Below the pieces are notes generated by a model. That model was not told where the DNA came from and did not search any database. It saw only the letters and a program-made list of their open reading frames with translations. A program made the position numbers and the translations under genes. Positions 1 through 64,000 of a DNA stretch of 64,000 nt are shown here, piece by piece. Position 1 is the stretch's first letter, and the number at the start of each line of letters is the position of its first letter. The stretch comes from a virus: the IMG/VR virus record IMGVR_UViG_3300032284_001716, positions 35,512 through 99,511 of that record, one strand, 5' to 3'.

Positions 1-8430: not shown

Positions 8431-10148
8431 TGGCTATTGGTAAAGATACAATATCAAGCGGATTAGGTAAAATAACCGGTCTCGGTGGTGTACAAGGTGA
8501 AGATCTTGAAGCACCCGCAGCTACGACCGGTAATAAAGGTGCATCTACACCAACTACTGATGCACCTAATCCTGGCCACATTCAACAGAATGGTAAAAAG
8601 CCACCAACAACTAGTGCTGCTGATATTCTTAAAGCCGCTAGCCAAGGAGTGTATGGTCAATCAGCCATTGGTGTTAAAAAGCCTAGAGAAGAATTAACGA
8701 AAGACGATAACGCTGTCAAGAGCGTTAAGGATAAACACACTGAAGACAATAAAGGTAAACCTACAGAGCCAAAGAATCCTACAGCTGGTGCATCAGTGGC
8801 TGCTAAAATTCATGATGCTCTACTAGAGGTCGACCCGGATCAGATTGCTGCACCATTGAAGATGGCATTGCAATCAATGAATATGATTCGCATGATGGAT
8901 AATATGACATCTCCTGCTGGTATTCTGGCTATGGCATCTGGTGGTATCGGTGGTGCACTCGGTGGACTGGCTGGTGCAGTCGGTCTTGGTGGTGTTCAGA
9001 ATGCACTTAACGGCGCGATGGGTGGATTAAGTGCAATTGCCGGCGTAACTAGTACTATGCAGAATGCACTTCAAGGCGGTATGATGGGTATGATCAGTGG
9101 TGCAGCACAAGGTGTGTTTCATCCCGCCGAACTTGCGCAGACTATTGAGTCTGCGTCGATCCTTCATACAGCAATGAATGAGATTGCAGCAGGTAGCGCA
9201 TACGCAATTGATGCTGTCGCACAGTTTGGTGGTCCCGCATTTGGTTTAACACCCGGTTCGCTCGAGGCAAAGATTGCATTGCTTGGTCCTGGTGGCCAAA
9301 TGACGCATACTCAGATCATTAATGGTGTTCGTGTAAATACATATATTCAGACATCCTCTATTCCTATGAATAATCACTATATGCCAAAGCTTAATGGGCT
9401 TGAGCATGTTGCAATTGCAGCTGGTGCTATCAGCGATATTGCTGGTTCATTATCAGATTTGATGGGAGTTGATAATCCAATTGGTGATGCGCTTGGTAAA
9501 GCATCTGATGCTCTTGGTGATGTAGCTGATGTTGCAGGTATTGCCGGTGGAATTGGTCATATCGGTGGTATGGTTAATGGATTAATGGGTGGTGGACCAG
9601 CTAGTATTGCTGGTGGGTTAGCTCTTGCCGGTACAGCCGCAAACGTTCTTGGTGGCGCTGCTAATGCACTAAGTGCCGGCGGATTAGCTGGTGCATTAAC
9701 CGGTGGTATTGCTGGTATTGTCGATGGTGGGTTGAATAAAATTCTCGGTGGTCCGCTTGGCGGATTAATGGATATGGCCAGTAATTTAATACCTAGTGTC
9801 GGCGGATCTATTATGGATATTGTTAAAAAAGAAGTACCTGGTATTGCAGCAATTGGTGGTAAGATGCCTAAGTTAGGTGAGACTATGACTGATTCTGTAA
9901 AGGTACTTGCGCTTAGTAAAAAAGGTGCTGATGCTGCGCGTAATATATTCGAAGCACCACAGGCTGCAGCTATTGGTGAATTAGTTGGCATGACTGCTGG
10001 CCTTGCGGCTGCTGTCGGTTCGTTTAAAGCTATTACACCATTTGGTGATATTGTGCACTCTGTTGCTGCTGGTGCTGCTATTGGCACAGTTGCTGGTTCA
10101 GCTATTGGATCAGTTGCACAGGGTCTTGGTTCTATTCTTAAGGGTTAA
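8430..10148 (+). CDS. Gly/Ala-rich, glycine-zipper-like virion protein between the two gp5 halves
   Basis: 572 aa ORF with long GxxxG-rich hydrophobic segments; TAATG coupling to the OB-fold gene. Confidence 0.6.
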   Translation: MAIGKDTISSGLGKITGLGGVQGEDLEAPAATTGNKGASTPTTDAPNPGHIQQNGKKPPTTSAADILKAASQGVYGQSAIGVKKPREELTKDDNAVKSVKDKHTEDNKGKPTEPKNPTAGASVAAKIHDALLEVDPDQIAAPLKMALQSMNMIRMMDNMTSPAGILAMASGGIGGALGGLAGAVGLGGVQNALNGAMGGLSAIAGVTSTMQNALQGGMMGMISGAAQGVFHPAELAQTIESASILHTAMNEIAAGSAYAIDAVAQFGGPAFGLTPGSLEAKIALLGPGGQMTHTQIINGVRVNTYIQTSSIPMNNHYMPKLNGLEHVAIAAGAISDIAGSLSDLMGVDNPIGDALGKASDALGDVADVAGIAGGIGHIGGMVNGLMGGGPASIAGGLALAGTAANVLGGAANALSAGGLAGALTGGIAGIVDGGLNKILGGPLGGLMDMASNLIPSVGGSIMDIVKKEVPGIAAIGGKMPKLGETMTDSVKVLALSKKGADAARNIFEAPQAAAIGELVGMTAGLAAAVGSFKAITPFGDIVHSVAAGAAIGTVAGSAIGSVAQGLGSILKG

Positions 10149-10150
10149 AC

Positions 10151-10873
10151 ATGGCAAAGCCACCAAATAATCGATTTCCGGATCATCCACCCACACCGAA
10201 ACAATACCTAAGTCACGTATCGACACGTGTCGATGGAAGCTATCGTGCTCACTCGATTGATCCAAGTAATCGTATGAGAACCGTTGGATTCCTAACAGCA
10301 GCAGGTGTATTTTTAGCACATGTTATCGATGCTGCAGGACATGAGAGCTCGGCTACACCTGGTGGTACAAAACGATTCTCTCAGAGTGATACTAAGACCA
10401 CTACTAATCATGCTGATGCATCAGCTGGTGGCGGTAAGAGTGATAAGACAGCCGGCGGTGGTGATACACAGCATGGAGCCGATAAAACAGACTCTGTAAA
10501 GGGTGCCAAACTAGCTGCATCAAAGCAGTCTGCAAAGAACTTTGCTTCAGGTGGTAATGGTCGTCACGTAATGAAGGGTGATCAATCTAATGTCGTTGAA
10601 GAAGGTGGTATGCACTTTGATATTTCAAAGGGATATACACTTACTACTAAAGATGGATCGGTAGCATTAAAAAGCACAGGCGGTGACATCAATGTTTCTG
10701 CACCAGCAGGTAACTATGCTATTACAACTGCTGGTAATCAGACGCACATTGCATCAGATGACATGATATTTTCTAGTACAACACGAATAATTTTATCAGT
10801 TGGTGCATCATATATTGAGATTACACCAAGCAAGATTACTATTAAATCTGCTAAGGTTGATATTAACCCATGA
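10151..10873 (+). CDS. gp5: gp5 C-terminal beta-helix spike
   Basis: Gly/Thr/Ser beta-repeats ending IILSVGASYIEITPSKITIKSAKVDINP; PAAR gene follows. Confidence 0.75.
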   Translation: MAKPPNNRFPDHPPTPKQYLSHVSTRVDGSYRAHSIDPSNRMRTVGFLTAAGVFLAHVIDAAGHESSATPGGTKRFSQSDTKTTTNHADASAGGGKSDKTAGGGDTQHGADKTDSVKGAKLAASKQSAKNFASGGNGRHVMKGDQSNVVEEGGMHFDISKGYTLTTKDGSVALKSTGGDINVSAPAGNYAITTAGNQTHIASDDMIFSSTTRIILSVGASYIEITPSKITIKSAKVDINP

Positions 10874-11082
10874 GCCACAAGTTTACCATTCTAAAAGATG
10901 GCGTTCTTATAGACTACGATAAATATGAAGATATACCTGATTCTTTTGAACACGTAATTGCATTTCTACCTGAGATTCCTGATGGTCCACATACTGAGGA
11001 TCAACATGATGAGATTGAGCAATGGAATGATAAACTTCAAGCATTAATGAAGAAGGAACGAGAGAATGCCAGCAGTAACTAG
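10870..11082 (+). CDS. Small acidic hypothetical protein between spike and PAAR genes
   Basis: 70 aa ORF overlapping both neighbours; DIP..F.HVI.F.P..P.GPHT..QH.EI..W. Confidence 0.7.
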   Translation: MSHKFTILKDGVLIDYDKYEDIPDSFEHVIAFLPEIPDGPHTEDQHDEIEQWNDKLQALMKKERENASSN

Positions 11083-11356
11083 AAAAGGTGATGCTGATGT
11101 TTCTCACTGTAGTGGTATGACTAGAGATGGTTGTTCACCAGATGTTTATGTGAATGGTATTGCAGTTAGTAGACAGGGTGATAATAATACATCTCATCTA
11201 TTACCTGGAGCACCATGTCCTTCCCATGCAGCGCCAATAGCTACTGGTTCATCGACAGTGTTTGTTAATGGTAAGGGTATTGGAAGAGTTGGAGATGCAT
11301 TAAGTGGCTGCACATCAGTTGCAGCTGGTTCACCAAACGTATTTGCAGGCGGGTAA
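11066..11356 (+). CDS. gp5.4: PAAR spike-tip protein
   Basis: MPAVTRKGD, VYVNGIAVSRQGD, H...C..H, GSSTVFVNGK..GRVGD, GSPNVFAG. Confidence 0.93.
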   Translation: MPAVTRKGDADVSHCSGMTRDGCSPDVYVNGIAVSRQGDNNTSHLLPGAPCPSHAAPIATGSSTVFVNGKGIGRVGDALSGCTSVAAGSPNVFAGG

Positions 11357-11357
11357 C

Positions 11358-11780
11358 ATGGTTAGCAGAGCAGACAGTATCGGACAACTATATTATAAGG
11401 CAGATACCTACTCTGACTTCTCAAATGCGTTCACAAAGCATCCAGTGACCAACGAGTTAGTAGTGTTAAAGAATGAGGATTCCGTAAAGCAGGCCGTTAA
11501 AAATCTGATCTTAACAAGTGTTGGTGAAAGGCTTTTCGATCCATTTTTTGGATCAGACATCAATAGAACCTTATTTGAGAACTTTACACCATTTACGGCT
11601 GAAGATTTAGTTAAGTACATTAATAAATCAATCAGACTATATGAGCCCAGAGTTAATCAAATACAGATTACTCCATTAGATGATCGTGATCGTAACGGTA
11701 TCACAATTAACATTCTTTTCACACTAATAAATAAGCCAGATCCGGTTCAACTAAGCATCTTCTTAAAAAGAGTCAGGTAA
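11358..11780 (+). CDS. gp25: Baseplate wedge/sheath initiator
   Basis: YSDF, HPVT, SVKQAVKNLILT..GERLFDP.FGS, YEPRV; likely start is the ATG at 11358. Confidence 0.92.
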   Translation: MVSRADSIGQLYYKADTYSDFSNAFTKHPVTNELVVLKNEDSVKQAVKNLILTSVGERLFDPFFGSDINRTLFENFTPFTAEDLVKYINKSIRLYEPRVNQIQITPLDDRDRNGITINILFTLINKPDPVQLSIFLKRVR

Positions 11781-13613
11781 ATGGCAGCCAATACATCACT
11801 ATCACTGACATCACTAGATTTTGATACCTTAAAGACTAACTTTAAAGGCTTTCTGACATCTCAGCCTCAGTTCAAAGATTTCAACTTCGAAGGCTCAAAC
11901 ATGAACGTCCTCCTGGACGTCATGTCATATAACACCTATCTGAACTCTTTCTACCTGAATATGGTATCATCCGAGATGTTCATGGACACAGCACAGAAAT
12001 ATGATTCTGTCGTGTCTCATGCTAAAGAGTTGAACTACCTTCCAAAGTCCGCCAAGTCTTCACTGGCTACTGTTTATTTTGATGCATCAACAATTGGTAT
12101 CTCGCCTCCTTTCTCTATTCCTAAAGGGGTGACGTTTAGTGGTACCAATTCAAATGGTGTATTTACATTCTCAACTAATCAGCTTCATAACTATCAGTCG
12201 GCAAACTCTACCTACACTGTAACAGGCTTAAACCTGTACGAGGGTGTGTATACAACTGACGTTTTTGTGGTTGACTATACAGTAGAGTCTCAAAAATTCC
12301 TTCTTACTAACGAGAATATTGACATTGATAGTTTAACTGTTACTGTTAGTGAGTCTGGTAACGATACTGTTTTTGCACGTGTTCAAACACTGTTTGGATT
12401 AAGTGAAGTATCAAACGTCTACTTCCTTCAGGGTGCACAAAACGGTCTTTACGAGGTTGTATTTGGCGACGGTCTGTTTGGCCGTAAGCCAGACAACTTA
12501 GCAATCATATCTGTTGAATATCGCGTATGCAGTGGTCCTGCGGCCGATGGCATCGACTCATTCCTATGTACGATGGATCTTGGCCAAATTAATGGTGGTA
12601 CTGCATCAATCTCAACACCAGTTGCATCTGCTATCTCTGCGGGTGGTGCAGACCCTGAATCGATTGAGTCTATTAGATTCTCTGCTCCTCGCTACTTTGC
12701 TACACAGCAAAGAGCTCTAGCATCTGACGACTACTCATCTCTTGTTCTGGATAACTATGGCGGACAGATTGATGCTGTTAGTGTGTATGGTGGTGAGACT
12801 CTTGAGCCTAAACAATATGGTCGTGTGGTTGTTTCTCTAAAGCCTATGGGTGGTACAGTTACACCTGATTATCTGAAGAATGAGATTTCATCATTCCTTA
12901 AGGCATATACATCTCTACCTACACGTATTATCATTGCTGATCCAGAGTATTTTTATCTAGGTGTCGATACAACTGTACAGTATGAGAAGGTCGCAACCAC
13001 AAAGCTAGTAACCGAACTTCAATCATTGATTGTTAACTCTATCTCAACATGGGGACAGAATAATCTTGGGCAGTTTGGTACTGACTTTAGATATAGTAAG
13101 TTTGTTGCTGCTATTGATGCGGTAGATACATCCATCACAAGTAATAATACAGACATCTATATGATTAAGCGTTTGTCACCACTTCTTGGATATGCTTCCG
13201 GATTCTCAATCTCATTTAATAACTCTGCAGATATTGAGCAGACATCACCGGGTTATACAAAGAATAAGCCGTTTCATGATGAGCCTGTCCTCACATCGAC
13301 AAAGTTTACCTATATGGATGCTGATGATAATATATGGGAAAATTGCTTTTTCAGGGATAATAATCTAGGCACTATTGTCATCTATTCTGTTATTAATGGT
13401 GAATTCACTATCATTAATCCATTAATTGGCACTATCAATTATGTCACAGGCCGTGTTGACATTCAGAAATTTATCACTACATATTATGACCAATACATAG
13501 CAATTAAATATAAGACTCTGAATAAGGATGTTATCATCGGGCAGAATGCTATTGCTCTGATCGACATCAACAGCTATGATGTGAATGTTTCCGTTATAGA
13601 GACATTAAAGTAA
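11781..13613 (+). CDS. gp6: Baseplate wedge subunit
   Basis: LDFDTLK, FKDFNFEGSN..VLLD, YEVVFGDG.FG, GGADPESIESIRF.AP, QRA....DY. Confidence 0.95.
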   Translation: MAANTSLSLTSLDFDTLKTNFKGFLTSQPQFKDFNFEGSNMNVLLDVMSYNTYLNSFYLNMVSSEMFMDTAQKYDSVVSHAKELNYLPKSAKSSLATVYFDASTIGISPPFSIPKGVTFSGTNSNGVFTFSTNQLHNYQSANSTYTVTGLNLYEGVYTTDVFVVDYTVESQKFLLTNENIDIDSLTVTVSESGNDTVFARVQTLFGLSEVSNVYFLQGAQNGLYEVVFGDGLFGRKPDNLAIISVEYRVCSGPAADGIDSFLCTMDLGQINGGTASISTPVASAISAGGADPESIESIRFSAPRYFATQQRALASDDYSSLVLDNYGGQIDAVSVYGGETLEPKQYGRVVVSLKPMGGTVTPDYLKNEISSFLKAYTSLPTRIIIADPEYFYLGVDTTVQYEKVATTKLVTELQSLIVNSISTWGQNNLGQFGTDFRYSKFVAAIDAVDTSITSNNTDIYMIKRLSPLLGYASGFSISFNNSADIEQTSPGYTKNKPFHDEPVLTSTKFTYMDADDNIWENCFFRDNNLGTIVIYSVINGEFTIINPLIGTINYVTGRVDIQKFITTYYDQYIAIKYKTLNKDVIIGQNAIALIDINSYDVNVSVIETLK

Positions 13614-15871
13614 TGGAATTTTCAGTAGAGAAAAAGATCTCTAGCTTTGTTGAATCCCAGTTCCCTCAATTCTATCTGGATGAGGGTCCAAACTTTGTAG
13701 CATTCGTCAAAGCCTATTACGAGTGGATGGAGTCAGAGGGTGGCGCAATATATGGTGCTAGAAATATCTTTGATTTCAGAGATATTGACAACACCCCTGA
13801 TACTATGCCGTGGAATGATTCTAGCCTTAATGGATTCCTAGAACATTTCCAGCGTAAGTATCTCTACAGTATTCCATTCAACGTTATCGTCAATAAGCGA
13901 TTCCTTCTTAAGCACATTCTTGATGTATATCGTTCTAAAGGTACGATCAGCTGCTATAAGCTTCTATTCCGCCTCATCTATAATGAGGATGTTGATGTTT
14001 ATCTTCCCGGCGTTAATGTACTACGTTTATCGGATGGTAAGTGGAATCAACCATTATACCTCGAGGTATCTGATAGTACTATTAGTCCAAGTTTTGTTGG
14101 CAAACGTATTATTGGTCTAGGCTCACGCACTACAGCTACTGTGGAAAACTATAGTAGAGAGCCTATTAATGAGAATCTAATTTGTACATTATCATTGACT
14201 TCTATCCTACCAAAAGGTGGCACATTCACTAATGGTGAGAAAGTAATTGTCGTTGAAGATGCAACTAATGGAACACGTGTAGATTTAGCACCTGTTATCA
14301 TCGGCTCTCTTGATTCACTTGACATTATTAACGGCGGCCAAGACTATCAGGTTGGCGATGTCGTTAAGATTGCCCATCGTGATATTGTCACCGGTGCTTT
14401 AACATCATATGGTGTTGATGGAACACTTCGCGTTGCTGAGACTGCAACATCACAGGGCTCTATCCACTATAATATTAAGAGCGGTGGTTTTGGTATCTCG
14501 ATTGCCCAGGGCGCTCATATCTTTCAGTATAAGGGTAATGCTGATGGCGCCGGCGCCACATTCCAGATTGGTGCATTATCATATACCATTCCAGTAGTCT
14601 ATAACACTGATATTATCAGTGACTTTTTAGATGTTCAACTTGATGCAACATCATACGGGTTTGCTGCAAATGCAGCCGCAAATGCTAGTAGTGTTATTGG
14701 CCCATCAGATATTGAGTCCACACTATCATATGATATGAAAGTATTCGGATCTCTTGCAGCGCTGACTAACCAATATGGTGGCAATGGATACTCATCAAAT
14801 CTGAATATCTTTATCCGCAATACGATGGAAGCTGGCCAGTATTTAAGTGGTAATATCAGCTATAATACCACATCAAATACTATTACCGGTACTAACACTA
14901 CATTCCAAAGATACTTCTCAGCAAATGACGTCATATGGCTTCAGGCTAATACAGCTAATAATCTAACAAAAGAATACGCTGTTATTAAGTCAGTCGATAG
15001 TAACACAAGTATCACACTTTATGGTGCACCATCTATTAACTCGACAGCATCTGCAAAGCATAAAGTATCAACGGTTATTCTACCATCGCAGTTTGCCACG
15101 TATGAACCCATTGTAGCAACTAAAGATGGTTCTATTGCCGGCCTTAACTCAATCGTTGAAGGCGTACCTGCTGTAGGCTCTGGTGTTATCTCTCGCCTTG
15201 ATGCTGTTAACTCTGGTAAAGGTTATGTTGATACGGAGTATGTATCCGCATACCTATATGCCGGCTTAAGCTCAATTACTATCTACAATGGTGGTATATT
15301 ATACGCTAACGGTGAAGTTATTGTTTTTGCCGGCGATACTGAAGGAACTAGGGCCACCGGTTATGTCACAACAAATGCCAATGGTACAATTCTTGCAGCT
15401 ACTCTAACAAATGCTGGTTCAGGCTATAAAGGTGCACCTAGACTAATCGTACGTACACAGTACGGCACCGGCGCTGTGCTTGCAACCACAGTTAATGAGT
15501 TTAATCCACTCAGTAAAATCACAGGGCGTGTTAAAAAGACTGGACTAGGTAAGACTGCAGGTTTCTGGAATACAGACGATGGCTTCTTGGATTCGAATAA
15601 ATATATCCAGGATAGCTTCTTCTATCAAGACTTCTCATACCAACTCAAGACTGCTGCAACACTTGATAAGTATAAGAACATCTTGTATCAGACATTTCAT
15701 ACATCTGGTGCAGAACTGTTCGGTGAATATTCTAAGACGATTATTGATGGTGTACAAGCATCTATCTTGCAGGAAACTACGACGCCGTTATATGTATTGC
15801 CAGAGTATATTACTATTGACGATACAACAAGATCAATTGATACAACACACTATACGGCAGACCAACTCTAA
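13613..15871 (+). CDS. gp7: Baseplate wedge initiator (gp7-like)
   Basis: SQFP.F, FV.FVKAYYEW, Y.SKGT..YKLLFRL.Y, IQDSFFYQDFSY.LK. Confidence 0.8.
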   Translation: MEFSVEKKISSFVESQFPQFYLDEGPNFVAFVKAYYEWMESEGGAIYGARNIFDFRDIDNTPDTMPWNDSSLNGFLEHFQRKYLYSIPFNVIVNKRFLLKHILDVYRSKGTISCYKLLFRLIYNEDVDVYLPGVNVLRLSDGKWNQPLYLEVSDSTISPSFVGKRIIGLGSRTTATVENYSREPINENLICTLSLTSILPKGGTFTNGEKVIVVEDATNGTRVDLAPVIIGSLDSLDIINGGQDYQVGDVVKIAHRDIVTGALTSYGVDGTLRVAETATSQGSIHYNIKSGGFGISIAQGAHIFQYKGNADGAGATFQIGALSYTIPVVYNTDIISDFLDVQLDATSYGFAANAAANASSVIGPSDIESTLSYDMKVFGSLAALTNQYGGNGYSSNLNIFIRNTMEAGQYLSGNISYNTTSNTITGTNTTFQRYFSANDVIWLQANTANNLTKEYAVIKSVDSNTSITLYGAPSINSTASAKHKVSTVILPSQFATYEPIVATKDGSIAGLNSIVEGVPAVGSGVISRLDAVNSGKGYVDTEYVSAYLYAGLSSITIYNGGILYANGEVIVFAGDTEGTRATGYVTTNANGTILAATLTNAGSGYKGAPRLIVRTQYGTGAVLATTVNEFNPLSKITGRVKKTGLGKTAGFWNTDDGFLDSNKYIQDSFFYQDFSYQLKTAATLDKYKNILYQTFHTSGAELFGEYSKTIIDGVQASILQETTTPLYVLPEYITIDDTTRSIDTTHYTADQL

Positions 15872-15883
15872 GGAATATAGGCA

Positions 15884-16987
15884 GTGGCTCAACAGAATCT
15901 AAACGTAGGATTAGCGATTAACGACGGTACCGGTGACGTACTGCGCACTGCTTTTATCAAGATCCAAAATAACTTCTCTGACGTTTACACAAACTATGTT
16001 TCCAATACCCAGTTAATTGCCAATCTAGCATTATATCAGACACTATCAGGACTTCAATCTAATATTGCACCAATGTCCGTTAATACGGCAAGCTATATTG
16101 GAAGTCTTCCAGCAGCTAACGTCGTTTCAAATGCACAGTTGATTGCTAACCTAAGCAATTATGTGGCAAGCAATACTTTAGCAGGTCTTACACTTCAGAA
16201 TACAGCAAACAACACAAATTATGTTGGTCCTATCCCAGCATCTAATGTTGTTTCATCTGCTATCCTATCTGGTAATCTAGCGGCCTATCTAACACTTACT
16301 GGTGTTGCTGCTAACGTTCTTCAGGTCACAGCAAACAACTCTAACTATTTTAATAGTCAGAATGCTGCGTATTACACCAATGCTTCAAATTATCAGACAG
16401 GTACTTTACCGTGGGCACAAGCACCAACTGGTACAGTAAATACTTCGGCTGCATTTACATTTGCAAATACGATCACATTCTCTTCTAATATTGTTGCCAA
16501 TAGAATTTCTGCAAATGGCGGACTTGGTAATAATCAGATACTGGCTGCTAACTCTACAGGTGGTCTTTATTGGTATACACCATCAGCGTTTGATACAACT
16601 GCTCAATATACCTTCACGAATGCTATCTCATTCAGCAGCAATGTAAACTTTACCGGAACTATCAGTGCTGCTGGCGCAAATACACTATCTCAACTATTGA
16701 CCGATACTAGTGTTATCACATGGAACATGGCACAAGGTCAGATTGCTAAGGTAACTCTTGGTGGTAATAGACAAATGGCTAATCCAACTAATATGAAAGT
16801 TGGAACGTATATCTTGTATGTTTATCAAGATGGAACTGGCAGCAGAACGCTGACATGGGGCACTGCATTCAAGTGGACTGCAGGTGTAGCTCCAGTATTA
16901 TCAACAGCTAATGGTGCGCTTGATATGTTTACGTTTGCATCAGACGGAACAAATCTTTACGGCTCATACATGCCGAATCTTAAGTAG
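15884..16987 (+). CDS. gp9/gp10-like baseplate fibre with shared C-terminal tip domain
   Basis: N-terminal QNLNVG..INDGTGD.LRTAF.KIQNNF motif; its last 103 aa are paralogous to the C-termini of ORFs 28676 and 41773. Confidence 0.75.
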   Translation: MAQQNLNVGLAINDGTGDVLRTAFIKIQNNFSDVYTNYVSNTQLIANLALYQTLSGLQSNIAPMSVNTASYIGSLPAANVVSNAQLIANLSNYVASNTLAGLTLQNTANNTNYVGPIPASNVVSSAILSGNLAAYLTLTGVAANVLQVTANNSNYFNSQNAAYYTNASNYQTGTLPWAQAPTGTVNTSAAFTFANTITFSSNIVANRISANGGLGNNQILAANSTGGLYWYTPSAFDTTAQYTFTNAISFSSNVNFTGTISAAGANTLSQLLTDTSVITWNMAQGQIAKVTLGGNRQMANPTNMKVGTYILYVYQDGTGSRTLTWGTAFKWTAGVAPVLSTANGALDMFTFASDGTNLYGSYMPNLK

Positions 16988-16998
16988 GATAGAATTTT

Positions 16999-18546
16999 AT
17001 GGGAAAGCTGCTACCTGGTTTCAGAAAATCACTTGTTGATGAGATTCAAATTGGTATTCAAGCCAATACATCTCACTACTATGCTTTCGCTGCAAACCCC
17101 GTTCCATTCACCGGCACAATACCTACTACAAAGGGTGATGATTATGACTCTGTTTTTGGTAGTGATTGGAAGATGGTATTTGGCAAAAAGCTAAATGCTA
17201 ATAATATCTTTGCTATGATTAAGAGATATGATTGGACATCTAATACGGTGTATCAATTCTATGATGATAAAAAGGATCTAAGTAACTCACAGTTTTATGT
17301 GATTACAACACCTACTTCATCAGTCGGTTATTATAACATCTACAAGTGTATCGACAATGCTAATGGTGCACCTTCCACATCACAGCCCGATCTAGTTCAG
17401 CCACAAAGCTTTCAGAAGTCTGACGGATATATCTGGAGATATATCAGCTCGATCGATTACGTAACATATGCCAGATATACTACAACAATGTTCGTCCCAA
17501 TTACATCAAATGCCACAATTGTAGCTAGTGCTTCTAATTATACTGGTGTTGAGAAGATTGTTGTTACCAATGCTGGTTCTGGTTATGAAACGTGGCATAA
17601 TGGTGCCATCAACGGTGTGCTTGATAGCTTTACCATTCAGATTGCAAATAATGCAGCTACAGTTGATAACTACTATACAAATAATAGCATCTACATCTAT
17701 GATGTTAACGGTGGAACGGCACAGCTTAGAAACATTGTTGCTTATAATTCAACAATTGGTCAGGGTAACTTTATTACAGTTGATGCTGCAGTTAACACCA
17801 CTCTTATTACTGCCGGCTCTACACAGTATAAAATTTCTCCACAAGTATACTTTGAAACTGATGCATCTTCGAAGCCTAAGGCATATAGCACAATAACACC
17901 GGGTAACAATACAATTGGTGCTATTACTATTGTTGATACAGGTTCAGGTCTAAGTTGGGCCAATGCACGAATCATCAGTAACTCTTCATATGGTACTGGC
18001 GCAACACTTCGTCCTATTGCTCCGCCCGCGGGTGGCCATGGCCGCGCACCTTCAGCTGAACTTCAATCCGCTGGTATTGGTTACTCATTTACATTCTCAA
18101 ATACTGAGCTTAATACTATTTCTACTGACTTAACATACAATCAGATTGGTATCATCAGAAATCCAACATCACTTCTTCAAGATGGATCTGGTGATAGCAA
18201 CGGTGTGTTCTGGTTAGCTAACACATTCAATCAAATTTTGAAGGCAAACATTAATCCAACTGGTGTTCTTTATACAGTTGGTGAGACTGTAAAAGGTAGG
18301 ACTTCAAATGCCACTGGCATTGTTGTCTTCTCTAATAGTTCAGTTCTTTATCTTGCTGGCGATAAATATTTCTCAAATTTAGAGATGGTTACATCTAGTG
18401 ATGGAATTAGATCCACAGCAATCACTATAAATACGTATGGGGACATCTATGCTACCGACGTATATCCGCTGTACGTCCAGAACATTGATAACGTAACGCG
18501 CTCCAATACCCAGTCTGAGACTTTCAAGCTGATCATACAGGTTTAA
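16999..18546 (+). CDS. gp8: Baseplate wedge subunit
   Basis: RYDW...VY..YDD, FYV.T, YKCIDN, DGYIWRY, P..GHG, QIGIIRNP, RS..Q.E.FKLII. Confidence 0.88.
   Translation: MGKLLPGFRKSLVDEIQIGIQANTSHYYAFAANPVPFTGTIPTTKGDDYDSVFGSDWKMVFGKKLNANNIFAMIKRYDWTSNTVYQFYDDKKDLSNSQFYVITTPTSSVGYYNIYKCIDNANGAPSTSQPDLVQPQSFQKSDGYIWRYISSIDYVTYARYTTTMFVPITSNATIVASASNYTGVEKIVVTNAGSGYETWHNGAINGVLDSFTIQIANNAATVDNYYTNNSIYIYDVNGGTAQLRNIVAYNSTIGQGNFITVDAAVNTTLITAGSTQYKISPQVYFETDASSKPKAYSTITPGNNTIGAITIVDTGSGLSWANARIISNSSYGTGATLRPIAPPAGGHGRAPSAELQSAGIGYSFTFSNTELNTISTDLTYNQIGIIRNPTSLLQDGSGDSNGVFWLANTFNQILKANINPTGVLYTVGETVKGRTSNATGIVVFSNSSVLYLAGDKYFSNLEMVTSSDGIRSTAITINTYGDIYATDVYPLYVQNIDNVTRSNTQSETFKLIIQV
18426..18433 (+). 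promoter_or_regulatory. T4-type late promoter TATAAATA
   Basis: Exact consensus near the 3' end of gp8, about 120 bp upstream of ORF 18556. Confidence 0.55.
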
Positions 18547-18555
18547 GGATAGAAG

Positions 18556-21500
18556 ATGCCGATTAATACAGACTTAAATGTCGCCCCATTTTTTGATGAC
18601 TATGATGCAAACAATCAGTACTATCGTGTTCTGTTCCGCCCGGGCACTGCTCTTCAGGCGCGTGAGCTAACACAGATCCAGTCTATCCTACAGAATCAGG
18701 TTGAGAGCTTTGGTAATTGGGCATTCAAGAATGGTGACATTGTTACCGGCTGTGCTATTACAGATCAGCCAGTTATTCCTTATGTCCGACTAGCTGATAG
18801 ACAAACTAACAGTTATAGTATTACGCCAGCAAATCTTGCTAATACGCGTCTAGTTAGTGCATCATCAAATCTTCAAGCTCGTATCATTCTAGGCAATCCT
18901 GGACTTGTTGGTAACTATCCTAATACTAATATCCTGTATATCCAGTATCTCAATACCGGTACTGCAAATCAGGCAACGTTCTTACCAAATGAAACACTGA
19001 ACATCTATACGATCCCTTCAAATGGGACGATTATTGCAACTGTTAACACATTCTCAAATACTACATCTAACACATATACCACTGGCAATGCGCATGGTAT
19101 CGCCGTTAGTGAAGGTATTGTGTATCTGAATGGTACGTTTGTCAAGGTTCTAAATCCTACATATGGTATTGTCAATGCCTACGGCACGTCTGCCGGTAAT
19201 AACTTTGTTGGATTCCAGCTTGTCGAAACTGTTGTTACTGAGAATCAGGATCCATCACTTCTTGATAATGCGCTTGGCTATCCAAACGAGAATGCACCCG
19301 GTGCGTATCGTTTAATGTTGCAGCCAACGCTTGTTGCGATGGATCAGGCAACTGCTGCAAATACAGACGGTTTTAATCCTATTGCACAGTATAGCTTTGG
19401 TAAGCTTGTCAGTAAGCAGCAGACATTAGTAGATCTTCATTCGATCGTTGATGACGCTATCTCAACACGTATCTATGAAGAAGCCGGCAACTACGTAGTT
19501 AACCCATTTGTTGTTGACACTATCTCTAATGCAGCAGCTCCCGATGCAGCTAATGCTGCAAACGGCTCATCTGATGCAACAAAGGTCCTTGCTCGTGTCA
19601 ATCCTGGTGTAGGATATGCCCAGGGCCATAGAGTTGAACTTATCGCAACTCGCTATGCACCTGTTCGTCGTGGTAATGATACGGTATCCTATAAGTCACA
19701 GCAGATTACGTTTAACTACGGTAGCTACTTTGTACTTAATGAAGTATCTGGTGCATTCGCTTTCAGCACGGGTCAAACAGTTGACCTCTATAATACAGTT
19801 CAACAGTCTGTTACGAATAGAACATTCGGAGGCCTATCTGTTGCGGGTACTAAGATTGGTACAGCACAGGTTCGTTGCTTCACATACAACGCCGGCATTC
19901 CTGGTCTTAAGGATGCAACATATATCCTTCACGTATTCAACGTTCAGATGATCGCTGGTTATAATACTAACCAAGTCGTCTCCGTGTATCTGAATGGTAC
20001 ACCAAAGGCTGTTGGTGACGTTGTCGGTACCGGTCTTCAGTCTGCAAGTACGAAGGATCAACTATACTCAGTTGGTGCAGTTGGCCTAAAGAATCTTAGA
20101 GACTCTGCAAATAACAATAACACTCAGTATGTGTATAGAAGCCAGAACACATCTGCAACTATGCTATCTAATGGTTATATCTCTGTCACTATCCCTGCAT
20201 CTGCAACTGGTGGTACAGACATCCTATCATATGGTAATACCGGTTCAGCCACTCTTCCATCAGTTGATGGTGCTTCTTTCATCGTCATGTCACAGGCTAA
20301 TAATCAGTCTGCATCACTGACAGGTACAGTTAACGTCAGCACATCATCAAACGTTGTGACTGCATCTTCACCTATCCTATCAACAACATTCTATCAGGGT
20401 GATCAGGTTAAGGTAGGCACTGAAATTAGAACTGTTATAACAGTTTCAAACTCAACATCGATGGTTGTTGATGCTCCTTGGTCAGTTGCAAATGCCGCTG
20501 CTAACTACTATAAGTTTATTGCAGCCGGTAAGATCATCCCCGTATATCAGGCTGGTTCAACGGGTGGTGTGTACATCATTAACACAACAAGCTTTGCGGT
20601 TGCAACTAACCTAGCGCTTGCTGGTTCAAGCGGTGTAACAGTCACTTATGATACACAAAGAACAAGCACTATACCTGCTCAAAAGGTTATTAAGAAGAAT
20701 CGCTTTGTCAAGATTCAGGCTAACACGAATCCGGCTGGTCCTCAGGGTCCATACTGCCTTGGTGTTGCCGACGTTCATCAAGTTAGTGCAATCTACGGTT
20801 CAGCTGATGGTTCATATACAACAAGCGGTGTTAACTTAACATCTGCTTTTGCATGGGACCATGGTCAGAAGGACACTCACTATGACTATGGTAAGATTAT
20901 TCCTACCGGTGGTTATAGCCCTTCAACATATCCTTATCTACTAGTTCAGCTTGACTACTTTGTTCCGAATACAACACCAGGTTCTGGCTTCTTCACTGTA
21001 GAGTCGTACGCAATCGATGATTCGAACTCTTCTAATAATAATGCAATTCAAACTAAAGATATTCCTGTCTATGTTGACGAGGGTGGTACTACACGCTGGC
21101 TGAGAGACTATATCGATTTCCGTATCCCTGCAAACAACGTTTCAGCAGATACCGGTTCAATCGATAGCAGCAATGCTACCCAAGTTACAACTGCAATTGC
21201 CCTAGCAACTGTCAATCCATCTAATACACTGACGCTGGCTACCGGTTCTGGCTTGATGACACCTGCTTACGGTAAGAATATGAGCGTAGATTATACGATC
21301 TATCTGCCGCGCCAAGATCTTGTCATGATTACTGCTGACACAACGATCAAGATTAAAGAAGGTCTATCAACCGCTGCGCCACAAACTCCATTGTCACCTG
21401 ACAATGCAATGACACTTGCAGTTCTTAACATTCCTCCATATCCTTCGCTGACAACAGACCAGGTTGATTCTAACCGCCTGAATAATCAGCGTTCTATCAA

Positions 21501-22317
21501 TATGGTTCGTGACACCTCAACGGCTATTACTGTTAACCTAGTTATGAACCGTCGCTATACAATGAAGGATATTGGTAAGCTTGATAATCGTATCGGCAAC
21601 CTAGAGTACTATACATCTCTATCTCTTCTTGAGCAGAAGGCAAAGTCAACAAGCGTCACCGATCAGAATGGTTTAGACCGCTTTAAGAATGGTATCTTTG
21701 TCGATCCATTTACAGACTTCAAGAATAGTGATGTAACAAACCCAGAGTATAGCATTGCCATTGATCAAAATAGAGGTCTTGCGCGTCCTAAGTTCATCAC
21801 TGAGGTTATTAAGTTTGACTTCAATGCTGGGTCATCTACAAATATCCAGAAGACTTCACGCCTTCTAACACTTCCATATACCTCTAACTCGTTCATTAAC
21901 CAGCCATACGCTACAAAGTATAGATCATCGGCACACGTTGCGTCTGCGTGGAACGGTACTCTGGTTCTTGCACCTGCCTATAGCAACCATATAGATACTA
22001 ACAATACAGCTTCTGTTGGTATCACTATAGATAATGCAACACCATGGCAGCAATTTGCTAACTCACCTATGGGTTCAGCGTGGGGTAGTTGGCAGACTAC
22101 TTCTAATGTATCAAGCTATAGCGTACAGACAGGTACACAAGACGTCTTGAAGGTTGAGCTTGGTTATCAGTATGTGCAGAGTACTGCTCAGCAGGCTATC
22201 GATAGAGCGATTGGTCAATATCAGGCTCAAGGTTATCAGATTGGTGGAACATCAACTACATTTACCTCTGGCCATGGTGGTATTGGTTCGAACGCGTCGA
22301 TAACAAAAATTAATTAA
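18556..22317 (+). CDS. Large virion structural protein, DUF4815/VrlC-like, N-terminal part
   Basis: DLNVAPFFDDYD..YYRVLFRPG..QARELTQIQS.LQNQ, NENAPGA.R, RRYTMKDIGKL..RI.NLEYYTSLSLLE, RFKNGIFVDPF. Confidence 0.85.
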   Translation: MPINTDLNVAPFFDDYDANNQYYRVLFRPGTALQARELTQIQSILQNQVESFGNWAFKNGDIVTGCAITDQPVIPYVRLADRQTNSYSITPANLANTRLVSASSNLQARIILGNPGLVGNYPNTNILYIQYLNTGTANQATFLPNETLNIYTIPSNGTIIATVNTFSNTTSNTYTTGNAHGIAVSEGIVYLNGTFVKVLNPTYGIVNAYGTSAGNNFVGFQLVETVVTENQDPSLLDNALGYPNENAPGAYRLMLQPTLVAMDQATAANTDGFNPIAQYSFGKLVSKQQTLVDLHSIVDDAISTRIYEEAGNYVVNPFVVDTISNAAAPDAANAANGSSDATKVLARVNPGVGYAQGHRVELIATRYAPVRRGNDTVSYKSQQITFNYGSYFVLNEVSGAFAFSTGQTVDLYNTVQQSVTNRTFGGLSVAGTKIGTAQVRCFTYNAGIPGLKDATYILHVFNVQMIAGYNTNQVVSVYLNGTPKAVGDVVGTGLQSASTKDQLYSVGAVGLKNLRDSANNNNTQYVYRSQNTSATMLSNGYISVTIPASATGGTDILSYGNTGSATLPSVDGASFIVMSQANNQSASLTGTVNVSTSSNVVTASSPILSTTFYQGDQVKVGTEIRTVITVSNSTSMVVDAPWSVANAAANYYKFIAAGKIIPVYQAGSTGGVYIINTTSFAVATNLALAGSSGVTVTYDTQRTSTIPAQKVIKKNRFVKIQANTNPAGPQGPYCLGVADVHQVSAIYGSADGSYTTSGVNLTSAFAWDHGQKDTHYDYGKIIPTGGYSPSTYPYLLVQLDYFVPNTTPGSGFFTVESYAIDDSNSSNNNAIQTKDIPVYVDEGGTTRWLRDYIDFRIPANNVSADTGSIDSSNATQVTTAIALATVNPSNTLTLATGSGLMTPAYGKNMSVDYTIYLPRQDLVMITADTTIKIKEGLSTAAPQTPLSPDNAMTLAVLNIPPYPSLTTDQVDSNRLNNQRSINMVRDTSTAITVNLVMNRRYTMKDIGKLDNRIGNLEYYTSLSLLEQKAKSTSVTDQNGLDRFKNGIFVDPFTDFKNSDVTNPEYSIAIDQNRGLARPKFITEVIKFDFNAGSSTNIQKTSRLLTLPYTSNSFINQPYATKYRSSAHVASAWNGTLVLAPAYSNHIDTNNTASVGITIDNATPWQQFANSPMGSAWGSWQTTSNVSSYSVQTGTQDVLKVELGYQYVQSTAQQAIDRAIGQYQAQGYQIGGTSTTFTSGHGGIGSNASITKIN

Positions 22318-22331
22318 GTTGGAGATATAAA

Positions 22332-25013
22332 TTGAGCGCAGTTTTAAGCACATACACTACAGATGTTGAGACCTCTACTCGTAGTGGCCAACAGGTGGTT
22401 GTGGATACAAACACAACTAAGCAAAATATCGGTAATTTTGTTACTGATATTTCTCTGCAGCCATACATGGCAGCGGAGGTTATCTCCTTCTATGCTTACA
22501 ATATTCGCCCAGGTGCCCGTGTCCACTGCTTCTTTGATAGTGTCAATGTTGATGCTTACTGCGCGCCGGGCGTCACATCAGTGGCTAACACAACATCTAT
22601 CGATACCTCAACAAACGCGTCTATCGTAAAGACTGCAGACTGGGGTACTGCAATCTATGCAGACTCAGCAGGTCATGTGTTTGGTCAGTTTGCTATTCCT
22701 GGCGGAACGTTTAAGACAGGTGACCGTACATTCACAATTGCTGATACTGCTAACCTGATCCTTGGTGCCGATGCTCTTACAACTAAAGCTGCAGCAACAT
22801 TCACTGCATCTAATCTAAGTGTTACTAAACAGACTGTAACACTGACGACAGTTAACCCAATTGTGTCGGTTGTCCCTGTATCACAAACAGTTGTAAACAC
22901 AACCTATTCGAACACATCAATTAATCTTCCTGACATCGTTTATATCGATGCTCAGTGGGAGCCTATTGCTCAGACACTTTCTATTAACACACCTAACGGT
23001 GAAGCTGGTGTTTATGCAGTATCACTTGACCTATACTTTAAGCAGAAGTCATCTCTTGGTAACCATGGTGTAACTGTATATCTCTGTGAGATCGCCAACG
23101 GTTATCCTGATGGCAAAAAGATTCTGCCGTTCTCAACAGTGCACTTAAATGACGCTGACATCAATATTAGCGAGGATGCATCGGTTAAGACTACATTCGT
23201 ATTTGAAGCTCCTGTTTTCCTAAACAATGGAATAGAATACGCCTTTATCTGTAAGCCTGATGCTAACGATCCGGACATTTGGGTTTATAGTGCTGCACTA
23301 GGCGACATCGATATTAAATCTGGTATTCAGGTATACAGCCAGCCAGTTCAAGGCACAGCATTCTTCGGTGCCACTATGACAGAGTGGACCGCACTACAAA
23401 CAGAATATATCAAACATACACTCAATATTGCTGTATTCACTCAGGCAAGAGGCGATGTTTATTTTAACAATTCTAACACTGACTATCTGACAATTCAGAA
23501 TATTGCTTTTAATAACTCTAATACGACGATTCTTCCGGGTGATACAGTATATCAGTCAGGCAACAGCACAGTCACAACAGTTAATACCTCAATTAAGGGA
23601 ACTGTTCATGGATATGATAATACACGAAACATCCTTCGTGTTTCCGATTCTGGTGCAAACTTCTCAAATAATGCATACATCCAAGTACATCGTTTTGCCA
23701 ACTCAACACTAAGATCATCACCCGGACCCAACACATCTACACTAGTAGCTTTCGGTAATACCGGTGCAATATACAATCCTGTTGTAGACTCTATCGTTGG
23801 TCAGTTTGCTACGATCACTCCTGCAGGTACAAGCGTAAGCTTTGACTATAAGGGTGCCAGCAACACATACCTGATTGATACTGGCAACTCAATTCCGATT
23901 ACCCCTGGTATCGAAACAGATATGTTCGATAAGGAAAGAATTGTAGGTAGCGTATCGAACGAAGCATCAGCCGGTACCGGTAAGACACTGACAATGCATG
24001 CGCGCATGCAATCTGACTCTGCTCTTCTTTCACCGGTCATTGATCTTGTCAAGGCTAATAGTTTAGTTATTGCGAATCAGGTCGACCCTGTAGGTTTCAT
24101 TTATAATGAGTACTATAACAATGGTACATCAAAGACAAAGTATATCTCTCAACTTGTCACTCTAGCCGCTGGTCAGGATGCACAGGATCTGCAGATCCAT
24201 CTAACAGCACACCGTCCGGTCGGTACCGATATTCAGGTTTATGTTAAGTTCCTTAATAGCCAAGATCCTGAACCAATGGTTAATAAGACTTGGACACCAA
24301 TGGTTAACCTCGGTTGGAATATCTATGGCGATCCGGGCAATCCAAATGCATCCAATGAATATGTATTCCAGACATTCCCTTACTATGGTCTAACACCTAC
24401 AACCGGCACTATTACTGCTAACAGCGTATTGGCTAATACAGTAACTGGCGTCAGTACTCTGTTTGGTACAGAGGTTAAGGTTGGCCAGTGGATTAACATG
24501 GCTGCAAACACAACGTACTCTGAAAATGCACGTCAGGTTGTTGCAATTGCAAGTAACACCTCAATGACTCTGAGCGCACCATTTGGTACTAACTATGCTG
24601 CTGGTTCTTCATACTATATTGTGCCACCACCTACTACGGCTTGGAACTCAACGACATTCTCGACACTTCAGACTGGTAATATCGCTGCAAATACGACGAC
24701 AAATATCATTACCGGTACAGGTACAAACTTCCTATCACTTCTACCTGGACAAACCATTAGTTTTGCACAGGATAGTGATATTATCGTTAGTATCACTAAC
24801 TCTACATCTTTGGCGGTACGTACTCCGTGGTCATCAACGGTATCTGGTGCTAACATGTATCTGGTAAGCACTGGTGGTGTTTCTTATCTGAACTCTAAGA
24901 ATAGCCTATACACAACATTTAATAGATTCCAAATTAAGGTTATCCTTCAATCAAACGATAGCTCTAAAGTCCCACTTATCAATGACTTACGAGCATTGGC
25001 TATGCAGCTCTAA
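22332..25013 (+). CDS. DUF4815-like virion structural protein, C-terminal part
   Basis: TTG start with GGAG RBS; PYM...I.F.A....P..R...FFD, PIAQT, DLYFKQK, SPVIDL, F..FQIKVIL, VP.I.DLRALA. Confidence 0.8.
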   Translation: MSAVLSTYTTDVETSTRSGQQVVVDTNTTKQNIGNFVTDISLQPYMAAEVISFYAYNIRPGARVHCFFDSVNVDAYCAPGVTSVANTTSIDTSTNASIVKTADWGTAIYADSAGHVFGQFAIPGGTFKTGDRTFTIADTANLILGADALTTKAAATFTASNLSVTKQTVTLTTVNPIVSVVPVSQTVVNTTYSNTSINLPDIVYIDAQWEPIAQTLSINTPNGEAGVYAVSLDLYFKQKSSLGNHGVTVYLCEIANGYPDGKKILPFSTVHLNDADINISEDASVKTTFVFEAPVFLNNGIEYAFICKPDANDPDIWVYSAALGDIDIKSGIQVYSQPVQGTAFFGATMTEWTALQTEYIKHTLNIAVFTQARGDVYFNNSNTDYLTIQNIAFNNSNTTILPGDTVYQSGNSTVTTVNTSIKGTVHGYDNTRNILRVSDSGANFSNNAYIQVHRFANSTLRSSPGPNTSTLVAFGNTGAIYNPVVDSIVGQFATITPAGTSVSFDYKGASNTYLIDTGNSIPITPGIETDMFDKERIVGSVSNEASAGTGKTLTMHARMQSDSALLSPVIDLVKANSLVIANQVDPVGFIYNEYYNNGTSKTKYISQLVTLAAGQDAQDLQIHLTAHRPVGTDIQVYVKFLNSQDPEPMVNKTWTPMVNLGWNIYGDPGNPNASNEYVFQTFPYYGLTPTTGTITANSVLANTVTGVSTLFGTEVKVGQWINMAANTTYSENARQVVAIASNTSMTLSAPFGTNYAAGSSYYIVPPPTTAWNSTTFSTLQTGNIAANTTTNIITGTGTNFLSLLPGQTISFAQDSDIIVSITNSTSLAVRTPWSSTVSGANMYLVSTGGVSYLNSKNSLYTTFNRFQIKVILQSNDSSKVPLINDLRALAMQL

Positions 25014-25014
25014 A

Positions 25015-25227
25015 ATGTCTAATAAATATGTAAAGACTGATGTTGAAGGTTTAGTTAGAGATATGCATTCAGGAGCAATCCTAAATGTGGACTACGCTGG
25101 ACTCTCAGCTTATAAGAAACAAAAGAAGGCGTTTGAGACGACTCAGAATATGTCTGAAAGACTGGATAAGTTAGAAGGCGATATGGATGAGATTAAACAG
25201 ATGCTACAACTGCTATTAAAAAGATAG
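25015..25227 (+). CDS. Small conserved T4-like phage protein with coiled-coil C-terminus
   Basis: LVRD..SGAILN.D...Y, then L..DM.EIKQML..LL; likely ATG at 25015. Confidence 0.8.
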   Translation: MSNKYVKTDVEGLVRDMHSGAILNVDYAGLSAYKKQKKAFETTQNMSERLDKLEGDMDEIKQMLQLLLKR

Positions 25228-25233
25228 GCTTAA

Positions 25234-25809
25234 ATGACAGTCACAGTTCAAAATACTACGGTCACTAGTACGTTCGACTTCTGGCGAAATCGTACTAACG
25301 AACTTGCAACTGCGATGTCGACAGTGGCTGTCACGGTCAACTCTAATACAGCTGCAGGTAATGCTGCTATCTCCGGAACGTTTACTGCTAACGTAATTAA
25401 CGTTTCTAATGGTTCTAGCAATATCGTCATCTCATCACCAACCACTGCCCAGAAGACAAGTGGTCAGTATGCTCTGAATGCCAATAACTCTTGGACTTAT
25501 AATCCAACGAGTAATGGTTCATTCACAACAAATGGCCCATTGATTCAGAATGTCGATAGTTTTGCTATGACCTTCAATGCTGCTGAATATTTAATTAGTG
25601 TTGTTGATAATACAGCCAATAATTTCTATGCCTCAAAGCTTCTAGTCACCCACAATACCGGCAATAGTTTTGTGACAGAGTATGGTAGCATCACTACTAA
25701 TACAGCACTTGGTACTTTTAGCTCTGGATCTAACTCAACAGCTGTTATCCTTAGATTCACACCAACCTCTTCGAATACCACTGTTAAATTTGCAAGGACA
25801 CTTATCTAA
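25234..25809 (+). CDS. Virion structural/fibre-associated protein
   Basis: TF.FWR..TNELA N-terminus; beta-sandwich C-terminus (DSF...AAEYLI...H......TEYG). Confidence 0.65.
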   Translation: MTVTVQNTTVTSTFDFWRNRTNELATAMSTVAVTVNSNTAAGNAAISGTFTANVINVSNGSSNIVISSPTTAQKTSGQYALNANNSWTYNPTSNGSFTTNGPLIQNVDSFAMTFNAAEYLISVVDNTANNFYASKLLVTHNTGNSFVTEYGSITTNTALGTFSSGSNSTAVILRFTPTSSNTTVKFARTLI

Positions 25810-26141
25810 TGGCCACTAAGGCTAATTTAGTCATTGATCAGGGGGCCACTTATAGTACTGACATCTATCTACTAGATGATAATGGCGATTCGTTGATGCT
25901 TGGAAATTATACTGTGGCTTCTCAGATGAGAAAGTCATACACATCTTCAAACGCTATTAGCTTTTCCTGCAGTACCAACGTTATTGAAGGAACTATTACA
26001 TTATCATTAACAGCTGCACAAACCGGCGCTATTACACCAGGACGTTTTGTATATGATGTAGAACTAACGGACACATATTCAAACACGGTTTCCCGTGTGG
26101 TGGAAGGTATTGTCACGGTAACACCTCAAGTAACGAGGTAA
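25809..26141 (+). CDS. Virion structural protein (BppU-like fibre adaptor)
   Basis: NLVIDQGAT, ASQMRKSY, LSLTA.QT, GR.VYDV, RVVEGIVTVTP.VT. Confidence 0.75.
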   Translation: MATKANLVIDQGATYSTDIYLLDDNGDSLMLGNYTVASQMRKSYTSSNAISFSCSTNVIEGTITLSLTAAQTGAITPGRFVYDVELTDTYSNTVSRVVEGIVTVTPQVTR

Positions 26142-26143
26142 AT

Positions 26144-26383
26144 ATGTCCAACATAATTGTAGCCAAGGTCAATAACGGTGGTGTGATAAACAGTCAGACA
26201 CCAGTGACCATCAAGAATACTCCTACCCTGATTAGCGGTAACGCTCATCTTAGGGTTGAGCAACTAACCAATGTAGATTCAACCGGGGAAGTAGACGGGG
26301 GAACACTAATTTATAATGCTAATACGGGAACATGGTCTATACAACAGATCATAGTTACGTTCTTTGATGGTGGATCTTTCTAA
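26144..26383 (+). CDS. Small fibre adaptor ending in DGGSF
   Basis: 79 aa; L.NVD.....DG.TL.Y....W fibre motif and terminal DGGxF. Confidence 0.65.
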   Translation: MSNIIVAKVNNGGVINSQTPVTIKNTPTLISGNAHLRVEQLTNVDSTGEVDGGTLIYNANTGTWSIQQIIVTFFDGGSF

Positions 26384-26393
26384 TCCTAAATCT

Positions 26394-26401
26394 TATAAAT
26401 A
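26394..26401 (+). promoter_or_regulatory. T4-type late promoter TATAAATA
   Basis: Exact consensus, intergenic, followed by GAGG RBS and ORF 26431. Confidence 0.85.
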
Positions 26402-26430
26402 TAAGAAAATAACAAAGAGGACCACCAGTA

Positions 26431-28404
26431 ATGGCAAACCTAATTCAGATCAAAAGAAGTAATACTGCTGCTACACCGGCAAACACGCTGAATGGTGGTG
26501 AGCTTGCATATTCGTATAACAGTAACTCACTCTTCATGGGTGCACAGACAGGTATATCAGCTGCTGGCTTTAAGATCGGTGGTTGGAAGTACAACTACCT
26601 TGATCAGGCTGGTAACCCTGGTGTCCTAACAGCCAACGCTGTCGTTATTGTCGACAATAACGGTTTCCATAACAACGTATATACTCAGGGTCTTACTGTT
26701 CAGACCTCAGGTGCTATCACAGCACCAACTATCACGTCAGTTTCAAACACAGCTAACTCTACACAGCTTGGTGCTGGTGGTTCAGGCCTAGGTACAGAGC
26801 TTGCTACAACAGCAGCTATTGTCACCTACGTTGCTGGTAGAACTGGTGCAGCGGTTGGTGCTAATGGTCAGCTACTATTCAACAACTCAGGTATCGTCAC
26901 AAGTACGTCGACAATCGCGTACGACTATACGACCGGCGCTATCACTATTGGTAACACGACTGTAAACGTACAGATTGGTTACGTTTCTGGCGGCGGTCAG
27001 CAGATGCAACATTGGCATGGTAATGCCAATACATATATGCAAGTTCAGATGACTAACGCTAATACCGGTACATCTGCTTCTACAGACTATATTGTAAACG
27101 CCGATAACTATACCGATACAACTAACTACGTCGACCTTGGTATCAACGGTTCTGGCTGGTCAAACACACAGTGGACAATTAACGGCGCTGATGACGGTTA
27201 TCTGTATGCCGCTAACGGCACGATGGCTATCGGTACTGCGTCTGCTAAGGCAGTTCAGTTCTTCTCAAACGGTACACTTGCTACTAACGAAGTTATGCGC
27301 ATCGATGCTGGTGCAAACGTTGGTATTGGTAACACAAACCCGAATGCTAAGCTTCAGGTAACTGGTACTGCTAACGTCTCCGGCGCAGCTCGTCTTGGAA
27401 GCACACTGACTGTTGATGGTGTCACAAACCTTAACGGTAACCTGACGATCTCTGCAACCTCAGGTCTTTCTGTAAACGGTTCGTACGGTACATCTGGTCA
27501 GGTTCTTGTTTCGAACGGTTCTGCTCTATATTGGGGTACAGGCACTTCAGGTGCTAATACACAGGTTCAGTTCAACGATAACGGTGTTGCTAACGCCTCT
27601 GCCGCGTTTACCTTCAACAAGGTATCTAATACACTTACAGTTGCTAACCTTGTAACAACATCTTCAGCTAACGTTGTTAACACAACTCTATCTGGCACAT
27701 TCACAAACGTAACATCGACAACTACATCGATCGGTGGTACTACAACGACTCTGTCTTCGAATGTCACCATTACTGGTGCAAACATTCAGGCTACATCGTC
27801 AACGTTCAATATTCAGAACGTTAACGTCTCTGGTAACCTTGTCGTCAGCGGTACACTAACTGCGATTGACTCTACAATCATCCAGACTAAAGACAACATC
27901 ATTCAGTTTGCTGATCAGCAAGCTAATACAGCAACATTCCTTGATGCTGTCGACACTGGTTTCTATGTTCAGACTGGTAACACGTCAACTTCATTCTATT
28001 CAGGTCTAGTTCGTGTTGCGGCAGGTTCTACTAATACTAACCCGCTGTTCAAGTTGTTCTCGACAGGCACATCTGTTAATACTACTATTATCGATACTGC
28101 TGCAACACTTGGTACATTGCAGGCTTACCTGTCATCAAGTGCCCTAACAACAAACAGCACGGTTGTCAATATCACAGCTAACTCTACAGTTTCTGTAGCT
28201 CTAGTTGCTAACTCGCTGTCACTATCGACCGCTCTTCCTGCTACATCAGGCGGTACCGGTACGGGCACATATACATCTGGTGATATTCTAGTGGCTAACA
28301 CCGGTAACGTACTAAATAAGTTAAGCCTTGGTACTTCTGGCTATGTACTTCAATCAAACGGCACTGCACTAGTCTATTCAACACTAGACGGTGGTACATT
28401 CTAA
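26431..28404 (+). CDS. Tail fibre protein
   Basis: IQIKRS...GELAY N-terminal anchor, G.VGIG...P.AKL.V.G and GQVL.SNG...W shaft repeats, terminal LDGGTF. Confidence 0.85.
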   Translation: MANLIQIKRSNTAATPANTLNGGELAYSYNSNSLFMGAQTGISAAGFKIGGWKYNYLDQAGNPGVLTANAVVIVDNNGFHNNVYTQGLTVQTSGAITAPTITSVSNTANSTQLGAGGSGLGTELATTAAIVTYVAGRTGAAVGANGQLLFNNSGIVTSTSTIAYDYTTGAITIGNTTVNVQIGYVSGGGQQMQHWHGNANTYMQVQMTNANTGTSASTDYIVNADNYTDTTNYVDLGINGSGWSNTQWTINGADDGYLYAANGTMAIGTASAKAVQFFSNGTLATNEVMRIDAGANVGIGNTNPNAKLQVTGTANVSGAARLGSTLTVDGVTNLNGNLTISATSGLSVNGSYGTSGQVLVSNGSALYWGTGTSGANTQVQFNDNGVANASAAFTFNKVSNTLTVANLVTTSSANVVNTTLSGTFTNVTSTTTSIGGTTTTLSSNVTITGANIQATSSTFNIQNVNVSGNLVVSGTLTAIDSTIIQTKDNIIQFADQQANTATFLDAVDTGFYVQTGNTSTSFYSGLVRVAAGSTNTNPLFKLFSTGTSVNTTIIDTAATLGTLQAYLSSSALTTNSTVVNITANSTVSVALVANSLSLSTALPATSGGTGTGTYTSGDILVANTGNVLNKLSLGTSGYVLQSNGTALVYSTLDGGTF

Positions 28405-28431
28405 CGTTAACATTAATGGATCTATTATATC

Positions 28432-28641
28432 ATGAATTCAGACCTTGTAAACCTTTATATTGAAAAACTACTATCTGAAGTAACTGAGTCTGTCAAGACT
28501 AGAATCTTGTTACAGACTCAGTTAACCTACACTGAGCGAATAAATGCTGAGTTACAGCAGAAGAACTCGGAATTGGAGGAGCAGATTAGTAAGTTAGAGG
28601 TTAGCTTAAATAAGCGAGCCGCTAAGATAAAAGAAGATTAG
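28432..28641 (+). CDS. Small coiled-coil protein, possible fibre chaperone
   Basis: 69 aa heptad-rich ORF between fibre genes. Confidence 0.6.
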   Translation: MNSDLVNLYIEKLLSEVTESVKTRILLQTQLTYTERINAELQQKNSELEEQISKLEVSLNKRAAKIKED

Positions 28642-28675
28642 ACACCTCGGTATATACCGCTCATGAGGAAGCCAC

Positions 28676-30898
28676 ATGGCTAATAACATATTTCAAGTAA
28701 AGAGGACGTCGACCACAGGTCGTACTCCTAACACTACTTCTTCTGGTAACTCTCAATATATTAATGCTGGTGAGCTAGCACTCAATATGACCGATCAGAT
28801 GTTATATACATCTGACGGCACGAACCTAATTGTCATTGGTTCCAACACATTAAATCAAAACATTACTGGCAACCTAACTGTTAAAGCGATCATTGCTAAC
28901 GGCTCATTGGGCACAGCCAACCAAGTTCTCACAACAAATGGTACTGGTGTTTACTGGTCTACAATTGTAGGTGTTAATACTGCAGCTCAGTATACATTTA
29001 CAAATACAATTACGCATGCTAGCAGTATTAATATCAACAACAACCTTAACTTAAATTTTCAAACAGTTAATGCTTCTACGTACGTAGGTATGCGTCAGCA
29101 AAATGATGATAATTTCGTATTTTATTCGACAAATACTTCTGGCGGTTCTAGAGCTGTTTGGTCTATTTACGCTAACAGTATTACCAGTTCTTTTTCTTTA
29201 TCTGTACCAGCATTATTTAATACTAATACAACATTTTCTGGACCGATTATTTTAGGTGGTAGTAATGGTACTGTTGGTCAAGTATTAACATCAAATGGAA
29301 CTTCTGCGCCATATTGGTCAACAGTTTCTGGAGGCAGCGGCGGTACAACATCGACAACAGCCCGTCAAACATACGTAGCTAATGGTTCAACAAATACATT
29401 TACAGTTACATCAGGATATACTGCTAATAATCTAGATGTTTATCTAAATGGTGTTAAACTTCAATCTAGTACTGGCGTAAATACGTCATCTGGTAGTACA
29501 TTTACTATTTTAGGTGGTACACCAGCAAATGGCACATTAATTGAAGTTGTTGGTGGTCTTCAGTATAGCAATGTTTTAATTCTTACTGCTAATAATTCGA
29601 CTTCTTTAGGTGGTTTAAGTGCTTTCACCGGCTCTGCTGGTCAAGTATTAACATCAAATGGAGCTTCAGCTCCATATTGGTCAACAGTTTCTGGTGTTGG
29701 TGGGTCTGTTAATACTGCTGCTCAGTATACTTGGACAAATACACAAACATTTTCTAACACTATTACATTTAGTACTACCATTAATGGTACAGCAAACAAT
29801 TCTCTTTATCTTGGTGGTACTGCAGCGGCGAATTACCAAACAACAGCTGGTTTGTCTGCTAACGTAGCAACATTAACAGCAAACGCTGCTACTTACCTTA
29901 ACGGTAAAACTGAAGGTAATCTTAACGTAAACAGTGCTACTACTGCAACAACAGCAAACAATTCTTCTTACCTTGGTGGTACTGCTGCTGCTTATCATGT
30001 TAAAACTGGTGCTGATATTACTGAATACCAGTATATCCGTTTTGCCTCTGCAAACCAAAGTGATACTAACGATGGTAAAATAGGTTCTGGTTTATTTTCC
30101 AATGGTTTGAATATTGTTGGAAATCAAACCCAAAATGGAAATGGGCGAGAAATATCCTATTATGGAAAACTTTGGGATAGAGCGGCCGCTGGTGCAAGTA
30201 TTCTCGGACCATTAACAACAGGTAACACGATTACCATCGGTACTGCAGCATATTTTGTTGCAAACGGCAACTTAGGTATCGGTACAGCTTCTCCAGGCGG
30301 AAAATTAGATGTTCTGGCAGGCAATGCATACTTTACAGTAGCTCCTTCAACATATACATCAGCGGTTGTTGGGCCAAGGCCTGCTGGTGATGGAATTTCA
30401 TCTTTTATATTGCAGGCAAATTCGACAGCTGGTAATAAATTTGATTCATCATCTTCTGGTTTAATAGTATATGTTAATAATAATTCTAATATTCATAGTA
30501 CATTTGCTACTAACGGAAACTTTGGAATCGGGACGACTTCTCCAGCAGCCACACTTGATGTTGTTGGTACAGTCAATACATCAAAAGCTAATACGCTCAA
30601 TCAGACACTAACTGATGGTGCAACAATCACTTGGGATACATCACTAGGTCAGATTGCAACAGTTACATTAGCTGGTAACAGAACTATGGCTGCTCCGACT
30701 AACTTAAAGGTTAGTACGTATATTCTACATGTTATTCAGGACGTAACAGGCAGCAGAACATTGACATGGAACTCAGTATTCAAATGGCCAGCGGGTGTTG
30801 CGCCGGTCCTATCTACTGGTGCTAACAAGCGTGACGTCTTCACATTTGTGTCTGACGGTACAAACCTTTATGGCTCATTCCTACCAGATGTTAGGTAA
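28676..30898 (+). CDS. Tail fibre protein with shared C-terminal tip domain
   Basis: FQVKRT...GELALN anchor; three QVLT.NG....YWST repeats; DVYLNGV domain; GN.GIGT.SP repeats. Confidence 0.85.
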   Translation: MANNIFQVKRTSTTGRTPNTTSSGNSQYINAGELALNMTDQMLYTSDGTNLIVIGSNTLNQNITGNLTVKAIIANGSLGTANQVLTTNGTGVYWSTIVGVNTAAQYTFTNTITHASSININNNLNLNFQTVNASTYVGMRQQNDDNFVFYSTNTSGGSRAVWSIYANSITSSFSLSVPALFNTNTTFSGPIILGGSNGTVGQVLTSNGTSAPYWSTVSGGSGGTTSTTARQTYVANGSTNTFTVTSGYTANNLDVYLNGVKLQSSTGVNTSSGSTFTILGGTPANGTLIEVVGGLQYSNVLILTANNSTSLGGLSAFTGSAGQVLTSNGASAPYWSTVSGVGGSVNTAAQYTWTNTQTFSNTITFSTTINGTANNSLYLGGTAAANYQTTAGLSANVATLTANAATYLNGKTEGNLNVNSATTATTANNSSYLGGTAAAYHVKTGADITEYQYIRFASANQSDTNDGKIGSGLFSNGLNIVGNQTQNGNGREISYYGKLWDRAAAGASILGPLTTGNTITIGTAAYFVANGNLGIGTASPGGKLDVLAGNAYFTVAPSTYTSAVVGPRPAGDGISSFILQANSTAGNKFDSSSSGLIVYVNNNSNIHSTFATNGNFGIGTTSPAATLDVVGTVNTSKANTLNQTLTDGATITWDTSLGQIATVTLAGNRTMAAPTNLKVSTYILHVIQDVTGSRTLTWNSVFKWPAGVAPVLSTGANKRDVFTFVSDGTNLYGSFLPDVR
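29275..29694 (+). repeat. 57 bp direct repeat (29275-29331 and 29638-29694, 3 mismatches) inside a fibre gene
   Basis: tggtcaagtattaacatcaaatgga...ccatattggtcaacagtttctgg present twice. Confidence 0.85.
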
Positions 30899-30922
30899 TA
30901 AATAAAAATAAAAGGCTGTTGA

Positions 30923-32815
30923 ATGGCACAGGAATTTAATCTAGGAACTCTTGGACAGTTTTTATCAATTGATTTAGTTGGTAATAACATTTCATTTGTC
31001 GCTAATAATTTAAGTGTTGGTAACTCAACTGTAAACTCAGTAGTTAACTCAACCTCCATTTCAATAAATGGAGTTCAGATTATTAATGCTACTAATAGTA
31101 CTTTAACATCCAACAATGCATCATATCTTGGTGGCACAGCCGCAGCGTCTTATGCATTACTTTCTGGTGCTTCATTCACTGGCACAGTAAATGCAACAGC
31201 TCACACCATTGGAACTACATGGATAGCTAACGCGTCTGGCGTGTACATGTCTATGCCGTTGTCTGCAAATGGTGGAACTGGTACAGCTGGTCAATTACTA
31301 TACTCGAATGGTGTAACCGGCTCACCTTATTGGGCAGCTGCACCTGCTAACTATACTATCAGCACAGGTCTTGTTAATACAACCGGTACAATCACAGTCA
31401 ATGCTTCTTACATTGCTACGATTGCTGCTAACAATGCTTCATATCTTGGTGGTGTTGCGGCATCTGGTTATCAGACAACTGCTGGTCTATCAGCTAACAT
31501 TGCTACCCTAACGAGCAATAACTCATCATATCTTGGTGGCACAGCCGCAGCATCATATGCATTACTTTCTGGTGCTACTTTTACCGGGACTGTCGCGACT
31601 GGTGATGGAACGACTCTTAATTTAGGAAGAGAAACTACTGGTGGTCTTGAAGGAGCACAAATAAATTGGGCTAGCGGAAACTCATCAAACGCTTCATATC
31701 CATCATGGTCGACTGATATTTATGCCGCTGTGTTCAGAATTCTTAATGCCGGTGCTTCTAACACAAACGTTCAGATTTCAGGCACATCAACAGGAACTGT
31801 TGGTTTATTTGTTCAGGGTAATACCGGCATTGGAACGACATCACCTGCAGTTAAACTGCATATATCTGGTGATGCACTAAGAATAGACGGTACATCAGGT
31901 GAAGCTGGTCCATATCTTTATAGGGCCGGCGGCAACGCCCCAGATATTAGATTTTTTACTTCTAATGGTACTATTGCATCACCGACAACCGTAGCAAATG
32001 GCTCTAATCTTGGCCAGATCCATTTCCAAGGTTATGATGGAACAGCTTATCGTGATCTTGCGGGCGTTTGGGCACAAGTTGATGGCGCAGTTAGTACTAA
32101 TAATGTGCCTAGTGCACTAAAATTTTTGACCGGCAGTACATCACAAACTGAAAATATGAGAATATCATCCAACGGTAACGTTGGTGTTGGTACTACAACT
32201 CCTAGTGTAAAGCTACATGTTACTGGTAATAGTTATATATCAGGTGGCCTTTCTGTTGGTACTACCTCATTTAATAGAAAAGTTAACTTTGCTAATGGTG
32301 AGATGACTTTTATACCGTATACGGCTGCAGAAGGCGCATCTACAAATACGTATTTTATTAACGTATCTGATGCCAGTGGTAACTACGGCAACTCAATGAC
32401 ATTAAATTTTAGAGCACTTTATAGTTCAGGCGCAGCTTCAGGAACACTAGCTGCAATTACAATGAATACAACTCTACTAGGTGTTACCGGTGACGTCTAT
32501 ACGGCATATTCCGACGAACGTCTAAAAGATATTATTGGACCTATCGATAATGCTCTATCAAAAGTTCAATCATTGACTGGTTTTTACTACCAGCCTAATA
32601 AGACCGCAATTAGTCTGGGGATTGAAAAGAATCAACTAAGTAGAGTTGGTGTATCTGCACAAAAAGTTAAAGAAGTACTTCCAGAAGCAGTTGGACCTGC
32701 ACCAATTAATGATATGTATCTAACAGTTCAGTATGAGAAGATTGTGCCTTTATTAATAGAAGCTATTAAAGAGCTAAGTATAAAGATAGAAAAGTTAGAG
32801 CAGAGGATTGGCTAA
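30923..32815 (+). CDS. Tail fibre with C-terminal Peptidase S74 intramolecular chaperone
   Basis: YSDERLKD..., GVSAQ.V..VLPEAV, V.YEKIVPLLIEAIKEL; ANNASYLGG..A..Y repeats. Confidence 0.9.
   Translation: MAQEFNLGTLGQFLSIDLVGNNISFVANNLSVGNSTVNSVVNSTSISINGVQIINATNSTLTSNNASYLGGTAAASYALLSGASFTGTVNATAHTIGTTWIANASGVYMSMPLSANGGTGTAGQLLYSNGVTGSPYWAAAPANYTISTGLVNTTGTITVNASYIATIAANNASYLGGVAASGYQTTAGLSANIATLTSNNSSYLGGTAAASYALLSGATFTGTVATGDGTTLNLGRETTGGLEGAQINWASGNSSNASYPSWSTDIYAAVFRILNAGASNTNVQISGTSTGTVGLFVQGNTGIGTTSPAVKLHISGDALRIDGTSGEAGPYLYRAGGNAPDIRFFTSNGTIASPTTVANGSNLGQIHFQGYDGTAYRDLAGVWAQVDGAVSTNNVPSALKFLTGSTSQTENMRISSNGNVGVGTTTPSVKLHVTGNSYISGGLSVGTTSFNRKVNFANGEMTFIPYTAAEGASTNTYFINVSDASGNYGNSMTLNFRALYSSGAASGTLAAITMNTTLLGVTGDVYTAYSDERLKDIIGPIDNALSKVQSLTGFYYQPNKTAISLGIEKNQLSRVGVSAQKVKEVLPEAVGPAPINDMYLTVQYEKIVPLLIEAIKELSIKIEKLEQRIG
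31119..31576 (+). repeat. 53 bp direct repeat (31119-31171 and 31524-31576, 2 mismatches) inside a fibre gene
   Basis: catcatatcttggtggcacagccgcagc...tatgcattactttctggtgct present twice. Confidence 0.85.
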
Positions 32816-34005
32816 TGGCATTTTATAATGGTAGTACTGCAATATTTCCTGGATTACTTCCTCTGCCAAATCAAATATCTGCTGGTTCACCACTCTATAA
32901 TGATGGGCTTAATGCTTATTGGGCATATCCGGGTGAATCTCACACTGTAGTAGGCGGAGGCTTAGGCGGTGATTGGAGATATAGGACGATTCTAACACAT
33001 GGATACCAGGCTGCTGGTTATAAAGGTTATAGCCCATGGAAAACTGTAAATAAGACTTGGCACTCGACTGATACGACTTATTGCTGTGGTGAACAGTTAG
33101 ATCGTGGTGGTGCTTATCTAGATGGTTGTTTCAGTGATCTTAATGCGTATGTTTATGGTACTTCACATACCTGGGCGGGTTCAGCCGCTCATACGAGCAG
33201 CTATAGTTTATCTAATGGTACGCGTAGAACACAGAACAATGATAATTTCACTGCATTTGGTTCGGGAACTGCTCCGTATGGATACGTTTCAAATAATCCA
33301 GCAGGTGAAGGACTCTCTTACGGTGATCAAGGTGGGTTATCCAATAATCCACCAACTAGTCCAGGTACTGGCGGTTGGGGAATGAGTGTTAATAGAGCAA
33401 ACCATGGATGTGCCAGTACTCAAATTAATAATGCTGGTTATACATATGGTGGTGGCTCTGCAGTAACGAGTAAGCATCATTTCCCATCCGAAGTAATGTA
33501 TACAACAACTAGTTCTCCTGTGACATGGGGAGCAACGTGTGCAACCGGTGGTCAATATCAAGCTTATATTGGCGGATCTAGCAGTTCAGCATATCTATAC
33601 TATATGACGTACACTAATGATTCATTTTCTGCTTGGGCTTGGCCATCGGGTGTAACAACAGATGGTGTTAATAAAGCATTAATGTCAAAATATGGTTGGT
33701 TCTACTTTGGTAGAGATACAAATACATCAACATCACAATATAAATTTAGTGAATCAACACGTTCAGTTTTATCCACACTTACAAAACTTGGTTCATTCGG
33801 CGAAGAAAACTATCAGATGGGACAGGACTGGGGATATATGGTAGGTAATTATAATGGTCAACAGAATAACTGGACAGTTAAATATACCTATAGTAATGAT
33901 ACCATGGCAACACTTGGTTTTGGTGCACAACCAAAAGGTCACTACGGAACTAGTTCTGGTGCATGCTCGAGCGCTGCGGCCAGCGTAACATCGATGGCGA
34001 GATAA
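32815..34005 (+). CDS. Kelch-like beta-propeller virion protein, paralog 1
   Basis: GY.A.G / GY..GG blade motifs; aligns by eye with the next two ORFs. Confidence 0.65.
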   Translation: MAFYNGSTAIFPGLLPLPNQISAGSPLYNDGLNAYWAYPGESHTVVGGGLGGDWRYRTILTHGYQAAGYKGYSPWKTVNKTWHSTDTTYCCGEQLDRGGAYLDGCFSDLNAYVYGTSHTWAGSAAHTSSYSLSNGTRRTQNNDNFTAFGSGTAPYGYVSNNPAGEGLSYGDQGGLSNNPPTSPGTGGWGMSVNRANHGCASTQINNAGYTYGGGSAVTSKHHFPSEVMYTTTSSPVTWGATCATGGQYQAYIGGSSSSAYLYYMTYTNDSFSAWAWPSGVTTDGVNKALMSKYGWFYFGRDTNTSTSQYKFSESTRSVLSTLTKLGSFGEENYQMGQDWGYMVGNYNGQQNNWTVKYTYSNDTMATLGFGAQPKGHYGTSSGACSSAAASVTSMAR

Positions 34006-34006
34006 T

Positions 34007-35188
34007 ATGGCATTCTATGTTGGTACAATAAATTATTTTCCTGGATTAGTGCCCCCAGTTAGTACAGCTACTGCAGGTTCTGCTCTTACTAATGATGGTA
34101 CAAATGCCTATTGGGCATATCCAGGAGCCTCTATTACTACATTAGGTGGAACTCTACAGTATCGCAGTATTCTTACACATGGCTATGTAGCGGGTGGATA
34201 TAAAGACGCTAATCCATGGCGCACAGTAAACAAGACATGGCACTCAACAGATATTACAATTTGTTGTGGTGACCAGATTGATCAAGCTGCAAATTATAAT
34301 GGTGGAACATTCAGCGACTACAATGGTTATGTACACGCATGTTCTGGTGCGCATGCGACAGCGTCCGCTCATACTAGTAGTTACAATTTACACACCGGTA
34401 ATGCTAGAACAGTTGGTACATCTAACTGGGGGACTCAACCATCTGTGGCATTTGGTTTTACAGGAAACGATCCAAACAGTACATCAGGTTTTCCATACGG
34501 CCAAGGTGGTTCAGTAGATACCGGTATAACTGATGGGACCGGTGCATCAGGTACCGGTACTTGGGAAATGAGCGTTGGTAGAACATACTTTGGAGGATTA
34601 ACTGACCAGTTAAATCAGATTGGATATATCGCCGGCGGTACAGAATCGCAAGTTACAGATCGATTCCATATGCCAACTGAAATCATGTATCAAACAACCA
34701 GCACTGGTGTCAGCGCCAATCACACGGCAGCAGGTGGCGGTGCCTCCATTGGATGGTGGAGTTTTGGTGGAACTGCCAAGCAGTTTAACTTTTCAACATT
34801 AGCTTATTCTGCATGGTCTGCAAGTCCTGCGCCTGCGCCTGATGGTGTTTGTAAGATTCTAACTACAAAACTTGGCTATCACTATGTCGGTACCGGTACA
34901 AATAATACGACCGGCTGGGGAAGATTCAGCGATTCTACTGGAGCAATGCAGAGCACTGCCGTTAGTAAACCTTCATCGTTTGGTGAAGAAAATTTTGAAA
35001 TGGGTCAAAACTGGGGTTATTGTCTTGGTGCTTATAATGGTCAGCAGAATAATTATAGCACGAAGCATAATTATCTGACTGATGCTATTACTGTAATGGG
35101 AAGTTCAACACAACCTAAAGGACACGCAGGATTAAGCTCTGCTGTCTGTAGTTCTGCCGCAGCATCAATCACATCGAGTTACATGTAA
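34007..35188 (+). CDS. Kelch-like beta-propeller virion protein, paralog 2
   Basis: Shared YR.ILTHGY.A.GYK...PW, CG.Q.D, GEEN..MGQ.WGY, QPKGH.G.SS..CSSAAAS. Confidence 0.65.
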   Translation: MAFYVGTINYFPGLVPPVSTATAGSALTNDGTNAYWAYPGASITTLGGTLQYRSILTHGYVAGGYKDANPWRTVNKTWHSTDITICCGDQIDQAANYNGGTFSDYNGYVHACSGAHATASAHTSSYNLHTGNARTVGTSNWGTQPSVAFGFTGNDPNSTSGFPYGQGGSVDTGITDGTGASGTGTWEMSVGRTYFGGLTDQLNQIGYIAGGTESQVTDRFHMPTEIMYQTTSTGVSANHTAAGGGASIGWWSFGGTAKQFNFSTLAYSAWSASPAPAPDGVCKILTTKLGYHYVGTGTNNTTGWGRFSDSTGAMQSTAVSKPSSFGEENFEMGQNWGYCLGAYNGQQNNYSTKHNYLTDAITVMGSSTQPKGHAGLSSAVCSSAAASITSSYM

Positions 35189-37047
35189 TGGCATTAATTC
35201 AAACTCTTAATTACGTCACAACTGGATTATCACTTTTTCTAGACGCTGGAAACTCTAGTAGTTATTCTGGTACTGGTACATCATGGGTAGATCTAAGCGG
35301 TAATTCCTATAACTTTACTATAAATGCATCCGCATTTACTAATGAAAGTACCGGTAATGGTAGCATAAAGTATATGAACTTTGGCGGTAGCTATGGCATA
35401 GCTAAGAGAATAGTCAGCAACGCATTTTCTCCTGTGCCTTTAACTGATAGCACGTCTGGCTCTGGCATGACTGCTCTCGTTTGGACTAGAATAAAAGATA
35501 GCTCTGCTGATTGGAGAACTCTTTTCAGAGGAAATTCTGACCATGAAGTTATTGTTAACAGTGGTGGTTATAATTTAGGAATGTATGATAACATTAATGC
35601 TAACGGTTTTTTTAGCAGTAATTTTGATGTTCGAAACACACCTGGTTATCCATATGAATGGCATCAGATGTGCTGGACTTTTCCTGGCACATCTCCATAT
35701 TATAACTTTCAGTTAGATGATAACCAAAATATTTTAGGTACAAATACAAATACAAATGCTAGATTCAAAGATGGCATATCATCAATAGGTGGATATGGCC
35801 AATCAAATACCGATCCTAGTGTTGGCAGTAGTCAATATTGGGGTGATGTAGCAGTAGTAATGTTCTATAATAGGGTTCTAACTGCATCTGAGATTTCTCA
35901 GAACTATTATTTCTTTAAAGATCGCTATAATAGAATGAACCCTAATAGTAGTGCTGGTTCAGCCGCTATAAATATTGACTTAACATCAAGCTTTCCAGCA
36001 CCCAACTCTAATACAATTGGCGCTACGCTTTACACTGATGGGGCTTCATATTTCTGGCAGTATCCAGGCGACACGCAGCAGAATTCTCTCGGTAATACTT
36101 TTAGGTATAGAACACTAATTACGCATGGATACCTTGCGGCTGGCTATAAGGGATCAAACCCCTGGAGATCTATTAATAGAACATGGCACGCAACCGATGT
36201 TACTATCTATTGTGGTGAACAGCTTGACAAAGCTGGAGCTTATATCGATGGAACATGGAGTGACTATAATGGTTATGTCCATTCTACTAACGATGCTTTT
36301 CAAGGTGCGTCTGCCCACACTAGTAGTTATAGTCTTCAAAATGGAACCATGAGGACACGTGGCACATCACTAAATAGTCCACCAGGATCAGGTTTTGGGT
36401 TTCCAACAGCCACAGGAACTAGCAGTGAAGGTGGTTGGGATATGTCAGTGGGTAGATCCGGCGGTATGGCCGGTTGTGTGAATCAAACTGGTCAATGGGG
36501 ATATTGTGGTGGTGGTGGAAGTGCTGTGACTGATAAGTTTCACTTTCCATCAGAAACAATGTTTGTTACAACATCAGCGCCAGTTTCAGTTGCTATGACT
36601 ACAGCAGCGCATGGTGAGACTAAAGGTTGGTTTAGCTTTGCGGGTACAAAATCTTATGTGACATATTCTAATGATTCTTGGACATCTTATAGTAACAGTA
36701 TTGCGCCTGATGCATGGTCACATATATTAAGCACAAAATGGGGTTTCCATTATGGTGGTACCGGCGGTAATGTAACATCTGGTTTTGGTAAGTTTAGTGA
36801 TTCTACCGGTAGCGATATAACAACTTCTTTAACAAAACCAAGAGCCGTCGGCGAAGAAAATATGCAAATGGGTCAAAACTGGGGTTATATGTTAGGTGAA
36901 TATGATGGTCAACAAACTAATATGACTGTAAAGCATATGCATGCTACGGACGTCATAACAACATTGGGGGCTGGCGCACAACCTAAAGGTCATTACGGTC
37001 AAAGCAGTGGTACGTGCTCGAGCGCTGCCGCTAGTATTATGAACTAA
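35188..37047 (+). CDS. LamG/concanavalin-like domain fused to beta-propeller, paralog 3
   Basis: GL.L.LDAGN..SYSG.GT.W.DLSGN...FYNRVLTASEISQNY (LamG-type), then the same propeller. Confidence 0.75.
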   Translation: MALIQTLNYVTTGLSLFLDAGNSSSYSGTGTSWVDLSGNSYNFTINASAFTNESTGNGSIKYMNFGGSYGIAKRIVSNAFSPVPLTDSTSGSGMTALVWTRIKDSSADWRTLFRGNSDHEVIVNSGGYNLGMYDNINANGFFSSNFDVRNTPGYPYEWHQMCWTFPGTSPYYNFQLDDNQNILGTNTNTNARFKDGISSIGGYGQSNTDPSVGSSQYWGDVAVVMFYNRVLTASEISQNYYFFKDRYNRMNPNSSAGSAAINIDLTSSFPAPNSNTIGATLYTDGASYFWQYPGDTQQNSLGNTFRYRTLITHGYLAAGYKGSNPWRSINRTWHATDVTIYCGEQLDKAGAYIDGTWSDYNGYVHSTNDAFQGASAHTSSYSLQNGTMRTRGTSLNSPPGSGFGFPTATGTSSEGGWDMSVGRSGGMAGCVNQTGQWGYCGGGGSAVTDKFHFPSETMFVTTSAPVSVAMTTAAHGETKGWFSFAGTKSYVTYSNDSWTSYSNSIAPDAWSHILSTKWGFHYGGTGGNVTSGFGKFSDSTGSDITTSLTKPRAVGEENMQMGQNWGYMLGEYDGQQTNMTVKHMHATDVITTLGAGAQPKGHYGQSSGTCSSAAASIMN

Positions 37048-37062
37048 CACGAGAGAGCAACT

Positions 37063-38259
37063 ATGACGTCATATGTTAATATTTTAACCGTTTCTGTTAT
37101 CTTTTCTGATGCTGATGAAAGCACTATCTTTAATGGTGGTGCTTCTCTTCTTAGAGCTCAGCTAGGAACTAACATCACATCTATTGATAATAATGTGAAG
37201 GTTGATGTTATAGAAACGCTTAAGCAGACTGATGAAAGTCCGGCTACAGTAACGGTTGTTGCTACAATTACAACTACTGATAAAGATGCAGTTATTAGTA
37301 CTATACCGGTTGTTAGCAATCAAAGTGTACAAATTACTTCATCGGCTACTGAATCACAGGATGGTGATAATTATATCACCATTGTTACTTCAGTCTTCAG
37401 TGTTTCTGACAGTACTCTACATGCTTATGTTGAGTCTGTATCAAAGGATAATAAAGAAGCTGCGCCTCCATCACAATATCGTTATATTGTGATGCCACAT
37501 AATGTTATTGAGCCATATCTACATGGAAGTGCAGGGCTTGATGATATGATGTATTGTGGCGATATGTATAGTATGATGAATGTAAGTTGCGTAAAGATAG
37601 CAGAAAAAATGTATCAGACATTAAAGCATCTATGGACTCGTGTTAAGTTATATGAAGTTGATGCTGATACAGCGTTTTATGGTACTACATTTTTCAGTGA
37701 GATTAGACCAATAGCTAAAGTTTGGGAAGCAAAGACACCATGGTATGGTGAGAAAACTCCAACAGAGATTACGCCTGAAATTCAAGCCATGATAGTTAGG
37801 ATGATGACGATCTTTGCAAAAGAGATTATTGGACAAGAGTTTGATAGCCGATTCTTAGCACTGAAAGATTCTACAGAGCTTGAGGCTGCTTCTTGGGATC
37901 TACAAAAACATGAGGCCAAAGAATGGTTAATCAATCAAGGTGCTAATGGTAGTAAAACACCATTCCTTGATTATCTAGCTGAAGAACATAACATCGATAA
38001 GACAACACTATCTAATAATATTTTAGCTAATGCTGAGGATTATGAGGATAGACTTAGTACATTGCTTGTTCAGCAGCAAAAAATCTTTAAACAGTTTGAT
38101 GCATGTACTACCGTATGGGATATAAATATCCTTTATGAGGACTACCTAGGAGTCCAAATGCCTATTAAGCAAGCTATTGCACTTGGTAGAGCAGTAAGTG
38201 AAAGTGACTGGGAACGTAAAGATGAATGGAGACTTAAGGGAAATGGATATTATTTCTAA
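37063..38259 (+). CDS. Protein with C-terminal tail-fibre-assembly-like domain
   Basis: E..SW..Q..EA..W.......TPFLD.LA.......L...IL..A..Y resembles fibre assembly proteins of myoviruses. Confidence 0.55.
   Translation: MTSYVNILTVSVIFSDADESTIFNGGASLLRAQLGTNITSIDNNVKVDVIETLKQTDESPATVTVVATITTTDKDAVISTIPVVSNQSVQITSSATESQDGDNYITIVTSVFSVSDSTLHAYVESVSKDNKEAAPPSQYRYIVMPHNVIEPYLHGSAGLDDMMYCGDMYSMMNVSCVKIAEKMYQTLKHLWTRVKLYEVDADTAFYGTTFFSEIRPIAKVWEAKTPWYGEKTPTEITPEIQAMIVRMMTIFAKEIIGQEFDSRFLALKDSTELEAASWDLQKHEAKEWLINQGANGSKTPFLDYLAEEHNIDKTTLSNNILANAEDYEDRLSTLLVQQQKIFKQFDACTTVWDINILYEDYLGVQMPIKQAIALGRAVSESDWERKDEWRLKGNGYYF
38121..38128 (+). promoter_or_regulatory. T4-type late promoter TATAAATA
   Basis: Exact consensus about 115 bp upstream of the likely ATG at 38243; lies inside the upstream CDS. 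Confidence 0.5.
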
Positions 38260-39070
38260 ACTGATTGATACAAATAAAATTGTATCTGCTAATGTGAATG
38301 ACATTAAGATTGATCCGGACTTTAGAGATCAACATAGTCTTTCTACTTTTGATATGAATTTAATTAAGTCGGCAGTCCATGTCAATATGGGTATGACTGA
38401 CTACCAGTGTAAACACTTTGTAGCAAAAAGCCAAATCACGCCATATAAGCAGGTCCGTCAATCTCTCATGGAGCTTGAGGTGCGTTATCACGCATATCAG
38501 GAGATTCGTAATAGTCTTCGTAAGGCCGAGATTAGTCGTAAGAAGATGCAGCGTCAGATGGATTCACTTGAAGATCCGCTTGATAAAGAGCTCGTACAAA
38601 TTGATTTAGAGAAAAATGACTATGATATTACTATCTGGCAGCGTAAGCTTAATCAGAGTCAGTATGAGATCAGGTCGTTTCTGAATGTTATAAATGAGTA
38701 TGTAAAAAATGAAGACGACCTGGACTTCTACCTTCAAGTTAACGAGGAAGAAGAACGTAAATACTGGGTAGCCCGTATGGGTAAACAGGCAGCAATGGAT
38801 GTTATTGCATTTGGTCGTATTGGTTCAGGCAATATGGATTCAATTGCGATGATGGACGAACGCGATCAACTTGAAACGTTGCAGGTCGCACTACAATATG
38901 CCGGTATGGTCAACGCTGGAATCTCTAAAATTGCTGAGCAAACACAATCACAGGTGAACACCTATTTGAATAGTAAAGAGCATCGTATCGCTCAAATTCT
39001 TGATGGTATTAATAATGACCCAGATCTTCAGCTTACCGATAAATCCAAAGTTAACCCAGAGTCAATTTGA
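38243..39070 (+). CDS. Conserved coiled-coil hypothetical protein
   Basis: MT.YQ...FV..SQITPYKQVRQ.LMEL, EEE..YW..RM.KQAA.D....GRIG.GN.DSI; likely ATG at 38243. Confidence 0.7.
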   Translation: MDIISKLIDTNKIVSANVNDIKIDPDFRDQHSLSTFDMNLIKSAVHVNMGMTDYQCKHFVAKSQITPYKQVRQSLMELEVRYHAYQEIRNSLRKAEISRKKMQRQMDSLEDPLDKELVQIDLEKNDYDITIWQRKLNQSQYEIRSFLNVINEYVKNEDDLDFYLQVNEEEERKYWVARMGKQAAMDVIAFGRIGSGNMDSIAMMDERDQLETLQVALQYAGMVNAGISKIAEQTQSQVNTYLNSKEHRIAQILDGINNDPDLQLTDKSKVNPESI

Positions 39071-40679
39071 GTATTTTGCTGGGTTTATTAGTCACCATAA
39101 GCATCTGATTTATGACCTCTACTTTACTTGTAGAATAGCGCCATTTGATCAAGATGCTATGGGTGATGTTTTTATCGAAAATCCATCTATTACTACAGAA
39201 ACGGCTCTTTGGTTTAAGAATACGTTTGGTGTAAAGATTAGTGCTACATTCAACAACATTCAGGTTCCACCAACTCAGCAAAATCTTGATCTTTGGATTA
39301 AGAATTTTACTCCACTATGGGAAGCCGGTGTTGATACAGTCACACTTCCACATACACACTGGGTAGCAACTGGTCAGATTCAAAAAGCTTTCCCGGGCAT
39401 ATTCATTAAGAATACTATACTTAGAGATGTGAACAGTGCTAGTGAGGTTGTTAACCTTGCTAAAGCTGGATTCGACTATATTAATATAGATCGAGACTTG
39501 ATGCGTGACCGTGACGCACTGCTTCGACTTAAACAGGCAAAAGAATGGGTAAAGAAAAACTTAGGAAAAACACTAGTTTTTAGCCTTCTTGCAAATGAAG
39601 GTTGCCTAGGTAAGTGCCCAATGATGGTTGAACACTTTGAGTATAACAATACTCGTGTTTTTGGACAACCACAATACTTCACAGATACTATCAGCAGAGT
39701 TAGTTGTCCAAAATGGGACTATGAAGATCCATCTGTTCAACTGAAAACTGCAAGCTTTCCACCTTGGAAAGCTGATTGGGAAGAGTTCTTTGACTTAGGC
39801 ATTGATGTATTCAAAATGCATGGTAGGGAGAGTACGAACAGAATGTTCGAATCACTCAATATTATACACAAATGGAATACAGATCAAGAAATACTATTCG
39901 ACGACTTTAAGCAGTATATTGAAGATAAGAATCTAGTTGATAAACCTATTAATATCTGGCGCAATAAGATTAAAAATTGTAAGTTTGATTGCTGGGAGTG
40001 TCAGTACTGTGATAAGATTTATGCTAAGAAAGCCCCGGCACAAGAAAGCACTCTTGTTCAATCCATAGTAACCGCGGTTACTGAAAGTGGTTCTAACGAG
40101 TTAGTATTAGATATACCCGGTTTAACTAGTCCACGCGTGCAAGCTTTACTCAATAAGTTTGCTAAACACAGTAAAAACTATCTTGAAGTTGGTTCATATT
40201 TAGGTGCCACTGCATGTGCAGTACTATCAAATAATAGTATTAATATAGCTTGTGTAGATATGTGGAAAGAACAAATTCAACCGGCTAGAGATGATATAAC
40301 TTTGCCACCTAATAATAAAGAAGCTTTTGTTTCTAATATAAAGAAGTATAAAGGTGATAATACAGTCAAAGTATATGACTGCGATATGTTTAGTGTAAAT
40401 CTGGATCAGTTATCCAACATAGATTTCTTTTTCTATGATGGCCCTCACGATGCTAAATCAACAGTTAGGGCAGTGGAATATTTTTATCCTGTGTTTGCAA
40501 AGGAAACAATATTAGTATTTGATGACGCAAATTGGGATGACGTTGTCAAGGGAGCGGATGAAGGCATTGCCCGAACTAATCTCAAGATCAAATATAGTAA
40601 AATTTTACTTAATCTACCAGAAAATAAAGATGAATGGTGGAATGGTCTTTACATCCTAGTAGTTGAAAAAGGAAACTAA
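39015..40679 (+). CDS. Peptidase U32-family (Fe-S hydroxylase-like) domain fused to a class I SAM methyltransferase (Methyltransf_24-like)
   Basis: GFDYINIDRDL.RD, LLANEGCLGKCP...H, GIDVFKMHGRE, CKFDCWECQYC; then YLEVGSYLGAT, FFYDGPHD, LVFDD..W, WWNG. Confidence 0.8.
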   Translation: MTQIFSLPINPKLTQSQFEYFAGFISHHKHLIYDLYFTCRIAPFDQDAMGDVFIENPSITTETALWFKNTFGVKISATFNNIQVPPTQQNLDLWIKNFTPLWEAGVDTVTLPHTHWVATGQIQKAFPGIFIKNTILRDVNSASEVVNLAKAGFDYINIDRDLMRDRDALLRLKQAKEWVKKNLGKTLVFSLLANEGCLGKCPMMVEHFEYNNTRVFGQPQYFTDTISRVSCPKWDYEDPSVQLKTASFPPWKADWEEFFDLGIDVFKMHGRESTNRMFESLNIIHKWNTDQEILFDDFKQYIEDKNLVDKPINIWRNKIKNCKFDCWECQYCDKIYAKKAPAQESTLVQSIVTAVTESGSNELVLDIPGLTSPRVQALLNKFAKHSKNYLEVGSYLGATACAVLSNNSINIACVDMWKEQIQPARDDITLPPNNKEAFVSNIKKYKGDNTVKVYDCDMFSVNLDQLSNIDFFFYDGPHDAKSTVRAVEYFYPVFAKETILVFDDANWDDVVKGADEGIARTNLKIKYSKILLNLPENKDEWWNGLYILVVEKGN

Positions 40680-40680
40680 A

Positions 40681-41718
40681 ATGGATTTAATTAAGTTGAC
40701 GGGTGGTTTAGACTACCTGTGGATGGTTTTCTTCATTATGATCAGTGCTGGACTAGCAAAAGAGTACAATCTTTTTGCCCCAGCATTTGCCTATGTAAGA
40801 AATACCTTTCGTAGCAACAAGTTTGTAGTTGTGATATTGAGTGCGATTGGTGGGATACTGCCAATTGAAGGAAGAGTAACCGTATCAGCGGGCCTACTGG
40901 ATACGGTTGCACCTAAGTGTGGCCATGGCCGTGAAAAGATGGGTATAGTTGATTATCTAGCTACACACCATTACTATATGTGGTCACCATTAGAGAAAAC
41001 AGTTATACTTCCAATTGCAGCATTTGGGCTAACGTATGCTACTTGGATTAGTATGATTGCTCCTTTACTAATCGTAAGTTTTGCTTTTATCGCTTGGTAT
41101 ATTTGGTATCAAGTTAAAGAAGAAGACATTACAATTACTCCAGGTAATTTTAAGATTAGTGCAGTTATTAGAAACGTATTTCCAATGTTTATTGCCATAG
41201 GTGTATACATCTGGGGCGGTGGTGAAGATAATGTGTTTACAATATTTGGTGTATTGGCATTGTATTATGTGTTCATCACACAGCAATGGTCTCCAAAGAA
41301 ATTACTGTCTTATGTCAACTGGGAAGTCATCCTTGTAGTTGGTACAGTTATTATACTTGGTAACTACTTGAAGATGTATGAAAATGAATACTCTAGCTAT
41401 ATAAAGTCTGCAGGGTTAGATCCAACAACATTCCTTGGAATGTTAATGATTAGTCTTGTAGGATTTACCGCTAGTTTTCTAATGGGAAGTAGTGGTAAGT
41501 TTGTAGCATTTGCTGTTCTGCTTTCCCAACTATTTGGGCCAGTATATTTCTTATGGTTCTTTGCTGTAGATTATGCTGGATACCTATTAAGCCCAACACA
41601 TAAGTGTGTTATGGTGGGAAATAGATACTTTGGAACTCCCTATAAGACTTATTATCTAGCTTTAGGATCATGGGCATCTCTGTTATTGTTAACAGCTGGT
41701 ATCTTCACTTTTCTATGA
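40681..41718 (+). CDS. Multi-pass membrane protein, DUF401/ion-transporter superfamily-like
   Basis: Many hydrophobic helices; GG.LP..G....SA, H....SPL, GY.LSP.H.C motifs. Confidence 0.65.
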   Translation: MDLIKLTGGLDYLWMVFFIMISAGLAKEYNLFAPAFAYVRNTFRSNKFVVVILSAIGGILPIEGRVTVSAGLLDTVAPKCGHGREKMGIVDYLATHHYYMWSPLEKTVILPIAAFGLTYATWISMIAPLLIVSFAFIAWYIWYQVKEEDITITPGNFKISAVIRNVFPMFIAIGVYIWGGGEDNVFTIFGVLALYYVFITQQWSPKKLLSYVNWEVILVVGTVIILGNYLKMYENEYSSYIKSAGLDPTTFLGMLMISLVGFTASFLMGSSGKFVAFAVLLSQLFGPVYFLWFFAVDYAGYLLSPTHKCVMVGNRYFGTPYKTYYLALGSWASLLLLTAGIFTFL

Positions 41719-41775
41719 TATAAATAGAGTGGGGAGTCAATCTCCCCACTAGCCAATAGGGGAGAGTGAACCGTG
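41719..41775 (+). promoter_or_regulatory. Late promoter TATAAATA (41719-41726) followed by a 9 bp hairpin and RBS with alternative pairing
   Basis: AGTGGGGAG-tcaat-CTCCCCACT at 41728-41750; GGGGAGA at 41759-41765 before the GTG at 41773. Confidence 0.75.
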
Positions 41776-42249
41776 GCAGATTCAAGTTTTGTAGTCAAAA
41801 ATACGCTGGTCGTGAATGGGGCCTTTTCTGCCAATTCAACAGCGGTCGCCTTCGGTAATACGACCATCTCTCCGAATGGTTATATCTCTTCAGCCTCTGG
41901 TTCAGCACTGACGTTTACTGGTGCAGTTCTTTTGCAGGCTAATGTGGTCAATCAGACCCTAACTGATGCAGCTACTATCAATTGGGATACGTCAGCTGGC
42001 CAAATTGCATATGTGACGCTTGGTGGAAATAGAACTATGGCTACACCAACCAATCTAAAGGTTGGAACATATATTCTACACGTGCTTCAAGATGGAGTAG
42101 GTGGACGCACACTATCATGGAGTTCAGTCTTTAAGTGGACCGCAGCGGTTTCTCCAGTTTTATCGACTGTTGCTGGCAGACGAGACATTTTTACTTTTAT
42201 GAGCGATGGTACAAATTTGTACGGGTCATATCTTCCAGACGTAAGGTAA
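41773..42249 (+). CDS. Short fibre/adaptor consisting mostly of the shared C-terminal tip domain
   Basis: F.VKN.L.V N-terminal motif, then third copy of QTLTD.ATI.WD.S.GQIA.VTL.GNR...QDG.G.RTL.W...FKW...D.FTF..DGTNLYGS. Confidence 0.8.
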   Translation: MADSSFVVKNTLVVNGAFSANSTAVAFGNTTISPNGYISSASGSALTFTGAVLLQANVVNQTLTDAATINWDTSAGQIAYVTLGGNRTMATPTNLKVGTYILHVLQDGVGGRTLSWSSVFKWTAAVSPVLSTVAGRRDIFTFMSDGTNLYGSYLPDVR

Positions 42250-42253
42250 AAAG

Positions 42254-43834
42254 ATGTTTGTAGCTTTTCTCCCACGACCAACACAAGTTGTTAATATTAA
42301 CTCCGGTACGAACAATGTCAATCTGTTCACGCAAGCTAATAGCCCAACATATCCATTGAATCTACTCTGCTTTATCAATGCAGCGGTAGGTTCTTCTTCT
42401 AACTCATCTCCTGCTTTCAGAACAGGCACAGGTTGGATTCCAGGTTCATACCTGTATATTCAGAATGCTAACACTGTTACTGGTGGTACCGGCCCAACAG
42501 GAAGCACTGGCTCACCTGGAAGTGTTGGCTCGCCGGGAACAACCGGTTCGCCAGGTCCGGCCGGAACACCCGGTTCGACAGGAACAACAGGAACAACAGG
42601 CGCGGCTGGTTCTCCAGGCAGTGCGGGTGCTCCAGGCCCTCAGGGTGCGCATGGCGCGGGTGGTGCTGGTGGTAACGGTGGTGCGAACTATCTTGCAGGT
42701 TCTGGTGGATCATCAGGAGCGGGTGGCTCTACTGGATCGCCCGGCGGAACCGGCGGTAACGGAAATAACGGTTCCCCAGGTGGTACAGGTGGAACAGGCG
42801 GCAACGGAAGTAATGGTACTGCCGGCGGTACAGGTGGAACCGGTGGTAACGGAACAGCCGGCGGCCCTGGTGGCGCAGGTGGTTCAGGCGGCATTGCGTT
42901 CCAAGCTGACACAGTTTCGGGACTTATCACTGTCTTAAATAACACAACTACAATTAGCGGTGGTACTGCCGGCCCAGGTGGACCCGGCGGTCCAGGTGGA
43001 GCGGGCGGCCCCGGCGGACCTGGTGGCCCTGGAGGCGCAGGCGGTGGTGCAGGCCCGGGCGGACCTGGTGGTCCTGGAGGCGCAGGTGGCGATGGCGGCG
43101 GTGGCGGTCCGGGTGGTGCAGGCGGTTACGGCGGCGGTGGCGGCGGTGGTGGCGGTGGATCTGGTGTCTACGGCCCCGGTGTTCGCTTCAATCCTTATAG
43201 TGCTATCATTTATATCACCGGTGCATCGGGCGGCGGCGGAGGCGCAAGCTATAGCTCACCTGGAGCCGGTGGTTCTGGTGGTTGGACTTATTCACCTGCG
43301 TTCTATTCACCCGCAGGTAAGGCTGATCCGCCAATCTACAATCCAGCATTTAACGTATATGCTTACAACGGTGGTGCAGCTTCTGGTGGATCCGCTGGTG
43401 GCGGTGGTGGAGGCTGGTATGGTGGTGGTGCAGGTGGTAACGGCGGTGGTATTCAATCGGCAGGTGCCGGTGGTAATCCAGGCTCTGCATCAGCATATGC
43501 TAACTATACACCGGGTGGAAAGGCGGATCCGCCAATCTTCACCGGTTATTACTACTATAACTATTGGAATGGTGGCGGTGGCGGCCCTGGTGGTGGACAA
43601 GGCGCAACAGGACCGACCGGTCCAGCGGGCAGCGCGGGTTCACCCGGCGGAACCGGTCCAACGGGGTCAGCGGGTAGTGCTGGATCGCCGGGTAGTACCG
43701 GGCCGACTGGTTCTGCAGGATCACCTGGAGGCACTGGACCAGCTGGAACACCGGGCTCGCAAGGACCTGCTATTTCAGGCAACTCAAATATTATCTACGT
43801 AAACACAGGTACAAGAAACGGACCGATAGGATAA
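42254..43834 (+). CDS. gp38-like glycine-rich adhesin with long (Gly-X-Y)n polyglycine-II segments
   Basis: N-terminal NVNL...VGS.S...PAF.TG..W..GS.L.I.N...G, GG.A....I...N...I.GG and C-terminal G.AI.GNSNI....G.R.G follow the T-even gp38 layout. Confidence 0.75.
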   Translation: MFVAFLPRPTQVVNINSGTNNVNLFTQANSPTYPLNLLCFINAAVGSSSNSSPAFRTGTGWIPGSYLYIQNANTVTGGTGPTGSTGSPGSVGSPGTTGSPGPAGTPGSTGTTGTTGAAGSPGSAGAPGPQGAHGAGGAGGNGGANYLAGSGGSSGAGGSTGSPGGTGGNGNNGSPGGTGGTGGNGSNGTAGGTGGTGGNGTAGGPGGAGGSGGIAFQADTVSGLITVLNNTTTISGGTAGPGGPGGPGGAGGPGGPGGPGGAGGGAGPGGPGGPGGAGGDGGGGGPGGAGGYGGGGGGGGGGSGVYGPGVRFNPYSAIIYITGASGGGGGASYSSPGAGGSGGWTYSPAFYSPAGKADPPIYNPAFNVYAYNGGAASGGSAGGGGGGWYGGGAGGNGGGIQSAGAGGNPGSASAYANYTPGGKADPPIFTGYYYYNYWNGGGGGPGGGQGATGPTGPAGSAGSPGGTGPTGSAGSAGSPGSTGPTGSAGSPGGTGPAGTPGSQGPAISGNSNIIYVNTGTRNGPIG

Positions 43835-43838
43835 AAAC

Positions 43839-44306
43839 ATGGACATTCACTACAAAATCATTGAAGTCAATCCAAATGAACATGCGATCGTCGTTAGATA
43901 CTTTACTGATTTCTTGTCAGAGGAAGATCTAGCAACAAATCCGGAGGATCCTAACAGACTTCCGGATGGATCGCCTGTCAGATGCCGTACAGACTATAAC
44001 ATTAACGTTCCAGTGCCAGCACCAACCGGTGCGCAGCTTGAGGAATTTATTATCTCAAACGCACCAGTTCACTGGCTTGAAATTGTTCGTCAGGTTAGAG
44101 ATCCGGATATTGACACCTCGTTATCAGAGCTTCAAAACATGATTGGTGTACATAACACCAGATCAGTTGAAGTTGCACCATCTCAGCCAACATATCTTGC
44201 ACCATTTACTCCTCCTGCAGAACCTAAGGAAGAGATTGCTGGTGTCATGACTGATGATGATATTAAGGAACTTCTAGCAAAGGCAGCGGCCGGTAAAGCT
44301 GGTTAA
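43839..44306 (+). CDS. Hypothetical protein, possible adhesin chaperone/assembly factor
   Basis: Immediately downstream of the adhesin; YKIIEV.....IVVRY, YNI..P.PAP....L..FI...AP. Confidence 0.55.
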   Translation: MDIHYKIIEVNPNEHAIVVRYFTDFLSEEDLATNPEDPNRLPDGSPVRCRTDYNINVPVPAPTGAQLEEFIISNAPVHWLEIVRQVRDPDIDTSLSELQNMIGVHNTRSVEVAPSQPTYLAPFTPPAEPKEEIAGVMTDDDIKELLAKAAAGKAG

Positions 44307-44308
44307 TT

Positions 44309-45391
44309 ATGACTCTGAGTAGAAAACTCAATGAGAATATCTTTTATTATGATGGTGCTAGGAATCTCTATAACAATAGGCACGATCTTCTAGCATCAGA
44401 GTTTTCCACTCTGAAACGCTTTTACTATTATGATAAAGAGTTCTCACAGGTAAACTGGACTAAAGAGCCAGTAGAAGATCTATGGACTCTTTATTCCAGG
44501 AGAGCCCAACAAATTAGAGATGACTTCGACTATGTCATCTTATGTTATTCAGGCGGTGTTGACTCTACCACTATCCTAGAAGCTTTCTACTATAACAACA
44601 TCTATATTGATGAGATTCTACTAGTGGGTGCTTTCTCACGGGATAAGTTTCAGGGTGATGACACCAACCATAATGCAGATTTGTACTATAATGTGCACCC
44701 TACTTTGAGGTCAATGAATCTTCCAAACACGAAGATTACAGTTAAAGACTATACAGAGTACTTCAATGATCCAAATAACTTCTCACTAATCAAAGAATAT
44801 GGCGATGACTTTGCGCTCATGCTAGGTGCGTACACTAGTGTGCATAACCTATTCTGGTATGACTTAAAGAAGTTTATCGGCGCGGATAAGACCAAGAATA
44901 CCTGCTATATTATGGGATCTGATAAACCAAAGCTATCATATGAGGCACACACAAATCGTTTCTACACTGATATGAACGATGCATCTGTGGCCGACTATGG
45001 CGCTGCGTTTGTAGATGAGAACTTCACTCGAGTTAACTTCTATACAGAGCCTAAAGCCGAAGCTATCATGAGGAAGCAGCTGCACACGCTTCTAAAGTTC
45101 TATATTCAGAATATCAATATCGATAAGACTATGACACATGATAACTTTCAGCAGCACTACATAAGCATAGTCAATGGGCTGATGTACAACCTTCGAAATC
45201 CGCTAAAGTATAAGTCTAAAAAATCAGTAATATCGTGCCTAAGTGTCAGAGATATGTTTATGTTGGAGTCACAGGACTCTGATATGTTCAAGATATATAA
45301 ACAAGCAACACTTAAATTGGACAAACGAGTTGCGTACCTCAGAAGAGGCATCCAAACTCAGAAATATTACGTAACAGAAAGTGCGGAATGA
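44309..45391 (+). CDS. PP-loop (N-type ATP pyrophosphatase, HUP fold) enzyme, paralog 1
   Basis: RAQQIRDDFDYVILCYSGGVDSTTILEAF..NNI.IDEI. Confidence 0.8.
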   Translation: MTLSRKLNENIFYYDGARNLYNNRHDLLASEFSTLKRFYYYDKEFSQVNWTKEPVEDLWTLYSRRAQQIRDDFDYVILCYSGGVDSTTILEAFYYNNIYIDEILLVGAFSRDKFQGDDTNHNADLYYNVHPTLRSMNLPNTKITVKDYTEYFNDPNNFSLIKEYGDDFALMLGAYTSVHNLFWYDLKKFIGADKTKNTCYIMGSDKPKLSYEAHTNRFYTDMNDASVADYGAAFVDENFTRVNFYTEPKAEAIMRKQLHTLLKFYIQNINIDKTMTHDNFQQHYISIVNGLMYNLRNPLKYKSKKSVISCLSVRDMFMLESQDSDMFKIYKQATLKLDKRVAYLRRGIQTQKYYVTESAE

Positions 45392-45855
45392 CGCATCTTT
45401 TCTATTTCCTTTTATGGACACTTGTGATATATTGTATGCATAGGATCGTGCACATAGTTCCTTATATGAGCAAGATCCATGGCGATCATCACAAGCAGGT
45501 GTCCCAGGCAACGATCCGTGGTCTACACTGGACGAACCTATTCCTATACTTTGATAGCTGGAAGAGTACTGCAGACCAATGGATAACTGAGGTCATTCCA
45601 ACTTTTATTCTATGCTTAGTGTCTGGACAATGGTGGTTGATGGTATTCTACTATATTTGGGCAGCATTCATTCAAGAGTCTATTGAGCATAACGAGAAGT
45701 TTAATCTATATCCATTTATCACCAGTGGTAAATGGCACTTGATTCATCATAGAGAACCCGATAAGAATTATGGAGTATTCTTTCCCATCTGGGATATGAT
45801 ATTTGGCACGTGGAAGGGAATCGATGGCAACGCACAAGAATTGGCTAAGAAGTAA
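45388..45855 (+). CDS. Fatty acid hydroxylase/sterol desaturase family membrane enzyme
   Basis: His boxes HRIVH, HGDHH, EHN, HLIHH and NYG.FFPIWD.IFGT. Confidence 0.88.
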   Translation: MTHLFYFLLWTLVIYCMHRIVHIVPYMSKIHGDHHKQVSQATIRGLHWTNLFLYFDSWKSTADQWITEVIPTFILCLVSGQWWLMVFYYIWAAFIQESIEHNEKFNLYPFITSGKWHLIHHREPDKNYGVFFPIWDMIFGTWKGIDGNAQELAKK

Positions 45856-46645
45856 TATCACTGATCGTAAGGATGTAGGTTTAGATCTTGATGTTACAGT
45901 AACAAAGATCGATGAGTGGAACCTTAATACACCATGGGATAAAGCTTCAGAAAATGTAGTAAAACTTATTGCTGACCTTGATAAACCAATATTCATTGGA
46001 TTAAGTGGTGGTTTAGATTCTGATTATGTCTGTACCGTATTCGAAGAAGCCGGTGTTAAGTATACACCGATAATTATCGATACACCTGGAAATCAAGATG
46101 AATTGAAGTATGCATACCAGTTTTGTAAAATCTGGGGTATAGATCCACTAGTGATCAAGAAGACTGAAGCAGAGATGCTAGGTACATACTATGATAAGAT
46201 CTTGAATGCTTGCAGTGGATATGGTCATAACTCTGTTGCCATGTATATGATCGGTGAATACACCAAGAAGATGGGTGGTGTCTATGTTATGGCTGAACAT
46301 CTAATAGATGAAAAGCCACGCGGTGGTTTTAATGTGGGTTGCAACGAGTGGGATTTCTATAACGATCTACTTCTCGGTGAGGACAATACCGTATACTTCT
46401 TCAACTATACACCAGAGATTAGCGCTGCAATGATCAGAGAATTTCCTGATTATGATGATGTGCAAAAGTCTAAAGCAGAGTTTTACGGTCTTGAATATAG
46501 GCTTAAGATGAAGTATCGTTATAGTGATTCGTACAATAAAACGTTCGGCCAATTAAGACGAACAAAGTGGTTGACACACAATCCTAACTATACGTTTGGA
46601 ACAAGAGAAGAATATCTAAATTTGCTACAATCGATGGGTGAATAA
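45824..46645 (+). CDS. PP-loop enzyme, divergent paralog 2
   Basis: IFIGLSGGLDSDYV...F...G; likely ATG at 45824. Confidence 0.75.
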   Translation: MATHKNWLRSNITDRKDVGLDLDVTVTKIDEWNLNTPWDKASENVVKLIADLDKPIFIGLSGGLDSDYVCTVFEEAGVKYTPIIIDTPGNQDELKYAYQFCKIWGIDPLVIKKTEAEMLGTYYDKILNACSGYGHNSVAMYMIGEYTKKMGGVYVMAEHLIDEKPRGGFNVGCNEWDFYNDLLLGEDNTVYFFNYTPEISAAMIREFPDYDDVQKSKAEFYGLEYRLKMKYRYSDSYNKTFGQLRRTKWLTHNPNYTFGTREEYLNLLQSMGE

Positions 46646-47545
46646 ATGGAAGAACCTAAAGTAGAAATTGGGTCTCAACAGACTCTACTTGAAACTAAAA
46701 AGAATCTTCAGTCTTTAAGAGCTTACACCACTGAACGTGGTTGGGGAAGTGATCTTTATAGTGACTTTGAACGAGCTTATGGCAAGTATCTACTGGTTCC
46801 ATTTGATATTCCAAAGATTTTACCAAATGATCCAAACAAGTTTGTAGAGTTTTTCTTTACAAAGGGTGCAAATGCAGTAAAGATTAAGACAGATATGTTA
46901 AGTAAAGCAGGATCTGGTCAGGGTGGTAAGTCGCCGTATGTACAGATTACTAGTGTATCTGAAAAGCATTCAGACGTTTGGTCGGATAATCCAGTTCCTG
47001 AAATTTATACTGAGTTTCCAGAGATCTTCGAGCAGATTCATGAGTATATGCCATTCATCACCAGAAAGAATTTCAAATGGTTTATGTGGTCCAGCAACTG
47101 GGATGTACCACCACACCGTGATTATGGATCACAGTTAGATTGTCCAGCTGGTATTCGTATCATGTTGTTTGACAATAACCCTGAACCTACCTTGAGTATG
47201 TCAGTAGATCCGATCGATAAAGAGTACAGCCGCAAATATCCTATTATTCTACCTGATGATACCAACAGTTTTGCCTGGAATAATCTTCGTCAGAAGCACG
47301 AAAGTAGGTATATCAAGGGTCACCGCAAGATTCTCTTTATAGTTTCAGCCAAAGAGATCGGATTTATCACTAGTACGACATATGGTAAACGTACCTTAAA
47401 TCAATATGTCGATCTTCTTGATCGAAGTGTGGCCAAATATAAAGATCATGTGGTAGTGGATACCGACAATGACTATACAGACTATCTAGATTTCAATGGC
47501 ACCGAGCCTATAAATATAGTTATGGGTAACAAGGAGATTCTCTAA
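46646..47545 (+). CDS. Cupin/2OG-Fe(II) oxygenase-like protein
   Basis: VPPHRD...IRIML...TNSFAWNN...HES...RKIL; HxD...H facial triad pattern. Confidence 0.55.
   Translation: MEEPKVEIGSQQTLLETKKNLQSLRAYTTERGWGSDLYSDFERAYGKYLLVPFDIPKILPNDPNKFVEFFFTKGANAVKIKTDMLSKAGSGQGGKSPYVQITSVSEKHSDVWSDNPVPEIYTEFPEIFEQIHEYMPFITRKNFKWFMWSSNWDVPPHRDYGSQLDCPAGIRIMLFDNNPEPTLSMSVDPIDKEYSRKYPIILPDDTNSFAWNNLRQKHESRYIKGHRKILFIVSAKEIGFITSTTYGKRTLNQYVDLLDRSVAKYKDHVVVDTDNDYTDYLDFNGTEPINIVMGNKEIL
47509..47516 (+). promoter_or_regulatory. T4-type late promoter TATAAATA
   Basis: Exact consensus about 30 bp upstream of ORF 47545 (AAGGAG RBS), heading the PP-loop/TctC pairs. Confidence 0.75.
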
Positions 47546-47919
47546 TGACCATTAAACTATATCAAGACCTTATCAAGACTGATGAACAGACTTGGAATGA
47601 AAGATCACCACAGGGTGAAACAGATCAGTATTTTGTTGATTGGAAGACGAACGTTGTCGAAAAGCAGCCTGGATATATTAGCATGACGACTAGAGAAGAT
47701 CTAGATGCTAATACCAGAAGAATTACCTGGGAAATCGATACTATCGATCACGCAAAGCCGTTCTATCAGGCTACACATGATCCAAGTAATCCTATCTATA
47801 AGGCTTATATCGATAATGTAATGAGCATGCCTACATATCAGCACCATAAGTTTAGACTTAGCCTTGATCGTAATGATGGTTCGAACAACGCTGTAACTGT
47901 TATGGTTGAACCAAAGTAA
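47545..47919 (+). CDS. Hypothetical protein, possibly dimeric alpha/beta barrel
   Basis: Strong RBS; QPGYIS....D......ITWE.DT is weakly ABM-like. Confidence 0.55.
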   Translation: MTIKLYQDLIKTDEQTWNERSPQGETDQYFVDWKTNVVEKQPGYISMTTREDLDANTRRITWEIDTIDHAKPFYQATHDPSNPIYKAYIDNVMSMPTYQHHKFRLSLDRNDGSNNAVTVMVEPK

Positions 47920-47928
47920 AATTTCAAA

Positions 47929-49224
47929 ATGCCCCTTGTTGTTACCGGTGAAGTAGGTATATATTGGAACAAATTCGGGGAGCGTTATGCTGACACCGTA
48001 AATAAGCAGCTGCAGAAAGATACCAGTCTTCTGCAGCTTCATTGTGGTTACTACCTTTACAATGATAAAATCTACATAGATCGAAAAGATCTACTAGATG
48101 AAATGTTAGTAACACGTGATAATAATTCAGTTCAATTTATGTTCAATGAAGATGTCTTTCAAAAGATAGACTGGACAGTAGAACCAGATATTAGCCTAGA
48201 TGAGCTCTACAGGCAAAGAGCACAGCAAATCAGAGATTCTTACGACTATATCATCTTGAGTTACTCGGGTGGTGCAGACTCGCATGAAGTATTAAGTGTA
48301 TTTCTTAAGAACAATATCTTCATCGATGAAATTCAAGTAGTACATCATTACGATCTGATAAAGAAGATCGGTCGTACTACTATGGAGACAGACCCGGGTT
48401 TAGCTATGATGCTTGAGTTCGAGCGTGTTGCATTACCTACTATTAAAAAGTTAGTAGAGAAGTCACCAGGTACTAAGATTAATCTGATGGATGCATCTGA
48501 CTTTGTTGTACAAGATGTACATGGTCATAGATTCTCATTTATGGGAATGGATAAGTTCAACAATAATGCCGGCTTCATGTGTATGACTACACCATTTGTC
48601 CGCAATTTCTTTCAGCATCATCAGAATAATAAGAACCTAAATTTGGGTGGCAAGAAGGTCTGTTTCCTCCGTGGAACAGAAAAGCCAAGTCTCAAGATGT
48701 ATAGAAATAATCTGAAGTTTAACTTTACCGACGCATCGATGCATGGAACCAAGCTGATGCAGAAGGGGGATATAGATGAGATATATACTATTGAGAACTT
48801 CTTCTGGAGCCCGGATGCTCCTCTGATTCCAATCAAACAATCACATGTCATTAAGAAAGTACTCGAGCGAGATCCAAAATTCTATGCTCAGTTCATGATT
48901 AATCAAGAAAAGAATATTCGAATGACTGAGTTTAATAAACCAGGCATTGCAGAAGAGCAAGACTTCCAAAGAAAGTATACTAGAATAATCTATAGTCATT
49001 GGAACGATACTTTCTTTAAGGCTCCAAAGAAAGCTCCAGTATCTGGAGAGTTCCAAGCTGTTAAGATATTGTTCAATGACACATACTATCGAGATGCTAT
49101 AAAAGAACAGAATAACTTCTTCTTTAAGAAGTATGATTTAATCGAAGATAAGTCCTTACTTAATAAGACGCTTGCTTCATATCGTTATGATCTAGGAGAG
49201 ATGAATGTACAATGGAATGATTAG
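47929..49224 (+). CDS. PP-loop enzyme, paralog 3
   Basis: DWTVEP..L.ELY.QRAQQIRDSYDYIILSYSGGADS, G.EKP, E.FFWSPD.P.I.IKQ.H. Confidence 0.82.
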   Translation: MPLVVTGEVGIYWNKFGERYADTVNKQLQKDTSLLQLHCGYYLYNDKIYIDRKDLLDEMLVTRDNNSVQFMFNEDVFQKIDWTVEPDISLDELYRQRAQQIRDSYDYIILSYSGGADSHEVLSVFLKNNIFIDEIQVVHHYDLIKKIGRTTMETDPGLAMMLEFERVALPTIKKLVEKSPGTKINLMDASDFVVQDVHGHRFSFMGMDKFNNNAGFMCMTTPFVRNFFQHHQNNKNLNLGGKKVCFLRGTEKPSLKMYRNNLKFNFTDASMHGTKLMQKGDIDEIYTIENFFWSPDAPLIPIKQSHVIKKVLERDPKFYAQFMINQEKNIRMTEFNKPGIAEEQDFQRKYTRIIYSHWNDTFFKAPKKAPVSGEFQAVKILFNDTYYRDAIKEQNNFFFKKYDLIEDKSLLNKTLASYRYDLGEMNVQWND

Positions 49225-50113
49225 AAATGCTGCTATTGGTTTGATGATGATTGGTTCTGCATCGGCCGCAGAACAAGTAGAAATCATCTCAAGTATTCCT
49301 GCGGCTGGTTCTGGTGGACAGATTGGTGCCGGTATTACACAAATCCTGAATAAAGTACAGACTGACCGTGAGTATAAGTTCGTCGTGAGCCCGGGCGCAC
49401 AGGGCGATACATCAGCTCTCAAAGCTCTAGTTGATGCAAAGACTCAGAATGTAGTGATGTTTAATGGTATCTCAGTGACTACCACTAACAGACTTCTGAA
49501 TCCTAATGCAGGGTTTGATCGCGATAAGGACTTCATTCAGAGTATTGGTATTGGTAAGAACTACTATGCCATTATGGTGAATCCAGACTCGCCTATTAAG
49601 AATGTTGATGACCTAGTGAAGTCTATCAAGAGCAAGCCGAAGGCTTTCTTCTCGACTACATTGACGGCGCCGGGTTCTGTTATCATCAATGACATCTTCC
49701 TGAAGAGATACGGTATCACCAATAAGGTTGAATCGATTAACTATAAGTCGCCACAGGAGATTATCCTAGCTCTGAACAACAAAGAGTCAGATTATACTAT
49801 CTTTACGGTGTCTGATATGACTAATCTGAAGGCTATCATGGTATCGTCAGAGAAGCGCCTGATTCAGTTCCCTGATGCGCCAACAGCTAGGGAAACCGGG
49901 TTCGATGCGTTCTCGCTATCATCTATTCTTATGTTCTCTATTCCTAAAGATCGTGCCGCGTTTCAAAGAACATTTGAAGAGGACATGAAAAAAGTGTGTG
50001 CACACCCAGACTATGAGCGTATTGCCAATATTCGTGCTCCATATCGTTCAGAATGCATGACTCCAGCTGATACTATGGCTACTGTCGAAAACGAATTGAA
50101 GACTATCAGATAG
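49217..50113 (+). CDS. Tripartite tricarboxylate transporter substrate-binding protein (TctC/Bug), divergent
   Basis: Signal peptide (ASA-AE), FVVSPGAQG, V.PDSPIK.V.DLV, YKS, KRL..FPD.PT..E.G. Confidence 0.8.
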   Translation: MIRNAAIGLMMIGSASAAEQVEIISSIPAAGSGGQIGAGITQILNKVQTDREYKFVVSPGAQGDTSALKALVDAKTQNVVMFNGISVTTTNRLLNPNAGFDRDKDFIQSIGIGKNYYAIMVNPDSPIKNVDDLVKSIKSKPKAFFSTTLTAPGSVIINDIFLKRYGITNKVESINYKSPQEIILALNNKESDYTIFTVSDMTNLKAIMVSSEKRLIQFPDAPTARETGFDAFSLSSILMFSIPKDRAAFQRTFEEDMKKVCAHPDYERIANIRAPYRSECMTPADTMATVENELKTIR

Positions 50114-51318
50114 TGTATACTACAAGCAATGGTTACTATCTTTATAACGACAAGTGCTTCTTCACACGCGAGGAAGTACTTGACGAGATGTTGCTTAATA
50201 AAGACTATGATGGATCCTTTGAATTCAAATTCAACGATGAGGTTTATTCAGAACTCAACTGGCAGGTAAACACGTATCCTCCATTGAGACAGCTGTATAA
50301 AATAAGAGCACAGCAGCTTAGGGACAAGTATGATTACTTGATATTATCATATTCTGGTGGAAGTGATTCTACAGAAGTATTAGAGACGTTTTTAAGAAAT
50401 AACATATTCATCGACGAGGTTCAGGTTCTGAACTTTGAATCCCTATTTTCAAAGGCTAGATTATCTTCTGACCTACATTATTTTCTTGAGTATAGACTAT
50501 CAGCTGTCAGCGGCTTGAAAAGAATTAAAGAGTTTAGCCCTAATACTAAGATCACAATTATCGATGCATCGAACTTCCTGTTCGATCAGGTAGTCAACAA
50601 TAAATTTGAGATGTTAGGTATCGATAAAGAGAAACCTTCAGTTACATTATTAACAGGCTCTAGTGCTCGCTCGACTAACTACTATATGCAAAGGTATAAT
50701 GAGAAAAATACCAATAAACAGAACTCATGTTTCATCAGAGGTTCAGAGAAGCCGTCCTTAAGTATTGAAGACAGTAAACTTTACCATTCATTCTACGATA
50801 TATCGATGAATGGATACTCATACAGAACTGATCCCTATCAAACAGAACTGTTCTTTTGGTCTAAAGATATGCCAATGATTGTACTAGCACAGATTCAAGT
50901 ATTGAAGACGGCACTAGAGAATAATAAGACTTTCTACAATCTCTTTTTGCATATGCAGGTATTATCAAAGCAGCATATCATTCAGAAGTTAAAAGGATAC
51001 TCTCCGGCTGTCAACCTTGAAAGAATGTATTCATACTTCATATACGATCATTGGGGAAAGAATAGCTTTAACTCAGAAAAGATTATCTATAAGTCACCTG
51101 AGTTTGAGCTTATTAAATCTATAGCAGGGCGGCACAGCGGATATGAAGTAATGACTGAAAAAAACAACTTTTATAAAAATAAATACAGCCTGATCAACAA
51201 TCAATACCTACTAAGCAAATTCAAATTTGGACAAAGATATTATGTCGGGGAGTTACAGTTAAATCATGATAAGGATCTTAATAAGTCTTCTGTTATTATG
51301 CTCAACGGCAAATGCTAA
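50113..51318 (+). CDS. PP-loop enzyme, paralog 4
   Basis: RAQQLRDKYDYLILSYSGGSDS, G.EKP, ELFFWS; closest to ORF 47929. Confidence 0.82.
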   Translation: MYTTSNGYYLYNDKCFFTREEVLDEMLLNKDYDGSFEFKFNDEVYSELNWQVNTYPPLRQLYKIRAQQLRDKYDYLILSYSGGSDSTEVLETFLRNNIFIDEVQVLNFESLFSKARLSSDLHYFLEYRLSAVSGLKRIKEFSPNTKITIIDASNFLFDQVVNNKFEMLGIDKEKPSVTLLTGSSARSTNYYMQRYNEKNTNKQNSCFIRGSEKPSLSIEDSKLYHSFYDISMNGYSYRTDPYQTELFFWSKDMPMIVLAQIQVLKTALENNKTFYNLFLHMQVLSKQHIIQKLKGYSPAVNLERMYSYFIYDHWGKNSFNSEKIIYKSPEFELIKSIAGRHSGYEVMTEKNNFYKNKYSLINNQYLLSKFKFGQRYYVGELQLNHDKDLNKSSVIMLNGKC

Positions 51319-52012
51319 AGATATTGATATTATTACTAGGTTTGGAAATTCATCTGTTGCTACAAGAAATCTGATTGAATATGTTTATGTGTTGAATGGT
51401 ATTCAATCAGATTATACATTCAAAGTCGTGTCTGCACCGGGGGCTAGAGGTGAGGTTGCAGATCTTAAAGCTAAGATGATAGCTGAAACCAATGATGTTT
51501 TAATATTCAACTCTACTTCATCATATACAAATAAATCTAGTGAAGGTATCATCCCTCTTTATAGTATATGGGGATCGCCGCAATCTATTATGGTTGCGCA
51601 AGATTCGCCTATCCAAACTATAGATAACTTCATTAAATTTGCTAAAGCAAAACCAAACCTTTACTATGCTACAGAGGATAATGCCTCTGGATCGGCTATA
51701 TTAAACAATCAATTGATAAAGGAATTTGGTCTTAAGAATGTAGTTAATCTAAGCTATAAAAGCATAGGTGATGCAAAGAAAAGCATACTGATTGGCGAAG
51801 CGGATTATACCATCTTTAATGTTAATGAGATGATAGGTCTAAAATCTATCAAGTATTTTGACTATATGACAGAGTCAATGATGTCTGTGCCGGCCACCAG
51901 ATTGGAATTTGGTAGCCGGCTTAAACCGATATTCATGGCAGCGTGTAACGATAAAGCTTATATAGAAAAGCTTGTTAAAACTGGTTACACGTCTGTATGC
52001 AAAGAAAAATAA
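51266..52012 (+). CDS. TctC/Bug-like binding protein, shortened
   Basis: Signal peptide (ANA-K), FKVVSAPGA.G, V..DSPI.TI..FI, YKS; paralog of 49217. Confidence 0.7.
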   Translation: MIRILISLLLLCSTANAKDIDIITRFGNSSVATRNLIEYVYVLNGIQSDYTFKVVSAPGARGEVADLKAKMIAETNDVLIFNSTSSYTNKSSEGIIPLYSIWGSPQSIMVAQDSPIQTIDNFIKFAKAKPNLYYATEDNASGSAILNNQLIKEFGLKNVVNLSYKSIGDAKKSILIGEADYTIFNVNEMIGLKSIKYFDYMTESMMSVPATRLEFGSRLKPIFMAACNDKAYIEKLVKTGYTSVCKEK

Positions 52013-52627
52013 TTAGGTAAACTTAGGACCGACAACCCAGATTACGATCGATCGACGCGTACCCTTTGTTATCGGCTTCACGCGATGAATCATAAATGAG
52101 GGGAAGAGAATGCATCTTCCTTTCTTAGCATCAACGGTAATAGGTTCATTCTCCATACCGTTATTGATCTGAAACTCGCCACCCTCAAAATCGTCGTTCA
52201 GTAAGAACGTCAGTGATAACTTACGTGTGTCATGCATATTCTGTGGCATGTGACCCATGCCCATATCCATATGCCAATCATACTTTCCCTCTTCATCAGA
52301 GTTGTAGACTGTATATTGGAAAGCATCGTATCCGTTCAACTCAAATCCATAGTACATCTCATTGATGCTCTGGATGACAAAGTTAAATTTATCAAAGATC
52401 CATGCAGTCTCTGGTGTACGTGCGTGGAACTTTACATTCGACTTACGGACTCTCTCGGTTTCCTCTTGAGTGCCGGAGAATGTGGTACCACGTTCAGTTC
52501 CCTGTTCTTCACAGTAATTAAGTACTGCCTGAATCTCTTCCTCAGTAAAGAGGTCGTCCCAGAATGACCATGGGTGCGTGATACGTGAACGATTATACGG
52601 ATCGTTATAGATTGTTGTGTACTTCAT
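52013..52627 (-). CDS. 2OG-Fe(II) oxygenase (PKHD/prolyl-4-hydroxylase type)
   Basis: YDWHMD, RKLS....LN..FEGGEF, FPSF..HRV.P.TKG.R.S.V.W..G. Confidence 0.92.
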   Translation of the reverse strand: MKYTTIYNDPYNRSRITHPWSFWDDLFTEEEIQAVLNYCEEQGTERGTTFSGTQEETERVRKSNVKFHARTPETAWIFDKFNFVIQSINEMYYGFELNGYDAFQYTVYNSDEEGKYDWHMDMGMGHMPQNMHDTRKLSLTFLLNDDFEGGEFQINNGMENEPITVDAKKGRCILFPSFMIHRVKPITKGTRRSIVIWVVGPKFT

Positions 52628-53313
52628 TTACGGAAAATTCTCCAATTAGACGATGGCTGAATGCCTGTAGGTTTTGCTTCCACTTTTCTATAGGTAAAGA
52701 ATACGTCACCTGCAAGACAAACTCTCTTCTGTTTAAGATCATCTAAACTCTTGCAGCCTTCATCAAACTCAGAATTACCATAACCAACAGTGTGATGACT
52801 CAACCTTGCAGGGAATACGAAAAGATTTCCCTCAGTCGGGGCAAAGCCTGTGTCATATGCGTTAAACTTGTTAACCTCGGTAGAGTTAAACCTGATCATC
52901 CCATAGTATGGGTCATTCATGTGTGGAGGTGTTGACGAGAAGACAATAGGTTTCTCAAGTTGATCCGGAATGTTAGCATAGTATGTGAATGAAAGATGAG
53001 CATCTTCATGGCTATGGAAAGGTGTGTGTCTTTCCTTGGTGATGTTCATCCAAGTCTTAACAATGTTAATATCAAAGATTTCAGGATCGATAGCAAGAGT
53101 ACGAAGATACTCTTCAATAGAGCCAGTAATATATCCAAACAACGGCGCAAAGGCTTCCTCATGGTGGATATTGACGTGACCAGTATACTCATTCGAGTAA
53201 CCGTCAACAGTCATATACTTCATGAGTTTGCTTAGGAAGATCGGCTTGAACTTATCAGCATCCCTATACTGATCTTCAAGAACTAGTGTTGGAAAGAGTG
53301 CATGTCTAATCAT
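52624..53313 (-). CDS. Putative 2OG-Fe(II) oxygenase (TIGR02466-like)
   Basis: LFPT, WMN......H.H...LS..YY, P.EG.L.VFP..L.H, R...A. Confidence 0.82.
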   Translation of the reverse strand: MIRHALFPTLVLEDQYRDADKFKPIFLSKLMKYMTVDGYSNEYTGHVNIHHEEAFAPLFGYITGSIEEYLRTLAIDPEIFDINIVKTWMNITKERHTPFHSHEDAHLSFTYYANIPDQLEKPIVFSSTPPHMNDPYYGMIRFNSTEVNKFNAYDTGFAPTEGNLFVFPARLSHHTVGYGNSEFDEGCKSLDDLKQKRVCLAGDVFFTYRKVEAKPTGIQPSSNWRIFRK

Positions 53314-54269
53314 CTATTGGCCTCATTTAACCTTTTCAGTTTTTCAACAAAAGCGTCGTCTACACGAATCACATACTTAACTATATTGAGGGCTTCATCG
53401 TGGTAGATCGGATTGACCTCTATGTTCATCTTTCTTGCTTCCTCTAGATACTCAGAGTCCATTACGGCTTTCGTAAAAGCTTCACGCAGTTCCTGAGCAT
53501 TCTTTTCAGGAATTCCTGGAGGGGCGACAAATGGCCTTAACATAGCATAGCTTGCCTCCACAATAGATAGTATTGTTTTGTCTGTATCTAATTGTACCAT
53601 CTCAGCGAGAGTCTGTACATCTTTATATTCTATGTGTCTATGAATACCGTTACCAAACTGCATGCATGCATTGATACCTGAATCTGGCTTAAGCCAGTTA
53701 GGCTTCTGCGTCTTGATACCAACTAGATTATAAACTACAGCATCAACCTCTTTTCTCTCGAGAGCCATTCTGGCATCTCCGGGAGTTGCATAACCTGTAA
53801 CGATCTTAGCATCTAACTTAGCTATATCACGAACTAGGAAAGCCGGATTCACACCTGCATAGTTCTCTGATCCGATGATCTTTGGATTATCCGTGTTGCA
53901 CCACATGATAACTGCATCCTTACGCCCGTCGACGTTTGAACCAATCCATGTGAATTTAGTAGCATCAAATTGTACGTTAGGGACGTGTAGTGTACCGACT
54001 AATGGAATTTCCTTGTAGAAGGTGCCGATGACCGACCCATCCTTAGGTGCAATATTGTATAGGTAGTTGGCTGCAACCAGGCTGGCTGCCCCAGGCATGG
54101 ACTGAATAACTAGTGTCGGTTTGTTAGGAAGATATTTGACCAGATACTTACCAAGCACTCTGGCATTGATATTGTAGCTATCGTTGTCTGATGGGACGAT
54201 AATCTTTAGGGTTTCTGCCGCAGCCGGCGTGACCATTAGGGTCAAAGCGAGGATAATCGCTCGAAACAT
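53310..54269 (-). CDS. TctC/Bug family substrate-binding protein
   Basis: Signal peptide; Y...AR.L.KY...YLP..P......MPGA.SL.AANYLY..APKDG..IG, LA.ER.EVD, RPF.APPG.P....LR.AF. Confidence 0.88.
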   Translation of the reverse strand: MFRAIILALTLMVTPAAAETLKIIVPSDNDSYNINARVLGKYLVKYLPNKPTLVIQSMPGAASLVAANYLYNIAPKDGSVIGTFYKEIPLVGTLHVPNVQFDATKFTWIGSNVDGRKDAVIMWCNTDNPKIIGSENYAGVNPAFLVRDIAKLDAKIVTGYATPGDARMALERKEVDAVVYNLVGIKTQKPNWLKPDSGINACMQFGNGIHRHIEYKDVQTLAEMVQLDTDKTILSIVEASYAMLRPFVAPPGIPEKNAQELREAFTKAVMDSEYLEEARKMNIEVNPIYHDEALNIVKYVIRVDDAFVEKLKRLNEANR

Positions 54270-54283
54270 TTACTTCTCCATGA

Positions 54284-54316
54284 GATAAATAATAAAGAAT
54301 CACGCTTGTATTTATA
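54284..54316. promoter_or_regulatory. Pair of opposed late promoters: GATAAATA (+, 54284-54291) and TATAAATA (-, 54309-54316)
   Basis: In the gap between the divergent TctC and gp13 genes; same layout as 5029-5053. Confidence 0.75.
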
Positions 54317-54325
54317 GGACCTCCA

Positions 54326-55066
54326 ATGGCCGCCATTTCATCAAGAAACGACTTTAAGAAATATTGCCTTCGTAAGCTCGGTGCACCTGTCATTGAGATT
54401 AATGTTGATGATGATCAGCTCGAGGATCGTGTCACCGAGGCTATCAGCTATTATTGGGACTATCACTTTGATGGCGCCGATAAGGTATACTACAAGTACC
54501 AGATCACACCAACGGACATTACGAACAAGTATATCACTATGCCTGATAATATCATCGGCGTGGTTAATCTGTTCCCAATTGGTCAGGCGCTGAACACGAA
54601 CAATCTATTCAACATTCGTTATCAGATCGCTCTAAATGATTTATACACACTAACATCTGTCAGTATGGTTCCATACTATATGGCTCTCCAACACATTCAG
54701 TTCCTTGAGCAGTTCCTAGTTGGTCAGCAGCCTCTACGTTATAACCGTGTTATCGGCCGATGCTATATCGATATGGACTGGACGATCGTTAATCCTGGCG
54801 ACTATCTTATCCTTGAAGCTTATCAGGTTGTTGATCCTGAGCTTTATGTTAAGGGATATAATGAGCGCTGGCTTCAGAACTATGCTACTGTCCTTATCAA
54901 GGAACAGTGGGGAAGTAACCTCAAGAAGTTCGAGGGCATGCAACTTCCAGGTGGCCTAAAATTCAATGGACAAAAGATATACGACGAGGCACGACAGGAT
55001 AGAGCAGCTATGGAGCAGGAAATGATTACCGGCTTCAGCATGCCCGTCCATGATATGATCGGGTAA
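54326..55066 (+). CDS. gp13: Neck protein
   Basis: YCLRKLGAPVIEINVDDDQ, YHFDG, WL..YAT.LIKEQWG.NL.KF.G.QLPGG..NG..IY. Confidence 0.95.
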   Translation: MAAISSRNDFKKYCLRKLGAPVIEINVDDDQLEDRVTEAISYYWDYHFDGADKVYYKYQITPTDITNKYITMPDNIIGVVNLFPIGQALNTNNLFNIRYQIALNDLYTLTSVSMVPYYMALQHIQFLEQFLVGQQPLRYNRVIGRCYIDMDWTIVNPGDYLILEAYQVVDPELYVKGYNERWLQNYATVLIKEQWGSNLKKFEGMQLPGGLKFNGQKIYDEARQDRAAMEQEMITGFSMPVHDMIG

Positions 55067-55068
55067 CA

Positions 55069-55791
55069 ATGGCTACCAATTTTTACTTTAATAATTTCCA
55101 AGCTAGCGGCGAGCAGAATCTTCTCGAGAACCTGATCATTGAATCAATCAAGATCTATGGTGAGGATATGCTTTACATTCCGCGTAATCTTGGTAATTTA
55201 GATGCTTTATACACTGCAGATGATCAATCGTCTTATACGAAGTCATTTGGAATTGAAATGTATATTAAGAATGTTGATGGTTTTGCCGGTGATGGTAACT
55301 TTATGTCTAAGTTCGGCCTTGAGATTAGAGACCAGGTTGTGTTCTCAGTTGCGCAGCGTATATTCAACAATGAGATTGGTGATACGACCGGATTCACACG
55401 CCCGAGAGAAGGCGATCTAATCTTCTTCCCTCTTAATAAGAAATGCTTCCAGATCAAGTATGTCAACAAGTTTGAGATGTACTACCAGTTAGGTAGCCTG
55501 CAGACTTGGGAGATGACATGTGAACTATTCGAGTATTCAGACGAAACTATGAATACCGGTATTCCTGAGATTGATGTTCTTCAGGTAAAGTTCAGCACCA
55601 ATGAGCTTGACTATACTCTAAGAGATACTGATAACAACTATCTTCAGAATGAGGATGGCGACTTCATCATGAATACTCAATATGATCTGAATGTCATTGA
55701 AGGTACTGGAACAAACGAAGTATTTGCGACAGAGACGAGCGGTATTATTGACTTTACACAGGTCGATCCATTTAGTGAAGGTCACTTCTAA
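55069..55791 (+). CDS. gp14: Neck protein
   Basis: EQNLLENLI.ESIKIYG...YIPR, SKFGLE, RPREGDLI.FP, CELFEYS.E. Confidence 0.95.
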   Translation: MATNFYFNNFQASGEQNLLENLIIESIKIYGEDMLYIPRNLGNLDALYTADDQSSYTKSFGIEMYIKNVDGFAGDGNFMSKFGLEIRDQVVFSVAQRIFNNEIGDTTGFTRPREGDLIFFPLNKKCFQIKYVNKFEMYYQLGSLQTWEMTCELFEYSDETMNTGIPEIDVLQVKFSTNELDYTLRDTDNNYLQNEDGDFIMNTQYDLNVIEGTGTNEVFATETSGIIDFTQVDPFSEGHF

Positions 55792-56609
55792 TGTTCGGAC
55801 AGAATTTCTACTTCTCAACTATTAGAAAGTATGTGACACTATTTGGCACATTGTTCGATGATATTACTATCATTAGAACAGATCAAGCTGGTCACCTGAA
55901 CGCTGTTATCAAAGTTCCCGTCACGTATGGACCTAAGGAAAAGATGCTTGCTCGCATCGAGGAAGATCCAAATATCGATAGGCCGACAGCTACACCTACT
56001 CTACCGCTAATGTCATTTGAGATGACTAATCTTACCTATGACAATACTAGAAAGTTGAACACTGTTGGTAGAAGCGCATTTGTCGGACCAAACAACCAGT
56101 ATTCGTATCAGTATAATCCTGTTCCATACAATATTGGATTCAGGCTTTACATCTACGTTAAGAACGCCGAGGATGGGACAAAGATCGTAGAGCAGATTCT
56201 ACCTTACTTTACACCTGACTTTACTACCACATTAAAGCTTATTCCTGAGATGAACATCACGATGGATATTCCAACCGTGATGAATACTATTACCCAGGAT
56301 GACACTTACACTGGTGACTTTAAAGAACGCAGAGCTATTATCTGGACATTAGACTTCACCATGAAGGGTTACATCTATGGACCGGTGAAGAAAGCTCCTA
56401 TCATTCTATTTGCAAATACTGTGTTCTATACACCGAAAGACATTAATAATCTTGCAAATACAGAGTATTCAGATTACGTGTCTGTTCGCCCAGGTTTAAC
56501 AGCAAATGGCCAGCCAACATCAAATGGTGATCTATCTATTAGTACTTATGACATCTTGGCATCTGATGACTATGGATACATAATCGATAAAGGTTATAAT
56601 GAGACATGA
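55791..56609 (+). CDS. gp15: Tail sheath stabiliser/terminator
   Basis: FY..TIRKY..LFGTLF, KVP..YGPK.K, PVPYN, EQILP.F.P, WTLDFT.K.Y.YGP. Confidence 0.95.
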   Translation: MFGQNFYFSTIRKYVTLFGTLFDDITIIRTDQAGHLNAVIKVPVTYGPKEKMLARIEEDPNIDRPTATPTLPLMSFEMTNLTYDNTRKLNTVGRSAFVGPNNQYSYQYNPVPYNIGFRLYIYVKNAEDGTKIVEQILPYFTPDFTTTLKLIPEMNITMDIPTVMNTITQDDTYTGDFKERRAIIWTLDFTMKGYIYGPVKKAPIILFANTVFYTPKDINNLANTEYSDYVSVRPGLTANGQPTSNGDLSISTYDILASDDYGYIIDKGYNET

Positions 56610-57031
56610 CAGCAAATAATGATCCGTTAGGTAAAGCATTGAACCTAACACCGATGGCGACCGATACTGCGGTCAAGTCGATTGTTGCTAAGGCACACGA
56701 TGACAGCGCCAAGAATGACTTCGAGATGGCAAGATCAAACATTCACGAGGTCATTCAGAATGGCACTTATGCAATTGAGAAGTTATCACAGATAGCAGAT
56801 CAAAGCCAGCATCCAAGGGCCTTTGAGGTTCTAGCAACACTTATGAAAACTATGCTTGATGCTAATAAGGACTTACTTGACCTGCAGAAGAAGATCCGAG
56901 ACATCTCTGCTGCCGATGCTCCGACTAATGAAAATGCAAAGCAAGTGACGAATAACCTATTTGTTGGATCTACTGCAGACCTTCAGAAAGTCATTGAGGA
57001 TATGAAAAATGGTGGATCTAAGTCAGCTTAA
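56606..57031 (+). CDS. gp16: Terminase small subunit
   Basis: DF..AR.N, HPRAFEV, NNLFVGSTADLQK. Confidence 0.93.
   Translation: MTANNDPLGKALNLTPMATDTAVKSIVAKAHDDSAKNDFEMARSNIHEVIQNGTYAIEKLSQIADQSQHPRAFEVLATLMKTMLDANKDLLDLQKKIRDISAADAPTNENAKQVTNNLFVGSTADLQKVIEDMKNGGSKSA

Positions 57032-64000: not shown

Follow-up and report, generated by a model that had tools for sequence, protein, structure and literature searches.

Duplicated lysine-tipped loops in a gp38-like phage adhesin belong to a family-wide motif and may be receptor-facing hairpins

The two GKADPPI loops of a glycine-rich adhesin, encoded in a 64,000-nucleotide stretch of viral DNA (the window), are most likely conserved receptor-facing hairpins, a reading to which we give a probability of about 0.45. 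As judged from aligned relatives, the loops are the duplicated form of a family-wide motif and not a peculiarity of this 526-aa protein. The source is an uncultured, T4-like phage, and by its modelled fold and gene position the adhesin is the predicted host-binding tail-tip protein of this phage. The adhesin gene, its upstream neighbor and the three aromatic loops of the head are as follows.

41773-42249, plus strand: small fibre-tip protein, 158 aa (PHROG tail-fibre families)
42254-43834, plus strand: gp38-like adhesin gene, 526 aa, 36% Gly (from the ORF and its composition)
43157-43228, plus strand: Loop 0, residues 302-325, the first aromatic loop after the G10 run, without Lys and with R311 instead
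43283-43369, plus strand: Loop 1, residues 344-372, aromatic-rich hairpin module with K356; GKADPPI core at 43316-43336
43481-43564, plus strand: Loop 2, residues 410-437, aromatic-rich hairpin module with K423; GKADPPI core at 43517-43537

The adhesin contains 190 Gly, 4 Arg, 1 His, no Glu, 4 Asp (residues 219, 280, 358 and 425) and only the two Lys given above. An N-terminal attachment segment and beta-helix base is followed by two Gly-rich excursions with Gly-X-Y runs at both ends, and the protein closes with a conserved C-terminal strand whose last residues are GTRNGP. The Gly-X-Y runs are uninterrupted at residues of about 77-130 and 449-503, through which the adhesin could in principle trimerise, and the family profile matched collagen chains in a search of PDB sequences (E 6e-16 to 1e-6). 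No Pfam family was matched at E 0.01 or better, nor any NCBIfam family. The adhesin gene directly follows the gene for the 158-aa fibre-tip protein, an order that counts in favor of a receptor-binding role and is kept in nearly all family loci. The long distal fibre protein of relatives (1150 aa in locus L005) has a C-terminal domain homologous to this small protein, which is likely the docking partner of the adhesin.

A sequence-only reading of the window had described two GKADPPI copies in aromatic-rich loops of the head, with no other lysine in the protein and with synonymous differences between the copies, and all of these observations proved exact. The copies lie within the wider motifs YSPAGKADPPIY (43304-43339) and YTPGGKADPPIF (43505-43540), differ at two synonymous sites (ggt/gga and gct/gcg), and hold both lysines plus two of the four aspartates. 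On either side of each core lie strands rich in Tyr, Trp and Phe, set between poly-Gly runs. The duplication of the motif is not due to chance, because an identical context from -1 to +5 around both lysines arose in only 4 of 200,000 shuffles of the adhesin sequence. An exact 7-mer repeat with 30% Gly or less appeared in 15 of 2000 shuffles, and the two 67-aa modules, each a Gly-rich run plus a loop, share 19 of 37 residues (BLASTP E 3e-7, composition-adjusted). The exact back-translated GKADPPI[YF] pattern had no further match in viral contigs.

The AF2 models indicate that the adhesin has the gp38 fold, a beta-helix base with a polyglycine sandwich. The base is modelled with confidence (residues 10-100, 190-260 and 480-526), and in a structural comparison with VIA the gp38 proteins of PP01 and S16 came out on top (Z 13.3 and 12.9, 148-153 residues aligned; next match Z 8.1). 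The head has a pLDDT under 50 for residues 267-475, and Foldseek with this low-confidence model gave no significant match, gp38 being first at E 0.37. A 293-aa relative models at pLDDT 87.5 and matched gp38 by both Foldseek (E 8e-10 and 1.2e-5, probability 1.00) and VIA (Z 14.1 and 13.5). In the confident model of this relative, the loop ...NPASKGVPAYY... lies between two poly-Gly runs and forms strands 163-167 and 176-180 with the lysine in the turn, that is, at the tip of a predicted beta-hairpin. Because the head of the 526-aa protein is modelled poorly, its hairpin geometry rests on this relative and on low-confidence strands, at 413-419 and 428-435 in Loop 2, where the core falls at the turn, and at 306-310 and 319-324 in Loop 0. 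Short family members have one such loop, PSKGVP, and it is Loop 0 to which this aligns. The gp38-type adhesin and the hairpin-tip lysine of the sequence-only reading were thus borne out, the former at the level of fold (VIA Z 13-14; Foldseek E 8e-10) and the latter in the relative.

The models also show the three-part architecture of gp38, with an N-terminal attachment segment, a beta-helix and a Gly-rich sandwich. As in gp38 of T2/T6/S16/PP01-type Straboviridae (PDB 6F45 chain D and 9V85), the beta-helix is built from N- and C-terminal segments, Gly-rich motifs of a polyglycine-II sandwich alternate with loops, and the gene sits directly after that of the distal fibre tip; short family members (293-304 aa) are near the solved gp38 chains in size (248 and 222 residues). 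By sequence, however, the adhesin falls outside the Pfam GP38 family, with only 18-22% identity in the structural alignments, and a profile search of PDB sequences matched no gp38 chain. The 526-aa adhesin is also twice as long and almost free of charged residues; collagen-like Gly-X-Y runs bracket each of its Gly-rich excursions, and its hairpin module is duplicated. Downstream of its gene come a conserved small protein and an enzyme block, which are absent from Straboviridae, and the loop tips of the adhesin are conserved lysine turns in place of hypervariable ones.

Family loci were collected with a hand-made pattern for the C-terminal strand; loci L006-L010, which came from an alignment-driven search on poly-Gly patterns, turned out to be unrelated Gly-rich loci and were rejected. 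A turn of the form P-x-x-K-[GA]-x-x-P between two poly-Gly runs is common to about 25 lineages, in variants such as PSKGVP, PTKGVP, ASKGVP, GKADPP, GPKADPP, GGKADAP, PAPKGCSP, DGKGV, TPPKQPP and others. The poly-Gly runs are invariant in 16-24 aligned relatives, with aromatic loops between them. Loop flanks vary while the lysine turn is kept in most lineages, so the hypervariability of gp38 loops, which the sequence-only reading had pointed to, does not extend to these tips. The GKADPPI-type motif is retained in relatives at 45-75% identity, and the sequence just after the core differs among close relatives, the core itself being fixed. Single-loop members have the same motif without a partner loop. 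In two-loop proteins both loops have the same core despite 2-5 synonymous differences, which were found in four different phages, and the core differs between phages; the identical cores are, on this evidence, kept by purifying selection. The residue two positions after the lysine (K+2) is Asp, Cys, Val, Ser, Thr or Pro depending on the lineage, with Asp confined to KAD variants, and it changes in both loops together (D/D, C/C, V/V). Since the core is conserved and identical in both loops, the pattern fits a recognition element. Heads without lysine are His-rich (one variant has 21 His), Tyr/Pro-rich or Cys-rich, as would be expected of alternative receptor specificities.

In gp38 the receptor is bound by loops between the Gly-rich motifs (PMC12032242). 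The two GKADPPI segments would form the turns of two equivalent beta-hairpins that project from the polyglycine-II sandwich and occupy the positions of the host-recognition loops in T-even gp38. The building block of the family would be a poly-Gly run, an aromatic strand, the P-x-x-K-[GA]-x-x-P turn, a second aromatic strand and another poly-Gly run, and duplication of the block with its Gly-rich run (67 aa) in the clade of this phage would have enlarged the head and given it two identical tips. Bracketed by prolines, the turn would expose the two lysine side chains of an almost uncharged protein, and we infer that each lysine may be a conserved residue that anchors the adhesin to an anionic group of the host surface. 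Specificity would then lie with the variable Tyr, Trp and Phe residues beside the turn, the pair of identical tips would bind receptor units that are repeated or symmetric, and chemical modification would be unnecessary.

The tip is the most conserved part of the loop here and the most variable in gp38, which is unusual for a pure specificity determinant and counts against a receptor-facing role. Such a role also leaves the enzyme block of the same operon without a function, a second point against it. The genes downstream of the adhesin are as follows.

43839-44306, plus strand: 155-aa protein, encoded just after the adhesin in nearly all family members, also where the enzyme block is absent
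44309-45391, plus strand: PP360, a PP-loop protein by its SGGxDS motif and the first enzyme of the block
45388-45855, plus strand: membrane di-iron hydroxylase or desaturase of the FA_hydroxylase family (Pfam PF04116, E 6e-17)
45803-46645, plus strand: PP280, a second PP-loop protein (weak Pfam Asn_synthase match, E 4e-4)
46646-54269: rest of the island, with binding proteins, oxygenases and further PP-loop proteins
within 46646-54269: 299-aa protein with no family match
within 46646-54269: 124-aa protein
starts at 47929 and 50113: further PP-loop proteins
49205, 51266 and, on the minus strand, 53310: TctC-like binding proteins, which bear signal peptides
52013 and 52624, both minus strand: 2OG-Fe(II) oxygenases of the 2OG-FeII_Oxy_3 and Oxy_5 types

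The 155-aa protein had no Pfam, PHROG or NCBIfam match and is a candidate chaperone or accessory protein. About 14 lineages have the block downstream of the adhesin and on its strand, in the order small protein, PP-loop protein, FA-hydroxylase and PP-loop protein, and the stop of one gene often overlaps the start of the next. PP360 orthologues start 0.4-1.6 kb after the adhesin, or about 2.8 kb in one case (loci L043-L059, L072 and L076). The PP360 family was seen only in viruses, all of its Atlas clusters being viral, and the SGGxDS loop is present in the ORFs at 44309, 45803, 47929 and 50113 and in their relatives. PP280 scored 20.5 bits against the Asn_synthase profile (curated cut-off 21), and a PDB sequence search with it returned NAD synthetase as the sole match (E 0.49). 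PDB sequence searches turned up no solved relative for the PP-loop family; its structural neighbors in the Atlas include clusters with Asn_synthase or QueC on 14% of members.

These genes raise the possibility, unlikely on balance, that the lysine at each hairpin tip is acylated by one of the downstream PP-loop enzymes. Such an enzyme would adenylate a carboxylic acid and transfer it to the lysine epsilon-amine, with the identical core as its recognition sequence; the TctC-like proteins might capture the acid and the oxygenases tailor it. The position of the block in the same operon as the adhesin is one argument for this. Close relatives of PP360 almost always have a poly-Gly protein just upstream, whereas no such protein lies within 10 kb of the distant PP-loop relatives (identity of 35% or less). 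Lysine is absent elsewhere in the adhesin, the core stays the same in both loops across synonymous differences and changes jointly between phages, PP280 weakly resembles asparagine synthase, and in locus L004 two 2OG oxygenases lie between two adhesin paralogues. On the other side, the PP-loop family lacks a solved relative by sequence, and the membrane hydroxylase and the signal peptides of the TctC-like proteins point to lipid, envelope or small-molecule chemistry rather than to a cytoplasmic fibre protein.

The sequence-only reading had also suggested a check for co-occurrence of the motif with the PP-loop family. Among 32 loci, 23 have both the loop lysine and the PP-loop genes, 3 (all fragments) have the lysine only, 2 the PP-loop genes only and 4 neither, which gives a Fisher p of 0.012 on raw counts and 0.058 after lineages are collapsed. 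A phylogeny-aware test left only 3-4 independent contrasts, two concordant and none discordant, and its sign test was not significant. Two independent losses of the lysine turn coincide with an absent block, which counts against a purely receptor-facing role, and the His-rich, Lys-less class had no PP-loop genes on five contigs whose combined reach around the gene is about 38 kb on the upstream and 44 kb on the downstream side. Loci L056 and L057/L072, however, have head loops without lysine and yet retain the small protein, PP360, hydroxylase and PP280 directly downstream. Adhesins of the L042/L026 type were considered as lysine loops without enzymes and rejected; they are not counter-examples because the same complete genome holds a paralogous adhesin with the block 15 kb upstream. 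The link between the block and the lysine itself is therefore weak as far as gene content can tell, and of the proposed enzyme recognition tag the conserved identical core and the synteny of the family with the block stood, while its dependence on lysine was not supported, two Lys-less lineages keeping the block.

A fuller version, which we consider doubtful, would make the receptor-binding surface partly non-protein. Virus-only PP-loop amide ligases would attach a tailored organic acid to the tip lysines. The exported TctC-like proteins would help to import this acid, the hydroxylase and oxygenases would oxidise it, and Lys-less variants would have turned to different ligands, for instance clusters of His. 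The PP-loop enzymes of the block have the SGGxDS loop in common with the synthetase domain of asparagine synthetase B, beta-lactam synthetase and lasso-peptide cyclase, and differ from these amide-forming enzymes in being a viral-only family without a glutaminase domain or a solved relative by sequence. We know of no phage receptor-binding protein that is completed by dedicated amide ligases.

It is improbable, although compatible with receptor binding, that the two hairpin tips touch in the enlarged head as an inter-loop clasp with K+2 as the contact residue. The contact would differ between phages: Lys-Asp salt bridges or a metal site common to both tips in this adhesin, a disulfide in that of L003, and hydrophobic packing in that of L045. 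The L003 adhesin (481 aa) has just two Cys, one at K+2 of each loop, and the paired K+2 changes, together with the placement of half of the Asp residues of the 526-aa adhesin at K+2, are consistent with such a contact. The motif also occurs in single-loop members that have no partner to clasp, an Asp-Asp apposition would require a cation, and the tip-to-tip distance is unreadable from the low-confidence head model of the two-loop protein.

A Lys-Asp lactam, or an iron-ligand site of beta-hydroxy-Asp and N-hydroxy-Lys, is very improbable, even though Lys and Asp stand two residues apart in both loops, oxygenases and enzymes of amide-forming type are encoded nearby, and the variant with 21 His would fit a metal-binding theme. 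Neither the lactam nor hydroxy-Asp can be general because Asp at K+2 is not conserved: outside the KAD variants it is replaced with the same block present, and the variation among D, C, V, S and T by lineage excludes these two parts of the chemistry suggested by the sequence-only reading as the mechanism of the family. The 299-aa protein, which had been presumed to be an oxygenase, has no family match and was found only in the clade of the 526-aa adhesin phage and in L045, among them the Asp-free L003 and L045. A spontaneous isopeptide of the pilin or HK97 type was set aside, the adhesin having no Glu and no conserved Asp. A chance repeat, low-complexity artefact or fresh gene conversion without function has a negligible probability, since the extreme composition bias and the shuffled 7-mer repeats that might favor it are outweighed by the rarity of the shared lysine context, by retention of the motif in relatives at 45-75% identity, and by synonymous differences that argue against recent conversion and for selection on the peptide.

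Lysines of collagen telopeptides and helices are hydroxylated by lysyl hydroxylases (X-Lys-Gly, X-Lys-Ala/Ser), and giant viruses encode collagen-modifying enzymes of their own. The adhesin resembles these substrates in having Lys before Gly or Ala, Gly-X-Y runs and 2OG-Fe(II) oxygenases encoded nearby, but its lysines are placed at hairpin turns and not within the Gly-X-Y runs, the oxygenases belong to the 2OG-FeII_Oxy_3 and Oxy_5 types, and no match to a lysyl-hydroxylase or glycosyltransferase family was found. Neither a lipoyl/biotinyl domain nor an EF-P loop was matched around the lysine in Pfam or NCBIfam, the surrounding fold being a gp38-type head.

The gp38-type adhesins, which in gp38 itself sit as a monomer on a trimeric fibre tip, are the best understood monomeric host-range determinants. 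To our knowledge, descriptions of them come essentially from T-even phages of enterobacteria and, on the basis of sequence features, from viruses of haloarchaea. The present family indicates that uncultured T4-like phages use the fold in an expanded form, with a lysine-tipped hairpin and, in most lineages, an adjacent enzyme block. If the lysine is a receptor anchor, the family would present several tip chemistries (Lys, His-rich, Cys-rich and Tyr/Pro-rich) on a common scaffold, a natural series that would aid research into the evolution of host recognition in abundant environmental phages. Should the lysine instead be acylated, a function could be assigned to a widespread virus-only enzyme family, and our findings narrow that question to two defined peptides. 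In haloarchaeal tailed viruses, a Gly-rich gp38-type adhesin sets host range and is followed by a small gene of no assigned function (PMC8651126); this system, likened here by description, has archaeal hosts and no reported enzyme block or lysine turn.

The literature yielded no description of the adhesin family, the enzyme block or the lysine motif. When the head (residues 300-445) served as query in a word-indexed protein search, nothing was returned, the candidates being flooded by Gly words, and exhaustive HMMER with the head against 1.84 billion representatives gave 0 matches, probably through composition filtering; these empty searches are not proof that the adhesin stands alone. In tblastn searches of 50,697 cultured phage records, neither the adhesin, whole or as its head, nor PP360 nor the 155-aa protein had a match, and the N-terminal 80 aa of the adhesin gave only weak Rhizobium phage matches (E 0.04-0.05). 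The adhesin family is virus-only and belongs to a large, uncultured group of T4-like phages related to cyanomyoviruses.

The adhesin and the genes discussed with it lie in the window as follows.

39000-40679: ORF with a Methyltransf_24 domain
42254-43834 (+): adhesin, 526 aa
42465-42938 and 42960-43802 (+), 42477-42945 and 43539-43782 (-): long other-frame ORFs over the adhesin gene
43316-43336 and 43517-43537 (+): the two GKADPPI segments, with K356 (loop 1) and K423 (loop 2)
43839-44306 (+): 155-aa protein
44309-45391 (+): PP360, a PP-loop protein
45388-45855 (+): membrane enzyme of the FA_hydroxylase family
45803-46645 (+): PP280, a second PP-loop protein
52013-53313 (-): 2OG-FeII_Oxy_3 and 2OG-FeII_Oxy_5 oxygenases

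Glycine dominates the adhesin (190 residues, followed by 55 Ala, 52 Pro, 51 Ser and 47 Thr), and charged residues are nearly absent (2 Lys, 4 Asp, 4 Arg, 1 His and no Glu). Both lysines and two of the four aspartates fall within the exact repeat GKADPPI, whose copies differ at two synonymous sites. The sequence-only reading had described this repeat correctly in all details checked (positions, absence of any other Lys in the 526 aa, synonymous differences). Shuffling the adhesin placed the same seven-residue context around both lysines in only 4 of 200,000 trials, and the two 67-aa modules, each a Gly-rich run plus a loop, align with each other at an E value of 3e-7. GC content is 58.5% in the adhesin gene versus 41.6% in the window, and the other-frame ORFs across it are by-products of GGN-rich coding sequence, not genes.

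The adhesin matched no Pfam or NCBIfam family and no informative PHROG; large sequence searches were unproductive owing to its composition. Its AF2 model was confident only in a base, to which three separated segments contribute (residues 10-100, 190-260 and 480-526). Against 48,161 PDB representatives, the best matches of this model were the gp38 proteins of phages PP01 (Z 13.3, 148 residues aligned) and S16 (Z 12.9, 153 residues), with the next match at only 8.1. A 293-aa relative (L014:6385-7263, from a related locus), modeled from a 24-sequence alignment (mean pLDDT 87.5, pTM 0.74), matched the same two proteins by Foldseek (E 8e-10 and 1.2e-5, probability 1.00) and VIA-align (Z 14.1 and 13.5). 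The two models therefore uphold the proposed gp38-type adhesin at the level of fold, although the protein lies outside the Pfam GP38 sequence family. In gp38, an attachment domain and a beta-helix formed from the N- and C-termini accompany a polyglycine-II sandwich, and the host-recognising loops sit on the Gly-rich motifs of that sandwich (PMC12032242).

A search of viral and metagenome contigs for the motif of the conserved C-terminal strand, N-I-x-[YW]-[IV]-x-x-G-T-R-N-G-P, retrieved relatives, as did a PP-loop alignment starting from the enzymes; the two routes yielded about 25 distinguishable adhesin lineages. Most carry a Lys followed by Gly or Ala in a proline-bracketed turn, in a loop that follows a long poly-Gly run (PSKGVP, PTKGVP, ASKGVP, DGKGV, NGKGT, TPPKQPP, GGKADAP, NAKADPD, GPKADPP and PAPKGCSP; [AG]GKADPP in the window). 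The confident model of the L014 relative predicts that strands 163-167 and 176-180 make this loop a beta-hairpin whose turn carries the Lys, and in the low-confidence model of the window adhesin predicted strands 413-419 and 428-435 flank the second core. Loops of gp38-like proteins had been expected to be hypervariable; here the turn recurs in most lineages and is modeled as a hairpin, so the lysine loop is conserved and the window adhesin has a family-wide element in duplicate.

The comparison of two-loop proteins covered five (window, L005, L035, L003 and L045; L043, on another contig, repeats the L035 type). Between phages the core varies (KADPP, KGCSP, KGVP), and within each of the five it is equal in both loops. 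The copies differ at two to five synonymous codons, which argues that selection, and not recent gene conversion, maintains the equality. Such matching calls for a common partner, either a repeated-unit receptor or an enzyme, or for mutual contact of the tips. On the most likely reading (probability about 0.45), each GKADPPI segment would form the turn of one of two equivalent hairpins that face the receptor in an enlarged gp38-type adhesin, and its Lys would be a conserved contact.

With an enzyme as the partner, the lysines may be modified by the products of adjacent genes, possibly acylated by an adenylating PP-loop enzyme; such acylation would account for the synteny, for a Lys that is both exposed and unique, and for cores that match. 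Genes for the fibre-tip protein, adhesin, 155-aa protein, PP360, hydroxylase and PP280 follow one another in this order in the window, L003, L005, L035/L043, L045, L046, L049-L051, L056, L057 and L076. L053 has all of these genes in changed order, the L072 contig ends after PP360, and the L004/L014 group has a looser arrangement, with a pair of adhesin paralogues and a pair of 2OG oxygenases interleaved. A poly-Gly protein lies just upstream of nearly every close PP360 relative, and no such protein accompanies PP-loop relatives with an identity of 35% or below. From this neighbor and the kept order, the enzymes of the block (PP360 through PP280) are tied to the adhesin family; their tie to the lysine is weaker. 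Mapped onto the 155-aa protein tree, 23 of 32 loci had both Lys turn and block, three the turn only (all contig fragments), two the block only and four neither. Co-occurrence of Lys turn and block thus shows a positive trend without statistical support: Fisher p is 0.012 in raw counts and 0.058 with lineages collapsed, and the independent contrasts number only three to four (two concordant, two unchanged, none discordant), so that a sign test cannot become significant. Firm exceptions are L056 and L057/L072, in which the head loops are Tyr/Pro-rich and Lys-free yet the block is kept whole, as far as the L072 contig extends. Lys-less adhesins that keep the block, together with several island proteins that are membrane or exported and would suit small-molecule or envelope chemistry, speak against lysine modification, which is less likely than the receptor-contact reading.

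Still less probable is a structural clasp joining the two tips, the form that mutual contact might take. In L003, the only cysteines of the protein are the two at K+2, the positions that hold two of the four aspartates in the window. The Lys-Asp lactam or hydroxy-Asp first proposed is excluded as the function conserved in the family: Asp stands at K+2 in KAD variants only, and the same block accompanies KGV, KGC, KGS and KGT forms.

A fourth apparent case of Lys turn without block, the L042 type, was dropped, since a complete 197-kb genome has a second PSKGVP adhesin with the 155-aa protein and a PP-loop gene. In this genome (G001; L177:8777-9697 and L179:8408-9352), the two paralogues lie 15 kb apart and have the LVPSKGVPYYNYY loop in common, the 155-aa and PP-loop genes follow just one, and another two PP-loop genes are found about 90 kb off.

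Other heads occur in the family. A 391-aa variant (L017:3056-4228; also L031, L033, L040, L022, L141 and L142) has 20-21 His and no Lys in its head loops, with runs such as GHGHAGHGGGSHSGHAG, and may be metal-binding. It keeps the 155-aa downstream protein; no PP-loop genes were found on five contigs of 29-69 kb that jointly cover about 38 kb before the variant's gene and 44 kb after it. An alternating Cys repeat (C-D-C-Q-C-L-C-D-C...) ahead of adhesin-family C-termini (L011:6658-7164(-), L036:152-598, L164) is another head chemistry on the same scaffold, and in L011 the 155-aa protein and a PP-loop gene come after it. In L013, L015 and L019 (also L123, L148 and L153), only a 32-aa C-terminal remnant ending GTRNGPVS directly follows the fibre-tip gene homologue, which looks like deletion of the entire Gly-rich body or assembly collapse; on the L019 contig a PP-loop gene is retained at a distance of about 5 kb.

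Enzyme content also differs among islands. At L004:1061-4727, paralogues of 487 and 293 aa are interleaved with 2OG-FeII_Oxy_3 (E 3e-14) and 2OG-FeII_Oxy_5 (E 5e-12), the two types found in the window, and an ATP-grasp enzyme (L004:8743-9864; GARS_A, E 1e-18) adds a second kind of ATP-dependent ligase beside the PP-loop genes. The KGCSP-type island has a radical SAM/SPASM-domain protein (L003:9150-10430; E 7e-12 and 4e-7), and the window's island is without one. Distant PP-loop relatives (34-40% identity; L063, L065, L066, L069-L071, L075) have as neighbors poly-Gly proteins from another family, which differ in their N-terminus and lack the GTRNGP end, so the association with Gly-rich proteins may extend past one adhesin family.

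The source IMG/VR contig (99.5 kb, estimated 58% complete) encodes, upstream of the adhesin, a 158-aa fibre-tip protein homologous to the C-terminal domain of relatives' long fibre protein, and its island, downstream of the adhesin, also includes two PP-loop genes besides those for PP360 and PP280, as well as TctC-like binding proteins and 2OG oxygenases. The Methyltransf_24 ORF product shares 45% identity with T4-like Synechococcus and Prochlorococcus phage proteins, a resemblance that places the phage as a distant relative of cyanomyoviruses. Literature searches found no paper on the adhesin family, Lys motif or island, and the adhesin, 155-aa protein and block genes did not occur among 50,697 cultured phage records. 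The sole hint of the family in cultured phages came from the N-terminal 80 aa of the adhesin (42254-42493), which hypothetical proteins of seven Rhizobium phages matched weakly by tblastn (E 0.04-0.05, 41-45% identity over 64 residues).
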